A DNA stretch of 37,420 nucleotides from Candidatus Phycocordibacter aenigmaticus (GTDB taxonomy: Bacteria > Patescibacteriota > Minisyncoccia > Phycocordibacterales > Phycocordibacteraceae): positions 613,247 to 650,666 of the forward strand of contig CP174359.1 of assembly GCA_045401115.1 (NCBI GenBank), read 5' to 3'. The notes beneath the pieces are model-generated. The model did not search any database. It was not told where the DNA came from and saw nothing but the letters and a program-made list of their open reading frames with translations. Shown here piece after piece: positions 1 through 37,420 of the stretch. The translations under genes were made by a program, and so were the position numbers. Each line of letters begins with the position of its first letter. Within the stretch, counting starts at the first letter, position 1.

Positions 1-433
1 ACTCCCAGACATTTATTGATTCAAAAAAATCTTTAGTATGACCGATCCAATCTTTTGTGTCGGTAGCATTAAAATCCTGTTCCAGAAACAGGAAGTATCC
101 CTTTGCATAAAGCTTATCTTTGAAACATGATCGAAGCTTTGTATTACCACGGTTCTCTAAGTCTCTTGCAAGAACTTCAATTACATTATAGAAAAGACCA
201 CAATCATTCCACTCATGATATCGTCTGTTACATGTCTGAAATGAGGGTGCTCCAGGGTAATTTAGGTCACGCCATGTGTACCCGCTAGTGCTCCCAAACA
301 CAAACATGAAGAGGCACATTTCAAACACATGTTTTTCATCCTTACGTTTGCGACCACGAGTTTCAAGAGTAGAGATCTTAGGAATCAAGGGTTTTATGAT
401 ATCCCATTGCTTGTTGGACAGTTTTAATATCAT
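1..433 (-). CDS. IS5-family transposase-like protein (DUF4096-like N-terminal domain), runs off the window edge; not in the ORF track
   Basis: Manual translation from ATG 433: MILKLSNKQWDIIKPLIP..RGRKRKDEKHVFE..WRDL..PSFQTCNRRYHEWNDCGLF..LARDLENRG..LRSCFKD, open to base 1. Matches the IS5-type pattern LxxxQW..GRP..WRDL..TxxRRFxxW. Confidence 0.7.
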   Translation of the reverse strand, partial: MILKLSNKQWDIIKPLIPKISTLETRGRKRKDEKHVFEMCLFMFVFGSTSGYTWRDLNYPGAPSFQTCNRRYHEWNDCGLFYNVIEVLARDLENRGNTKLRSCFKDKLYAKGYFLFLEQDFNATDTKDWIGHTKDFFESINVWE

Positions 434-505
434 GATTCAATTATCGCATGATGCATAAATAGAATCAGTACTAAAATAAATGTAGAATGAAAATCAAGGC
501 GACAT

Positions 506-1213
506 ATGATAAACAAGGCATATATTGATATACAGAAATTGAGTCACGATGAGCAATTCAGTACTGATCTTTGTGATGCTAGAAAAAGACTGGAAATTCC
601 TGAACATGGATATAAAAATATGACCGAAGCACTTTCTCGCTACTTTGGTAAGGGACCAAGTAGTATCGATGAAATAACTGCAGAAGCAATAGCACTGATT
701 GATAAATATAGTCTGCCACACGCATACTATCATCACATGACTACGTATTTAGTCGGAGAAAGTCTCTGTAAATCCATGACTAAGGACAATAACGGAACTT
801 GTGAATTTGACCCAGATTCAGGACTAGGTCAATCTAAAACAGAAGTCAGCAATAGGTGGATTCAGGGAAATAAAGAATTCAAGACCTTATACATATCTGA
901 AGATGCTACCAGAGAGTCTATAAACAAATACTTAGATTTATTTTGGGGTGTAACAGAAGTGTCTCTAAAGAAAAGTGAGGTGACAAAACATAAAGAAGAC
1001 AAGAAACTTGATCGTGACATGGCAATTCTAAAACTGTCACAAACAAGCACAGAAGAGTTGGAAGATCTTTTGGATATAAAAGATAATATCCCGGGACAAG
1101 AGAAAAAACTTCGTCTAATCAAAAGGATTGTTGTTGAAGAATTTGGTGACGAGTTAACTATCAAGACACTAAAAAACATAATAGCCAAAACAAAAAAGTC
1201 CCAGTTTAAGTAA
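506..1213 (+). CDS. Hypothetical protein, possible C-terminal helical DNA-binding region
   Basis: 235-aa ORF with a basic helical C-terminus (RDMAILKL...TIKTLKNIIAK); no family recognised. Confidence 0.65.
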   Translation: MINKAYIDIQKLSHDEQFSTDLCDARKRLEIPEHGYKNMTEALSRYFGKGPSSIDEITAEAIALIDKYSLPHAYYHHMTTYLVGESLCKSMTKDNNGTCEFDPDSGLGQSKTEVSNRWIQGNKEFKTLYISEDATRESINKYLDLFWGVTEVSLKKSEVTKHKEDKKLDRDMAILKLSQTSTEELEDLLDIKDNIPGQEKKLRLIKRIVVEEFGDELTIKTLKNIIAKTKKSQFK

Positions 1214-1265
1214 GCAACTTAAAACAAGGATTACAAAAAACCTCACTCCAATAAGATGGTCACAT

Positions 1266-1343
1266 GATCATCTTTTTTGATGATCTGAAGGCGACTAATT
1301 CGTAGATAATCACCCCTTGGTTAGTCGCCTTGCCGAGGGGTGA
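1266..1343 (+). other. Structured element: small hairpin plus two interleaved 11-bp inverted repeats (pseudoknot or switch)
   Basis: AAGGCGACTAA 1288-1298 pairs with TTAGTCGCCTT 1321-1331; TCACCCCTTGG 1310-1320 pairs with CCGAGGGGTGA 1333-1343 (one G-U); GATCATC-T6-GATGATC at 1266-1285. Confidence 0.6.
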
Positions 1344-1349
1344 ATGTTT

Positions 1350-1520
1350 ATGAATTTCTCTAAAGCACACCTAAAGAAACTTGAGTCGATACTTCAAAAA
1401 GATTATGGAGGAAGTTTTAATGATGCTGAATTGAGAAAGATTGCTGAGCAATTGTCACGCATGACATATCTTGCTCAGAAAAACCTAAACAAAAACTTAC
1501 AAAAACATGTTAACACCTAG
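1350..1520 (+). CDS. Small helical hypothetical protein (56 aa) upstream of the recombinase
   Basis: MNFSKAHLKKLESILQKDYGGSFNDAELRKIAEQLSRMTYLAQKNLNKNLQKHVNT*; preceded by SD-like GAGGGG (1335-1340); alternative in-frame ATG at 1344; below the ORF track cutoff. Confidence 0.65.
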   Translation: MNFSKAHLKKLESILQKDYGGSFNDAELRKIAEQLSRMTYLAQKNLNKNLQKHVNT

Positions 1521-1593
1521 GAACTGGATATAGTTCGAACCTTCGGGTATTTGTTGTGTCACATATAACAATTACAAAACTAAAAGCGACAAC

Positions 1594-3318
1594 ATGAATT
1601 ATCACGATAATTACAAAGAGTATGAGTTTGCTATGTATAACAGGAAATCAAGTGAAAGCGATGAAAGACAAGCTCTCTCAATCGAATCACAAAGAGAAAG
1701 AAATCAGCAAACAGCAGAATACTACGATATAAAAATTAAACCTGAGAACATAATTGAGGAATCAAAGTCAGCGAAAAAATCTGGAATGAGACCCGAGTTT
1801 AACAAACTATTAGGCAACATACGGAAAGGAAAAATTCATGGGATTATAGTCTGGAATATAGATCGAATATCTAGAAACGCTGGTGATGCAGGTCAAGTAA
1901 TTGATCTAATTGATGAAGAAAAACTAAAGTATGTCATAACTCCTCAACAGACATTTAAAAACCTACCAAACGATAAAATGATGCTCAATTTCTACTGCAT
2001 GCAGGCAAAGGTTGAGAATGATCATAAAGGTGAGGGTGTGAAAAGAGGACTCATAAAGAAAAGAGAGATGGGTTACCCGCCACATGGTGTAGGCGTCGGT
2101 TACTTAAACGACTCAGGAGAAAAGGGATATAGAACAATCTATCCAGATCCTGAAAGATTTGAAGTAGTTAAACAACTGTTCCAGATGTATCTCACTAGAA
2201 AATATAGTGCGAGACAACTACATATACATGCCAGAGATGAATTAGGACTTACGTCAGTGCCAAGAAAGTCTATTGGTGGGACCCCAATAAGTAAAACTGC
2301 TTTTTATGGAATGTTAAGAAATCCAATATATGCAGGCTTCTTCTATGGCAAGAATGCAGAGAATGAAATGGTGCGATACGAAGTACATAAATCAGTACCA
2401 CGAATGATAACGGAAACTCAACACAAGAAAGTAATTTCACTCCTGAAAAGAAACGGAAACCCACGCCCGTGGTCACATGTAGACGAATACCCGTTCAAAC
2501 AATTCTTGAAATGTGGATCTTGTGGCGGATCGGTCACTGCTGAAAGAAAAAATCAGGTGTATTGTTTTGACTGCAAAAAGAAAACGTCAATTCTGCAGAA
2601 CAATGTTTGCAACGGGTGTGGCAGAGATATATACAACATCAAGAAAAAGACCATTATAGATATAACGTATTACCGTTGTTGTAACAGAAATACGAACTGC
2701 AAGTCGGTAGAAGGTAGTAAAACTGAGACCACTTTAACAAATAAGCTTCTAGAAGATTATGCCCAGAAATTGGCAATATCACCCGCCTTAAAAGAATGGT
2801 GTTTAGATAGCATAGGTATATTAGAACAGAAAGAGAAAAAGGAGGGTAAAAAAATAGAAAAAACATGGCTAGTGAAACTGGAAGAATACAAATCCAAGCA
2901 GGAGAAACTACTTGATGCTCATCTAAACAACCTCATTGATAATGAGGAATACAAAGCAAAGAAAGCTGAAATACAGGATAAGGTTGATACTCTGACAGCA
3001 AAAATAGACCCCATAGTGCGTAAGAAGATAGATATGAAGGAACTACAACGTAAGTTCGATATATTAACGGAATTTGCAGATGTAATTAAAAATGGAGACT
3101 ATGAGGAGAAGATTGAGGCACTCTCCTTAATGGGTTCGAACCTAACGATAACCAGAGAAAAGATTAGTATTAGCAAGACAATTCTGTATCGGGCAATTGA
3201 AAGAGGGCTTTATGAAGCAAAACTCAAAAATCCTATGTTCGAACCTGAAAAGTATCAAGCAAATAAAGAACAAACCGAAGCTTTCGCTTCGGTTTGTCCC
3301 ACTCTGCTCCGCGAGTAG
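1594..3318 (+). CDS. Large serine recombinase/integrase (resolvase, recombinase and Zn-ribbon domains, coiled coil)
   Basis: YNRKSSE catalytic Ser motif, Q..SIESQ, RPEF, DRISRN, NPIYAG, CGSCG Zn ribbon, C-terminal coiled coil. Confidence 0.93.
   Translation: MNYHDNYKEYEFAMYNRKSSESDERQALSIESQRERNQQTAEYYDIKIKPENIIEESKSAKKSGMRPEFNKLLGNIRKGKIHGIIVWNIDRISRNAGDAGQVIDLIDEEKLKYVITPQQTFKNLPNDKMMLNFYCMQAKVENDHKGEGVKRGLIKKREMGYPPHGVGVGYLNDSGEKGYRTIYPDPERFEVVKQLFQMYLTRKYSARQLHIHARDELGLTSVPRKSIGGTPISKTAFYGMLRNPIYAGFFYGKNAENEMVRYEVHKSVPRMITETQHKKVISLLKRNGNPRPWSHVDEYPFKQFLKCGSCGGSVTAERKNQVYCFDCKKKTSILQNNVCNGCGRDIYNIKKKTIIDITYYRCCNRNTNCKSVEGSKTETTLTNKLLEDYAQKLAISPALKEWCLDSIGILEQKEKKEGKKIEKTWLVKLEEYKSKQEKLLDAHLNNLIDNEEYKAKKAEIQDKVDTLTAKIDPIVRKKIDMKELQRKFDILTEFADVIKNGDYEEKIEALSLMGSNLTITREKISISKTILYRAIERGLYEAKLKNPMFEPEKYQANKEQTEAFASVCPTLLRE
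3261..3297 (-). terminator. Intrinsic terminator downstream of tRNA-Asn, embedded antisense in the recombinase CDS
   Basis: 12-bp perfect stem 3270-3281/3286-3297, GAAA loop on the minus strand, followed by TCTTTATTT. Confidence 0.7.
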
Positions 3319-3692
3319 GACTCGAACCTACAACCAACTCGTTACATGTGATCCCAATGTTTCCAAAGGGCATGGACTATATCATCACCCGCTACATAAA
3401 GTAGTGAGGGTGCGAGGCGCTTCCCAGAACATCTCTGTTCTAGTACTCCCGAAGGATAGTCTCTGAACCTTCCTTGAGAAAATATCTCAAAGCTTGGCTG
3501 CTGATTGCCCGTTCTCTTATAGAGAGTGTGGGTTTCCAGTACCGAAAACAAGCTTACGCTTGACGGCATTCACGGTTTTTTAATTTGCTTGGCAAAAATA
3601 AAACCGGAACAATTCACCTCGTTTGCGCACTAGGGTTTCCCCTAGCGGCTGCCTTGTGACAGCGAGCTGCTCTACCATTGAGCTATCGCGGA
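3307..3692 (-). tRNA. tRNA-Asn(GTT), intron-containing: 5' exon 3692-3659, 3' exon 3344-3307
   Basis: Spliced sequence TCCGCGATAGCTCAATGGTAGAGCAGCTCGCTGT^TAACGAGTTGGTTGTAGGTTCGAGTCCTACTCGCGGAG folds as a full cloverleaf with acceptor TCCGCGA/TCGCGGA, G73 and anticodon loop CT-GTT-AA. CCA is not encoded. Confidence 0.93.
3345..3658 (-). ncRNA. Group I self-splicing intron (314 nt, no ORF; P7.1/P7.2 present, IA-like) between anticodon positions 35 and 36
   Basis: P1 GCUGU-C/G-GCAGC with U.G at the 5' splice site; P2 CUAGGG-GAAA-CCCUAG; P3 CGAGGUG/CGCCUCG; Q AAUCAGCAGC; R GUUCAGAGACUA; S AUGAUAUAGUCC; P7 GACUA/UAGUC; terminal G at 3345. Confidence 0.92.
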
Positions 3693-3784
3693 TTATTCTG
3701 TTTTCAATTTCTTCATCCGCGAGAGCTCAAATGAGATCGCGGATTGTTTTTTCACGGAACGGCCCTCTATAGAGAGCTTGTGCT

Positions 3785-3812
3785 ATTTTAGCCAATTTTT
3801 CACGGTATGCAA
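3785..3812 (-). promoter_or_regulatory. Putative sigma70 promoter for tRNA-Asn
   Basis: Minus strand TTGCAT-16 nt-TAAAAT about 90 nt upstream of the tRNA. Confidence 0.5.
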
Positions 3813-3866
3813 ACCCCTTTTCTTTTTTAGACTAAACCACAAGAATCTTTACATCTCGCACACAGA

Positions 3867-4220
3867 TTATTCTTTTTTACTATCAACCTCTGTAAGACCG
3901 CCTGAATCTTTAAAAGCATTAAGTGTCAGGAGATGTAAAACCCTCATAAGTATATTTTGAATGGGTTTATCTGATATTTGCGTTTCAATAAACCGACTAA
4001 GTGTTTCCTCAGTATCGCGACGTGCGGTTGGAGATTCTGCACCGCCTTTTATTTTTAATACTTGCCAAAAGGTATGCATTAATGCCTTTGCAAGACTAAA
4101 AAAATTCCTACGCTTTGATTCATTAAGGTCAGCAATATCATCTTCAGAAATACCGAGATCACTCAGATCCTCGGGAATCTCTGTTTCATCATGGGTGCCT
4201 TCGTGCGACATAGTGTGCAC
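3867..4220 (-). CDS. Hypothetical protein
   Basis: 117-aa ORF with acidic N-terminus and helical character; fills the intergenic space; the start may be the ATG at 4211. Confidence 0.55.
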   Translation of the reverse strand: MHTMSHEGTHDETEIPEDLSDLGISEDDIADLNESKRRNFFSLAKALMHTFWQVLKIKGGAESPTARRDTEETLSRFIETQISDKPIQNILMRVLHLLTLNAFKDSGGLTEVDSKKE

Positions 4221-4308
4221 AGTATTCTTTTTTTAAAAAAATGCAATATTACACATTTAAAATGTATAAAATCTCCTATTTATTTTTAAAATGGTAAAGT
4301 AGAAACAT

Positions 4309-4608
4309 ATGGATATTATGACACTTATCGCGGCAGCACTTATTGGCGCATCTTTTGCTTTTATATTCCGCAAAGCACGTGGAGACAGACGTGCACCTAT
4401 TTTGGGACCATCTGAAGAAAAGGAAGAAGGTAAAGATAGAATTATCACTTACCTAAGAAAACACCACGAAATACGCAATAATGACGTGGAGGAACTTTTG
4501 GGAGTTTCAGATGCGACCGCAACACGTTACCTTGAAGAACTTGAAATAGAAGACCGTATAACACAAGTGGGCACGTCGGGACGGAATGTGTACTACATTC
4601 TAAAATAA
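4309..4608 (+). CDS. Membrane-anchored winged-HTH (DeoR-type HTH) protein
   Basis: N-terminal hydrophobic helix, then IRNNDVEELLGVSDATATRYLEELE..G..GRNVYY. Confidence 0.75.
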   Translation: MDIMTLIAAALIGASFAFIFRKARGDRRAPILGPSEEKEEGKDRIITYLRKHHEIRNNDVEELLGVSDATATRYLEELEIEDRITQVGTSGRNVYYILK

Positions 4609-4626
4609 AAACGGAGCTTTGTTTTT

Positions 4627-4655
4627 ATAAACGGCTCACCCAGTGAGCCGTTTAT
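4627..4655. terminator. Hairpin/terminator, copy 1 of AAACGGCTCAC-loop-GTGAGCCGTTT
   Basis: 13-bp perfect stem after the HTH gene, followed by a T-rich tract. Confidence 0.6.
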
Positions 4656-4675
4656 TTTAATGCTAAAATTTATAT

Positions 4676-4861
4676 ATGACTGAAAATAAATGTACTCATT
4701 GTAATAAAAAACATACGTGTGAACGTGGAGGTCTTATGGGCGGCGGTGCGTGGTTAACTGGATGGCTTTTTACTATTGGTTTTCTACAACTCACCGTTTT
4801 AAAAGGTTTACTTGCTCTCTTGCTTTGGCCCTATTATCTCGGTGTCCACTTCGGTATATAA
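4676..4861 (+). CDS. Small membrane protein with N-terminal Cys/His cluster
   Basis: 61 aa; CTHCNKKHTC followed by hydrophobic segments (GWLFTIGF..LLLWPYYLG). Confidence 0.65.
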   Translation: MTENKCTHCNKKHTCERGGLMGGGAWLTGWLFTIGFLQLTVLKGLLALLLWPYYLGVHFGI

Positions 4862-4863
4862 AC

Positions 4864-4888
4864 AAAGCCCACAAGTGTGGGCTTTTTT
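4864..4888. terminator. Bidirectional intrinsic terminator
   Basis: AAAGCCCAC-AAGT-GTGGGCTTTTTT between convergent genes. Confidence 0.7.
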
Positions 4889-4889
4889 G

Positions 4890-6701
4890 TTATTCAACCG
4901 TCACTGACTTTGCTAAGTTACGCGGACGGTCTACGTTTACCCCACGCGCGGCTGCAACGTAATATGCAAGCAATTGCAATGGAATAAGGTGGAGAATAGG
5001 AGCAAGCTGTTCAATAGTCTGTGGCACCACAATTAGATCATTAGTAGGTGCCCCATCCTGTCTATCGGATATTACGAGCACGCGGCCGCCGCGAGCACGT
5101 ACTTCTTCTATATTAGAGCGCATTTTTTCATACACACTATCCCCCGGCGCTAGTGCAATGACTGGGAAATGTTCATCAATGAGCGCCAGTGGACCATGCT
5201 TCATTTCACCGGCAGCGTAGCCTTCTGCGTGGATATAGGAAACTTCTTTGAGTTTAAGCGCACCCTCAAGCGCTATCGGAAAATGGTACTTTCGCCCCAG
5301 AAAGAGTGCATTTGTCGCGTCGTCATAGCGGAGTGCATGCGTTTTAATTGAATCAACGTTTTCAAGCAGAGTGTGAATCTTCTTTGGTAACGCGAGCAGC
5401 TCACCGATACACTGCGTCTGCACTGATTTCGAAAGAGAACGACGTGCACTAATATAAAGTCCAATAAGATTTAGTACAACCATCTGTGAAATAAAGGCTT
5501 TAGTAGAGGCGACGCTTACTTCAGGACCTGCATGATTATATACACCAGCATCCACTTCACGCGCGATACTTGAACCAACTACATTCACTATACCGAGTGT
5601 AAGAATACCTTTGCGTTTTGCTTCACGAATCGCCTCAAGAGTATCGGCGGTTTCTCCTGATTGAGAAATAGCAAGCACTATTTCTCCTTTGTGTAATATT
5701 GGATCACGGTAACGAAACTCCGATGCCAAATCAACACTCACTGGAATACCAGTGAGTTCTTCTAAGATGTATTTTCCATACAGACCGGCATAATACGCAC
5801 TACCACAGCCAACGACATGAATACGGGTTGCGTGGCGTAGTGCATCCTGTACGTCATCAAGACCACCGAGGCGCACTTCTGGATGTTCGGCGCTTATGCG
5901 TCCGCGGAGTGTATTTTCTACTACAGTCGGTGCCTCGTGTATTTCTTTAAGCATAAAATGCGGGTACCCATCTTTTTGTATATCTTCTAGTGCATGTTCT
6001 ATGCGCGTTGAAGCGCGATTGCACATGACACCATCCAACGTTTCTATGTGATGCTCATCCTTCGTAATCACTGCAAGTTCCCCATCTTCAAGATAAATAA
6101 CATCACTTGTATGTTTCAGTACCGCAGAAGCGTCTGAGGCAATGAGATACTCACCTTCTCCTACACCAAGCAGTAATGGGCTTCCCATCCGTGCAGCAAT
6201 CAACGTATCCGGTTCTTTTTCAGAAAAAACAACAACACCATATGCACCTGTTACTTGTGTCAGCGCGCGACGCACTGCCAGACTGAGTGGAATATCATCA
6301 GTATATTCACGCTCAATAAGTTGCGCGAGCACCTCAGAATCAGTATCGGATACCAGCGTGCACCCAGACGCTTCTAATTCTTTTTTCAACTCGCGATAAT
6401 TCTCAATAATGCCGTTATGGACGAGCCACACTTTTTTATTTACACCACAGTGTGGGTGTGCATTCTCTTTTGTAGGAGGACCATGCGTTGCCCAGCGTGT
6501 ATGCGCGATACCAACCTGCGCAACACTTTCTGTATGTAAAATTTCAGCCAGGTTACTTACTGGCCCAGCTGTTTTATATATCGGCTCACCCAACACCTTG
6601 ATCCCTGCCGAGTCGTACCCACGATATTCAAGTGTAAAAAGTCCCTGCAATAATATAGGTGATGCTTTTTGTTTTCCAACGTATCCGACAATGCCACACA
6701 T
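4890..6701 (-). CDS. glmS: Glutamine--fructose-6-phosphate aminotransferase (isomerizing)
   Basis: MCGIVG, EYRGYDSAG, HTRWATHG, SQSGETADT, PRNLAKSVTVE. Confidence 0.98.
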   Translation of the reverse strand: MCGIVGYVGKQKASPILLQGLFTLEYRGYDSAGIKVLGEPIYKTAGPVSNLAEILHTESVAQVGIAHTRWATHGPPTKENAHPHCGVNKKVWLVHNGIIENYRELKKELEASGCTLVSDTDSEVLAQLIEREYTDDIPLSLAVRRALTQVTGAYGVVVFSEKEPDTLIAARMGSPLLLGVGEGEYLIASDASAVLKHTSDVIYLEDGELAVITKDEHHIETLDGVMCNRASTRIEHALEDIQKDGYPHFMLKEIHEAPTVVENTLRGRISAEHPEVRLGGLDDVQDALRHATRIHVVGCGSAYYAGLYGKYILEELTGIPVSVDLASEFRYRDPILHKGEIVLAISQSGETADTLEAIREAKRKGILTLGIVNVVGSSIAREVDAGVYNHAGPEVSVASTKAFISQMVVLNLIGLYISARRSLSKSVQTQCIGELLALPKKIHTLLENVDSIKTHALRYDDATNALFLGRKYHFPIALEGALKLKEVSYIHAEGYAAGEMKHGPLALIDEHFPVIALAPGDSVYEKMRSNIEEVRARGGRVLVISDRQDGAPTNDLIVVPQTIEQLAPILHLIPLQLLAYYVAAARGVNVDRPRNLAKSVTVE

Positions 6702-6781
6702 AGTTTCTAAAATAAGAACCGATGTACCTCCTTTTTAGTTACAACTATTGTGATTGTGTTAGTTTTCAACAACCGTATTCT

Positions 6782-6823
6782 ATACAATAAGCGCTACTTG
6801 TTATAAAGTAGCGCTTATTGTAT
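6782..6823. repeat. 18-bp perfect inverted repeat in a divergent intergenic region
   Basis: ATACAATAAGCGCTACTT-GTTATA-AAGTAGCGCTTATTGTAT. Confidence 0.8.
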
Positions 6824-6953
6824 GAACGGAAGAGAGAGATATAATCCTGTGTTAACACGAGGAGTTGCTCTTATAGTGCTTGTCGCTATTTGCAGCGGAG
6901 TTGGTTATATATATTTTACTGAATCTACTGGTTCAGATCTTTTTCTACAATAA
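6822..6953 (+). CDS. Putative 43-aa single-pass membrane protein
   Basis: MNGRERYNPVLTRGVALIVLVAICSGVGYIYFTESTGSDLFLQ*; below the ORF track cutoff. Confidence 0.5.
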   Translation: MNGRERYNPVLTRGVALIVLVAICSGVGYIYFTESTGSDLFLQ

Positions 6954-6965
6954 ACCGTTGCCTCT

Positions 6966-7499
6966 CTACAGTGCCATAAACGATGCGGAAACACCGCGAA
7001 CGAGAATATCTTTGGTGTGATCAAATTCACCGTCACCATCGTCGGCATACAAAACAACTTCATATTGCGTACCTGATTCGGTCGGTGCAAGGAGACGCAC
7101 TGGAATAGTGGTACCTCCATCGTCACGACGAGCCGCTCCTAAAATACGAGTACTGTCTGCGGTGCGCACTGTCACCCATACTGAACCTGAAAATTGCGCT
7201 GAATCAACGAGTACTACATTACCAGCAACCTGATCACGAAGTGAAATTGATTCGCCTTGTGCGGCGCGTGTTGGTAATACACCTGCTTCGTTTTGCTCAA
7301 GCACGGTGTTATTGTTTTCATTTTGAATATCCTGTTGTTGCTGAGTAGCATCGTTTGGCACTTCAGCATTACTACCTTGACCTGTAAATAGCCATATCAA
7401 CCCAACTAAAACCACACCAATGGCAACGCCGGCAATAAAAGGCAATATAGGATGTATGCGCTGTTGTAGCACTATATCTTTCGTATTGTTTTCGTTCAT
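6966..7499 (-). CDS. Membrane-anchored surface protein with beta-rich C-terminal domain and DxxDG-type acidic loop
   Basis: N-terminal TM helix, Q/N-rich linker, beta-strand domain ending LYADDGDGEFD. Confidence 0.7.
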   Translation of the reverse strand: MNENNTKDIVLQQRIHPILPFIAGVAIGVVLVGLIWLFTGQGSNAEVPNDATQQQQDIQNENNNTVLEQNEAGVLPTRAAQGESISLRDQVAGNVVLVDSAQFSGSVWVTVRTADSTRILGAARRDDGGTTIPVRLLAPTESGTQYEVVLYADDGDGEFDHTKDILVRGVSASFMAL

Positions 7500-7672
7500 A
7501 TATCTTTCTTTAAAATAACTTTACTGCCTTCAGCATACAGCGAGTTGTGTCAATGTGCAAAAGTATTGACTAGATAATAAAATAGTTGTGAAAATATAGA
7601 ATACTCTTCTCTAGAATTACTTAAAAAACACACTACGGGATATTTTAAATTTCACGGTACAATCAAATAGTT

Positions 7673-8818
7673 ATGCTTTCAATAATCACTCGTGTTTTAC
7701 ATACAAAAAAAATCTTTCTACTGCCTGCAGTGTTTATTGTGCTAGTGATATGTATCGCTATAGGACGATATGTGTTTGCTCCTGAGTGTTTTGAGATACA
7801 AGAACGTGTACCCAAAGAAGGATCTCAAGGATTCCAAACATGGTACGGGGAACATATTAAAAGTTTTTATCATCGTGATAAAAAACATTGCATTCCTGAA
7901 GGATGGCGCGCTATCGGCGCAACAGAGGTTGGTGAAGGATGGGCACGTTTTGCATCTAATCAAACTGGCGTAATGGTCGCTGATGACACTTTTGCATCAT
8001 TCACTATCACCCCAAACAACACACACTATTCCCTCTTCGTCCTCTATCCGCAAAACTTTTCTGAAGCAGAACGTCTGCGGTATGCGCGTGTGATTGAAAA
8101 TACATTCAACCGTGTTGGTGCACTGTTTAACGATACCGATGCATACGAACGAACACAACACACGGTACTAATTACCGCTGGTGTTGCTAATGAACTCATC
8201 TATCCTGATCCTCGTGAAAACCTCACTATCTTTGTTCGTGAATTGGATGACCCAAGATCAGAAGAATTATTCATCCATGCTGTGGTTCATGTATACAACC
8301 GTTTTGCGCCAATTAATACCACATATCAACATAACCAAGCGCCACTCAACGAAGGAGATATACAAGAATTTGAAGCAACGTGGGCAGAAACGGCTTTTAA
8401 CACCAATGAGAAAAACCGTGCCAACCGTGTGGAATATCTTTACACTGTACATTCCGCTGTTCTGAACAAGAATTTTGAAGCTATTCCTGGTCCCCCGTTT
8501 GATGACCGTGAAGCTTTTATGAATATAAACCCACGTTTACCGGTCTATCACGATGCATCTGAGATTGATATCCAGTACAATCATTATATTCTTGCGCCAC
8601 TTATTTTTATTGCTATTGACGGCCTTCTTAATGAACGTGCGACGCAAATGAATGTAGAGCGAATACTCACTCGCATTCACTCCGGTGAAGCGACGAACTT
8701 TTTTAACGAACTGAATCGCTATATAACTGAAGAGGACACCGCTATGGTACTCAATTGGATACAAAACGCAGAACCTATTCCGCCGAGACTACTTGAGGAA
8801 GCGCTCACAATATACTAA
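7673..8818 (+). CDS. Exported/membrane-anchored zincin-like protein with degenerate HExxH (HAVVH)
   Basis: N-terminal TM; LFIHAVVHVY and downstream IQEFEATWAE resemble the gluzincin layout. Fold assignment is inference. Confidence 0.6.
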   Translation: MLSIITRVLHTKKIFLLPAVFIVLVICIAIGRYVFAPECFEIQERVPKEGSQGFQTWYGEHIKSFYHRDKKHCIPEGWRAIGATEVGEGWARFASNQTGVMVADDTFASFTITPNNTHYSLFVLYPQNFSEAERLRYARVIENTFNRVGALFNDTDAYERTQHTVLITAGVANELIYPDPRENLTIFVRELDDPRSEELFIHAVVHVYNRFAPINTTYQHNQAPLNEGDIQEFEATWAETAFNTNEKNRANRVEYLYTVHSAVLNKNFEAIPGPPFDDREAFMNINPRLPVYHDASEIDIQYNHYILAPLIFIAIDGLLNERATQMNVERILTRIHSGEATNFFNELNRYITEEDTAMVLNWIQNAEPIPPRLLEEALTIY

Positions 8819-8824
8819 ATAAAA

Positions 8825-9790
8825 TTACGTGACTACGTGCGTCGGTGTTTTGCCAGCAAAGAAATCAATAATACTTTGTCCAGCAAGGCGGCTCATTGCC
8901 TGCCGCGCCTCTATGGTAGCTGAAGCAATATGCGGCGTGAGAATCACATTCTCTAACTCGACCAAACCAGGAGTCAGTGCTGGCTCTTCTTCAAACACAT
9001 CAAGTGCGGCGCCCTGTAGGGACCCGTTTTTTAATGCCTCGACTAACGCCTTTTCATCTACCACTGGACCGCGAGCAGTATTAATAAGTAATGCGTCTTT
9101 TTTCATGTGTTTTAAACGCTCTGCATTAATGAGGTGATGCGTGGCATCCAGAAGCGGCACGTGGAGTGAGACAATATCCGAACGATTTAAAAGTTCATTG
9201 AGCTCCGGCACAAACGCAGCACCACACGCTTCTTCAAAAGCGTTATTTTGTTTGATGTCGTTATATATAACGTGTATGCCCATAGCAGTAGCTATCTCAG
9301 CTACGCGTGAACCAATACGACCCGCACCGACAATACCAAGTGTTTTATCTTTGACCTGTGTTCCCAGAAGAAGCTTTGGAGCCCAACCGATGTACTTTCC
9401 GGCGCGAGTGAAGCGATCTGCTTCCACCACACGCCGCGCTAAAGAAAATACGAGTGCCATGGTGTGTTCTGCAACGGCATCCGTGAGCACACCGGGGGTG
9501 TTGGTCACCGTAATGCCACGCTCACGCGCGGCGTCGATATCGATATTATTAAACCCAACCGCATAGTTCGCGATAATCTTTACCGACGGCGCCGCGTCCA
9601 TGACCTCGGCCGTGTACGCGTTGTTAAGCGTAGAGAGCACCGCGTCATACTCCGCATCCTGCAACACCTTAATAAGTTCGTCCGCAGTAAGTGGTCCGTC
9701 TTTTTGAGAAATCGTAACAGAATGTCCTGATTCTTTAAGCAGCGTCAATCCCTCATCAGGAATCTCGCGTGTTACAAATACGTTTGCCAT
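8825..9790 (-). CDS. D-isomer-specific 2-hydroxyacid dehydrogenase (glyoxylate reductase/D-glycerate dehydrogenase type)
   Basis: AVGFNNID, TNTPGVLT, GIVGAGRIG, INTARGPVVDE, LDVFEEEP, TPHIAS. Confidence 0.93.
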   Translation of the reverse strand: MANVFVTREIPDEGLTLLKESGHSVTISQKDGPLTADELIKVLQDAEYDAVLSTLNNAYTAEVMDAAPSVKIIANYAVGFNNIDIDAARERGITVTNTPGVLTDAVAEHTMALVFSLARRVVEADRFTRAGKYIGWAPKLLLGTQVKDKTLGIVGAGRIGSRVAEIATAMGIHVIYNDIKQNNAFEEACGAAFVPELNELLNRSDIVSLHVPLLDATHHLINAERLKHMKKDALLINTARGPVVDEKALVEALKNGSLQGAALDVFEEEPALTPGLVELENVILTPHIASATIEARQAMSRLAGQSIIDFFAGKTPTHVVT

Positions 9791-9819
9791 ATAAGTATTG
9801 TATCAATTAAATCTGTCGC

Positions 9820-10458
9820 CTAGATACTTCGCGCATCTTCAACAGAAAAATCACCGATGGAGGTGCGACGCAGATCACCGAGTGTTGCCGGATAGCCAAG
9901 CCTGCGGCCAAATTCTTCGGCGAGTGAGCGAATGTAGGTGCCCGAGGCAACATCAAAAGTGACAGTCACATGCATGCGATTTCCTTGTTGCGTTATATTT
10001 TCAAGAGTAGCAGCACGCACAATCATAGCCTTTACAGGAGGTACTACGTCTTCGCCGCGGCGTGCGCGTTTATACAGTGCCTGACCATCACGTTTTATTG
10101 CCGAATATACCGGGACCGGTAACTCAAGTGTACCCACCATATCGTGTAGCACCTCTTCTACCGCATCCGCTTCAAGATGTGACACTTTTACCTCTTCCAC
10201 TATCTCTCCTTCTAAGTCACCAGTATCGCGCCGCTCACCCACTACGATACGTGCGAGATATGTTTTTGGGAGTTTAAGATACGCCTCTAATTTTTTGGTA
10301 CCACGTTCTATACCAATAATCATCAGCCCAGACGCTTGCGGGTCAAGCGTGCCAGCGTGACCCATTTTTTTGATATTGAGTTCACGACGTAATCGCCGTA
10401 TTACATCAAACGACGTAATACCTTTCGGTTTATCAACGAGTACAATATCGGCGTCCAT
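9820..10458 (-). CDS. truB: tRNA pseudouridine(55) synthase, lacking the PUA domain
   Basis: VDKPKGITSFDV, GHAGTLDP, YSAIK.DG..LY, SGTYIRSL; start set at ATG 10458. Confidence 0.93.
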   Translation of the reverse strand: MDADIVLVDKPKGITSFDVIRRLRRELNIKKMGHAGTLDPQASGLMIIGIERGTKKLEAYLKLPKTYLARIVVGERRDTGDLEGEIVEEVKVSHLEADAVEEVLHDMVGTLELPVPVYSAIKRDGQALYKRARRGEDVVPPVKAMIVRAATLENITQQGNRMHVTVTFDVASGTYIRSLAEEFGRRLGYPATLGDLRRTSIGDFSVEDARSI

Positions 10459-10490
10459 AGTGACACTATAAACAAAAACAAGCGCGACCA

Positions 10491-10961
10491 CTACACCTCA
10501 TCATCCTGAAGTTGTTTTTTGTATTTTTTAAATACGTAATATTTTGAAAACGCAAACCCCCATGTTGCACTTGCACCCGCCGCCAACACCACACCTATCA
10601 AGTCGTGAATATCAAACACATACACGGCAATGTAGTGGGTAGCGATATTGAGCAGCGGCCCCATACCTACCAAAAAGTGAATGAGTTCTTGCCAATTCCA
10701 CTTATCGCGAAGTCCAAACGTGATATAGCGGTTCATGAAAAAACTCCATGTTGTCGCAACGATGGATGCGATAGCTTTTGCTACGACAATAAAGCCAAGC
10801 CCGTCAAAAATAACGCGGGTCAGGAGAAGGTATACGGCAAAATCAACAATGCCGTTTGAAATACCTACAGCAGAAAAACGTACAAATTGACGTTTTGATC
10901 GTCTGAATTCACGCTTCCCCGCGTCAATTGCACTTTTTAACATACCCATGGAGTTTATCAT
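10491..10961 (-). CDS. GtrA-family membrane protein
   Basis: QFVRFSAVG..VDF, F.MNRYITF, final KYYVF, several TM helices. Confidence 0.85.
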   Translation of the reverse strand: MINSMGMLKSAIDAGKREFRRSKRQFVRFSAVGISNGIVDFAVYLLLTRVIFDGLGFIVVAKAIASIVATTWSFFMNRYITFGLRDKWNWQELIHFLVGMGPLLNIATHYIAVYVFDIHDLIGVVLAAGASATWGFAFSKYYVFKKYKKQLQDDEV

Positions 10962-11146
10962 TATAGTAAAAGTAAGAAAGGTGTTTTCTCAAAAAAGTGG
11001 GGGTGAATATCACTAAAATACTCTGTAGCGAGGTCGGTCCTCGCTACAGGATTAGAAAATATGAGGGTTATATCCTTGTAAGATATATTCAGACTCACCC
11101 ACTGAGGTGATATGTACAAATAGAATAACGGTGTTACACTAGACGT

Positions 11147-11473
11147 GTCTTTATGCACGAGAGCGTCCTTATATGTGACCGCTTGGGCGTAGAGACGGCT
11201 TTCGGTTGCCGATAGAGGATATCGGACAAAAAGAAGCCTATCTTAAGTAGTACGTATACTATTTTGGAAGGTATTTTTTATTCGGCAACTGAGAGTCACT
11301 AGAATACATAGGCGATCCTTCACTTTTTTCTAGCATGGCAGAGAGGATATAAGGACAGTCACCTCTTTGTACGCGGCGATGAAAGTACGTCGAAATTTTT
11401 ACTATTACTTTTTACGAGGATAAAACCGGTTAGATACTCCACTAACAGAGGAGTCATCAAAAAAATAAAACGT
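11147..11473 (+). promoter_or_regulatory. Long structured leader/ncRNA candidate upstream of the V/A-ATPase operon
   Basis: Extended -10-like TGTTACACT (11132-11140); helices 11165-11174/11347-11356 and 11197-11212/11282-11297 (3 G-U), with competing alternative pairings. Confidence 0.5.
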
Positions 11474-13261
11474 ATGTCTACAGATAACACACACACGACA
11501 GGCGGAGAAAAAATCACACGAGTGAGTGGTCCGTTGGTGGAAGCAAGCGGTATGGAATCAGCACAAATGTTTGAAGTGGTGCAGGTTTCAAACGAAAAAC
11601 TCCTTGGTGAAGTCATTGGTTTGAACAACGGCATTGCTTCTATTCAAGTATATGAAGATACCGCGGGCGTACAGCCAGGTGACCCTGTATTCCGCACAGG
11701 AAACACAATGTCCGTTGAACTTGCTCCGGGACTTCTCGAGTCAGTCTATGACGGTATTCAACGTCCCCTCTCAGCAATTGCTGAAAAAAGTGGCAGTTCT
11801 TTTATTGAGCGCGGTATTGAAGCGCATGGTATTGACCGCGAACGTCAGTGGGAATTTACCGCAACCGCAAAAGCAGGTGCTACGGTTTCAGGTGGCGATA
11901 TTATCGGCACTGTTCCAGAAACAACACTTATTACTCATAAAGTAATGGTGCCACCGCATATTTCAGGAACGCTCAAATCAATTGATTCAGGAATCTATAA
12001 AGTAGAAGACACTATTGCGACTATCGTAGACGAAGATGGGATAGAGCATCCTATTGCACTTTTGCAAAAATGGCCGATTCGTAACCCGCGTCCTACAAAA
12101 CAAAAAATCTTCCCTTCTGAACCACTGATTACCGGTATTCGTTCAATTGATACCCTTTTCCCTGTTGCCAAAGGTGGTGTTGCTGCAATTCCTGGTCCAT
12201 TCGGTAGTGGTAAAACGGTGACCCAGCAAGGATTGGCAAAATACTGTGACGCACAGGTGATTGTATACATCGGTTGCGGTGAGCGTGGTAATGAAATGAC
12301 TGAAGTGCTCGACGAGTTCCCACACCTTATTGATCCAAACACTGGAGAGCCGCTTATGAAGCGCACCATTCTTATTGCCAACACATCAAACATGCCAGTA
12401 GCAGCGCGTGAAGCGAGTGTGTACACCGGCATCACTATTGCCGAGTACTATCGCGACATGGGCTACTCAGTGGCGCTGATGGCAGACTCAACCAGTCGTT
12501 GGGCTGAGGCGATGCGTGAGATTTCAGGCCGTATGGAGGAAATGCCTGGTGAAGAAGGATATCCTGCGTACCTTGCCTCACGTACTGCTGAATTTTATGA
12601 GCGCGCTGGTGTTGCAAAACTCCAGAGCAGTGAAGACAGAGAAGGTGCACTTACTGTTATTGGTGCGGTATCGCCTCCTGGTGGTGACCTTTCTGAACCA
12701 GTGAGTCAGGCAACACTTCGCGTGACGAAAGTGTTCTGGGGTCTTGATTCAGCACTTGCCTATAAGAAGCACTTCCCTGCTATTAACTGGCTTACGTCCT
12801 ACTCATTGTACGTAGACAACATTAAAAACTACTGGGCTACGCAAGTCGCTGAAGATTTTGCTGAAATTCGCCAGCACGCAATGACCATCCTCCAACAAGA
12901 ATCGAAATTGATGGAAATTGTACGCTTGGTGGGTGTTGAATCAGTATCTGATGAGGAACGCATCACCCTTGATATCGCCAAGTCACTCACTGACGATTTC
13001 CTCTTCCAGAATGCGTTTGATAAAGATGACGCGTATACCCCACTCTTAAAGCAGTACCAAATCATTAAGAGTATTATCACGGTAAACAATGCGGCAAAAC
13101 AGGCACTTGAAAACGGTGAACTCACCTACGCACAATTCGCCGCAATTCCCGAACTAAAAGAACTGGGAGCACTTAAAGACATTTCCGCTGACGACACCGG
13201 TGCATTTGAAGACTTTAGAAAGCGAGTCACCGCAGCCATTAGTAGTGCAAACAACACGTAA
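11474..13261 (+). CDS. atpA: V/A-type ATP synthase subunit A
   Basis: GPFGSGKTV Walker [30 protein letters not shown]. Confidence 0.97.
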
Positions 13262-13268
13262 AGAGTAT

Positions 13269-14675
13269 ATGGAAACAAACAAAAGCTATAAAACAGTAAG
13301 TGAGATCAATGGGCCACTCGTTGTCGTAGAAGGAGTTAGTGGTGTTGGTTATGACGAACTTGTGGAGGTAACCGTACCAGGCGAGACAAGAACACGCCTC
13401 GGTAAAGTACTCGACGTGCACACTGATAAAGCGGTAGTGCAGATGTTTGAGCCAACCAAGGGTGCACAAACCGAAGGAACTAAGGCGCGCTTCTTAGGTG
13501 AGGGACAAAAAATGCAACTTTCCCCTGACATGCTCGGTCGTGTGTTCTCTGGAGGCGGTAACGTGATTGATAACGGGCCGGCGCTTATTCCTGAGGAAGA
13601 GCGTAACATTAACGGTTTGCCGATGAACCCATACAGCCGTCAATTCCCGAACGACTTTATTCAGACCGGTATCTCTTCTATTGATGTGATGAACACGTTG
13701 GTACGTGGACAAAAGTTGCCTATTTTCTCAGGTTCAGGTTTGCCACACGCTAAATTTGCCGCGCAGATTGCACGTCAAGCAAAAGTAACCGGAGGTGAAG
13801 AGTTCGCTATCGTGTTTGCCACTATGGGTGTGCCATTTGATGAAGCGGAATATTTCCGTCTCCAATTTGAAGAGACTGGCGCACTTGAGCGATCAGTGCT
13901 CTTCATTAACACTGCATCTGACCCGGTAGTTGAACGTATCTCAACGCCACGGCTTGCACTTACCACTGCTGAATATCTTGCCTTTGAGCATGATATGCAT
14001 GTGCTCGTTATCATGACTGATATCACAAACTACTGTGAAGCACTGCGTGAGGTATCGAGTGCTCGTAAAGAAGTTCCAGGACGTCGTGGATATCCGGGAT
14101 ACATGTACACCGACCTCTCAACATTGTATGAACGTGCCGGCAGATTAAAGGGTAAGAAAGGTACGATCACCCAACTCCCTATTCTCTCGATGCCGGATGA
14201 TGATAAGACGCATCCAATCCCCGACCTTACCGGATACATTACTGAGGGTCAGTTCGTACTTTCCCGCGACCTCCATTCAAAAGGTATTTTTGCACCAGTT
14301 GACGTGCAAGGATCACTATCTCGTTTGTGGTCAGCAGGTGTAGGTGAAGGTAAGACTCGTGAAGACCATTCCGCACTTAAAGACCAACTCTTTGCGTCAT
14401 ACGCAACCGGAAAAGAGGTGCGTGAACTTGCCGTGGTGCTCGGAGAAGCGTCGCTTACCGATACCGACCGCGCACACCTTATCTTCGCAAACCGCTTTGA
14501 GAAAGAATTCATTAACCAAGGCAGCGACGTAGAGCGTAGTGTTATTGAGTCCCTTGATATTGGATGGGAATTGCTTCGTGTACTTCCCCGCTCTTCATTG
14601 AAACGCCTTAAACCAGCGCTTATTGAAGAACATTTGGGACCGGAAGAGAAAACGCCAACTGAAGACACTGAGTAA
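13269..14675 (+). CDS. atpB: V/A-type ATP synthase subunit B
   Basis: [45 protein letters not shown]; start set at ATG 13269. Confidence 0.97.
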
Positions 14676-14699
14676 TATTCCCTCACTTTGTAGTAGCTT

Positions 14700-15332
14700 A
14701 TGGCAGAACTTAAAGTCAATCCAACACGTATCAACCTCCTTAAACTCAAGGCTGAGCTAAAGGTGGCAAAGCGGGGTCATAAACTGCTTAAAGACAAGCG
14801 TGATGGTTTGATGCGTGAATTCATGGCTGCGGTGAAGGATGTACGCGCTCTGCGTAAAGAAGTAAATAGTGAGTTAATTCGTGCCTTTGAAGGCTACATT
14901 AGTGCCAGCGCGCTTATGGACGAGCATGTACTTAATAATGCTTTCACACACTATGACACGAGCGTCGGCGGTGTAGATATAGATGTCCGTCAGGTTATGT
15001 CAGTGAGTATTCCTTCATTCACGCCACTTGAGCGAGAAGAAGTATCATTGCCGTATGGATACCTTGAGTCGTATGGAAACCTTGATACGGCGATGCATAA
15101 ACTGAAGCATGTATACCCGCGACTCATTAAACTGGCGGAGCTTGAATCATCTGTTGAGAGACTGGCGCGCGAAATTGAGCGTACGCGTCGCCGCGCGAGT
15201 GCGCTTGAAAATATTCGCATTCCATTGTTAACCAACACTATTCGTACCATTTATTTACGTCTTGAGGAACAGGCACGTGATGCCGTGGTATCAACCATGC
15301 GCGTAAAAGCACTTATCACCAAAGGAAATTAA
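14700..15332 (+). CDS. atpD: V/A-type ATP synthase subunit D
   Basis: VNPTR..L, GHKLLKDKRD, EIERTRRR..ALE..IP. Confidence 0.95.
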   Translation: MAELKVNPTRINLLKLKAELKVAKRGHKLLKDKRDGLMREFMAAVKDVRALRKEVNSELIRAFEGYISASALMDEHVLNNAFTHYDTSVGGVDIDVRQVMSVSIPSFTPLEREEVSLPYGYLESYGNLDTAMHKLKHVYPRLIKLAELESSVERLAREIERTRRRASALENIRIPLLTNTIRTIYLRLEEQARDAVVSTMRVKALITKGN

Positions 15333-15341
15333 TTGAATACT

Positions 15342-15638
15342 ATGCTTAACGAAATCAAAAAAGCTGAAGAAGAGGCACTAAACACGATACAGAAAGCCAA
15401 AGAAGAAGCAGAAACACTGCTTCACGATGCGCGTCAACGTGTTGCTACAGCACAACACAGTGCTGAACAAAAAGCACACGAGGCAGAGAAAAAGCTTATA
15501 CAAGAAGCGGAGCAAAAAGCACAGGATGAAGCTGCCGATATTGTTACAGACGCTCAACGTGAAGTGGACAGCGCAAAAGATGCAAAAACACAGGTAACTA
15601 CCATTGCCAATTCGGTAGTAGACGATCTCATTTCATAA
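15342..15638 (+). CDS. V/A-type ATP synthase subunit G/H (peripheral stalk)
   Basis: EIKKAEEEA..I..AK.EA coiled coil, located directly before subunit I. Confidence 0.85.
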   Translation: MLNEIKKAEEEALNTIQKAKEEAETLLHDARQRVATAQHSAEQKAHEAEKKLIQEAEQKAQDEAADIVTDAQREVDSAKDAKTQVTTIANSVVDDLIS

Positions 15639-15645
15639 TTACAGT

Positions 15646-17613
15646 ATGTCACTCTTAGCAATGCAAAAAATTCGTCTCTTTGTAACCCGTCATGATACGG
15701 AGAGGCTGATGACATTGCTCCATGACTTTGGTGGTGTGGAGATTATTGACAATACGCAAGACGACACACTTACCCCGAATGAGCTGACACGCTTTGAGCA
15801 TCGTCATGCATCAGCACGCGTTGACGAGGCGGTGCATTTTCTTTTGGAATATCATAAAGGCAGCTTTTTCCGTGGACTCTTTGAAGGTAACCGTGCGTAC
15901 ACTACCCCCAGCGAAATACAAACACTTGCCGAGTCATACGATCCGGAACCGACACTCAATGAGGCACACCAACTACAACGTGACCGCAACGCCCTGACTA
16001 AAAAAGAGAACGAACTGAACGAACGTGAACAAGAACTTCTTGAATGGAAACGACTCTCCTACCTCCTTTCTGATGTGGTTGAAACACGCAACGTCTGCAC
16101 CGTTCCCCTTCGTGGCGCTGTGTACGCATTTGAATCATTGAAGACAGACCTTGAGAAAGAAACATCTTTGGTAGCGCTCGATAAAGTGTCAGAAACCACC
16201 TACCTTGCAGTGGCACACAAAGACGTTATTGATACAGTACAAAACCTAGCTGAAACGTACGATCTTGAAATCGTGCGTCTTCCTAAAACCGGAAAGACCG
16301 CCCAAGAAGAGCTTAACGCTATTGGCGCTACCCGCGCTGAACTGCGGCAAGAATCTGAACATATTACGCAAAAGGCGACGCTCCTTGCTGAAAAAGAATT
16401 AGTGACTCTTAAAAAATGGGCTGACTACGTATTCTGGAATATGCAGGAACGTGACCTTGCTGGTACTCGTCCCGGTACTACGTTTACCCAAGTAGTAGAA
16501 GCATGGGTGCCTACTCGTTTCCTTCCTGAATTAGAACGACGGTTAACTGATACCCTTCCTGAATCAGCGCTCGAAACTCTTGAGTTAACTGAAGGCGAGG
16601 AACCACCAGTTGAGGTTGAAAATAGTGGTTTTTTCAACTCGTTTGAAACGATTACTCGTCTGTACGGCGTGCCTACACATAAGGACATCGATCCGACGCC
16701 ATTTCTTGCAGTATTCTTTTTCCTTTTCTTTGGTATGTCACTCAGTGATGTGGGATATGGCGCAATATTAATGACGCTTACGGGAACTGTTCTTTTACGA
16801 TACAAGATTGACCGTGGCATGAAGCAGTTACTTACCATGCTTTTCTTTGGTGGTGTCGGGTCTCTCCTCTTTGGTGTGCTCTTTGGTGGATACCTTGGTA
16901 TTAACCCTGGCGCTATTCATCCAGCGCTCAGTGTCTTGCAGTTGTTTGATCCAATTAATAACCCGTTGCCTGTGTTCTACCTCGCACTTGCCTTTGGTTT
17001 TGTACAAATCGTGTTTGGTATCATCCTTGATATTGCGCGTACATTTAAAGCAAAAGAGCCGGTGCGTGGACTTCTCGACAATGTGCCATGGTTGGCGATG
17101 TTTATGGTATTTCTTGCCTTTCTTTTGGCGAGTGTCGGCATTTTCGCTGAATCGGTTAATACAGTTATTATTGCGTGGTGGGGCAAAGCCGCTATTGCTG
17201 CAGCAGTAGCTATTATGATTACCCGTGGTAGATACGGCGTAAATATCTTTGATAAAGCACTCAAAGGCGTACTCGCACTCTATGGCGGAGTAAACTACTT
17301 CTCTGACCTTCTCTCCTACTCACGTCTCCTCGCACTCGGTTTGGCAACAGGAGCACTCGCCTTTTCAGTGAACCTTATTGCTGGATTCATAGGTGGCGAA
17401 GAACTCGGTATTGGCACGTTCTTTGCCGTTGTTATCGTTATCCTCGGCCATGCCCTCAATATCACACTCAGTACACTGGGCGCATTCATTCATAGCGCGC
17501 GTCTGCAGTTTGTAGAGTTCTTCGGTAAGTTCTTAACCGGCACTGGGCGCGTCTTTACGCGTTTCAGTAAAAAAGAACGCAATGTTATTATGCTTCCTGA
17601 TTCGCCAACATGA
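15646..17613 (+). CDS. atpI: V/A-type ATP synthase subunit I (a)
   Basis: IDPTP, DVGYG, SYSRLLALGLA, RLQFVEFFGKF. Confidence 0.96.
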   Translation: MSLLAMQKIRLFVTRHDTERLMTLLHDFGGVEIIDNTQDDTLTPNELTRFEHRHASARVDEAVHFLLEYHKGSFFRGLFEGNRAYTTPSEIQTLAESYDPEPTLNEAHQLQRDRNALTKKENELNEREQELLEWKRLSYLLSDVVETRNVCTVPLRGAVYAFESLKTDLEKETSLVALDKVSETTYLAVAHKDVIDTVQNLAETYDLEIVRLPKTGKTAQEELNAIGATRAELRQESEHITQKATLLAEKELVTLKKWADYVFWNMQERDLAGTRPGTTFTQVVEAWVPTRFLPELERRLTDTLPESALETLELTEGEEPPVEVENSGFFNSFETITRLYGVPTHKDIDPTPFLAVFFFLFFGMSLSDVGYGAILMTLTGTVLLRYKIDRGMKQLLTMLFFGGVGSLLFGVLFGGYLGINPGAIHPALSVLQLFDPINNPLPVFYLALAFGFVQIVFGIILDIARTFKAKEPVRGLLDNVPWLAMFMVFLAFLLASVGIFAESVNTVIIAWWGKAAIAAAVAIMITRGRYGVNIFDKALKGVLALYGGVNYFSDLLSYSRLLALGLATGALAFSVNLIAGFIGGEELGIGTFFAVVIVILGHALNITLSTLGAFIHSARLQFVEFFGKFLTGTGRVFTRFSKKERNVIMLPDSPT

Positions 17614-17640
17614 AGGCGCGCAGGAAGAGTTCATTAGTAG

Positions 17641-18141
<501 letters not shown>

Positions 18142-18156
18142 ACCTAGTCTTGCTTT

Positions 18157-18732
18157 ATGGCACTTGCAGATATCATCAAAAAAATAGAGGCGGATGCACA
18201 GCAAGAAGCTGAGCGTATTGTCAGCGACGCAAAAACGCGAATGCGTGAGATTGAGTCTGAGGGAGCCACTGCGACTAACGCTTTTGAGGAACAGGCAAAG
18301 CGTGACCGCGAACGCCGTGCAGGCAAAGCAGCGGAGCGTATTATCTCTGCCGCCCGTCACGAAGCAAAATTCATCCGTGAATCATTCAAAAATAACCTCA
18401 TCGATGAAGTCTTCGCGGCGGTTGAGAAAAAACTCATCGCCCTCAGCGACGATGCCTACCGCACATACATTACCCAATCAATAGAACAGATGGGTGACGC
18501 AGTACATGAAGCAACATACCGTGTTGCTTCAGAACGTGAAAAAGAAACAGTGGCATTGTTAACCAAAGCCGGTGCCTCATCAGACGCAATTACTGCAGCA
18601 CCACAGGGTGTATTGTGTGGCGGCTTTGTAGCGGAAACACCACGTCAAGAATTTGATTTCTCGTTTGCCTCACTTATAAAGCAAGCTCGACTTGAAAAAG
18701 AGATCGCGGTATCGCGAGGACTCTTTGCGTAA
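18157..18732 (+). CDS. atpE: V/A-type ATP synthase subunit E
   Basis: L.DIIKKI..DA..EA..I..A coiled coil, GGF..., DFSF; position after K. Confidence 0.88.
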   Translation: MALADIIKKIEADAQQEAERIVSDAKTRMREIESEGATATNAFEEQAKRDRERRAGKAAERIISAARHEAKFIRESFKNNLIDEVFAAVEKKLIALSDDAYRTYITQSIEQMGDAVHEATYRVASEREKETVALLTKAGASSDAITAAPQGVLCGGFVAETPRQEFDFSFASLIKQARLEKEIAVSRGLFA

Positions 18733-18745
18733 CATTCACTTACCT

Positions 18746-19741
18746 ATGGACTCTGCTCATATATACGCCGGAACACACGCGTACGTACTGCTTCAAAAAT
18801 TGCTCAGCGAAACACAGCGCGAGCTTCTTTTGGGTGCGGAAAACTATGATGCATTTCTGCAGTCACTTCGCGAAACATTTCTCGGTGTCTATATGGATAG
18901 TGAAGGTGCTGACAGTGAAGCGCTTACTCAGGCACTTGACCGCGCAACGCTTAACGCGAAGCGTGAAATTGAACGACTACTTCCCAACTCTGAACTCTTC
19001 ACTTTTATATGGCTCCGTTATGACTTCTACAACCTTAAGGTGCTGATGAAGCAAGAAGCACAGGAACGGAGCGCTGATATTAAACGCACTCAATCGCCAC
19101 TCGGGACACTTTCACCGGAGGCACTTGAGAGAGTGGTGCAATCGGGGAATTTTACGACACTGCCACCAGCACTTTCAGCGGCAGTACGTGAAAGTAAAAA
19201 GAATACCCGCGCATCTCTTGATGTGATTATGGACCGACACTACCTGACTGCTGCAGCAGAATATGCAGCGCGCACTGAAGACCCATTCGTTAATAACTAC
19301 GTAGCGCTTATTATTGACCTCTTTAATCTGCGCACCCGACTACGCGTGCTCCTTTCTGAAGAAAACGGTGCATCTACCTCTCTCGACACTGTGGTGACTA
19401 CCGGCGGCACTATTCCAGCGACTAGTTTAGAGAAAAAAGACGATGTCTTGCATCGCCTTGCACGATTTGGTGGTGAATCATTTTGGAGAGATGCGATCGC
19501 AACCTACGAAGAAAACGGAGACTTTACGCTCATTGATAAAGCGGCAGATGACTACCTGATGCACTGGCTCAAACGCGAAAGTGTGACAGTGCATTCACTG
19601 GCGCCTATTTTTGCCTACTTTAGAGTAGTGCAAGAAAACGTGCAGTTTATACGTACTGTCGCGACCGCAAAATACGTAGGGTTGGACGAAACACTTCTAC
19701 GCACACTGATCCGTAACTCATACAATGCCTATGTCTACTAA
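18746..19741 (+). CDS. atpC: V/A-type ATP synthase subunit C (d)
   Basis: YDFYNLKVL, IDLFNL, operon position between E and F; start set at ATG 18746. Confidence 0.85.
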   Translation: MDSAHIYAGTHAYVLLQKLLSETQRELLLGAENYDAFLQSLRETFLGVYMDSEGADSEALTQALDRATLNAKREIERLLPNSELFTFIWLRYDFYNLKVLMKQEAQERSADIKRTQSPLGTLSPEALERVVQSGNFTTLPPALSAAVRESKKNTRASLDVIMDRHYLTAAAEYAARTEDPFVNNYVALIIDLFNLRTRLRVLLSEENGASTSLDTVVTTGGTIPATSLEKKDDVLHRLARFGGESFWRDAIATYEENGDFTLIDKAADDYLMHWLKRESVTVHSLAPIFAYFRVVQENVQFIRTVATAKYVGLDETLLRTLIRNSYNAYVY

Positions 19742-20075
19742 TACTCAACAAACAATGCGTGTGGCGGCAATTGGTCCCCGAGAGCTGCTTGGAGGTCTTC
19801 AGTTGTTTGGTGCGCAGGTATACCACAGTAATACCCCGGAAGACGCGTTTAATGCGCTGCATGCTATTCATACCAGTAAGGAATCATATGCAATCGTCTT
19901 TATTGTTGAGTCAATTGTCTCAAACATGACCGATGCGCAGTATGAGGAAGCAACAAGCCGTGACCTACCGGTAGTGCTTACTATTCCTGATCTAACCTCA
20001 CCAGAGGATGCGGGTCTTGATAAGCTTCGCCTACTTACCAAACGCGCAGTAGGAGTTGATATCTTTAAAGATTAG
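19725..20075 (+). CDS. atpF: V/A-type ATP synthase subunit F
   Basis: VAAIG....G..L.G, P.V..IP, KRAVGVDI. Confidence 0.9.
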   Translation: MPMSTNTQQTMRVAAIGPRELLGGLQLFGAQVYHSNTPEDAFNALHAIHTSKESYAIVFIVESIVSNMTDAQYEEATSRDLPVVLTIPDLTSPEDAGLDKLRLLTKRAVGVDIFKD

Positions 20076-20230
20076 AAACTACTGTTCGTTCAGGCGCATA
20101 TACGGTCTGATACAGCAGATTTTGGGGCGTACATACAGCGTTGATAACCCTATTCCCTTAGGGGAATATCTGGGATATAGTGTCCCCGTTGCATATAACA
20201 ACGCAAAAATTACTATTTAACACGATATTT

Positions 20231-20488
20231 ATGGCACAAAAAGCAAATTCGGCTCTCTTAAAGCCGATGGAACTCTCACCGGAACTCGAAGCAGTGATCG
20301 GTAAAGGTCCACTTCCTCGCTCACAGGTAGTTAAGAAGATGTGGGAATATATTAAAAAACACGATCTTCAAAATCCTGAGAACAAACGCAACATTATTGC
20401 CGATGAAAAACTGAAACCAGTATTCGGCGGCAAGGATGAGGTTACTATGTTTGAAATGACTAAACTTGTTTCAGCACATCTTTCATAG
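20231..20488 (+). CDS. Stand-alone SWIB/MDM2-domain protein
   Basis: LSPELEAVIG..PLPRSQVVKKMWEYIKKHDLQNPENKRNI.ADEKL..VF; start set at ATG 20231. Confidence 0.93.
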   Translation: MAQKANSALLKPMELSPELEAVIGKGPLPRSQVVKKMWEYIKKHDLQNPENKRNIIADEKLKPVFGGKDEVTMFEMTKLVSAHLS

Positions 20489-20509
20489 GGTTCCTGTCTC
20501 ATATTAGAG

Positions 20510-20547
20510 AATATAAAACGGCTCACTACAGTGAGCCGTTTTATATT
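20510..20547. terminator. Hairpin/terminator, copy 2 of AAACGGCTCAC-loop-GTGAGCCGTTT
   Basis: 17-bp perfect stem after the SWIB gene. Confidence 0.6.
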
Positions 20548-20574
20548 ATGAGCTATTTCGCATACAATACACAT

Positions 20575-21378
20575 ATGGACACTTGGGTTACCCGATATAA
20601 ATCAATAGGAGAAACCCCTCTTGAGGTATTAGAGAGGTACCGCGCTGAAGCGAATTTAGACGACGAGGTACCGCTTGCCTACGCCGGGCGACTTGATCCT
20701 ATGGCTGAAGGGAAATTACTTATTCTCGTAGGAGATGAGTGTAAAAAGCAAGAACGCTACTTTAATTTAGACAAAGCATATGAATTTAGGGTTTTATTTG
20801 GCTTTAAAAGCGACTCAGGAGACGTTTTAGGCCTCGCAGAGCCTTCACCTCATATTCCCGACTTTACCCCTGTAGAACTCAAAAATACGCTTTCTACACT
20901 TATAGGAGATCAAGAATTCCCCTATCCTCGTTTCTCTGCCAAGACAGTAGATGGAAAACCTCTTCATGAATGGACTCTTGAAGAAAGACTACACGAGATC
21001 ACTATCCCTACAAAACGTTCGACTATCTACCATTTGGCACTGAAGGAGTTGGTAATGCTCCCTGCTGACACCGTACAAGAAACCATTTTTAAAAAAATAA
21101 ATTCATTTCCTGAGGTACTCGATCCACGTAAAGCATTGGGGCAAGATTTCCGCCGAACAGAAACTCGCGCGCGGTGGAGTGAACTCTTTACAGGGAGCAC
21201 TATTACCCATTACCCAGTCGCCACCGTGTACTGTGAAGCATCTTCAGGAACCTATATGCGTACTCTTGCCGAAGAAATAGCAAAACGACTTGAAACGAAC
21301 GGACTTGCTTTCTCTATTACACGTACAAAAATCGGCAAACGCTTACGACGCTTACCGCTGTGGTATCAGTCTTTTTAA
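20575..21378 (+). CDS. Divergent TruB-like pseudouridine synthase paralog
   Basis: K..GETPL, YAGRLDPMAEG, YP.FS.K.V.GKPL, SSGTYMRTL; start set at ATG 20575. Confidence 0.85.
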   Translation: MDTWVTRYKSIGETPLEVLERYRAEANLDDEVPLAYAGRLDPMAEGKLLILVGDECKKQERYFNLDKAYEFRVLFGFKSDSGDVLGLAEPSPHIPDFTPVELKNTLSTLIGDQEFPYPRFSAKTVDGKPLHEWTLEERLHEITIPTKRSTIYHLALKELVMLPADTVQETIFKKINSFPEVLDPRKALGQDFRRTETRARWSELFTGSTITHYPVATVYCEASSGTYMRTLAEEIAKRLETNGLAFSITRTKIGKRLRRLPLWYQSF

Positions 21379-21626
21379 GATGTGATGTCTTTTGACTGCA
21401 TCGGGCTTTCAATACCCGGCTTCCACTCGGCATCAATCTCGCCGAATCGTTTTTCATACTCAGCAACCTGATTAGTGAGGTACTGAGAAAGGCGCTTCAT
21501 GTGTTGCGGAGTGAGCGCATAAAATGTAGCGTTTTCTCCATTTAAAATTCCCATAAAGAACGACTCTTGAGAATGCGCGACGGTAATATTTTCACAAAAT
21601 TGTTTTGGTACTTTACTGAGATCCAT
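21375..21626 (-). CDS. DUF3467-like small protein
   Basis: N..V.HS.E.F, TPQHMKRL...L...V..YEKRFGEI. Confidence 0.75.
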   Translation of the reverse strand: MDLSKVPKQFCENITVAHSQESFFMGILNGENATFYALTPQHMKRLSQYLTNQVAEYEKRFGEIDAEWKPGIESPMQSKDITS

Positions 21627-21694
21627 ATAGTGGGTGCATGTTTATAGTATGTACCTAGTATACCATTTGCGTCTAAAGACTTGGTGAGCAGATC

Positions 21695-22513
21695 CTAATG
21701 TTCGACGCGCTTAAGGTAGGCAACGCCACCATACAACCCTCCTTTATCACCCAACTGCGCCATAGTAATGCGTGGTGCATCCGGATACTGTTTCATAATC
21801 AGCGTGCGTAGTGTCTGTTCAACGCGCTTAATAGGAATTGCGTTCTTGCCGACAATCATAGAGCCACCAAGTACGATGACTTCGGGCGACCAATGCAACA
21901 CATTGTCATACAGTCCGCGCGCCAATATATCAGCAAGTTCATTACGTGCTGCTTCATCATCTAAATCCTTCGGTGACACGCCGTATTTTTTCTGCACCGC
22001 TGTGCCTGATACGAGACTTTCAAGAGATGCTCCGTCAACCATTTGGTGACCTACTTCCGCATTATACTTTCCACGTATAATCTCTCCGTTCACCACATGT
22101 GCACCACCAACCCCCGTGGAAACAGTAACGTACAGCATATTTGATTCCCCTTTCCCTGCCCCATGATAATACTCACCAAGTGCCACCAACTCAGTATCAT
22201 TTAATAAAAAGACTGGAGCGCCGAGTGCTTGCTTAAGTTTTTCACCCAACGGAAATCCATTCCATGCAACAATATGTGGCGGTTTATACATAACCCCATC
22301 ACTAATAACTCCTTTTACTCCTCCACACACGGCACTCACCGGAAAACCACCCACGATACGCTCTATGGAGCTGAGTATTTTTAACAATCCAACCTCAGGT
22401 TCAGGTGGTGTTTCAAAAATAGTGACATCGCGCAGCGAGACTCCTTCAACAACTGCCGCCACACGTGTTTTAGTGCCTCCAATATCAAATACAATCTGTA
22501 CGCCTTGCTCCAT
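21695..22513 (-). CDS. ROK-family sugar kinase (glucokinase-like)
   Basis: DIGGTK, LND...ALGE, STGVGG, EVGHQ, LGGS. Confidence 0.9.
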   Translation of the reverse strand: MEQGVQIVFDIGGTKTRVAAVVEGVSLRDVTIFETPPEPEVGLLKILSSIERIVGGFPVSAVCGGVKGVISDGVMYKPPHIVAWNGFPLGEKLKQALGAPVFLLNDTELVALGEYYHGAGKGESNMLYVTVSTGVGGAHVVNGEIIRGKYNAEVGHQMVDGASLESLVSGTAVQKKYGVSPKDLDDEAARNELADILARGLYDNVLHWSPEVIVLGGSMIVGKNAIPIKRVEQTLRTLIMKQYPDAPRITMAQLGDKGGLYGGVAYLKRVEH

Positions 22514-22579
22514 ACCTATAATCCTTTCAATAGTATCATTACTTATACATCAGTAACGGTTTACCATTCTTTATAAAAA

Positions 22580-23623
22580 TTAATACGCAGGAGGTTGGTA
22601 ACTTACAATATCTGCTTCAGTTTTTTCACCTACTTCAAAAGCATGGCAGTATACATACTCTTCATCTTTTAAATCAGAGCACATACCATAGGCAGCATCA
22701 AAACCTAACGTGCTGATGACCACACTTACCGCAAACGCCCGGCAAATCAGTTGTTCACGTCTCACTGGTGACGCATCTTCGCAGATCGATACTGCACGTT
22801 GCGCACTGTCTGCAGGGTCACCTTGCACAGCAACGCGGCCCATACCAGCAAAACAGAAGTCACGTACATCATAGTCGTCATTCTCACATAATAAAAATCC
22901 ACGTTGTACCCGCTCTTGCAACGGTATACCTTCCAGAAGCATCAGCTCATTCCACCATTGGGTGCGCCACAATGCACACGCTTCTTTTGTATGCCCTGAC
23001 AATCCTTCACAGGGTGAATACCAATCATTGTTCACGAGCGTACGAGGCGGTACGTTGTTAGTAACCGCAAGTATCGTTCGGCTATTATATTCCATAAACA
23101 CGCCGGCTTGGCATCCATGGAATGCATCCGCGTTCTCCAATGATTCACAAAGTGCAATAGATTGCTGAAATGCGTCCTCGTCATACCCAAGATATCCCAC
23201 AAGTCCGTGTCCAATACCGTGTTGGCAACCACCAATATCATTAATACGGGTACACGTTTTATTTAAATCTTTAATAACGGTGAGACCACCATCGCTAATA
23301 CTTCGCCCAACAAATTCATGCATACACCCCCGAGCAAGATGCGTTCCGCACTCAAGCAGTCCTTTTTGCGGGTCGTGAGTATATAATGCGGAACCGAAAA
23401 TATGGCCAAGTAAATGCTGATCAGATGGATCTAATGTGTGTGCAGCTGCGCGAAGCTCTTGATACGCATCAACTGAACCAACAACGTGTATGCGCTCTTG
23501 CCAATATGCTTCCTCAGTGTAGCGGGTCTCTTCTAACTCTATAGCAGAATAATGACCTACCGCAATAACTCCTACAATGATTGCTACCACCGCACCAACA
23601 GATATTGCAATTAATAATTTCAT
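22580..23623 (-). CDS. Exported Cys-rich protein with H..GH..G and GC.H repeats
   Basis: N-terminal TM/signal; HLLGHIFG, GCMHE, GCQHGIGHG, GCQAGVFME and many paired Cys. Confidence 0.7.
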   Translation of the reverse strand: MKLLIAISVGAVVAIIVGVIAVGHYSAIELEETRYTEEAYWQERIHVVGSVDAYQELRAAAHTLDPSDQHLLGHIFGSALYTHDPQKGLLECGTHLARGCMHEFVGRSISDGGLTVIKDLNKTCTRINDIGGCQHGIGHGLVGYLGYDEDAFQQSIALCESLENADAFHGCQAGVFMEYNSRTILAVTNNVPPRTLVNNDWYSPCEGLSGHTKEACALWRTQWWNELMLLEGIPLQERVQRGFLLCENDDYDVRDFCFAGMGRVAVQGDPADSAQRAVSICEDASPVRREQLICRAFAVSVVISTLGFDAAYGMCSDLKDEEYVYCHAFEVGEKTEADIVSYQPPAY

Positions 23624-23668
23624 GCTTTATATAGTTATTACATCCCTGTTCCGTAGGTACACGTTGAT

Positions 23669-24685
23669 CTATTTTTCTTCAAATAACGGGCGTGCCCACT
23701 CCCATACTGCATCGTAGTTCTGTATTTCTTTGAGGTAATACCACCACTCTGCTCCCCACAAGTATTGCCTTTCAAAACTTGTTCGCTTCGCAAATGTGAT
23801 GGTTTCATGTAATTTTTCAATATTCATACGGTACAGCTGCTCTTCAAGAGGTGTGTCTACTATCGGTTTTTCAACCCACGGCTCGGCGGCAAGTTCAGCG
23901 ATGATTGCCGGTTTGCGCTCAAGCGTCGTAAGTTCGGTGAACGCACGTTTCGCCCGGAAAAATGCCGGAGTAGTTGGGTAGCTCACAAATGCGTCCAGGT
24001 CACGATTCCATACTTCGCGATACAACGTAGTACCAAACACATCACCACGAACCCATGTATTATTCCAAAAACCTAATTCACCTGAAGCAGTCAATAACAC
24101 CGGATGTGCCGGATCTAAGGTGCGCACCAATGCAACTTCTTCCTCAAGAAACTCAATATCAAGCGCGCCACACTGCCCAAGCGCAAAGCCGATAATAAAC
24201 GGTTCGTTCTCTACTTGCCATTCTTTCAGTGCCGGTGAATCTTTATAACGCTCTACAACAGCAGTAATGTAGGCACGCACATCATCTTTTTGCTCTTCAA
24301 GTGACTCATCTTTAATCCACGACGGTTCATGACATTCAGGCCAACTCGGCAATCGCCGACCGACGGCAAGCACAACCTCAGCGCCATACTCTTCAGCAAG
24401 ACGCATTTGATAATCAAGTTCATCAAAATTGAAACTCCCCTGTTCAGGCTCAATCATTTGCCAATGCGCGACGAGTCGAAAATGTCGTACACCGAGATCT
24501 TCAAGTAATGCACGATACGTGTCTTTCCACGGAAGATTGAGTTCATCGGCACGAAACTTACTAAACGTAACTCCATACGTTACTTTCTCAGGTATTGACG
24601 GGATAGCTGCTAATACGTTAAAAACGATACCGATAAACACGATGAGGAGTAGCAGTGTAAACACAATATGGCGAAATAATTTCAT
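23669..24685 (-). CDS. Membrane-anchored clan GH-A glycoside hydrolase (GH5/GH42-like)
   Basis: W..IEP..G.F.F..LD, WQVENEPF (acid/base), IAEL.AEPW (nucleophile region); N-terminal TM. Confidence 0.8.
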   Translation of the reverse strand: MKLFRHIVFTLLLLIVFIGIVFNVLAAIPSIPEKVTYGVTFSKFRADELNLPWKDTYRALLEDLGVRHFRLVAHWQMIEPEQGSFNFDELDYQMRLAEEYGAEVVLAVGRRLPSWPECHEPSWIKDESLEEQKDDVRAYITAVVERYKDSPALKEWQVENEPFIIGFALGQCGALDIEFLEEEVALVRTLDPAHPVLLTASGELGFWNNTWVRGDVFGTTLYREVWNRDLDAFVSYPTTPAFFRAKRAFTELTTLERKPAIIAELAAEPWVEKPIVDTPLEEQLYRMNIEKLHETITFAKRTSFERQYLWGAEWWYYLKEIQNYDAVWEWARPLFEEK

Positions 24686-24690
24686 ACTGC

Positions 24691-25578
24691 TTACAAAATA
24701 AACAAAGCTGCGAGCCCGAGTACAATCGCAAGAGTGCCGGTTACTTTTAACACTACTGTGCGCCTTGATAGTTCACCTTGGAATATACCGATACGACGAG
24801 TAACTAATGGCGTGAGCATAAAGAGGAAAATCAACTGCAGTCCTCCAATAGCGCTCACGATGGAAACACTGCCAAGGTAAATAGCAATAAAGGTGAGGAA
24901 AAATGACAACCCGCCAAGTGCCTTACTTATTATCACCATCCACTTCGCACCCGATGATGAAGAAGTAATACCGTCTTTAATGGCAAAAAAACGCGTCGGC
25001 GCAAGTACCACGAGCGCCACCAACACATTCATAATAAGTGGCCAGAAGAGTGCGTTCGCGACACCAGTTGCTTCAAACACTAACTTCACGGCAAATGTTG
25101 ACGCGCCGATAAATACACCAGCAGATACGGTAAGAAAGAAAAGACGCCATGAGAAACAAAAACAGTAAATAAGTACCGTTCCGATAATTAAGAGAATGAA
25201 TCCGGGGAGTGCGTTTACTGTAAGGTCATGTGTGAGGAAAAGCGACGCTAAAATTCCTGTGGTCATAGCCCCAAACGCCGCAGTAATAGGAATAACGTCA
25301 GTAACTGAAAGTTCGCGTAACGCGCGGTACAAAAATAACAATCCACTCATATAGAAGAGTGCGGAGAGTAGAGAAAAAAGAAATACATTCGTGCTTGGCA
25401 GTGACACCACTCCAAATGGGAGAAGTATCACAATCACACCAGAGAGCATCATGGTGTAGAACGCAAACGCTGCTGGGTGCTTAATACCTTCCTTAGAAAC
25501 AAGGACGTATTTATCAATAAACACCGTGAGCGCGGATACAAACTGAGAAAACACAGCGATGGCAATCCACGTAAACAT
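24691..25578 (-). CDS. EamA/DMT-superfamily transporter
   Basis: About 10 TM helices, IDK..L and G.VS.V.A pattern in two repeats. Confidence 0.75.
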   Translation of the reverse strand: MFTWIAIAVFSQFVSALTVFIDKYVLVSKEGIKHPAAFAFYTMMLSGVIVILLPFGVVSLPSTNVFLFSLLSALFYMSGLLFLYRALRELSVTDVIPITAAFGAMTTGILASLFLTHDLTVNALPGFILLIIGTVLIYCFCFSWRLFFLTVSAGVFIGASTFAVKLVFEATGVANALFWPLIMNVLVALVVLAPTRFFAIKDGITSSSSGAKWMVIISKALGGLSFFLTFIAIYLGSVSIVSAIGGLQLIFLFMLTPLVTRRIGIFQGELSRRTVVLKVTGTLAIVLGLAALFIL

Positions 25579-25594
25579 TATTTTTTAGTATACC

Positions 25595-26749
25595 TTACTC
25601 ATTTGCGTGTTTTGCAATGATTTCCGCATAGCGCTTCGCACTCTCACGAATGGTACGCTCCCGATCACCCTCGTGATCAACATGTACTAACCCAAAACGC
25701 ATTGTGTATCCTTCCGCCCATTCATAATTATCAAGGAGCGACCAATGCATATAGCCGCGTACATCAACACCTTCGTTAATAGCTTGTTCAACCCCTTTCA
25801 GGGATTCTTCAATAAACCACGCACGGTATGTATCCTCAGCATCAGCAAGGCCATGTTCAGTGACATACACCGGTACTGTATATTTTTTTAAAGAAAGCAA
25901 CGACGTGTACATTGATAATGGGGACAGCTTCCATCCAAAATCACTTTTAGGATATGTTGCTTTTTTCTTTTTATTCTCCCAAAAAACAATATCGAAATAA
26001 TGATTAACCGCAATAAAATCTTGGAAACCTTTGATGTGATTGAGGTAACGATTGTTATACCACCATGAACCAATTGCAGCGAAAATTGTCCCGACAGGAT
26101 TTGAGCCGTGAAAAGGAATAATATTTTTTGATACACCAATTTTTGTGTGTGGCGCAATATTTTTAATTGCAGCATATGATTTGATATGACCGCTAATCAC
26201 ATGCGAAACAGAACGCAAATATGCAAAAAGGTTTTTTCTAAACGGCGGCCACGTACCCGCAAGATACCCAACGCCTGTTACCACCATCGGCTCATTGATG
26301 GTGATATAAAATGTCACATCATCACCAAGATGTTCCGCAACGCGCGCAGCATAGCGCGCTAAAAGTTCCGGCCATTCTTTATACGTGATTCCACCCTTCT
26401 CAGAAAGCCATGTTGGCATCGTCCAGTGCCAAATGGTCACAAACGGCTCGATACCACGCGCACGAAGCGCTGCGACCACCGCCTTATAATGATCAAGCTC
26501 TTTCTCATCAAATACTCCCTCTTCAGGCTCAATACGTGCCCATTCTATAGAAAAACGGTGCGCAGAGTGTCCAAGTGATTTGGCAATATCAAAATCTTCC
26601 TCAAATCGATTGTAATGGTCGCACGCGAGACCTGCCTCAGGTACGCGACCTTCTCGCGCCGCCTCGGCCCAGTCATTATTTTCAATACCCCCCTCTACTT
26701 GGTATGAAGATGTGGAGGCACCCCAGAGAAAATCTTTTGGAAACGTCAT
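25595..26749 (-). CDS. Glycoside hydrolase family 1 (beta-glucosidase)
   Basis: FPKDFLWG.STSSYQVEG, RFSIEWARI.P, TINEP, VTEHG, WSLLDNYEW..G...RFGL. Confidence 0.95.
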   Translation of the reverse strand: MTFPKDFLWGASTSSYQVEGGIENNDWAEAAREGRVPEAGLACDHYNRFEEDFDIAKSLGHSAHRFSIEWARIEPEEGVFDEKELDHYKAVVAALRARGIEPFVTIWHWTMPTWLSEKGGITYKEWPELLARYAARVAEHLGDDVTFYITINEPMVVTGVGYLAGTWPPFRKNLFAYLRSVSHVISGHIKSYAAIKNIAPHTKIGVSKNIIPFHGSNPVGTIFAAIGSWWYNNRYLNHIKGFQDFIAVNHYFDIVFWENKKKKATYPKSDFGWKLSPLSMYTSLLSLKKYTVPVYVTEHGLADAEDTYRAWFIEESLKGVEQAINEGVDVRGYMHWSLLDNYEWAEGYTMRFGLVHVDHEGDRERTIRESAKRYAEIIAKHANE

Positions 26750-26793
26750 CTATTTATAGGATACCAGAACTAAAATAATAGATTGTTCTCTGT

Positions 26794-27018
26794 TTACTCG
26801 TTACTTGTTTTTTGTAATGCCCTGAGTCCCCCAACGAGCAATGCAGCTGCAGCTAGTGTAAGAGCACCGGAGAGCATTTCATCCATATACTCAAATGATT
26901 CAAACGGTTCAACCGCACCAATCACTCCTGCCCCAGCAAGCGACCCGACTGATCCCCAAAGGAATGAGAAAGGTGTGAAATCTTTAGATGCAACATTTTC
27001 TTGTTCTAGATTATACAT
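26794..27018 (-). CDS. Small two-TM hypothetical protein
   Basis: 74-aa ORF co-oriented within the minus-strand cluster, two hydrophobic segments. Confidence 0.5.
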   Translation of the reverse strand: MYNLEQENVASKDFTPFSFLWGSVGSLAGAGVIGAVEPFESFEYMDEMLSGALTLAAAALLVGGLRALQKTSNE

Positions 27019-27043
27019 AACTCAATTTTAACATAACGCACCT

Positions 27044-27628
27044 TTACTCCTCTACTACCGGTAAGCCGGCTAAGTCCTCTTTTTCGATATGTGTGTAATG
27101 AGAATTCCTAACCAGCGCCGGCTCTCCGTCTTTTTCAATAATGTAGTAGGCGAAACCATGCATATCACGAATAGGTTCATAGTCATTTGGTGTAGGAGCA
27201 CCAGCTGAACCTTCACGTACATCAGTAACATTATTATCTGCCGTAACCATAAAAGAAGGTCCGCAATTTACTAAACAATGTCCAAAGTGTGGTGGTACAA
27301 AAAGCACATCGCCGTGGTTGATAGGTACAACACGAACCTCTTCGATCACATCAGAAAGTGGTTCACCGTTCTTCTCCGCCCGTTTTTGCAGAATCGCAAT
27401 GCCGCGACCAAAAAGAATCCAATACGTTTCATCTTGGTCACCATGATGATAGTGACCATACGTTTTAATAAACTCACCGCCAACAGTGCCCGACTCCCAT
27501 ACTGTAATATTGCGATCTTCAACATCGCCACGCATCATGTGGTAGTGTGCCTCCGGTCCTGGTGCATCCGGATATAGTAATACCTCCTTCATTTCTTCAT
27601 GCGATCGTGACGCAAATGTTTTATTCAT
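27044..27628 (-). CDS. Cupin-type (archaeal-type) glucose-6-phosphate isomerase family protein
   Basis: G.VGGEF.KT.GHYH, E.Y....G.G...LQ, VPP...H..VN. Confidence 0.85.
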   Translation of the reverse strand: MNKTFASRSHEEMKEVLLYPDAPGPEAHYHMMRGDVEDRNITVWESGTVGGEFIKTYGHYHHGDQDETYWILFGRGIAILQKRAEKNGEPLSDVIEEVRVVPINHGDVLFVPPHFGHCLVNCGPSFMVTADNNVTDVREGSAGAPTPNDYEPIRDMHGFAYYIIEKDGEPALVRNSHYTHIEKEDLAGLPVVEE

Positions 27629-27680
27629 ATACTTCCACTATACCAAAAACTATTTAGGATTTTGATATAAACATAAACGA

Positions 27681-28085
27681 TTACTCGTTACATTTTATAC
27701 AACGACAGCCGTACGGTTTGATCTGGTCTTCAAAATATTCTTTCCCGTAATGGTATGTGAGCTCTTCACCTTCCTTAACGGCGCGTTTGGTGTAGATAAA
27801 TATACGTCGTCCATCCATTTCAGCCTCACAGTTAGGTCGACAGGAATGGTTAAGAAAACGTGCTGTATTTTCTTTATGATTTCCAAGTATCGTGTCGCCG
27901 TTTTCAAGACGAAAAAGATATTTTCCACCAACATCATTAGCCTCATCTTCTGAAACAATATCTCCCCAATATTCAATAATAAACGACCCGCGAGGTATGT
28001 CTTCCATAGCAAAAAGCCCTACCCCAGAAATGCCGCGCCGTGCTTTTGTTTTATATTTTGATAATCGTGGATACCGATATCCCAT
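27681..28085 (-). CDS. SET-domain protein-lysine methyltransferase with post-SET Cys
   Basis: G.GLFA, IEY.G, RFLNHSC.PN, GEELTY.Y, CRC..C. Confidence 0.95.
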   Translation of the reverse strand: MGYRYPRLSKYKTKARRGISGVGLFAMEDIPRGSFIIEYWGDIVSEDEANDVGGKYLFRLENGDTILGNHKENTARFLNHSCRPNCEAEMDGRRIFIYTKRAVKEGEELTYHYGKEYFEDQIKPYGCRCIKCNE

Positions 28086-28124
28086 ACGTATTTAAAACGC
28101 ACACCGTAATACAAACGTCGTACG

Positions 28125-28598
28125 CTATTTATTATTCCGCACCTGCTGTTTTTTATACTCCGCACTCCACCCTACAAAATTAGTCAGGAGTTGCATAAAT
28201 GTGGCAAGTCCACTCAATGCAAGCACAAAGATAAAGAACCACAAGAACGGAGAAGTAACGTACGCAACGACAACCACCAACGCAAACCAAAGACCGGCAC
28301 ACCATGGACAATTTATAAGCGTTTTAATTGTTCCTAAAAATGTACGCGGCGCACCATCCTCAAATAAATCGCGGATCCATTGTGTAATGGAATCATACAC
28401 AGCAAGACGTGTGAGACGGAATATTGCTAATGCCATGATAATGGTGTCCCATACAGAGATAGTAGCGAGTGCGCCACTTGATGCCTCGACAAGACGAAAG
28501 CCGAGGTACATCAAATACACAAAAAAGAAAATAAAAAATAAATTCCACCAGTCAATACGACGACGCACTTGTGTTACTTGTTCACTGTCTTCAATCAT
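28125..28598 (-). CDS. DUF1360-family membrane protein
   Basis: LA.FRLTRL.VYD.I...IR, L..CPWC.G.W. Confidence 0.85.
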   Translation of the reverse strand: MIEDSEQVTQVRRRIDWWNLFFIFFFVYLMYLGFRLVEASSGALATISVWDTIIMALAIFRLTRLAVYDSITQWIRDLFEDGAPRTFLGTIKTLINCPWCAGLWFALVVVVAYVTSPFLWFFIFVLALSGLATFMQLLTNFVGWSAEYKKQQVRNNK

Positions 28599-28650
28599 AT
28601 ATATTGTTTATTATACTTCCCGCAATAATACCATGTACTCTATTCTCTCC

Positions 28651-28795
28651 GCCCACAGCCGCAACCTTACAAAAATGTGCCTCGGAGAGGCGCTGCGCCC
28701 AAAAAGGCGCTTGTCGCGCACGCACCTTACAAAATATTCGTACCATGCAATTTTTTTAAAGCAAGAAAGCAATGTTGCGGCGGGACTACGCGATT
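28651..28795. repeat. Structured intergenic repeat, copy 1
   Basis: GCCCACAGCCGCAAC...GAGGCGC...GCACCT...GCAATGTTGCGGCGGGACTA..CGATT; homologous to 34810-34969. Confidence 0.8.
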
Positions 28796-28857
28796 GAATG
28801 AGTAACCTCTCAATCACTTCGTTTTCCTATAAAACATAGTATTCTGAAACAACCTTT

Positions 28858-29517
28858 ATGATTACTGACCCGCAAGAAGATTACGCACGTGGTGAAATAC
28901 CTTTTCTTGGCGTAACAGTACGTCTTGATTCAAAACCGCTCATCCCCCGCACTGAAACCGAATATTGGACTGAACAAGCCATCACTGACATGTCCGGCGT
29001 CGGACACCGAACATGTCAGGTGTTGGATTTGTTTAGTGGTAGTGGTTGCATTGGACTTGCAGTGCTCGCCCACATTCCAGGTGCACACGTCACGTTTGCA
29101 GATAAAGAAGCACGACACTTCCCCACTATCCAAAAAAGTATAACGCTCAATGGAATTGATTCAGCGCGCGTTACGTTTATAGAAAGCGATGTGTGGAGCA
29201 GTATTTCCGGAGCATTTGATGTGGTACTCGCAAACCCGCCCTATATTTCCAGAGAACGTGCTACTGCGTCAGAAGACGTTATTGGATATGAACCACACGA
29301 AGCACTCTTTGCTGACGATGATGGGTTTGCATTGATTGAGCAATTTTTGCACGACTTACCATCACATATACATAAAGGAGGAACTGCCTGGATTGAACAC
29401 GAACCATTTCAAGCAACACGTATTACTCAGGTTGCCGCTACACACGGTTTTTCCGCAACAACGCATACCGATCAATACAACATTAAACGCTACACGATAT
29501 TACGACATATGGCATAA
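28858..29517 (+). CDS. prmC: HemK/PrmC-family glutamine N5-methyltransferase (N-terminally short)
   Basis: LIPRTETE, LDLFSGSGCIG, NPPYI, EP..ALF....G. Confidence 0.88.
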   Translation: MITDPQEDYARGEIPFLGVTVRLDSKPLIPRTETEYWTEQAITDMSGVGHRTCQVLDLFSGSGCIGLAVLAHIPGAHVTFADKEARHFPTIQKSITLNGIDSARVTFIESDVWSSISGAFDVVLANPPYISRERATASEDVIGYEPHEALFADDDGFALIEQFLHDLPSHIHKGGTAWIEHEPFQATRITQVAATHGFSATTHTDQYNIKRYTILRHMA

Positions 29518-29529
29518 TAGATATATCTT

Positions 29530-29733
29530 ATGAACGAATTCAACATTGCAATGGTGTTATGGCCGTTTTTCTGGCTCGGTATGGTGGCGGTGCTTTTCTA
29601 TGGCTTTTCTTTGTTGTATCACTGGATACGTTTCGGATCTATGTACCCCCTTGTGTGGGCTGCTTTGCCAATATACGCGATTGGCACAGTGATATTGATT
29701 GGCGCCATGATCGCCGGTATTGCTGCCGTGTAA
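29530..29733 (+). CDS. Small two-TM membrane protein
   Basis: 67-aa hydrophobic ORF with L.YHW.RFG. Confidence 0.65.
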   Translation: MNEFNIAMVLWPFFWLGMVAVLFYGFSLLYHWIRFGSMYPLVWAALPIYAIGTVILIGAMIAGIAAV

Positions 29734-29744
29734 GTATGTAATAT

Positions 29745-30283
29745 ATGAAAAAAGAAATTCGCCTAAAAGATTTTAAACCTGACGAACACGTGCTTATTGT
29801 GGTGCGACGACATTGGTTTGTATTCTTCAGACAAATCATTGGACTCATGCTTCTCTTTTTATTCCGTTTTTTGCCGTGCCAATTCTGAGTCTCTTCATCA
29901 CATCAGGTGGCGTTGATATTCCAAATGGTCTTGGGTTCTTCTTTGCATCCCTCTGGGCACTTATTTTGTGGCAAATGCTCTTTGCGCGATGGACTGATTA
30001 TTACTACGACGTGTGGATTGTCACTAACTGGCGCATTATTGATATTGATCAAAACGGTTTTTATAGCCGCAACATTGCAACATTACTTAACTTTGAACAC
30101 ATTGAAGATATCACCACCCATGTAAAATCAGTTATCGGTACATTTCTTAATTTTGGTAGTGTACAGATACAAACTGCTGCGGCAAAACGTGAATTTATTT
30201 TTGAAAGTGTCTCGAATCCACGAAATGTTGAAGCGGTTATTAGAAAAGCACAAGAACGTTATCTTGGACTTCATAAAAAATAA
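29745..30283 (+). pseudogene. Bacterial PH-domain (bPH_2-like) membrane protein with a one-base frameshift at T5 29856-29860
   Basis: Frame 1 MKKEIR..E.V..VVRRHWF joins frame 2 ..W.DYYYDVWIVTN.RIIDI.Q.GF..FG.V.IQTA if one T is added. Confidence 0.75.
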
Positions 30284-30291
30284 TCATACCT

Positions 30292-31545
30292 ATGGCACAG
30301 CAATACCAACCATATAAAGGCGTTCGTGATTTTTACCCACGTGAAAAAAGGTTTCAACAATACCTTTTTTCTATTATGGAGAAAACAGCTGAGTCGTTTG
30401 GTTATGAAGCGTATGATGCATCATTACTTGAACCGACAGAACTATATACTACAAAAACCAGTGAAGAAATTATCACTGAGCAGACCTATACATTTACCGA
30501 CCGAGGTGGACGTTCAGTAACACTCCGTCCCGAAATGACTCCTACAGTAGCGCGTATGGTTGCGCAAAAACGACGCGAACTTGGATTTCCTCTGCGTTGG
30601 TATTCTATTCCTAACTGTTTCCGTTATGAACGTCCACAAAAGGGTCGTGGCCGAGAATTCTGGCAATTGAACGTTGACCTCTTCGGTGTTGAAGGTATGA
30701 CTGCTGATGCTGAAATTATTGAACTTGCCTACAGTATCTTAAAGAATTACGGAGCAACGGATGATATGTTCACCATTAAAGTTGCTGATCGAGTACTCCT
30801 TGAAACTGCTTTTGATGCTGTTGGTATGGATAAAGAACAGAAAAAAGCATACCGACAGCTACTCGATAAAAAACGAAAATTGTCTGACAGCGAATTTAAA
30901 GAAGCGTCGGCAAAGATTACCGATACTGACCCTATCGCGCTTATTGAAGGCACTGATGACAGCGTTAAAGAAGCAGAGTGCGCTGTACGTGACTTAGTGG
31001 AGACACTTCACGCGCGAGGGGTTACTAATGTAGAGTTTGACCCGTCTATCGTACGCGGATTTGATTACTACACTGGTGTGGTGTTTGAGATATTTGATAC
31101 AAGCGGTGAAAATCTTCGCTCAATCTTTGGCGGAGGTCGCTACGATTATCTCGTAGAAGAGTACGGCGGCGATCATGTACCGGCAGTTGGTTTTGGTATG
31201 GGTGACATGACCACACAGGATTTCCTTATTACCCATAACCTCCTACCTGAAGATCGGGCTACCGCTGATATATACCTCGCACCAATTTCTGAGGCGGATG
31301 TCGAACACGCAGCTGGTGTTGCTGCTTTTTGGCGTGAAAAAGGAGTGAATGTTGCACTTGGAATACATCACGATACAATAGCTGCGCATGCTAAAGCTGC
31401 TCGAAAACTCGCCATCCCCTACTTAATTGTGTACGGAGAAGACGAAGCTAAAAGCGGCATGCTACGTGTCAAAGATCTTCACACCAAAGAGGAGCAAGAA
31501 GTGACCCTTGAAGATGTCCCCCGTGTAGTCTATCGAGACGTGTAA
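30292..31545 (+). CDS. hisS: Histidine--tRNA ligase
   Basis: KGVRDF, LRPEMT, FRYERPQKGR.REF.Q, RGFDYYTG, GGGRYD. Confidence 0.97.
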   Translation: MAQQYQPYKGVRDFYPREKRFQQYLFSIMEKTAESFGYEAYDASLLEPTELYTTKTSEEIITEQTYTFTDRGGRSVTLRPEMTPTVARMVAQKRRELGFPLRWYSIPNCFRYERPQKGRGREFWQLNVDLFGVEGMTADAEIIELAYSILKNYGATDDMFTIKVADRVLLETAFDAVGMDKEQKKAYRQLLDKKRKLSDSEFKEASAKITDTDPIALIEGTDDSVKEAECAVRDLVETLHARGVTNVEFDPSIVRGFDYYTGVVFEIFDTSGENLRSIFGGGRYDYLVEEYGGDHVPAVGFGMGDMTTQDFLITHNLLPEDRATADIYLAPISEADVEHAAGVAAFWREKGVNVALGIHHDTIAAHAKAARKLAIPYLIVYGEDEAKSGMLRVKDLHTKEEQEVTLEDVPRVVYRDV

Positions 31546-31606
31546 CCACAAAGAATGTCCCCGCTAAAAAACGACGCTATGGTGCCGGATACCCTATGAG
31601 TATTAT

Positions 31607-32175
31607 ATGAGAAAAATAACTTTTGATATCGAAACCACTGACGCGGCACCTGGCCGTATTGATCCAAACACTATGGAGCTTGCCATTATTTGTATTCACG
31701 ATTCAAAGACTGATACATATGATTCATTTACTCAAGAAGAGCTCCCCGTCTTTGGCCTATTCTAGAAACCTCTGACGCGCTGATTGGTTATAACTCAGAC
31801 CATTTTGATATACCTATCCTTGATAAATATTATCCCGGTGACCTAACGCAGATTAAAAGTATCGACATACTAGTGAGTGTACGTGAATCATTAGGACGTC
31901 GGCTTAAACTAGATTCAATTGCTGAAGCAACGCTTGGAAAGAAAAAAACCGGTCATGGATTAGACGCGGTAACGTGGTGGAAAGAAGGAAAAGTTGATAA
32001 AGTACGTGCCTACTGTCTAGACGATGTACGTATTACTAAAGAAGTATATGAATATGCAATCAAACACGAAAAACTGAAATATATGGATTTTAAAGAGAAG
32101 AAAACATTCCCTATTGATACAACGCCGTGGACCCTGGAAGAAAGTACCGCAATGAATCATACCCTGCCATTTTAA
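31607..32175 (+). pseudogene. DEDD/RNase H-like 3'-5' exonuclease (YprB/RNase_H_2-like) with a one-base frameshift at C4 31744-31747
   Basis: Frame 1 MRKITFDIET..EEL joins frame 2 (P)RLWPILE..IGYNSDHFDIP..YCLDDV if one C is added; Exo I-III motifs are all present. Confidence 0.8.
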
Positions 32176-32205
32176 AAACATTCCAATTACATTGGAGTGT
32201 TTTTA
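32173..32205. terminator. Bidirectional terminator
   Basis: TAAAAACATTCCAAT-TAC-ATTGGAGTGTTTTTA between convergent genes. Confidence 0.6.
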
Positions 32206-33006
32206 AAACCAAATAATACCGAGAATAATCAAAGCTAAAATTAAACGGTACACAATAAACACATTCAAGCTGTGGTGCCGTAAGAATGTAATAAGGAAGT
32301 GTATTGCGGCAAGACCACTCACAAATGCCGCGATGGCACCGGTAAACAGTGCGCTACTCTGCGCAGCAAACATATCTGAACCAGAGAGGCCGATAAACTG
32401 CACCGCTCCAGCGCCGACGATGACCGGAAACGCAAGGAGGAAAGAGAAGCGCGCGGCTTTCTCACGTGAAAGTCCGAGTAACAACCCGCCTGAAATGGTA
32501 GCACCACTGCGTGACATACCGGGAATAAGTGCGAGTGCTTGAAATAAACCAATCACAAAACCTGAAGAGACTGAAAGTTTTTTTGCTTGTGTAGCAAAAC
32601 GCTCAGCAACAAAGAAAAGTACTGAACCAGCAATAAGACCATACGCAACAAACGCCGGGCCACGGAGTACATGTTCAATATAATCCTTAAAAAATAAACC
32701 CCCTATCACCACTGGTATGGAACCGAGCATGAGTGCAAACATAAGTATCTTATCTTCACGTGCCACCACTCCTCCAGTAAAGAATACAAAAAACGTCCGT
32801 ATTAAACGTGCAATATCTTTTCTAAAATACACCAATACCGCTAATGCAGTGGCGAGGTGAAGCACCGCATCTACCGCAAGTCCATACTCAGGGTTAATAC
32901 CCAACACTGAGCGTGCCAAGATTAAATGACCAGTGGATGATACTGGAATAAATTCAGTTAGTCCTTGTACTACACCAAGAGTAATAAATTGAAAAAAGTC
33001 GATCAT
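32203..33006 (-). CDS. uppP: Undecaprenyl-diphosphate phosphatase (BacA)
   Basis: QGLTEFIPVSSTGH, PGMSRSGATI, AARFSFLL. Confidence 0.97.
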   Translation of the reverse strand: MIDFFQFITLGVVQGLTEFIPVSSTGHLILARSVLGINPEYGLAVDAVLHLATALAVLVYFRKDIARLIRTFFVFFTGGVVAREDKILMFALMLGSIPVVIGGLFFKDYIEHVLRGPAFVAYGLIAGSVLFFVAERFATQAKKLSVSSGFVIGLFQALALIPGMSRSGATISGGLLLGLSREKAARFSFLLAFPVIVGAGAVQFIGLSGSDMFAAQSSALFTGAIAAFVSGLAAIHFLITFLRHHSLNVFIVYRLILALIILGIIWF

Positions 33007-33054
33007 AATTATGGTATTATGCTTCTCAGATTACCACACCGTAACTCATCGTAT

Positions 33055-33750
33055 ATGAATCAAAACATTGCTATCCCCGTCGCCATAATTATAGCGGCTG
33101 CTTTAGTGGCCGGCGCACTCTTCCTTGGTGGTAGAGCTGCAAACCCCACTGAAAATCAAAACCAACAACAGGCACGGACTAATATAGACGTACCTGCAAT
33201 AACTGCTGCCGATCATATTCTTGGCAACCCTGATGCAGAGGTTGTTATTATTGAATACTCTGACCTTGAATGTCCATTCTGTAAAGAATTCCATACAACC
33301 ATGAAGCGTATTATGCGTGAGTATGGAGAATCAGGAGATGTTGCATGGGTATACCGCCACTTCCCCATTACCCAGCTCCATCCAAACGCACCACGCCTTG
33401 CTGAAGCAAGTGAATGTGTTGCTGAACTTGGAGGTGATACAGCATTCTGGGACTTTATTGATGAAATCTTTGTGCTTGCTCCAGGACAGGCACGCTTCCC
33501 TATGGACCAGTTAACCGAAACTGCAGGAAACGTTGGCGTTGATGAAGCGGCATTTGACACATGTCTGGCAAGCAATACGTACCAAGATATAGTGGCGCAA
33601 CAGTTTGATGACGCACGCACTGCGGGCGCTCAAGGTACGCCACATAATATTATTCTTATGAAGAACGGCGACACAGTAGAAATGGCTGGTGCACAAGAGT
33701 ATGGGACCGTGAAGAATGTCATTGATACCATCCTTGCTGAAACACGTTAA
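33055..33750 (+). CDS. DsbA/BdbD-like thioredoxin-fold disulfide oxidoreductase
   Basis: N-terminal anchor, EYSDLECPFC, YRHFP, GTP; start set at ATG 33055. Confidence 0.92.
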   Translation: MNQNIAIPVAIIIAAALVAGALFLGGRAANPTENQNQQQARTNIDVPAITAADHILGNPDAEVVIIEYSDLECPFCKEFHTTMKRIMREYGESGDVAWVYRHFPITQLHPNAPRLAEASECVAELGGDTAFWDFIDEIFVLAPGQARFPMDQLTETAGNVGVDEAAFDTCLASNTYQDIVAQQFDDARTAGAQGTPHNIILMKNGDTVEMAGAQEYGTVKNVIDTILAETR

Positions 33751-33773
33751 TACAAGCGAGTACGTAACGAATT

Positions 33774-33804
33774 AAAAACTCCGCGTTTTTCGTGGAGTTT
33801 TTTT
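33774..33804. terminator. Bidirectional terminator
   Basis: AAAAACTCCGCG-TTTTT-CGTGGAGTTTTTTT between convergent genes. Confidence 0.7.
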
Positions 33805-34654
33805 ATGTCGTAGATGGGTTAATAAGATCCATGCGATAAATTTCAAAAGAATCTTTTCCTTCAAACATATCAGACGGGTTTGGAAGATAGGCGCGCGGGC
33901 GCCCAATTTCATCTGTTGCATCCTTAAGGAGCCGATGAAAGAGCGCGAAATCATCCTGACACTCATCGAAGTGAATCACATGCCGCCGCATTTGGCTTTT
34001 CCCATTCCTATTTTTCTTTTTCTTACACTCCTGAAAAATAAAACGCTTAATCGGCATTTCGTATTCGCTTTGCACTGTGTAGTAGTTAAAAAGTGCCTGT
34101 AAGGTAAACAGTGGATTTGCGCCGCCTAATTCACTAAAAGAATCAACAAATTTATGGTCAATAATATCAAGAGCGCCGGGGTTACTAGGCGAAGTGACCA
34201 CCAAGTCGGAGACCGCTTTAATAGGAAGCGGAATGCCGGGCACCTTTGCTAAACCCATTACTTCGACTCCTCGCACGTCATGTCGTGGTGCACGTTTAAG
34301 ATAGTAGCCAATCGCCCGAAGATACTCTTCTTCCATTTTTTTACGTTTAACCTTCTGTGCACGAAGACTCTTGGCAACCCCAAAATTAATTTCAAAATCA
34401 GGAATGGCTTGTAAGTATGCTAGTCCCATGCCGATTGCTCGTTCCTTATCAGCACGTGTTGGATTTTTGGTTGAATAGAAATGTTCTAGTGCTTTGTGAC
34501 CTGCACGTCCAATTGCTGCGGCAGGTCCAGCTGGAATATCATAGATACGCTCTACATATCGTTTATGCCACGCTAATGGATTACGTAAGAACGAGAGTAA
34601 GGATGAGTAGCTCCAATGCTCGATAGGATACGTACTCTTCTTTTTTCGTGCCAT
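33803..34654 (-). CDS. PD-(D/E)XK nuclease superfamily protein (AddB/RecB C-terminal-like)
   Basis: SYS.L..F, G.A.H.ALE, E....., SDLV...IIDHK, Q...Y; start set at ATG 34654. Confidence 0.8.
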   Translation of the reverse strand: MARKKKSTYPIEHWSYSSLLSFLRNPLAWHKRYVERIYDIPAGPAAAIGRAGHKALEHFYSTKNPTRADKERAIGMGLAYLQAIPDFEINFGVAKSLRAQKVKRKKMEEEYLRAIGYYLKRAPRHDVRGVEVMGLAKVPGIPLPIKAVSDLVVTSPSNPGALDIIDHKFVDSFSELGGANPLFTLQALFNYYTVQSEYEMPIKRFIFQECKKKKNRNGKSQMRRHVIHFDECQDDFALFHRLLKDATDEIGRPRAYLPNPSDMFEGKDSFEIYRMDLINPSTT

Positions 34655-34809
34655 GCCTCTATTGTACCGTTTAACCGTATCTATTAAAAACAACCCCCTG
34701 AGGGAGTTGTGTATCTAAAAAAAACCGCTGACATCCTTAAGAGAAGTTATTCAAATCGATGAAATGCGAGACCCCACTCTAGGGTTGTAATGAAGACCGA
34801 AGTTATTTT

Positions 34810-34969
34810 GCCCACAGCCGCAACTTTGCAAAACAGGAAAGCGGTGAGGCGCTTCGCGCAAAAGGGATGTGCTATTCGCACCCGCACCTCACAGAACAAA
34901 GAAAAAAGCCGGTGGTGTGACCGGCTCTTTTTTTATAAAAAAGCAAAGTTGCGGCGGGACTAAACGATT
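34810..34969. repeat. Structured intergenic repeat, copy 2
   Basis: GCCCACAGCCGCAACTTTGC...GAGGCGC...GCACCTC...GCAAAGTTGCGGCGGGACTA..CGATT. Confidence 0.8.
34898..34934 (-). terminator. Intrinsic terminator after rpoD, nested in repeat copy 2
   Basis: AGCCGGT/ACCGGCT stem flanked by A and T tracts. Confidence 0.7.
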
Positions 34970-34978
34970 AAGAAGCTA

Positions 34979-36316
34979 CTAATAGCTTCTTAATCGTTTA
35001 GCGTTCTGGTGAGTACGAATTTTGTCTAATGCCTTCGCTTCAATTTGACGAATACGCTCACGTGTAACACCGAACTCCTGTCCCACCTCTTCTAGGGTGT
35101 GATATACACCATCCTCAAGCCCATGACGCATAGCAAGGATTTTTCTTTCTTTTGGTGTTAAATCATCAAGGATACTGTGTAGTTGTTCAACTAAAATACG
35201 ATGTGCGGTCTGTTGATCAGGGGCAGGTACGTTAGGATCAGCTACAAAATCAGCACGTTGCGATGCATCATCATCACCTCCTCCAGATGATGAAATAGGT
35301 GCTTCAAGAGAGAGTGTTTCCTGATTAATCTGCTCAATTTGGTAAATTTTCTCAAGGTCAACATTCATTTCAGCAGATACCTCTTCAGGCATTGGGTCAC
35401 GTCCGAGTGCTTGTTCCAAGCGACGCACCACCTGCTTGTACTTCGCGATTGTTTCAACCATATGCACAGGAATACGAATCGTACGAGATTGGTCTGCTAA
35501 CGCACGAGTAATCGCTTGACGAATCCACCATGTGGCATACGTTGAAAACTTAAATCCTTTCGTGAAATCAAACTTATCAACTGCTTTGAAAAGACCGAGG
35601 TTACCTTCTTGAATCAAGTCAAGCAGAGTGAGGTCGCTTGAGCGGCCAACATACTTCTTGGCAATAGAAACCACTAAACGCAGGTTTGCGCGAGCCAATA
35701 AATTCTTTGCCTCCATATCTCCCTCAGTAATTCGTTTTGCAAGGTCACGCTCTTCCTGAGCAGTGAGAAGTGGGTATTGTCCAATCTCACGTAGATACAT
35801 TTGAATAGAATCATGTGCACCACCTTCACCACGATAGCCGCCACGCATAACCACTTCATCTGGCACATCTTCAAGCATGCCGCCTGATTCAAGCACATCA
35901 ATACCTGAAGTAGAGAATCGATCGTAAAGTTCTTCAAGAAAATCTACTTCTTCTTCAATATTCGGGAATATTTTTAGGATTTCGTTATAGGTAATATAAC
36001 CTCGCTCCTTACCTTGCGCTAAAATTGCATCAGCTTTTGTTTCAAGTTGATCACGTTTTCTTGAACGACGTACTGTTTTCTTTACGGTTTTCTTTGCAGT
36101 CTTTTTAGCTGTCGTTTTTTTAGCTGTTCTCTTTGCTGTTTTCTTTGTTGTCGCTTTTTTAGCTGACGCTTTTTTTGCGGTTTTTTTGGTAGCGGTTTTT
36201 TTTGAACGTGTTGCGGTTTTTTTAGCTGTTTTCTTTTTTACTGCTTTTTTAGGCGCTGCTTTCTTTGCCACTTTTTTTGTGGTTTTTTTAGCTGTTTTTT
36301 TAACTTTTTTTGGCAT
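34979..36316 (-). CDS. rpoD: Primary sigma factor RpoD/SigA with a Lys/Ala/Thr-rich N-terminal extension
   Basis: Region 1.1 [11 protein letters not shown], 1.2 YLREIG, 2 [20 protein letters not shown], 4 [18 protein letters not shown]; start set at ATG 36316. Confidence 0.96.
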
Positions 36317-36459
36317 GTAGGAGGAGTATATAAAAATAAACACGCAACAAAGCCACCTAAAACGGCGGCTCTCTACGCTTATCACCCTATTGTAAAGTAA
36401 AATTAAATAAAAACAAGTCTTTTCTATTACCTTGGGGAAAAGTCGCTTTCTTAAAAATC

Positions 36460-37420
36460 CTACTCTGAAAGCGCTTGAGCAAGGGTATTAAGACGTTGAA
36501 GCGCCGCTTCTACCTCTTTTGCGTTGCCGTTATCCTCTGCTGCTTTGAGTTGCATCACCGCATCACGATAGGCAATCCGAGCTAATTCTTTCTTAAAATC
36601 GTCAAAAAGTTCATCAATAACGAGCATAAGTTCTCCTTTTCCTTCATGTTCATCAAGAAACAGATCCCCTTCTATTAAGGCGACTCGACTTTCATCAGGA
36701 GCATTTACAAGGGTGTCTATACGTTCTTTTCCTAAGAGATCAGTGAGGCGCATTAATACGGTTTCATGTAATTCATGGTCGCGTTGATCAAGTGCCTGCA
36801 CCAATCCAATGAGAAGCCGTTCAATAGAATCGCCGCGTGAAAGAAACGGCGCAGCGTGTTCTGGTGACTCATCGTTTTGTGGCGATGTAGTGGTAGCTTC
36901 TTGTGTTGCACGAGACGTTGTGTGAGTCGTGGATGGTTTGATTTTTTCTAACTCAGCAACAACAGCATCCTCTGGAATAGCGAGCGCTTTTGCTACCCGT
37001 CCGACAAAATGCGCTTGATCAATAGCGTTTGGAATACGCGCAACATATGGTAGGACGACCCGAGAAACTTCGAGTTTAAAACGACGCTCATCATACCCTA
37101 AGCTTTCTAAGTAGGAAAGATAGAAATCAACCACATGCTCCGCTCCTTTAATAACTGATTTCCACGCATCTATGTCCCGATTAATAATATCAGCCGGGTC
37201 TTCTCCTGACGGAAGTGTCGCTATTTTTACATTCAAACCCGTTTCAAGAGCAATCGCCGCAGCCCTTCCCGAAGCAGACACACCGGCACGGTCACCATCA
37301 AAAGCGAGTACGAGGTTTTCTGTATATCGTTTTATGAGTTGTGCATGTGCAGCAGTAAAAGCCGTTCCTGAAAGCGCGACAGTGTTTGTATATGATGTTT
37401 GATGTGCAAGAAGCACATCG
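36460..37420 (-). CDS. dnaG: DNA primase, C-terminal part (5' end outside the window)
   Basis: TOPRIM motifs VA.SGTA.T, FDGD.AG, DPAD; canonical dnaG-rpoD order. Confidence 0.93.

Follow-up and report, generated by a model that had tools for sequence, protein, structure and literature searches.

[quoted passage not shown] The host genome comprises 0.72 Mb in a single contig and is 98% complete; the nearest relatives of its proteins carry the label Parcubacteria or Paceibacteria. A preliminary description of the region had listed three co-oriented genes, all of which we recovered on the plus strand: a 235-aa ORF (506-1213), a 58-aa ORF (1344-1520), and a 574-aa large serine recombinase (LSR) gene (1594-3318).

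In Pfam, the LSR has a Resolvase domain (PF00239; residues 13-160; 76.3 bits, cut-off 23.3), a Recombinase domain (PF07508; residues 186-287; 26.8 bits, cut-off 21.1), and a sub-threshold zinc-ribbon match (PF13408; 19.4 bits, cut-off 25.3). It also matched PHROG integrases (E 2.6e-60). Among 37 relatives, residues Y15, R17, K18, S19, R91, and R94 are invariant, as are cysteines C324, C327, C339, and C342, while C307, C310, C362, and C369 are at least 90% conserved; the window protein has an open frame and carries every invariant residue. The family profile matched the solved structures of SPbeta YokA/SprA (E 9e-11; residues 9-313), TP901-1 (E 9e-12), and phiC31, whereas the single sequence matched one solved resolvase-type domain and no more.

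The LSR gene had been described as ending inside a tRNA-Asn gene, and it does so: its stop codon occupies 3316-3318 and the tRNA discriminator lies at 3307, a 12-nt overlap. The accompanying statement that all elements are co-oriented fails for the tRNA, which lies on the opposite strand and is convergent with the LSR gene. A 314-nt group I intron interrupts this gene and hides it from standard tRNA finders; neither ARAGORN at default settings nor Rfam at gathering scores reported a tRNA in the window. With introns allowed, ARAGORN placed a tRNA at 3306-3692 on the minus strand, and joining the 5' exon (3692-3659) to the 3' exon (3344-3307) gave a cloverleaf called as tRNA-Asn(gtt). The intron (3345-3658, minus strand) falls between anticodon positions 35 and 36. 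In an Rfam search run at an E-value threshold, it matched the full RF00028 model (model positions 1-253) over 3353-3625 on the minus strand, with 45.9 bits and E 1.6e-10, below the gathering score of 50. Group I hallmarks can be read from the sequence: the 5' exon ends in a U able to form a G.U pair with the intron stretch GCAGC, the last intron nucleotide is a G, and removal of the intron restores tRNA-Asn in the spliced fold. Six other intron-bearing tRNA-Asn genes have identical intron junctions. This is the sole tRNA-Asn of the genome; none of the 36 intron-less tRNAs found by ARAGORN is Asn. In standard annotation, intron-split tRNAs cause islands of this kind to be overlooked.

The last codons of the LSR gene contain, on the tRNA strand, a hairpin at 3267-3300 with 15 pairs (7 of them G-C) and the T-rich tail TTATTTGCTT; it was the first-listed and largest terminator-like site in our scan. 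The hairpin is kept with compensatory changes across 21 loci: its covariation is 0.322 versus 0.144 for shuffled alignments (0 of 500 as high), and 26 cells are changed on both sides versus 10.4 in shuffles. Judged by stem, tail, and compensatory changes, it is a predicted intrinsic terminator of the tRNA-Asn transcript.

At the other end of the three-gene module, the 235-aa protein had no family match in Pfam, PHROGs, PADLOC, or NCBIfam; its homologues stand ahead of a small ORF and an LSR at two other loci (L084, E 1.1e-12; L048, E 0.0031). Its ORF is followed by a terminator-like hairpin and T run (1253-1274, plus strand), detected by a consensus scan and also present in the fold, and by a long hairpin (1290-1356, plus strand) that buries a purine-rich stretch and both ATGs of the small ORF (1344 and 1350). 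This region between the first two ORFs is far more stable than its shuffles (z -6.72 for 1205-1360 and -6.92 for 1234-1363; 0 of 200 as good). The earlier term "pseudoknot-like" is fair as a topological label because a 9-bp helix read from the sequence (1290-1298/1321-1329) crosses the long helix (~1297-1320/1333-1356); the strands interleave on paper, and the fold program, which is unable to model knots, prefers a single long hairpin. In contrast, a "triple-hairpin UTR" proposed at 1512-1610 did not stand out from chance (z -0.65; 47 of 200 shuffles fold as well). A significant fold precedes the small ORF only, and the stretch before the LSR is not significant.

The small ORF encodes 58 aa, or 56 aa from its second ATG. 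Searching with a core HMM, we found a family member ahead of the LSR gene, in the same orientation, at 35 of 79 homologous loci: the small ORF is a genuine, conserved LSR partner. At least 624 database relatives exist, all "hypothetical" and none with a Pfam domain. The AF2 model (pLDDT 90.9) has two helices, at residues 7-21 and 27-57, and searches by sequence and by fold returned no family match, no fold match, and no likeness to anything named. This protein, linked to the LSR gene at those 35 loci, is a candidate directionality factor or regulator, and the best candidate for whatever switches the recombinase to excision.

Placement at tRNAs was analysed over the same 79 loci, which are the best LSR-homologue loci of a species-representative genome collection. 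First, the LSR gene ends 12-60 nt inside a convergent tRNA in 37 loci, and in 8 more a convergent tRNA lies 97-454 nt downstream. Second, the tRNAs in the 37 loci, after correction of intron calls, are Asn (22), Gln (10), Ser (2), Lys (1), Trp (1), and Glu (1). Third, in a quick LSR tree the window protein belongs to a 19-row clade with full support, 15 rows of which are at tRNA-Asn, and target labels cluster on this tree (16 changes versus 28.4 when shuffled; 0 of 200 as low). On the same tree, a tRNA-Asn locus (L090) and a tRNA-Gln locus (L101) are separated by branches shorter than 0.1. At two other loci, the DNA that separates the LSR from a distal tRNA-end copy encodes restriction genes or ribonucleotide reductase. 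The suggestion of an integrative system built on an LSR at a tRNA 3' end is supported by the recurrence of this placement in 37 of 79 loci. The preliminary description had staked its case on a distal att and a conserved association of genes, and we found both a 13-nt copy of the tRNA end (see below) and the pairing of small ORF and LSR.

Among 60 relatives searched, five have an LSR match beside a tRNA-Asn match; the LSR overlaps tRNA-Asn in G001, G002, G036, and G016, whereas G033 has a split LSR. The same tRNA-Asn occurs without a nearby LSR in G007, G029, and G014. In G007, tRNA-Asn is intron-less, and the distance from its 3' end to a DUF2177 gene is 2.9 kb versus 11.15 kb here, a difference of ~8.3 kb in this genus-level comparison. 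Synteny with relatives other than G007 is poor, which suggests rearrangement around tRNA-Asn.

The 13 nt at the tRNA 3' end (3305-3317; the tRNA end plus 2 nt) recur exactly, on the same strand, at genome positions 607686-607698, which is 8,865 bp upstream and beyond the window start. A distal att had been predicted; this candidate is short, and tRNA-end copies also arise otherwise in this genome. The distal copy begins exactly at the tRNA end, as expected for a displaced flank, and would set the island at about 607699-616550 of the genome (window -5547 to 3304). As a control, we searched the 35 other tRNAs of the genome for repeats of at least 13 nt that cover the tRNA end and lie more than 1 kb away; only 2 turned up, one of which is a 15-kb insertion holding a second LSR. 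The distal 13-mer lies in the longest reading of a neighbouring Mrr-like ORF, and an in-frame ATG 42 codons inward would put it 53 nt upstream of that gene.

Instead of the 2.8-kb "compact module" first proposed as the mobile unit, we describe an ~8.9-kb island with restriction-modification cargo of a sort typical for islands: a Dam-type methyltransferase (MTase_II, E 7e-65) and a type II restriction enzyme (REase_II, E 3e-67). It also encodes four proteins without a named family and an IS5-family transposase-like ORF on the minus strand, the N-terminal part of which (2-433) matches Pfam DUF4096 (E 6.8e-14). In full, this ORF spans 171 aa and reaches genome position 613164, beyond the window start; its score against the NCBIfam IS5 transposase is 50.5 bits, below the cut-off of 110, and a homologue sits at the same relative place at locus L051 (E 3.5e-35). 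Searches that included PHROG, PADLOC, and NCBIfam revealed no nameable phage, conjugation, or replication gene in the island, and the sole tyrosine recombinase of the genome is 70 kb away. The GC content of the island is 0.384 versus 0.441 for the genome, with 4 of 713 equal-sized segments as low. Low GC (0.37-0.39) stops at the tRNA on one side and runs on the other to about window -8000, past the proposed left end; composition therefore leaves the left boundary unfixed.

[quoted passage not shown] In the control set they follow 15 of the 35 tRNAs and are another source of short tRNA-end copies.

The continuation of low GC is one of several observations that would fit a larger or mosaic unit, with an unchanged recombinase end but its far end elsewhere, for example near -8000 or in the ~35 kb of upstream defence genes, and with the 13-mer being a trailing-element remnant or a chance match rather than an att core. 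We consider this unlikely, though the strongest of the alternatives. As befits a variable region, the upstream DNA encodes type I restriction-modification genes, an OLD-type ATPase, a zeta-toxin-like kinase, the Mrr-like nuclease, and an HNH gene; genes that flank tRNA-Asn in G004, G054, and G001 sit 32-34 kb off here; and another 13-mer of the tRNA, unrelated to the first, is present at window -14237. Moreover, the distal tRNA-end copy is part of a trailing element at loci L047 and L090 and, in this genome, at tRNA-Ser(GCU). At L047 and L090 it adjoins an inverted copy, as in trailing elements; there it represents the former flank of the tRNA and not a duplicated att. The window's distal copy, however, has no inverted partner, and its site shows no trailing-element similarity even with filters off. 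Its start exactly at the tRNA end and the ~8.3-kb size difference from G007 likewise fit the 8.9-kb island. Even for a remnant, the insertion would still be flanked by the tRNA end and the distal copy, and the boundary would shift by tens of bases only.

It is less probable still that the island is an old, fixed integration whose LSR and small ORF have lost recombination activity or serve another role. The preliminary description had called for circular junctions and empty sites, and neither was seen in three contig sets, which are the only runs with this DNA and possibly its source. The IS5-like transposase fragment, the split LSR gene at the same place in G033, and the lack of transfer genes among those found would also suit a fixed remnant. 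Against this, the 574-aa frame is open with its invariant residues present, the small ORF is intact, as are both hairpins, and composition is still far from that of the genome. In addition, the nearest relatives (86% and 78% identity) are on other contigs, which suggests recent spread. Finally, that the tRNA is cargo carried at the end of the LSR family's elements rather than their target is very improbable: the overlap in 37 loci and the introns and homing-endonuclease genes of these tRNAs, themselves invaded by mobile DNA, would be compatible with it, but the genome, which is 98% complete and forms one contig, has no tRNA-Asn besides this one and hence no separate host copy, three relatives have the same tRNA-Asn without an LSR nearby, and the low-GC stretch stops at the tRNA.

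For the ~8.9-kb island at tRNA-Asn, we infer how recombination, its exact crossover, the role of the small protein, and the regulatory function of the hairpins may fit together. The LSR would have recombined the attP of a circular island, located within and immediately past the final codons of the LSR gene, with an attB at the tRNA gene's acceptor end. The tRNA would stay intact because the island end carries the same 13 nt. Because integration would replace the tRNA's own downstream flank, the island would supply a terminator for the tRNA transcript, namely the hairpin in the last LSR codons, and the same hairpin would shield the convergent LSR gene from tRNA read-through. Upstream, the ribosome-binding region and start codons of the small ORF would be locked in the very stable hairpin behind a terminator, so that the small-protein/LSR pair would be kept silent while the island is integrated. 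The switch of the LSR to excision may then depend on the small protein.

More speculatively, and with little confidence, we suggest that an LSR clade widespread in Patescibacteria may be specialised on the shared acceptor/T-arm end of tRNAs and hop between tRNA species with very few changes in the protein, that the 60-aa two-helix family, unnamed until now, may be its directionality factor, and that the trailing elements may be landing pads or miniature non-autonomous relatives. An entire LSR family placed at tRNA ends would show how bacteria with the smallest and most poorly understood genomes acquire and shed genes for defence and metabolism. LSRs are also prized as simple, host-factor-free integration tools; the natural target of this family is among the most conserved sequences in biology, and the candidate reversal partner is encoded alongside, a directly testable pair.

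Small serine-integrase directionality factors of ~60 aa, such as SPbeta SprB/YotN and TP901-1 Orf7, are encoded in the integrase's own element. The small protein here is likewise ~60 aa and encoded in the same element as its integrase, whereas we found no similarity in sequence or fold to these or anything else named. Known factors of this kind have no fold in common, and some consist of helices alone (PMC12286644).

The LSR resembles the integrases of phiC31, Bxb1, TP901-1, and SPbeta (SprA) in the order of its resolvase, recombinase, and putative zinc-ribbon regions, its size, and its Arg-x-Ser motif. Known LSRs use short, simple att sites and no host factors. Those four enzymes target protein-coding genes or intergenic sites, whereas here the last LSR codons overlap the tRNA target. 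A published survey covering thousands of LSRs classed their targets solely by protein gene, and a term search of its main text gave no occurrence of "tRNA" (PMC10083194).

P4-type islands and tycheposons are alike to this island in having an integrase at the island edge beside a tRNA 3' end, a tRNA restored by the element, and variable cargo that includes defence genes; their integrases are tyrosine enzymes, a different catalytic family. Genomic islands classically land in tRNA genes, and the enzymes known to do so are almost all tyrosine integrases; in the literature covered here, use of a serine recombinase is called rare. Of 937 tycheposons, 27 are described as carrying a large serine recombinase in place of the tyrosine one (preprint 10.1101/2020.12.28.424599). 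The Ralstonia phages phiRSM1 and phiRSM3 are reported to integrate by a serine recombinase at a tRNA-Ser 3' end via a 13-base common sequence (PMC4471427). That enzyme is of the small resolvase/invertase type and belongs to a 9-kb filamentous phage, unlike the 574-aa LSR of an island in which no phage genes were found. In Mycobacterium AICEs, Ghinet et al. (2011) linked a PF07508-type serine recombinase to one tRNA gene, tRNA-Leu, and wrote that integration of this type "is rare" (PMC3218068). The earlier claim of a "new system" goes too far, since there are these rare published precedents for serine recombinases integrating into tRNA genes. The AICEs are described there as conjugative elements of actinomycetes that carry genes for replication and transfer, with eight closely related recombinases at one tRNA; here, on an island in which no transfer genes were found, the LSR belongs to a wide family that is placed at six tRNA species.

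A split tRNA gene lies at the end of the recombinase frame. No tRNA was found in the whole window by ARAGORN in its default mode or by Rfam at curated scores; two tRNA halves lie on the minus strand, 314 nt apart. The spacer aligns with the group I intron model from end to end (45.9 bits, E = 1.6e-10), narrowly missing the gathering score of 50. With introns allowed, ARAGORN placed a gene at window positions 3306-3692 and called it Thr(ggt), a call that we rejected because its splice points violate group I rules. Splice points that keep these rules give the loop CU-GUU-AA, with an intron-final G and a 5' exon whose last U can form a G.U pair with the GCAGC stretch of the intron. The exons so joined (3692-3659 and 3344-3307) are tRNA-Asn(gtt) according to ARAGORN. 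Asn is absent among the 36 intron-less tRNAs of the genome; hence, the split gene is its only tRNA-Asn. Group I introns have already been noted in tRNAs of these bacteria (PMC8172020). As the preliminary description had it, the gene for the large serine recombinase (LSR) ends inside tRNA-Asn, its stop codon (3316-3318) lying 12 nt inside the tRNA 3' end. That description also had all parts co-oriented, which does not hold: tRNA-Asn and the LSR gene are convergent.

A second intron-split tRNA lies on the minus strand at genome positions 319807-320076, called Arg(gcg) with a 194-nt intron by ARAGORN. Group I splice points placed by eye (exon-final U, intron-final G) yield AU-GGU-AA as the loop and would make the gene tRNA-Thr(GGU), otherwise missing from the genome. 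Across the genus, tRNA-Asn is either intron-less or has an intron of ~190-220, 264, or 550-580 nt; the 314-nt intron in the window is without an ORF. A free-standing HNH gene of 100 aa at window -6675 to -6373 (genome 606571-606873) has up to 72% identity to HNH genes within the tRNA-Asn intron of other genomes (loci listed with this observation: L037, L038, L044, L085, L095, and L046). It was rejected as a marker of a second intron or tRNA copy, as no intron match was found.

The genome is a single contig of 721,362 bases (98% complete), of which the window covers 613247-650666, and the nearest named relatives of the window's proteins are from Parcubacteria, Paceibacteria, and Minisyncoccia. 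Reading the ORFs of bases 1-3400 gave three on the plus strand, encoding proteins of 235 aa (506-1213), 58 aa (1344-1520), and 574 aa (1594-3318), the last being the LSR. The LSR contains the Pfam domains Resolvase (76.3 bits) and Recombinase (26.8 bits), with a zinc-ribbon match under the cut-off, and matches a PHROG integrase at E = 2.6e-60. Its Arg-x-Ser catalytic motif and later arginines are invariant across an alignment of 37 relatives. The family profile matches the solved integrases of SPbeta, TP901-1, and phiC31; a single-sequence search returned one resolvase-type domain as the sole solved match. The C terminus (...SV.PTLLR.) is conserved in the same alignment, as expected if its codons double as a recombination site. 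Close relatives (P0002-P0004) show 86% and 78% identity, and a viral contig collection searched with the LSR gave six pattern matches and no relatives.

To place the LSR within its family, we scanned one genome per species, which yielded at least 601 pattern matches, at least 528 of them encoding a relative; the best 80 of these were kept and represent 79 distinct loci. At 37 of these 79 best loci, the LSR frame ends 12-60 nt within a convergent tRNA, and a further eight have one 97-454 nt downstream, also convergent. Among the other 34, three frames run off the contig and several contigs stop ~150 nt or less past the stop codon; such loci do not speak for absence. After correction of intron-bearing genes that ARAGORN calls Thr, the targets at the 37 loci are Asn (22), Gln (10), Ser (2), Lys, Trp, and Glu (1 each). 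A quick maximum-likelihood tree was built from 58 hand-chosen proteins, namely all complete-frame loci of the long LSR type plus eight of the short type. The window's LSR falls in a fully supported 19-row clade, 15 rows of which have tRNA-Asn. Target labels change 16 times on this tree versus 28.4 in shuffles (0/200 as low), a statistic that shows clustering only, since kin share labels. Among 60 relatives of this genome, five have an LSR match beside a tRNA-Asn match. The LSR belongs to a broad LSR family that is associated with tRNA ends and accompanied by a conserved small protein.

Near-identical LSRs (tree branches <0.1) occur in loci L090, L100, L101, and L102, beside tRNA-Asn in L090 and L100 and tRNA-Gln in L101. 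The common part of the junctions at these four loci is the tRNA's last bases with the encoded CCA only. The contrast of L090 and L100 with L101 suggests that LSRs switch easily between tRNA species.

The 13 nt at window 3305-3317, the tRNA end plus two bases, recur exactly on the same strand at genome 607686-607698, 8,865 bp upstream. The two copies enclose 8,852 bp with a GC content of 0.384 versus 0.441 for the genome, with only 4 of 713 equal windows as low; low GC continues to about window -8000. Besides the three-gene module, this stretch carries a Dam-family methyltransferase, a type II restriction enzyme, an IS5-like transposase fragment, and four family-less proteins (201, 542, 77, and 198 aa). 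Genes for phage functions, conjugation, or replication were not found in it. Synteny was compared in ten relatives, of which G007 alone was usable: it lacks an LSR, its tRNA-Asn has no intron, and the gene that best matches our DUF2177 gene genome-wide is 2.9 kb from the tRNA 3' end versus 11.15 kb in this genome. Contigs of the sequencing runs span the distal repeat. The three contig sets with this DNA, each of which may be its source, showed neither a joint nor an empty site or circle, and they are uninformative on junctions because contigs drop rare forms. The nearest JGI relatives of the LSR have at most 53% identity, so metagenomes would hardly be expected to contain an empty site of this species.

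A control on the other tRNAs of the genome changed how distal tRNA-end repeats are read. In fifteen of 35, a structured trailing element ~140-500 nt downstream repeats 12-25 nt of the tRNA's 3' end; repeats more than 1 kb away number only two among the 35 tRNAs, one of them at tRNA-Ser(GCU). We also sought tRNA-end repeats of at least 11 nt at the other 36 loci where LSR and tRNA overlap, covering up to 10 kb of upstream DNA. Distal repeats were found only in L047 (16 nt, 11.6 kb) and L090 (14 nt, 10.3 kb), both resembling trailing elements in having an inverted copy 65-115 nt further in. The distal repeats of these two loci mark the tRNA's old flank. The distal 13-nt copy upstream of our LSR has no inverted partner and no likeness to trailing elements, neither Rfam nor nhmmer with trailing-element models found anything around it, and an Mrr-like ORF, read at its longest, contains it. 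The copy could represent either an att core or a final remnant. Under either reading, the inserted DNA lies between this copy and the tRNA. Taken together, these comparisons of sequence indicate a real integrative island, putatively driven by the LSR, at an intron-hidden tRNA-Asn.

Several observations concern the island and its surroundings. The IS5-like DUF4096 ORF (window 2-433) has a close relative (E = 3.5e-35) at 8391-8930 of L051, in matching position and orientation immediately upstream of the small ORF and the LSR in another island; rather than being a random IS remnant, it may move together with the module. Upstream of the island, a run of defence-type genes (L002; window -20000 to -5500) comprises type I restriction-modification HsdM, HsdS, and a 933-aa ORF, an OLD-family ATPase/TOPRIM protein, a zeta-toxin-like kinase, a NUDIX protein, and an Mrr-like nuclease, with a GC drop to 0.33-0.36 at about -17000 to -14000. 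On the other side, a stretch of ~40 nt 3' of an HTH gene (window about 4622-4661) is a short dispersed, partly palindromic repeat with at least five other places in the genome (87-97% identity, both strands). At this stretch, the assembly-graph contigs break or branch in all three runs.

The trailing elements form a group of their own. Most tRNA genes of this genome precede one, 140-230 nt long, at ~25 places (examples among L122-L133: 392608-392826, 484608-484804, 423446-423639, 432498-432695, and 313177-357). Each consists of a terminator-like hairpin, an inverted copy of the 3' strand of its own tRNA's T-stem/acceptor, a conserved core, and the tRNA end as a direct copy; pairing between the two copies can give a helix that mimics the acceptor/T minihelix. 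There are two subfamilies, and the consensus fold has 46 pairs, 28 with compensatory changes. The elements have no Rfam match, a literature search turned up nothing comparable, and of 301 genomes from the class, four contain the strict motif pattern. The idea that they serve a TnpB, IS110, or reverse-transcriptase system as guide RNAs was rejected, since the genome is without all three families. At L134 (genome 276161-291475), tRNA-Ser(GCU) and its trailing element are ~15 kb apart. In between lie a 1070-aa ORF and another serine recombinase, shorter than the first, whose 442-aa ORF is convergent with the tRNA and 3.2 kb from it. The arrangement has the appearance of a further insertion at a tRNA end of this genome.

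The 58-aa protein is a recurrent companion of the LSR. phmmer found relatives directly upstream of the LSR in seven loci, and an HMM built from the conserved core of a 24-sequence alignment found 36 members in the 79 best loci. Thirty-five of the 36 are co-oriented with the LSR and at most 4.5 kb upstream of it, in 35 loci, 23 of these members having been in the profile by construction. All members accompany the long LSR type and none the ~450-aa type. A search of a public protein collection gave at least 624 relatives (56-94 aa), all unnamed or "hypothetical" and none with a Pfam domain; Pfam gave no family in common for 24 members. A link to SpoVG was dismissed, its single match stemming from a fused or neighbouring ORF in locus L103. 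The predicted structure is a two-helix hairpin (pLDDT 90.9) with no Foldseek match in the PDB at E <= 0.001. In Protein Atlas, the 58-aa and 235-aa proteins fall in unnamed clusters only, and structure rows reach TM 0.21-0.32, the helix-turn-helix-type rows being weak leads. Known directionality factors have no common fold (PMC12286644). By linkage and size, the small protein fits a candidate directionality factor; a regulator fits equally well. The 235-aa protein recurs ahead of the small ORF only in L048 and L084.

We also examined the structured stretches of the module. A terminator-like hairpin with a T run (1253-1274) lies 3' of the 235-aa ORF, and a long hairpin (about 1297-1356) pairs a purine-rich stretch and both small-ORF ATGs. 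This structure is well beyond chance (z = -6.7 and -6.9; 0/200 shuffles as good), and the earlier label "pseudoknot-like" is fair, as the strands of a putative 9-bp helix alternate with those of the long hairpin. For the 130 nt before the small ORF in nine homologous loci, z was -7.1, -6.3, -5.8, -3.6, -3.5, -2.6, -2.5, -1.5, and +0.7, and in several of them a G+C-rich hairpin abuts the start codon; the structure thus recurs as a theme, its sequence not being conserved between loci. The proposed triple-hairpin UTR fared worse: the 73 nt before the LSR are within chance for structure (z = -0.65). A hairpin that had been missed, at 3267-3300 within the last LSR codons, heads the list of terminator-like sites on the tRNA's strand in this region and is the largest of them. 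It is kept by compensatory changes in 21 aligned loci, with a covariation of 0.322 versus 0.144 when shuffled (0/500 as high; best at zero slide) and 26 doubly changed cells versus 10.4 in shuffles. Its paired share goes down to 67.6% because one subgroup is one column out of register. We suggest that this hairpin might serve as a replacement terminator for the tRNA and might shield the LSR gene against antisense read-through.

Literature searches gave no paper that describes a family of LSRs at tRNA ends or LSRs in Patescibacteria, and supplements may list tRNA targets; so may those of a large LSR survey whose main text leaves tRNA unmentioned (PMC10083194). Eight Mycobacterium elements have serine recombinases that integrate in tRNA-Leu (Ghinet et al., 2011; PMC3218068), where tRNA integration by such enzymes is rated rare and phiRSM1 is cited as the sole earlier case. 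Tycheposons have an LSR in 27 of 937 elements (10.1101/2020.12.28.424599), and phiRSM combines a small resolvase-type enzyme with 13 bases of tRNA-Ser (PMC4471427).

Follow-up and report, generated by a model that had tools for sequence, protein, structure and literature searches.

The window, by which we mean the whole stretch of 37,420 nucleotides (37 kb) that was analysed, from contig CP174359.1 of Candidatus Phycocordibacter aenigmaticus, carries a large serine recombinase (LSR) gene that runs into an oppositely oriented tRNA-Asn gene, together with four copies of one short word. The features are listed here by position in the window, and homologous loci are referred to by handles such as L005.

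1524..1542, + strand: upstream copy of the word in an attP-type (P') half-site layout, CTGGATA-TAG-TTCGAACCT, with the motif at 1533-1542
1594..3318, + strand: LSR gene, 574 aa, assigned from Pfam and homologues
3133..3144, + strand: motif A, GGTTCGAACCTA, codons G514-S-N-L517 (GGT TCG AAC CTA), inside the recombinase coding sequence
3133-3142: 10-bp palindrome at motif A, GGTTCGAACC
3237..3246, + strand: motif B, GTTCGAACCT, the last base of M548 plus F549-E-P551 (ATG TTC GAA CCT)
3267..3300, - strand: terminator-like hairpin and T-run for the tRNA, 15 pairs, tail TTATTTGCTT
3295..3322, no strand assigned: putative att core at the right junction, TGTCC (3295-3299), 18-bp spacer, GGACT (3318-3322)
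3307..3692, - strand: tRNA-Asn(GUU) gene, exon 1 at 3692-3659, intron at 3658-3345, exon 2 at 3344-3307
3320..3330, + strand: fourth copy, ACTCGAACCTA, antisense to the T loop and T stem of the tRNA; candidate target (B') half-site motif

The catalytic domain of the recombinase was recognised by Pfam (Resolvase PF00239, E 3.4e-21, residues 13-160), and Y15, R17, K18 and S19, invariant in 43 sequences, display the Y-x-R-x-S catalytic serine motif, in which S19 is presumably the nucleophile, by analogy. Residues 186-287 match the Recombinase family PF07508 (E 6.6e-6, 26.8 bits versus a cut-off of 21.1), and the recombinase profile matches the SPbeta integrase 9dxh across residues 10-315. The zinc ribbon (Zn_ribbon_recom PF13408) scores 19.4 bits, under its cut-off of 25.3, and four cysteines, C324, C327, C339 and C342, are invariant. 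Residues ~400-500 are rich in charged residues. Pfam searches at E <= 10 with the C-terminal 81 and 274 residues returned only the sub-threshold zinc ribbon, and the C-terminal 260 residues had no sequence match to any solved LSR. In total, 751 homologues were found. The hosts of the family, Patescibacteria and Flavobacteriaceae, belong to two phyla, and the recombinase is the only gene common to the loci of both groups, the cargo being different. A literature search on LSRs with tRNA-Asn, on Patescibacteria/CPR, on attP-overlapping integrase genes and on GGTTCGAACC returned no description of the family or of the motif.

The fourth copy had been read in the original prediction as the antisense of a tRNA T arm, and it lies indeed in a real tRNA-Asn(GUU) gene. 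Interrupted as it is by a 314-nt group I intron, the gene escapes default ARAGORN and Rfam at the gathering threshold; the intron mode of ARAGORN detects it. The intron matches Intron_gpI (RF00028) with 45.9 bits and an E-value of 1.6e-10, below the gathering score of 50, and the orthologous intron of L009 scores 71.7 bits. It shows the P1 pairing GCUGU/GCAGC and ends in G, and splicing after U and after this terminal G restores tRNA-Asn(gtt), the form in which the orthologues without an intron are found. Fold, P1, terminal G and splicing are thus all as predicted for a group I intron in the anticodon loop of a bacterial tRNA. The terminator-like hairpin of the tRNA sits within the recombinase coding sequence, where it encodes ..TEAFASV.., and compensatory changes were observed at all 5 predicted pairs among 31 loci.

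Thirty loci, the window included, are joined to tRNA-Asn; the tRNA was called by ARAGORN in 27 of them, and in the three that are cut by a contig end (L018, L032 and L041) the assignment is from the T-arm sequence only. The insertion present in L015-L017 leaves these loci still ending in tRNA-Asn, and L043 is joined to tRNA-Trp. These data show, at the level of sequence, that the mobile-element family is associated with tRNA-Asn. The LSR coding sequence stops 12 nt within the antisense of the tRNA-Asn gene, which, read backwards, supplies the last two codons and the stop at the 3' end of the integrated gene. The host-encoded tail of the integrated form is ..RE-stop, versus the element-encoded ..L-D-x-V-R-T.. 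tail, and ..QDSNLEP.. tails arise from read-through into the tRNA in L006, L009, L011 and P0002.

The word GTTCGAACCT is present exactly on the + strand of the window at three places, 1533-1542, 3134-3143 and 3237-3246, which a sequence search confirmed, as it did the related copy at 3320-3329. The latter, ACTCGAACCT, differs from GTTCGAACCT at 2 of 10 positions and is missed by a search allowing up to 1 mismatch. All four copies share the same orientation. The claim that motifs A and B, spaced by 103 nt, are read in two different frames, as GSNL and MFEP within the coding sequence 1594-3318, was right, and in the attP-like forms L021, L029 and L031 the word is read in the third frame, as V-R-T.

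A comparison of the motif with background had been proposed, and it was made within the window. Three or more copies of GTTCGAACCT were obtained in 0 of 100 shuffles (mean 0.04); the 7-mer TCGAACC is not enriched overall in the window, with 5 matches against 3.67 expected. On the + strand of the 37 kb, TCGAACC has four copies, which are the four sites. When any 10-mer was allowed, 57 of 300 block-wise dinucleotide shuffles contained one three times within 2 kb, a number that dropped to 13 of 300 for words with at least 4 G+C. Since the word was chosen afterwards and 60 different 10-mers are present at least three times in the window, the case from the window alone is weak and the clustering, judged after this post hoc choice, is only suggestive.

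Comparison with homologues is decisive, and it indicates that the feature exceeds chance. We used 47 homologous loci with 30-50% protein identity, which were not selected on the motif, because they had been fetched with a peptide pattern from residues ~241-250. In these loci, the motif B codons are TTC, GAA and CCT in 47/47 each. For motif A, TCG was found in 43/47, AAC in 47/47 and CTA in 43/47, with a T preceding TCG in 44/47; a codon control for this motif gave TCG for 41 of 42 serines, AAC for 45 of 45 asparagines and CTA for 41 of 45 leucines. The codon preceding motif B specifies at least 11 different residues, yet its final base is G in 45 of the 47 loci, and each of the 49 rows of alignment A2 reads TTCGAACCT at motif B without a change. 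The A following the word is found mainly in motif A. All six motif codons are present in 39/47 loci, while codon usage given the amino acids predicts 0.028 of 45. Across the family, TCG makes up 12.7% of serine codons, CTA 14% of leucine, TTC 33% of phenylalanine and AAC 40% of asparagine codons, and at other places in these genes the amino acids concerned take the motif codons in 9-70% of cases. The share of the top codon is 0.91-1.0 in the six motif columns versus 0.23-0.89 in 70 other columns with at least 85% conserved residues. The loci are not near-identical at the DNA level, as the codons flanking the motifs vary. Distant LSRs whose ends likewise fall in tRNA T arms (at least 9 loci) lack the intragenic copies, apart from one extra 8-mer in L057. 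These results show that constraint acts at the nucleotide level on the intragenic copies: in the synonymous-site test that had been suggested, the GSNL and FEP codons proved frozen in the 47 loci and the 70 control columns varied.

The right junction provides a context in which the same word is used. A GTCC-N18-GGAC dyad lies at 3296-3321 with the spacer centre at T3308-C3309, an element-derived P arm on its left and a tRNA-derived B' arm on its right. TGTCC-N18-GGACA occurs in the attP-like loci L025, L027, L029 and L031; attP-like relatives part from the tRNA-joined forms after ..CTGCT, and the acceptor-stem bases right of the core co-vary with the 5' strand of each host's tRNA. From the dyad symmetry and the point of sequence divergence, the crossover is tentatively placed near T3308-C3309. 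A crossover within the T loop was rejected: no break was seen in the tRNA up to and through the T arm, and the acceptor stem co-varies with the host 5' strand. The swap of the recombinase C-terminus that had been envisaged does accompany recombination; it occurs at the att core around 3308 and not at the motifs.

In the target half-site, the T-arm word at 3322-3330 directly abuts the inner GGAC motif. The next TCGAACC after motif B follows at 83 or 92 nt in 32 joined loci, window included, and L005, joined to a non-tRNA site, has TTCGAAC at the same 83-nt position. In attP-like loci, TCGAACC lies 88 nt (L029, L031 and L037) or 97 nt (L021) past motif B, an offset of +5 bp in 4 of the 4 attP-like loci with a recognisable motif. 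This comparison shows the word displaced outwards by 5 bp in the attP-like relative to the joined forms, as read from the alignments. In A118-type integrases, the 9-bp motif of the zinc-ribbon domain (ZD) occupies positions 16-24 in attP and 11-19 in attB, according to PMC3783163, and the displacement observed here matches this known attP/attB signature of a serine-integrase ZD motif. The P' motif is GTTCGAAC in only 3/9 attP-like loci, and a clear inverted copy (GGTTCG) was seen in the P arm of one subfamily only. Motif B is stricter than the P' half-site motif, which would be unexpected for a mere accessory copy and could reflect a different function or reader.

The upstream copy lies 61 nt before the start codon and has no dyad partner. 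Its GGAT and TCGAACC are separated by 5 nt, a spacing also seen in the P' arms that L029 and L031 carry (GGAC-AATGT-TCGAACC). Similar copies at -47 to -64 were found in only 3 of 43 other loci (L005, L013 and L017), where they lie within the element beside cargo genes, and are absent from the remaining 40. An autoregulatory operator, one of the roles originally proposed, is plausible for this copy only. The flank resembling a P' arm also raised the idea of a left junction, and the fused reading ..LLRE-LDIVRT.. resembles L021 and L029. As a main reading, a 1.8-kb single-gene element with its left junction at 1533 was rejected. The low-GC island runs on to the left edge of the window, the left end of the element falling beyond it, and weak homologues of the ORFs left of 1533 precede the recombinase gene in L012, L005 and L011. 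The equivalent copy adjoins cargo in L013 (a methylase) and L017 (a primase-helicase-like protein), the centre dinucleotides mismatch, and no displaced tRNA 3' end (up to 3 mismatches of 16) was found in the window or in any locus, which likewise counts against such a junction.

On balance, we regard the word GTTCGAACCT(A) as a DNA signal that is most likely read by the ZD of the LSR encoded at 1594-3318. Among the mechanisms originally listed, recombinase binding or accessory sites fit best, since the att half-sites hold the same word with the 5-bp attP/attB offset typical of the ZD. The element family would insert at the very 3' end of tRNA-Asn(GUU) and bring along, within the recombinase coding sequence, a terminator that replaces that of the tRNA. 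The word in the tRNA T arm would serve as the target half-site, and that in the element's other half-site would lie 5 bp farther from the centre. The intragenic copies, 65 and 169 bp from the crossover, may dock additional recombinase protomers, which would either assist in assembling or controlling the recombination complex or control the gene. For the upstream copy, which adjoins the recombinase promoter, we favour an operator-like role as an attP-type half-site. Both the binding of the word by the recombinase and the roles of the intragenic copies are what we infer from the pattern of conservation. The intragenic copies consist of the outer (ZD-type) word only, and a single ZD contact lacking the inner recombinase-domain motif may be weak. 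A bolder version, to which we give a rather low probability, is that these ZD-only docking sites load protomers beside the att core that, with putative coiled coils and the exchanged C-terminus, decide which way recombination runs, so that no separate directionality factor is needed. If true, serine integrases would gain a control architecture that is both new and self-contained, located in the integrase's own coding sequence and overlapping its code, with one word read in three frames.

A reader other than the recombinase, such as a host factor, a cargo-encoded regulator or a restriction-modification/methylation system acting on TTCGAA/TCGA, is unlikely in our view. With its palindromic TTCGAA core the word looks like a typical restriction/methylation site, methyltransferase genes are among the cargo of some loci (L013 and L050), and the conservation of motif B exceeds that of the att half-site copy. 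However, conservation is asymmetric past the palindrome (GTTCGAACCT) and matches the T stem of tRNA-Asn rather than a symmetric site; with hosts in two phyla and variable cargo, no other shared factor is evident; and the + strand copies of TCGAACC coincide with the four sites. It seems less probable still that the word acts in RNA, either as a T-loop-like module in the mRNA or an antisense transcript, or by a pairing of motifs A and B that closes a 93-nt loop and controls translation or stability. The word is palindromic and tRNA T-loop-like, GGUUCGAACC is self-complementary, and RNAalifold draws a 5-bp helix between A and B, but its consensus energy is only -1.18 kcal/mol, 0 of 5 pairs covary, and no other conserved A-B helix was found in 49 sequences. 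Such a helix would permit covariation, yet the sequence is invariant; where motif A varies (L025, L035, L036, L038, L043 and L003), motif B does not compensate. The motif flanks form no T-arm stem, Rfam at the gathering threshold had no match in the whole window and, in E-value mode on 3200-3800, returned only the group I intron and chance-level hits, and the word serves in the att context too, which is not transcribed. On the minus strand, a sigma-70-like promoter that overlaps motif B was considered and rejected; by eye it was not conserved in the alignments of other loci.

The proposal that the intragenic copies are alternative or secondary crossover (pseudo-att) sites, at which the recombinase C-terminus would be truncated or exchanged, found no support, and we consider it very improbable. 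Word and orientation are shared with real att half-sites, and the C-terminus does change with the recombination state at the main core. Against it, neither motif A nor motif B has a dyad partner or an inner GGAC/GTCC beside it, and the 48 of 48 loci that reach the region with the motifs are collinear, with the A-B spacing fixed at 103 nt and no junction at either motif. As 103 is not a multiple of 3, deletion of the A-B interval would shift the reading frame. Finally, we give hardly any credence to protein constraint plus chance, that is, conserved GSNL and FEP with a 10-mer coincidence or a fossil of tRNA-derived sequence. The residues of both peptides are invariant in the protein, a historical origin via read-through into the tRNA is plausible, and the clustering in the window is only weakly significant by the 57 of 300 shuffles, but the synonymous positions are frozen, far beyond the codon-usage expectation for the six codons. 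The DNA signal read by the recombinase remains the reading that we prefer.

Serine integrases are widely used genome-engineering tools, thought to need only ~40-50-bp att sites, plus a directionality factor for excision. If this family keeps invariant copies of its recognition word in its own gene, targets a tRNA T arm, swaps its own C-terminus and carries a replacement tRNA terminator, it would represent a new layer of cis-control and, the same four features granted, clearly show a protein code and a DNA signal overlapping in one sequence. It offers a directly testable handle, since synonymous recoding destroys the word and leaves the protein unchanged, and describes how a mobile element uses tRNA-Asn in the little-studied Patescibacteria.

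Like the serine integrases of Listeria A118/LI, phiC31, Bxb1 and SPbeta, the LSR described here combines catalytic and recombinase domains with a probable Cys4 zinc ribbon, and its att core is short and dyad-symmetric. As PMC3783163 describes for A118-type integrases, an outer motif on the 9-bp scale lies 5 bp nearer the centre in the target half-site than in that of the element; no accessory sites for LSRs are described in the part of this source consulted, and our literature search found no description of extra sites of such kind. Unlike these integrases, it has its target at a tRNA gene's 3' end, where the T arm provides the outer motif. Its attP and the integrase gene overlap at the 3' end of the latter, and integration replaces the C-terminus. 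Within the coding sequence, at 65 and 169 bp from the core, the outer motif has two more copies, both invariant, and some members have a lone attP-type half-site before the promoter. LSRs are not known to use accessory sites. In the res sites of Tn3/gamma-delta resolvase, sites II and III are inverted-repeat dimer sites within ~120 bp that are bound by the small resolvase. The copies reported here resemble them as extra candidate recombinase sites on one side of the crossover, within ~170 bp, that could impose architecture or directionality. Unlike res sites, each consists of one 10-11-bp word without a dyad partner; the words follow each other in direct orientation at distances of 83-103 bp, lie inside the coding sequence of a 574-aa LSR, and do not qualify as res accessory sites.

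Lambda-type tyrosine integrases have arm-type sites and a dedicated arm-binding domain. IntS of KplE1 reportedly regulates its own gene through att-region sites overlapping the int promoter (PMC2951348). Common to these systems and ours is that the recognition sequence recurs beyond the core, in one case beside the recombinase promoter. The enzyme analysed here, in contrast, is a serine recombinase, and its junction does not include the promoter-proximal copy. In mycobacteriophage BPs, attP is said to lie in the 3' end of a gene whose protein is altered at its C-terminus by integration, this gene being the repressor and the integrase a tyrosine recombinase. BPs and its relatives are reported to show integration-dependent immunity (PMC4557955). 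The element analysed here likewise has its attP within the 3' end of a gene and changes the encoded C-terminus upon integration, but the gene is that of the serine recombinase itself, and the new C-terminus and stop come from the antisense of the tRNA.

The ten-base word GTTCGAACCT occurs exactly three times in the window, and a fourth copy differs from it at two positions. The number and positions of these copies are those of the original prediction, including the two that lie in different frames of the coding sequence (CDS) 1594-3318 of a large serine recombinase (LSR):

1533-1542, plus strand: upstream copy, exact match to GTTCGAACCT
3134-3143, plus strand: motif A, exact match to GTTCGAACCT; codons GGT TCG AAC CTA (G514-L517) of the CDS
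3237-3246, plus strand: motif B, exact match to GTTCGAACCT; codons ATG TTC GAA CCT (M548-P551) of the CDS
3320-3329, plus strand: fourth copy, ACTCGAACCT

Three copies of GTTCGAACCT were reached in none of 100 shuffles. As 60 different 10-mers are present at least three times in the window, and 57 of 300 shuffles contained some 10-mer three times within 2 kb (13 of 300 if the word has at least four G+C), the repeat is only weakly beyond chance when judged on the window alone, and the comparative evidence across homologues is decisive. Most other clustered 10-mers of the window are supplied by degenerate tandem repeats at 36073-36175, with periods of 12, 15 and 39 nt (e.g. TTTTTAGCTGTCGTT), within a minus-strand ORF.

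Homologues of the recombinase numbered 751 at E <= 0.001 out of 7,998 scored candidates, mostly about 570 aa long and from Parcubacteria/Paceibacteria. When 43 of them were aligned, with identity down to 31%, N516, L517, F549, E550 and P551 were invariant and S515 was conserved in at least 90%; no other residues of the C-terminal third are conserved as strongly. Locus DNA was retrieved with a peptide pattern distant from the motifs (residues about 241-250), giving 77 loci; the family members among them are L001-L051. Two of these, L033 and L039, stop short of the motif region, and the motifs are absent from L046 (26% identity, at tRNA-Tyr); in all 48 others, TTCGAACCT occupies the place of motif B and is preceded, exactly 103 nt upstream, by an A-type word. 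Codons were compared in the 47 loci matching the regular expression x[SPQA]NL ... FEP (L033, L039, L043 and L046 were dropped).

Table. Codon use at motifs A and B.
Base preceding TCG in motif A: T in 44/47 loci
S515: TCG in 43/47 loci
N516: AAC in 47/47 loci
L517: CTA in 43/47 loci
Codon preceding motif B: final G in 45/47 loci, with at least 11 different residues encoded
F549: TTC in 47/47 loci
E550: GAA in 47/47 loci
P551: CCT in 47/47 loci

All six motif codons were found together in 39 of the 47 loci. As a control, 46 coding sequences were aligned at the protein level and the alignment was mapped to codons (window not counted; L033, L039, L043, L046, L047 and L051 omitted). The share of the top codon was 0.91-1.0 in the six motif columns versus 0.23-0.89 in 70 non-motif columns with the same residue in at least 85% of sequences; in conserved columns of the control, Asn was AAT in 67-71%, Phe TTT in 49-82%, Ser TCG in 9-22% and Leu CTA in 8-26%. 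From family codon usage, 0.028 of 45 loci would be expected to carry all six codons. Protein constraint alone is therefore insufficient to account for the word, and the constraint at the DNA level that had been proposed is borne out by this synonymous-site comparison.

Neither default ARAGORN nor Rfam at the gathering threshold reports an RNA gene in the window. The fourth copy nevertheless falls in a split tRNA gene:

3692-3307, minus strand: tRNA-Asn(GUU) gene, split by a group I intron
3345-3658, minus strand: group I intron of 314 nt in the anticodon loop of this tRNA (Rfam Intron_gpI)

The intron scores 45.9 bits (E 1.6e-10), just below the gathering score of 50. ARAGORN in intron mode detects the gene and labels it Thr(ggt), while splicing by group I rules (5' exon ending in U paired to G in the GCUGU/GCAGC P1, intron ending in G) gives tRNA-Asn(gtt), the identity of intron-less orthologues in other genomes. 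Judged from its sequence, the ACTCGAACCT copy is thus part of a real tRNA gene, antisense to the T arm as originally described. The 3' ends of CDS and tRNA overlap by 12 nt, and the stop codon TAG (3316-3318) is formed by the T stem. Introns of 222-589 nt are present in the orthologous tRNA-Asn genes of L002, L008, L009 (71.7 bits with Intron_gpI), L011, L012 and L015.

The same arrangement recurs in the family. Counting the window, 30 loci have as their next TCGAACC, 83 or 92 nt past motif B, the T arm of an antisense tRNA-Asn; ARAGORN calls the tRNA in 27 of them, intron-bearing genes being miscalled Thr, and L018, L032 and L041, which end at a contig edge, were judged from sequence. L015-L017 have an insertion with tRNA-Asn still at the end; in L043 the junction is with tRNA-Trp, and in L005 with non-tRNA sequence bearing TTCGAAC at the identical 83-nt position. 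The tRNA is absent at this position in nine loci (Flavobacteriaceae L025, L027, L029, L031, L037 and L050; Sediminibacterium L036; L021; L042), where the ORF extends as ..L-(E/G)-(L/W)-L-D-N-V-R-T..; in L021, L029 and L031, the DNA at V-R-T contains GTTCGAAC, here read in the third frame. The four with a recognisable word have it 88 nt (L029, L031, L037) or 97 nt (L021) past motif B, exactly 5 bp farther than in tRNA-joined members of the same subfamily. The tRNA-less loci L025, L027, L029 and L031 carry TGTCC-N18-GGACA, and the window has the corresponding dyad:

TGTCC 3295-3299, 18-bp spacer centred on T3308-C3309, GGACT 3318-3322: junction dyad, whose right arm is the tRNA

GGAC directly abuts TCGAACC in the target arm, and 5 nt separate them in the element arm. 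In A118-type serine integrases (PMC3783163), the 9-bp motif recognised by the zinc-ribbon domain occupies positions 16-24 of attP and 11-19 of attB, a shift of 5 bp with which the displacement seen here agrees. Because of this fit, we take TCGAACC(TA) to be the putative outer motif by which the att half-sites are recognised. The crossover would fall at about 3308-3309, where the acceptor stem ends, since attP-like and tRNA-joined forms diverge after ..CTGCT and the acceptor bases right of the core co-vary with the 5' strand of each host's tRNA. In Flavobacteriaceae the gene is within a larger mobile element, encoding a second LSR, an HTH regulator, a RepO-like protein, a type IV coupling protein, RadC and a methyltransferase, which accounts for an unrecombined site inside the chromosome. 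The homologous protein P0008 (51% identical, Patescibacteria-like) ends in ..RPTLLRMMNEVRT.., and the attP-like form therefore exists among closer relatives too.

Motifs A and B have only the 10-11-bp word in common with the half-sites, lacking the inner GGAC/GTCC and a dyad partner. Motif B is identical in 49/49 sequences and motif A slightly less strict (variants in L003, L025, L035, L036, L038 and L043); the distance from motif B to the core is 83 or 92 nt by subfamily, and longer in L015-L017. Since the recombinase is the sole gene common to all loci, it is the most economical candidate reader of the word, and A and B may be additional docking sites for it, either accessory (in complex assembly or direction) or regulatory. 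The earlier suggestion of binding or accessory sites thus gains from the recurrence of the word in att half-sites with a 5-bp offset, the role of A and B themselves staying putative; that motif B is better conserved than the word of the element-derived P' half-site counsels caution here. Many distant LSR genes of other phyla (L052-L076) likewise run into the T arm of an antisense tRNA and end there, in at least 12 of 26 loci as judged by eye, with C-termini such as GFEP, GIEP, GLEP and DSNQRP, so LSR genes overlapping tRNA 3' halves look common. Among at least nine such distant loci compared, no extra internal copies were found apart from one 8-mer in L057, which indicates that these are specific to the family of the window's recombinase.

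Other explanations of the word fare less well. Its palindromic centre could act through RNA structure, which we consider improbable, as RNAalifold on 49 sequences gave just a 5-bp palindrome pairing at -1.18 kcal/mol with no covariation. Reading by another DNA-binding factor or a methylation system is a slightly less improbable account, but conservation is asymmetric outside the palindrome and agrees with the tRNA-Asn T stem, and no gene besides the recombinase is shared by the loci. That A and B are alternative crossover points, as had been proposed, is very unlikely, since a junction at either was seen in none of the loci compared. To protein constraint or chance we give practically no credence in view of the codon data, which refute it.

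The upstream copy has an attP-type layout (GGAT-ATAGT-TCGAACC versus GGAC-AATGT-TCGAACC in L029 and L031) and is without a partner arm; just three of the 43 other loci (L005, L013, L017) have a similar copy, between -47 and -64 relative to the start codon. We favour an operator-like lone half-site, so that the idea of an autoregulatory operator would hold for this copy, within that narrow distribution. A left junction of a 1.8-kb single-gene element was considered first at this copy and then set aside; the true left end of the element probably lies outside the window.

The tRNA-proximal end of the gene contains a further signal:

3300-3267, minus strand: terminator-like hairpin (15 pairs) plus T-run for the tRNA, within the recombinase CDS

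Compensatory changes affect 5/5 consensus pairs of this hairpin across 31 loci, and the segment encodes the conserved ..TE(A/V)FASV... As it sits in the CDS, the tRNA trailer and terminator are replaced by coding sequence of the element. Antisense tRNA sequence supplies R573, E574 and the stop codon, and by this reading of the junction the recombinase C-terminus is replaced upon integration; the predicted swap thus stands as an exchange on integration and fails as one at motifs A or B. Where the T stem lacks TAG (L006, L009, L011, P0002, P0007), the ORF continues as ..QDSNLEP...

Other conserved sequences were seen upstream of the recombinase. The more distant subfamily L015-L050 has a leader about 60-140 nt upstream of the start (e.g. 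L019 2825-2967), absent from the window, with an 11-bp stem (GAGGTAATGAC...GTCGTTACCTC) followed by a T-run (compensatory changes in 9/11 pairs, 23 loci) and, overlapping the stem, a further conserved pairing (GCTACACC.../...GGTGTAGC). This leader resembles an attenuator of the terminator/antiterminator type; Rfam gave no match to it in L019 or L031. In L004, L005, L007, L009 and L010, an apparently non-coding, GC-rich block of about 350 nt (..GGGGGTAAGGGGGCTC..) lies about 60-420 nt upstream of the start, with no Rfam hit at gathering score; L007, L009 and L010 also have a LOOT RNA (RF03000, 83-85 bits), situated about 1.5 kb upstream.

From its start to about 3300 the window has a GC content of 0.35-0.38, against about 0.41-0.49 over most of the rest, which puts the recombinase at the right-hand margin of a foreign island. 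The island also holds unannotated ORFs and a transposase fragment:

2-433, minus strand: N-terminal fragment of an IS5-family transposase (DUF4096), cut by the window edge

ORFs 506-1213 and 1344-1520, left of the recombinase, are without Pfam matches; L011, L005 and L012 contain weak homologues of them, located upstream of a recombinase.

The window enzyme is a large serine recombinase, with the catalytic and recombinase domains (Pfam Resolvase E 3.4e-21, Recombinase E 6.6e-6) and the att architecture of that class; its zinc ribbon scores under the Pfam cut-off, and a Cys4 ribbon is likely present. A literature search returned no account of the four features that set it apart, on which large computational LSR surveys may bear. 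Compared with known large serine recombinases, it foremost has two invariant in-gene copies of the putative recognition word in different frames; furthermore, the tRNA T arm would serve as outer att motif, attP overlaps the integrase 3' end with the resulting C-terminus swap, and the tRNA terminator is within coding sequence. The in-gene copies of the word, the T-arm target, the C-terminus swap and the in-gene terminator go beyond the known description of LSRs.

What the first reader, a model, noticed from the sequence alone, without database searches (positions are those of the whole stretch)
3307..3692. tRNA-Asn(GTT) split inside the anticodon (35/36) by a group I intron
Seen: a complete group I core, with exons that rejoin into a perfect cloverleaf. 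Established: the classic bacterial tRNA group I introns are in Leu(UAA), fMet, Ile and Arg(CCU) tRNAs, and standard tRNA finders often miss such genes. I recall 35/36 insertions in Asn/Asp tRNAs being reported recently for Patescibacteria, so this may not be new, but it is uncommon. The same tRNA is also the island target.
Basis: partly seen in the sequence, partly recalled or inferred. Interest (0 to 1): 0.7.

Follow-up and report, generated by a model that had tools for sequence, protein, structure and literature searches.

The report
Group I intron splits sole tRNA-Asn
The only asparagine tRNA gene of this tiny bacterial genome is interrupted in the middle of its anticodon by a self-splicing-type (group I) intron, a real but fairly widespread arrangement that standard tRNA finders miss or mislabel.

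Summary
A 34-nt 5' exon and a 38-nt 3' exon flank a 314-nt group I intron. Joined after U35 and after the intron's last G, the exons give a tRNA with anticodon GUU (Asn).

The junction rests on natural empty sites. Eight loci from related genomes carry an uninterrupted tRNA-Asn(GTT) with near-identical exons. ARAGORN's rival call, Thr(GGT), is excluded: it breaks the U(-1)/terminal-G rule, and the genome's real tRNA-Thr(GGU) lies elsewhere, itself intron-split at 36/37.

The intron core is supported by covariation across 38 homologues. No other tRNA-Asn gene exists in this 98%-complete, 721-kb genome, so the intron must be removed in vivo. No RNA data were available to show this.

It is not rare. 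A capped scan found the same site occupied in at least 98 species genomes, mostly Patescibacteria but also Acidobacteriota and Ignavibacteriota. It is sporadic across the phylum (7 of 400).

- A 70-nt structured insertion sits inside P4.
- An HNH endonuclease family is tightly linked to this intron. It lies inside the intron or beside the tRNA in other species, and is free-standing 9.7 kb away here.

The island-target claim is plausible but unproven.

The parts
3307..3692 (-). Whole interrupted tRNA-Asn(GUU) gene (pre-tRNA body, 386 nt)
   Evidence: The exons form the acceptor stem TCCGCGA/TCGCGGA, D arm, anticodon stem GCTCG/CGAGT, T arm GTAGG/CCTAC and discriminator G.
3659..3692 (-). 5' exon, tRNA positions 1-35, ends ...CUGU (U35 = U-1)
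   Evidence: It is 97% identical to the 5' half of a related genome's intronless tRNA-Asn.
3345..3658 (-). Group I intron, 314 nt, with no recognisable protein gene; terminal G (omega G) at 3345
   Evidence: Rfam RF00028 45.9 bits, E 1.6e-10. Covariation. The 75-aa ORF at 3342-3569(-) has no Pfam hit.
3307..3344 (-). 3' exon, tRNA positions 36-73, begins UAAC
   Evidence: It is 97% identical to the 3' half of the intronless tRNA-Asn.
3648..3663 (-). P1: exon GCUGU (3663-3659) pairs with intron GCAGC (3652-3648); U35.G wobble at the 5' splice site
   Evidence: In 38 sequences the pairs are U.G 35 of 38, C-G 38 of 38 and U-A 37 of 38.
3630..3645 (-). P2 hairpin with GAAA loop
   Evidence: All 6 pairs show compensatory changes.
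3615..3621 (-). P3 5' strand (CGAGGUG); pairs with 3413-3419
   Evidence: Cells paired 98.5%; 3 of 7 pairs have changes on both sides.
3540..3609 (-). 70-nt two-hairpin insertion branching from a bulge in the 5' strand of P4 (between UUG 3612-3610 and CUGG 3539-3536); second hairpin has a GUAA loop
   Evidence: A homologous insertion occurs in L060, and other insertions sit at the same point in L024 and L043. It is single-copy in the genome.
3498..3504 (-). P4 3' strand (UCAGCAG)
   Evidence: Of 7 P4 pairs, 4 have changes on both sides, and the 4 inner pairs are 100% paired.
3468..3497 (-). P6/P6a
   Evidence: All 8 P6a pairs show compensatory changes.
3457..3461 (-). P7 5' strand (GACUA); pairs with 3375-3379 (UAGUC) as a pseudoknot across P3
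   Evidence: All 5 pairs are invariant in 38 sequences.
3424..3456 (-). Two extra hairpins between P7 and P3' (P7.1/P7.2-like)
   Evidence: Present in the 'type A' relatives and absent from compact relatives such as L074.
3386..3412 (-). P8
   Evidence: Of 5 pairs, 4 have compensatory changes.
3353..3370 (-). P9 hairpin with GAAA loop and tandem U-U mismatches
   Evidence: Of 7 pairs, 6 have changes on both sides.
3267..3300 (-). Terminator-like hairpin plus T-run just after the tRNA 3' end
3785..3813 (-). Promoter-like site about 93 nt upstream of the tRNA (consensus match only)
1594..3318 (+). Large serine recombinase gene, convergent with the tRNA and overlapping its 3' end by 12 nt
   Evidence: Pfam Resolvase 3.4e-21 and Recombinase 6.6e-06.

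Best explanation
This is the genome's single, essential tRNA-Asn(GUU) gene, interrupted between anticodon nucleotides U35 and U36 by a 314-nt group I intron that encodes no recognisable protein.

Inferred mechanism:
- The primary transcript folds so that tRNA nucleotides 31-35 (GCUGU) pair with the intron's guide sequence GCAGC. This is P1, with U35.G at the splice site.
- An external guanosine bound at P7 attacks after U35.
- The intron's last G (3345) then takes the G site, and the 5' exon attacks after it.
- This joins CUGU to UAAC and creates the GUU anticodon.
- The anticodon stem formed by the two exons probably holds them together, because no P10 pairing is evident in this copy.
- The mature tRNA (U1-A72, G73) is probably charged through the indirect Asp-tRNA(Asn)/GatCAB route.

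Shown here: the gene anatomy, the junction, the conserved and covarying ribozyme core, and the uniqueness of the gene. Inferred: actual splicing, and whether it needs protein help.
For: Junction:
- Eight loci from related genomes have contiguous tRNA-Asn(GTT) with the same exons, which places the 314-nt insertion exactly at CTGT|TAAC. ARAGORN calls all eight Asn(gtt).
- The site obeys the group I rules of U before the 5' splice site and G as the last intron base.

Ribozyme:
- Rfam full-length match, E 1.6e-10; homologues score 54-97 bits.
- RNAalifold independently recovers P1-P6, P8 and P9 plus the anticodon stem, with 30 of 56 pairs compensated.
- My full structure, including the P7 pseudoknot, beats both controls.
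- The window keeps every invariant column of the 38-sequence alignment.

Necessity:
- ARAGORN finds 36 tRNAs (38 when introns are allowed) and no Asn.
- BLAST with a related genome's tRNA-Asn hits only the two exon halves.
- The genome is one contig and 98.45% complete.

Functional tRNA:
- The acceptor pair 7-66 is A-U here and G-C in relatives, a compensatory change.
- U1-C2-C3-x-C5 matches the conserved tRNA-Asn acceptor reported for cyanobacteria (PMC5733544, passages).

Charging:
- No AsnRS reaches its cut-off (best 104.7 bits against 342.6).
- GatB is present at 491 bits.
Against: - There is no RNA evidence. No RNA run holds the locus, so splicing itself is unobserved.
- The Rfam score is below the curated cut-off (45.9 against 50).
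- A 70-nt insertion interrupts the P4 core helix, and two hairpins sit between P7 and P3'. Either could slow or compromise folding.
- No P10 pairing is visible in this copy.
- P5a, P7.1 and P7.2 align poorly across relatives (35%, 71% and 41% of cells paired). Support for these peripheral hairpins comes from single-sequence folds only.
Confidence: 0.9

Rival explanations
1. The gene is tRNA-Thr(GGU), split one base earlier (CTG|T...CAT|GTAAC), as ARAGORN in intron mode calls it.
For: With -i, ARAGORN reports tRNA-Thr(ggt) with a 314-nt intron at 33/34 numbering. The default tRNA set also lacks Thr(GGT).
Against: - That junction has G before the 5' splice site and T as the last intron base, against group I rules.
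- The intronless orthologues read GTT, not GGT.
- The genome's true tRNA-Thr(GGU) lies at genome c319807-320076 beside Thr(CGU). It is intron-split at 36/37, and uninterrupted orthologues in the same synteny exist in two genomes of the genus.
- The window tRNA has U1-A72/G73, whereas both Thr tRNAs have G1-C72/U73.
- ARAGORN -i mislabels 76 of 116 such genes.
Confidence: 0.01
2. The gene is dead: a tRNA inactivated by an intron that no longer splices, with Asn decoding supplied in some other way (an unassembled gene, or tRNA taken from a host).
For: - Rfam score below the cut-off.
- An unusual insertion inside P4.
- No RNA data.
- The organism is probably an episymbiont with a reduced genome (inference from the 721-kb size).
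Against: - The genome is a single contig, 98.45% complete, and nothing else resembles tRNA-Asn.
- All invariant core positions are retained.
- The exons keep compensated stems.
- The P4 insertion is itself conserved, with similar hairpins, in another species (L060). That intron scores 54.2 bits.
- The locus has its own terminator-like hairpin and a promoter-like site.
Confidence: 0.04
3. The intron is genuine and is removed, but splicing in vivo depends on a protein cofactor or chaperone. This is not exclusive of the main explanation.
For: - There are extra peripheral elements: the P4 branch and the P7.1/P7.2-like hairpins.
- P10 is missing.
- Many group I introns need helpers (review PMC3984707, passages).
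Against: - No candidate maturase is encoded in the intron.
- The classical bacterial tRNA introns self-splice in vitro (recalled; cited in PMC3984707).
- GAAA loops in L2 and L9 suggest self-contained tertiary docking (the Azoarcus parallel is recalled).
Confidence: 0.15

Closest known systems
Classical bacterial tRNA group I introns: tRNA-Leu(UAA) and tRNA-fMet of cyanobacteria, tRNA-Ile(CAU) of Azoarcus, tRNA-Arg(CCU) of Agrobacterium (subgroup IC3)
   Same: - A small group I intron in the anticodon loop of a bacterial tRNA.
- P1 is built from anticodon-loop nucleotides, with U.G at the splice site and G as the last intron base.
- The P3-P7 core wording is similar (J3/4 AAU, P6 CCAAGC...GAAGG, P7 AGAGACUA); the similarity to Azoarcus is recalled, not computed.
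- There are GAAA loops in L2 and L9.
   Different: - The host tRNA is Asn.
- The position is 35/36, inside the anticodon. By the preprint's own nomenclature the classical sites are loop positions 2, 3 and 5; converting these to tRNA positions 33/34, 34/35 and 36/37 is my own.
- This copy has two hairpins between P7 and P3' and a 70-nt branch in P4, which compact IC3 introns lack.
- Subgroup membership was not tested, because no subgroup models were available.
The 21 classes of group I-split tRNA genes of Williams 2020 (bioRxiv 10.1101/2020.01.27.920355; whole text read)
   Same: The approach and logic are the same (exon-based mapping, U-1 and terminal G). That study reports many new classes, with a high frequency (0.49 per genome) in metagenomic assemblies of unnamed phyla. 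It probably already contains this class, which would be 'Asn.4Ug' in its nomenclature.
   Different: Table 1 and Fig. 3 are held as images and the supplements are closed. I could not confirm that Asn at loop position 4 is listed; the word 'Asn' does not occur in the text.
Collaborative homing of ORF-less introns with free-standing HNH endonucleases in phages (reviewed in PMC3984707, passages)
   Same: - An ORF-less intron is combined with a free-standing HNH gene.
- Close relatives of that HNH gene sit inside the same intron in other species, or right next to the same target gene.
   Different: - The host here is a bacterial tRNA gene, not a phage protein gene.
- The HNH gene here is 9.7 kb away, not adjacent.
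- Its target site is untested.
tRNA-fMet intron of Synechocystis with its intron-encoded endonuclease (Bonocora and Shub 2001; seen only in the reference list of PMC3984707)
   Same: A tRNA anticodon-loop intron family in which some members carry a homing endonuclease gene.
   Different: The endonuclease family differs (HNH here). The ORF sits in the P1 loop, and its 3' end reads through P1 and P2.

Membership tests
Group I intron (Rfam RF00028) | P1 helix containing the 5' splice site, with U(-1) in a U.G wobble | tested here: met
   GCUGU/GCAGC with U35.G. U.G is present in 35 of 38 homologues.
Group I intron (Rfam RF00028) | Guanosine as the last intron nucleotide | tested here: met
   G at 3345 precedes TAAC. 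For the relatives this was imposed by the search pattern, so it is not independent there.
Group I intron (Rfam RF00028) | Conserved core P3-P4-P5-P6-P7-P8 with the P3/P7 pseudoknot | tested here: met
   All helices are written on the window. Covariation is seen in P3, P4, P5, P6a and P8. P7 is invariant, which says nothing for or against it.
Group I intron (Rfam RF00028) | Score at or above Rfam's gathering threshold | tested here: inconclusive
   The window scores 45.9 against 50 bits, with E 1.6e-10 and full model coverage. Of 16 related loci, 14 score 54-97 bits. This is an operational cut-off, lowered here by the P4 insertion.
Group I intron (Rfam RF00028) | Guanosine-dependent self-splicing | not testable with these tools
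   No RNA run holds the locus. A bench assay is needed.
Subgroup IC3 (classical bacterial tRNA introns) | Subgroup-specific architecture (compact, no P7.1/P7.2) | tested here: inconclusive
   The window has two hairpins between P7 and P3', whereas compact relatives at the same site lack them (L074). No subgroup models were on hand.
tRNA-Asn | Anticodon GUU in a standard cloverleaf after exon joining | tested here: met
tRNA-Asn | Orthology to uninterrupted tRNA-Asn genes | tested here: met
   The exons are 97% identical to the intronless tRNA-Asn(gtt) of related genomes.
tRNA-Asn | U1-A72 pair and G73 discriminator (identity elements for bacterial Asn and GatCAB; recalled) | tested here: met
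   U1-A72 and G73 are seen. A conserved U1-C2-C3-x-C5 is reported for cyanobacterial tRNA-Asn (PMC5733544).
Mobile group I intron with homing endonuclease | Endonuclease gene inside the intron | tested here: not met
   The only ORF (75 aa, 3342-3569) has no Pfam hit and overlies the core. In other species, 16 of 16 introns of 520 nt or more carry an HNH match.
Mobile group I intron with homing endonuclease | Cognate endonuclease acting in trans on the intronless allele | not testable with these tools
   A free-standing HNH gene lies at genome 606571-606873. It is 72% identical to intron-encoded copies. Cleavage specificity is unknown.
tRNA-targeted genomic island | Recombinase gene next to the tRNA 3' end | tested here: met
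   The serine recombinase gene at 1594-3318(+) overlaps the tRNA 3' end.
tRNA-targeted genomic island | Repeat of the tRNA 3' end marking the far boundary | tested here: not met
   There is no second copy in the window at up to 3 mismatches, and none in the genome by short BLAST. Serine recombinases need only a very short crossover (recalled), so this does not exclude an island.

The most novel reading that the evidence does not exclude
The ORF-less tRNA-Asn intron and the free-standing HNH endonuclease gene 9.7 kb away may be two halves of one mobile system (collaborative, trans-acting homing). Across Patescibacteria the same HNH family is found in three settings: inside the intron's P1 loop, immediately beside the tRNA-Asn gene, and dispersed. 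It was not found beside intronless alleles. That would make a natural series showing how a homing endonuclease gene and a ribozyme become one mobile intron, here at an essential single-copy tRNA gene. The recurrent branch inserted in the P4 core helix would be a new tolerated expansion site in the group I fold.
Probability: 0.3. Interest if true: 0.6.

Novelty: new member of a known kind. Interest (0 to 1): 0.4.

Why it matters
- Annotation. Default ARAGORN finds 0 of 116 such genes. With introns allowed it names only 40 of 116 as Asn and Thr. Small genomes can therefore wrongly appear to lack tRNA-Asn or to have odd tRNA sets.
- Biology. A 721-kb genome makes all asparagine decoding depend on a ribozyme, and Thr(GGU) decoding on a second one. 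That makes these introns obligatory parts of the translation apparatus.
- Evolution. Three features give a good comparative system for intron gain, loss and endonuclease capture:
  - The genus is split roughly in half between filled and empty sites.
  - Two different intron cores occupy the same site.
  - An HNH family tracks the intron.
- RNA structure. The branch inside P4 is a testable exception to the rule that peripheral additions sit in loops.

Tried and rejected
- RNA evidence: the look-up of sequencing runs listed 8 runs, none on record as RNA ('no RNA holder listed').
- Literature: 10 searches were attempted, one of which failed on a term-syntax error. None of the others returned a paper that names a group I intron in bacterial tRNA-Asn. 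PMC7651992 has no mention of introns or Asn. tRNADB-CE and the permuted-tRNA review cite only the classical cases.
- First alignment A1 used wrong minus-strand coordinates for several loci. It was discarded and redone as A2 and A3.
- Synteny test for the island: ORFs flanking tRNA-Asn in 8 related loci map to scattered places in this genome, so no clean empty-site comparison was possible.
- I first suspected that 'type B' introns were rearranged. By hand reading they can be drawn as ordinary P3-P8 cores with different sequence. Rfam gives no hit at E<=0.001 for the two tested, so this stays open.
- A covariance model of my own was not built, because the model would be too long for the calibration limit.
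- The phylum-wide count of intronless alleles with the matching pattern was not run, so 7 of 400 has no matched denominator.
Full report
**What is there.** The window is part of a one-contig, 721,362-bp genome rated 98.45% complete. Named near-relatives place it in Patescibacteria (CPR). On the minus strand, 3692-3659 reads as tRNA positions 1-35 and ends CUGU. Default ARAGORN and Rfam at gathering thresholds report nothing in the window. A relaxed Rfam scan gives a full-length Intron_gpI match at 3353-3625(-), 45.9 bits against a cut-off of 50, E 1.6e-10.

**Which junction, which tRNA.** With introns allowed, ARAGORN calls the gene tRNA-Thr(GGT) by cutting one base earlier. That cut puts G before the 5' splice site and T at the intron end. 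The alternative, CTGT|...G|TAAC, has the canonical U(-1) and terminal G and yields GUU.

The question is settled by natural empty sites. A DNA search of 60 relatives and exon matching found 8 loci with an uninterrupted gene reading ...CTGTTAA.... Their exons are near-identical to the window's, and ARAGORN calls all eight tRNA-Asn(gtt).

The genome's real tRNA-Thr(GGU) is elsewhere, at genome c319807-320076 next to Thr(CGU). It carries its own 194-nt group I intron after position 36. Two genomes of the genus have the uninterrupted Thr(GGT)-Thr(CGT) pair in the same order. The window tRNA has U1-A72 and G73, while both Thr tRNAs have G1-C72 and U73.

**Is it needed?**
- ARAGORN finds no other Asn tRNA among 36 genes, or 38 with introns allowed.
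- BLAST with a related genome's tRNA-Asn hits only the two exon halves, plus a weak match to tRNA-Lys.
- No asparaginyl-tRNA synthetase reaches its cut-off (best 104.7 bits against 342.6), but GatB is present at 491 bits. Asn-tRNA is therefore probably made on this tRNA by transamidation.
- The acceptor pair 7-66 is A-U here and G-C in relatives, a compensated change.
- A terminator-like hairpin follows the gene, and a promoter-like site lies about 93 nt upstream.

**The ribozyme.** I wrote P1, P2, P3, P4, P5/5a, P6/6a, P7, P7.1/7.2-like hairpins, P8 and P9 on the window sequence. All are standard pairs except two U-U mismatches in P9.

RNAalifold on 10 relatives independently returned P1-P6, P8, P9 and the exon-exon anticodon stem, with 30 of 56 pairs compensated.

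On 38 distinct homologues, my structure including the P7 pseudoknot gave these results:

| Measure | Observed | Control |
|---|---|---|
| Cells forming a standard pair | 83.7% | 72.0% in shuffles |
| Covariation score | 0.343 | 0.142 in shuffles (0 of 500 reach it); at most 0.145 with partners slid 1-3 columns |

| Helix | Pairs with changes on both sides |
|---|---|
| P2 | 6 of 6 |
| P3 | 3 of 7 |
| P4 | 4 of 7 |
| P5 | 2 of 3 |
| P6a | 8 of 8 |
| P8 | 4 of 5 |
| P9 | 6 of 7 |

P7 never varies, so it is uninformative. P5a, P7.1 and P7.2 align poorly (35-71% of cells paired), so they rest on single-sequence folding. That fold gives -108.7 kcal/mol with z = -5.26. Of 16 related loci, 14 score 54-97 bits with Rfam; the 2 misses are both 'type B'.

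**Peculiarities of this copy.**
- A 70-nt insertion (3540-3609) branches from a bulged U between the third and fourth pair of P4.
  - It folds into two hairpins, one with a GUAA loop, and is single-copy in the genome.
  - L060 has a clearly homologous insertion with similar hairpins. L024 and L043 have unrelated insertions at the same point.
- Two hairpins lie between P7 and P3'. They are shared by 'type A' relatives and absent from compact relatives such as L074.
- No P10 pairing is visible in this copy. Some relatives have UUA opposite the 3' exon UAA.
- The intron has no recognisable protein gene.

**How common.** In 98 of those, a tRNA-Asn 5' half ending CTGT lies 173-604 nt upstream. Most of the other 22 have truncated flanks. 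Record titles are mostly Patescibacteria lineages. They also include Pyrinomonadaceae (one a 6.27-Mb chromosome), Ignavibacteriota, Bacteroidota and a few MAGs labelled Proteobacteria.

In the genus, 12 genomes have complete intron-bearing genes, 3 have partial ones at contig ends, and 11 have intronless genes. In an even draw of 400 genomes of the phylum, only 7 match the pattern. The pattern is strict, and I did not count intronless matches with the same pattern.

At this one site there are at least two different cores. 'Type A' is the window's kind. 'Type B' (12 by motif rules) can be drawn by hand as a normal P3-P8 core, but Rfam did not detect it in the two loci tested.

**An endonuclease that travels with the intron.**
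- All 16 introns of 520 nt or more contain an HNH match in the P1 loop. In 13 of the 16, a BLASTP hit to this genome's HNH protein falls in an ORF of 84 aa or more. The ORF's 3' end reads through P1 and P2, encoding ...TQLP....
- This genome has a free-standing 100-aa HNH gene at 606571-606873(+) (Pfam HNH). It is 72% identical over 99 aa to the intron-encoded copies.
- In 13 other loci with ORF-less introns, a homologue lies within 82-335 nt of the tRNA gene. None is seen in the 8 intronless loci.
- In the genus, 7 of 32 other genomes have a strong match (E<=1e-24). Each match lies 76-334 nt from an intron-bearing tRNA-Asn. None of the 11 intronless genomes has one.
- Related genomes are not independent, so these counts show an association, not a rate.
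- This resembles collaborative homing as described for phages (PMC3984707, passages). The enzyme's target is untested.

**Island claim.**
- A large serine recombinase gene (1594-3318, +) ends 12 nt inside the tRNA 3' end.
- Beyond it lie an IS4/5 fragment, a Dam-type methylase with DUF7687, an Mrr-like nuclease, the HNH gene, a zeta-toxin-like kinase, a type I restriction-modification system and an OLD-like ATPase.
- G+C in this stretch is mostly 0.34-0.42, against 0.436 for the window.
- This fits an integrated defence island.
- However, no repeat of the tRNA end was found, and synteny with relatives is too scrambled to define ends.

**Literature.**
- A 2020 preprint (10.1101/2020.01.27.920355, whole text read) raises the known classes of group I-split bacterial tRNAs from 4 to 21. 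It notes a high frequency in unnamed metagenomic phyla. Its table and figure are images and its supplements are closed, so I cannot say whether Asn is listed.
- Lui et al. 2021 (PMC8172020, passages) remark that some CPR tRNAs had group I introns.
- The tRNAscan-SE 2.0 paper (PMC8450103, passages) mentions only fMet and Ile2 cases.
- None of the ten search attempts (one failed on syntax) returned a paper naming tRNA-Asn.

**Verdict.** The finding is real and correctly read. It is a new (or barely documented) member of a well-known kind and is widespread in public genomes. The side observations, namely the P4 branch, the two cores at one site and the HNH linkage, are worth a specialist's look.

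Noticed in passing
L003:1449-1718 (genome c319807-320076, outside the window): A second intron-split tRNA in the same genome: tRNA-Thr(GGU) with a 194-nt group I intron after position 36 (...ATGGT|...G|AAGG). ARAGORN -i mislabels it Arg(gcg). The Rfam score is only 19.5 bits. Uninterrupted orthologues occur in two genomes of the genus, in the same Thr(GGT)-Thr(CGT) order.
   Followed up: yes
L002:1501-1731 (genome 74349-74579, minus strand): A third group I intron (45.5 bits) sits inside the 23S rRNA gene of the same genome.
   Followed up: partly
L154:13395-13697 (genome 606571-606873, plus strand): A free-standing 100-aa HNH endonuclease gene, 72% identical to HNH ORFs located inside tRNA-Asn introns of other species. 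It is 73-77% identical to copies lying 76-92 nt upstream of tRNA-Asn in three genomes of the genus. Here it is 9.7 kb from the tRNA, on the other strand.
   Followed up: partly
L019, L020, L049, L059, L065 and 11 more loci (introns of 520-604 nt): The HNH reading frame lies in the P1 loop of the tRNA-Asn intron. Its 3' end reads through the P1 and P2 strands (conserved ...TQLP... ending), so protein and ribozyme share sequence.
   Followed up: partly
window 1594-3318 (+), window 2-433 (-), and L154:1-20000: A large serine recombinase gene abuts the tRNA 3' end. Beyond it are an IS4/5 fragment, a Dam methylase with DUF7687/7690, an Mrr-like nuclease, a zeta-toxin-like kinase, a type I R-M system and an OLD-like ATPase. 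The stretch looks like a defence island of lower G+C; its boundaries were not found.
   Followed up: partly
L006, L007, L011, L014, L016, L021 (introns of 192-201 nt): Genomes of the same genus carry a second, shorter intron type at the very same 35/36 site. It shares P1, P2, P7' and P9 wording with the window's type but has a different P3-P6 region. Rfam gave no hit at E<=0.001 in the two tested.
   Followed up: partly
L060:585-911, L024:1441-1760, L043 (intron of 344 nt): Insertions occur at exactly the same bulge in the P4 5' strand as in the window. L060's is homologous to the window's, with similar hairpins. The other two are unrelated in sequence.
   Followed up: partly
G008:C48:10929-11093 (rows): One genome of the genus has an intronless tRNA-Asn. 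About 20 nt away lies a separate fragment matching the intron 3' end plus the start of the 3' exon, possibly a relic of intron loss or a partial duplication.
   Followed up: no
L053 (6.27-Mb Pyrinomonadaceae chromosome), L054 (Ignavibacteriota), L071/L075/L080 (Bacteroidota): The same tRNA-Asn 35/36 intron occurs outside Patescibacteria, in large genomes. Rfam scores are 83-86 bits for the two tested. This hints at lateral spread or great age.
   Followed up: partly
whole genome G000: No asparaginyl-tRNA synthetase reaches its curated cut-off (best 104.7 bits against 342.6). GatB is present at 491 bits. Asparagine is probably made on the tRNA.
   Followed up: partly
window 11474-17613 (+): Genes for a V/A-type ATPase (A subunit, D, G-like and I subunits) lie in the window.
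   Followed up: no
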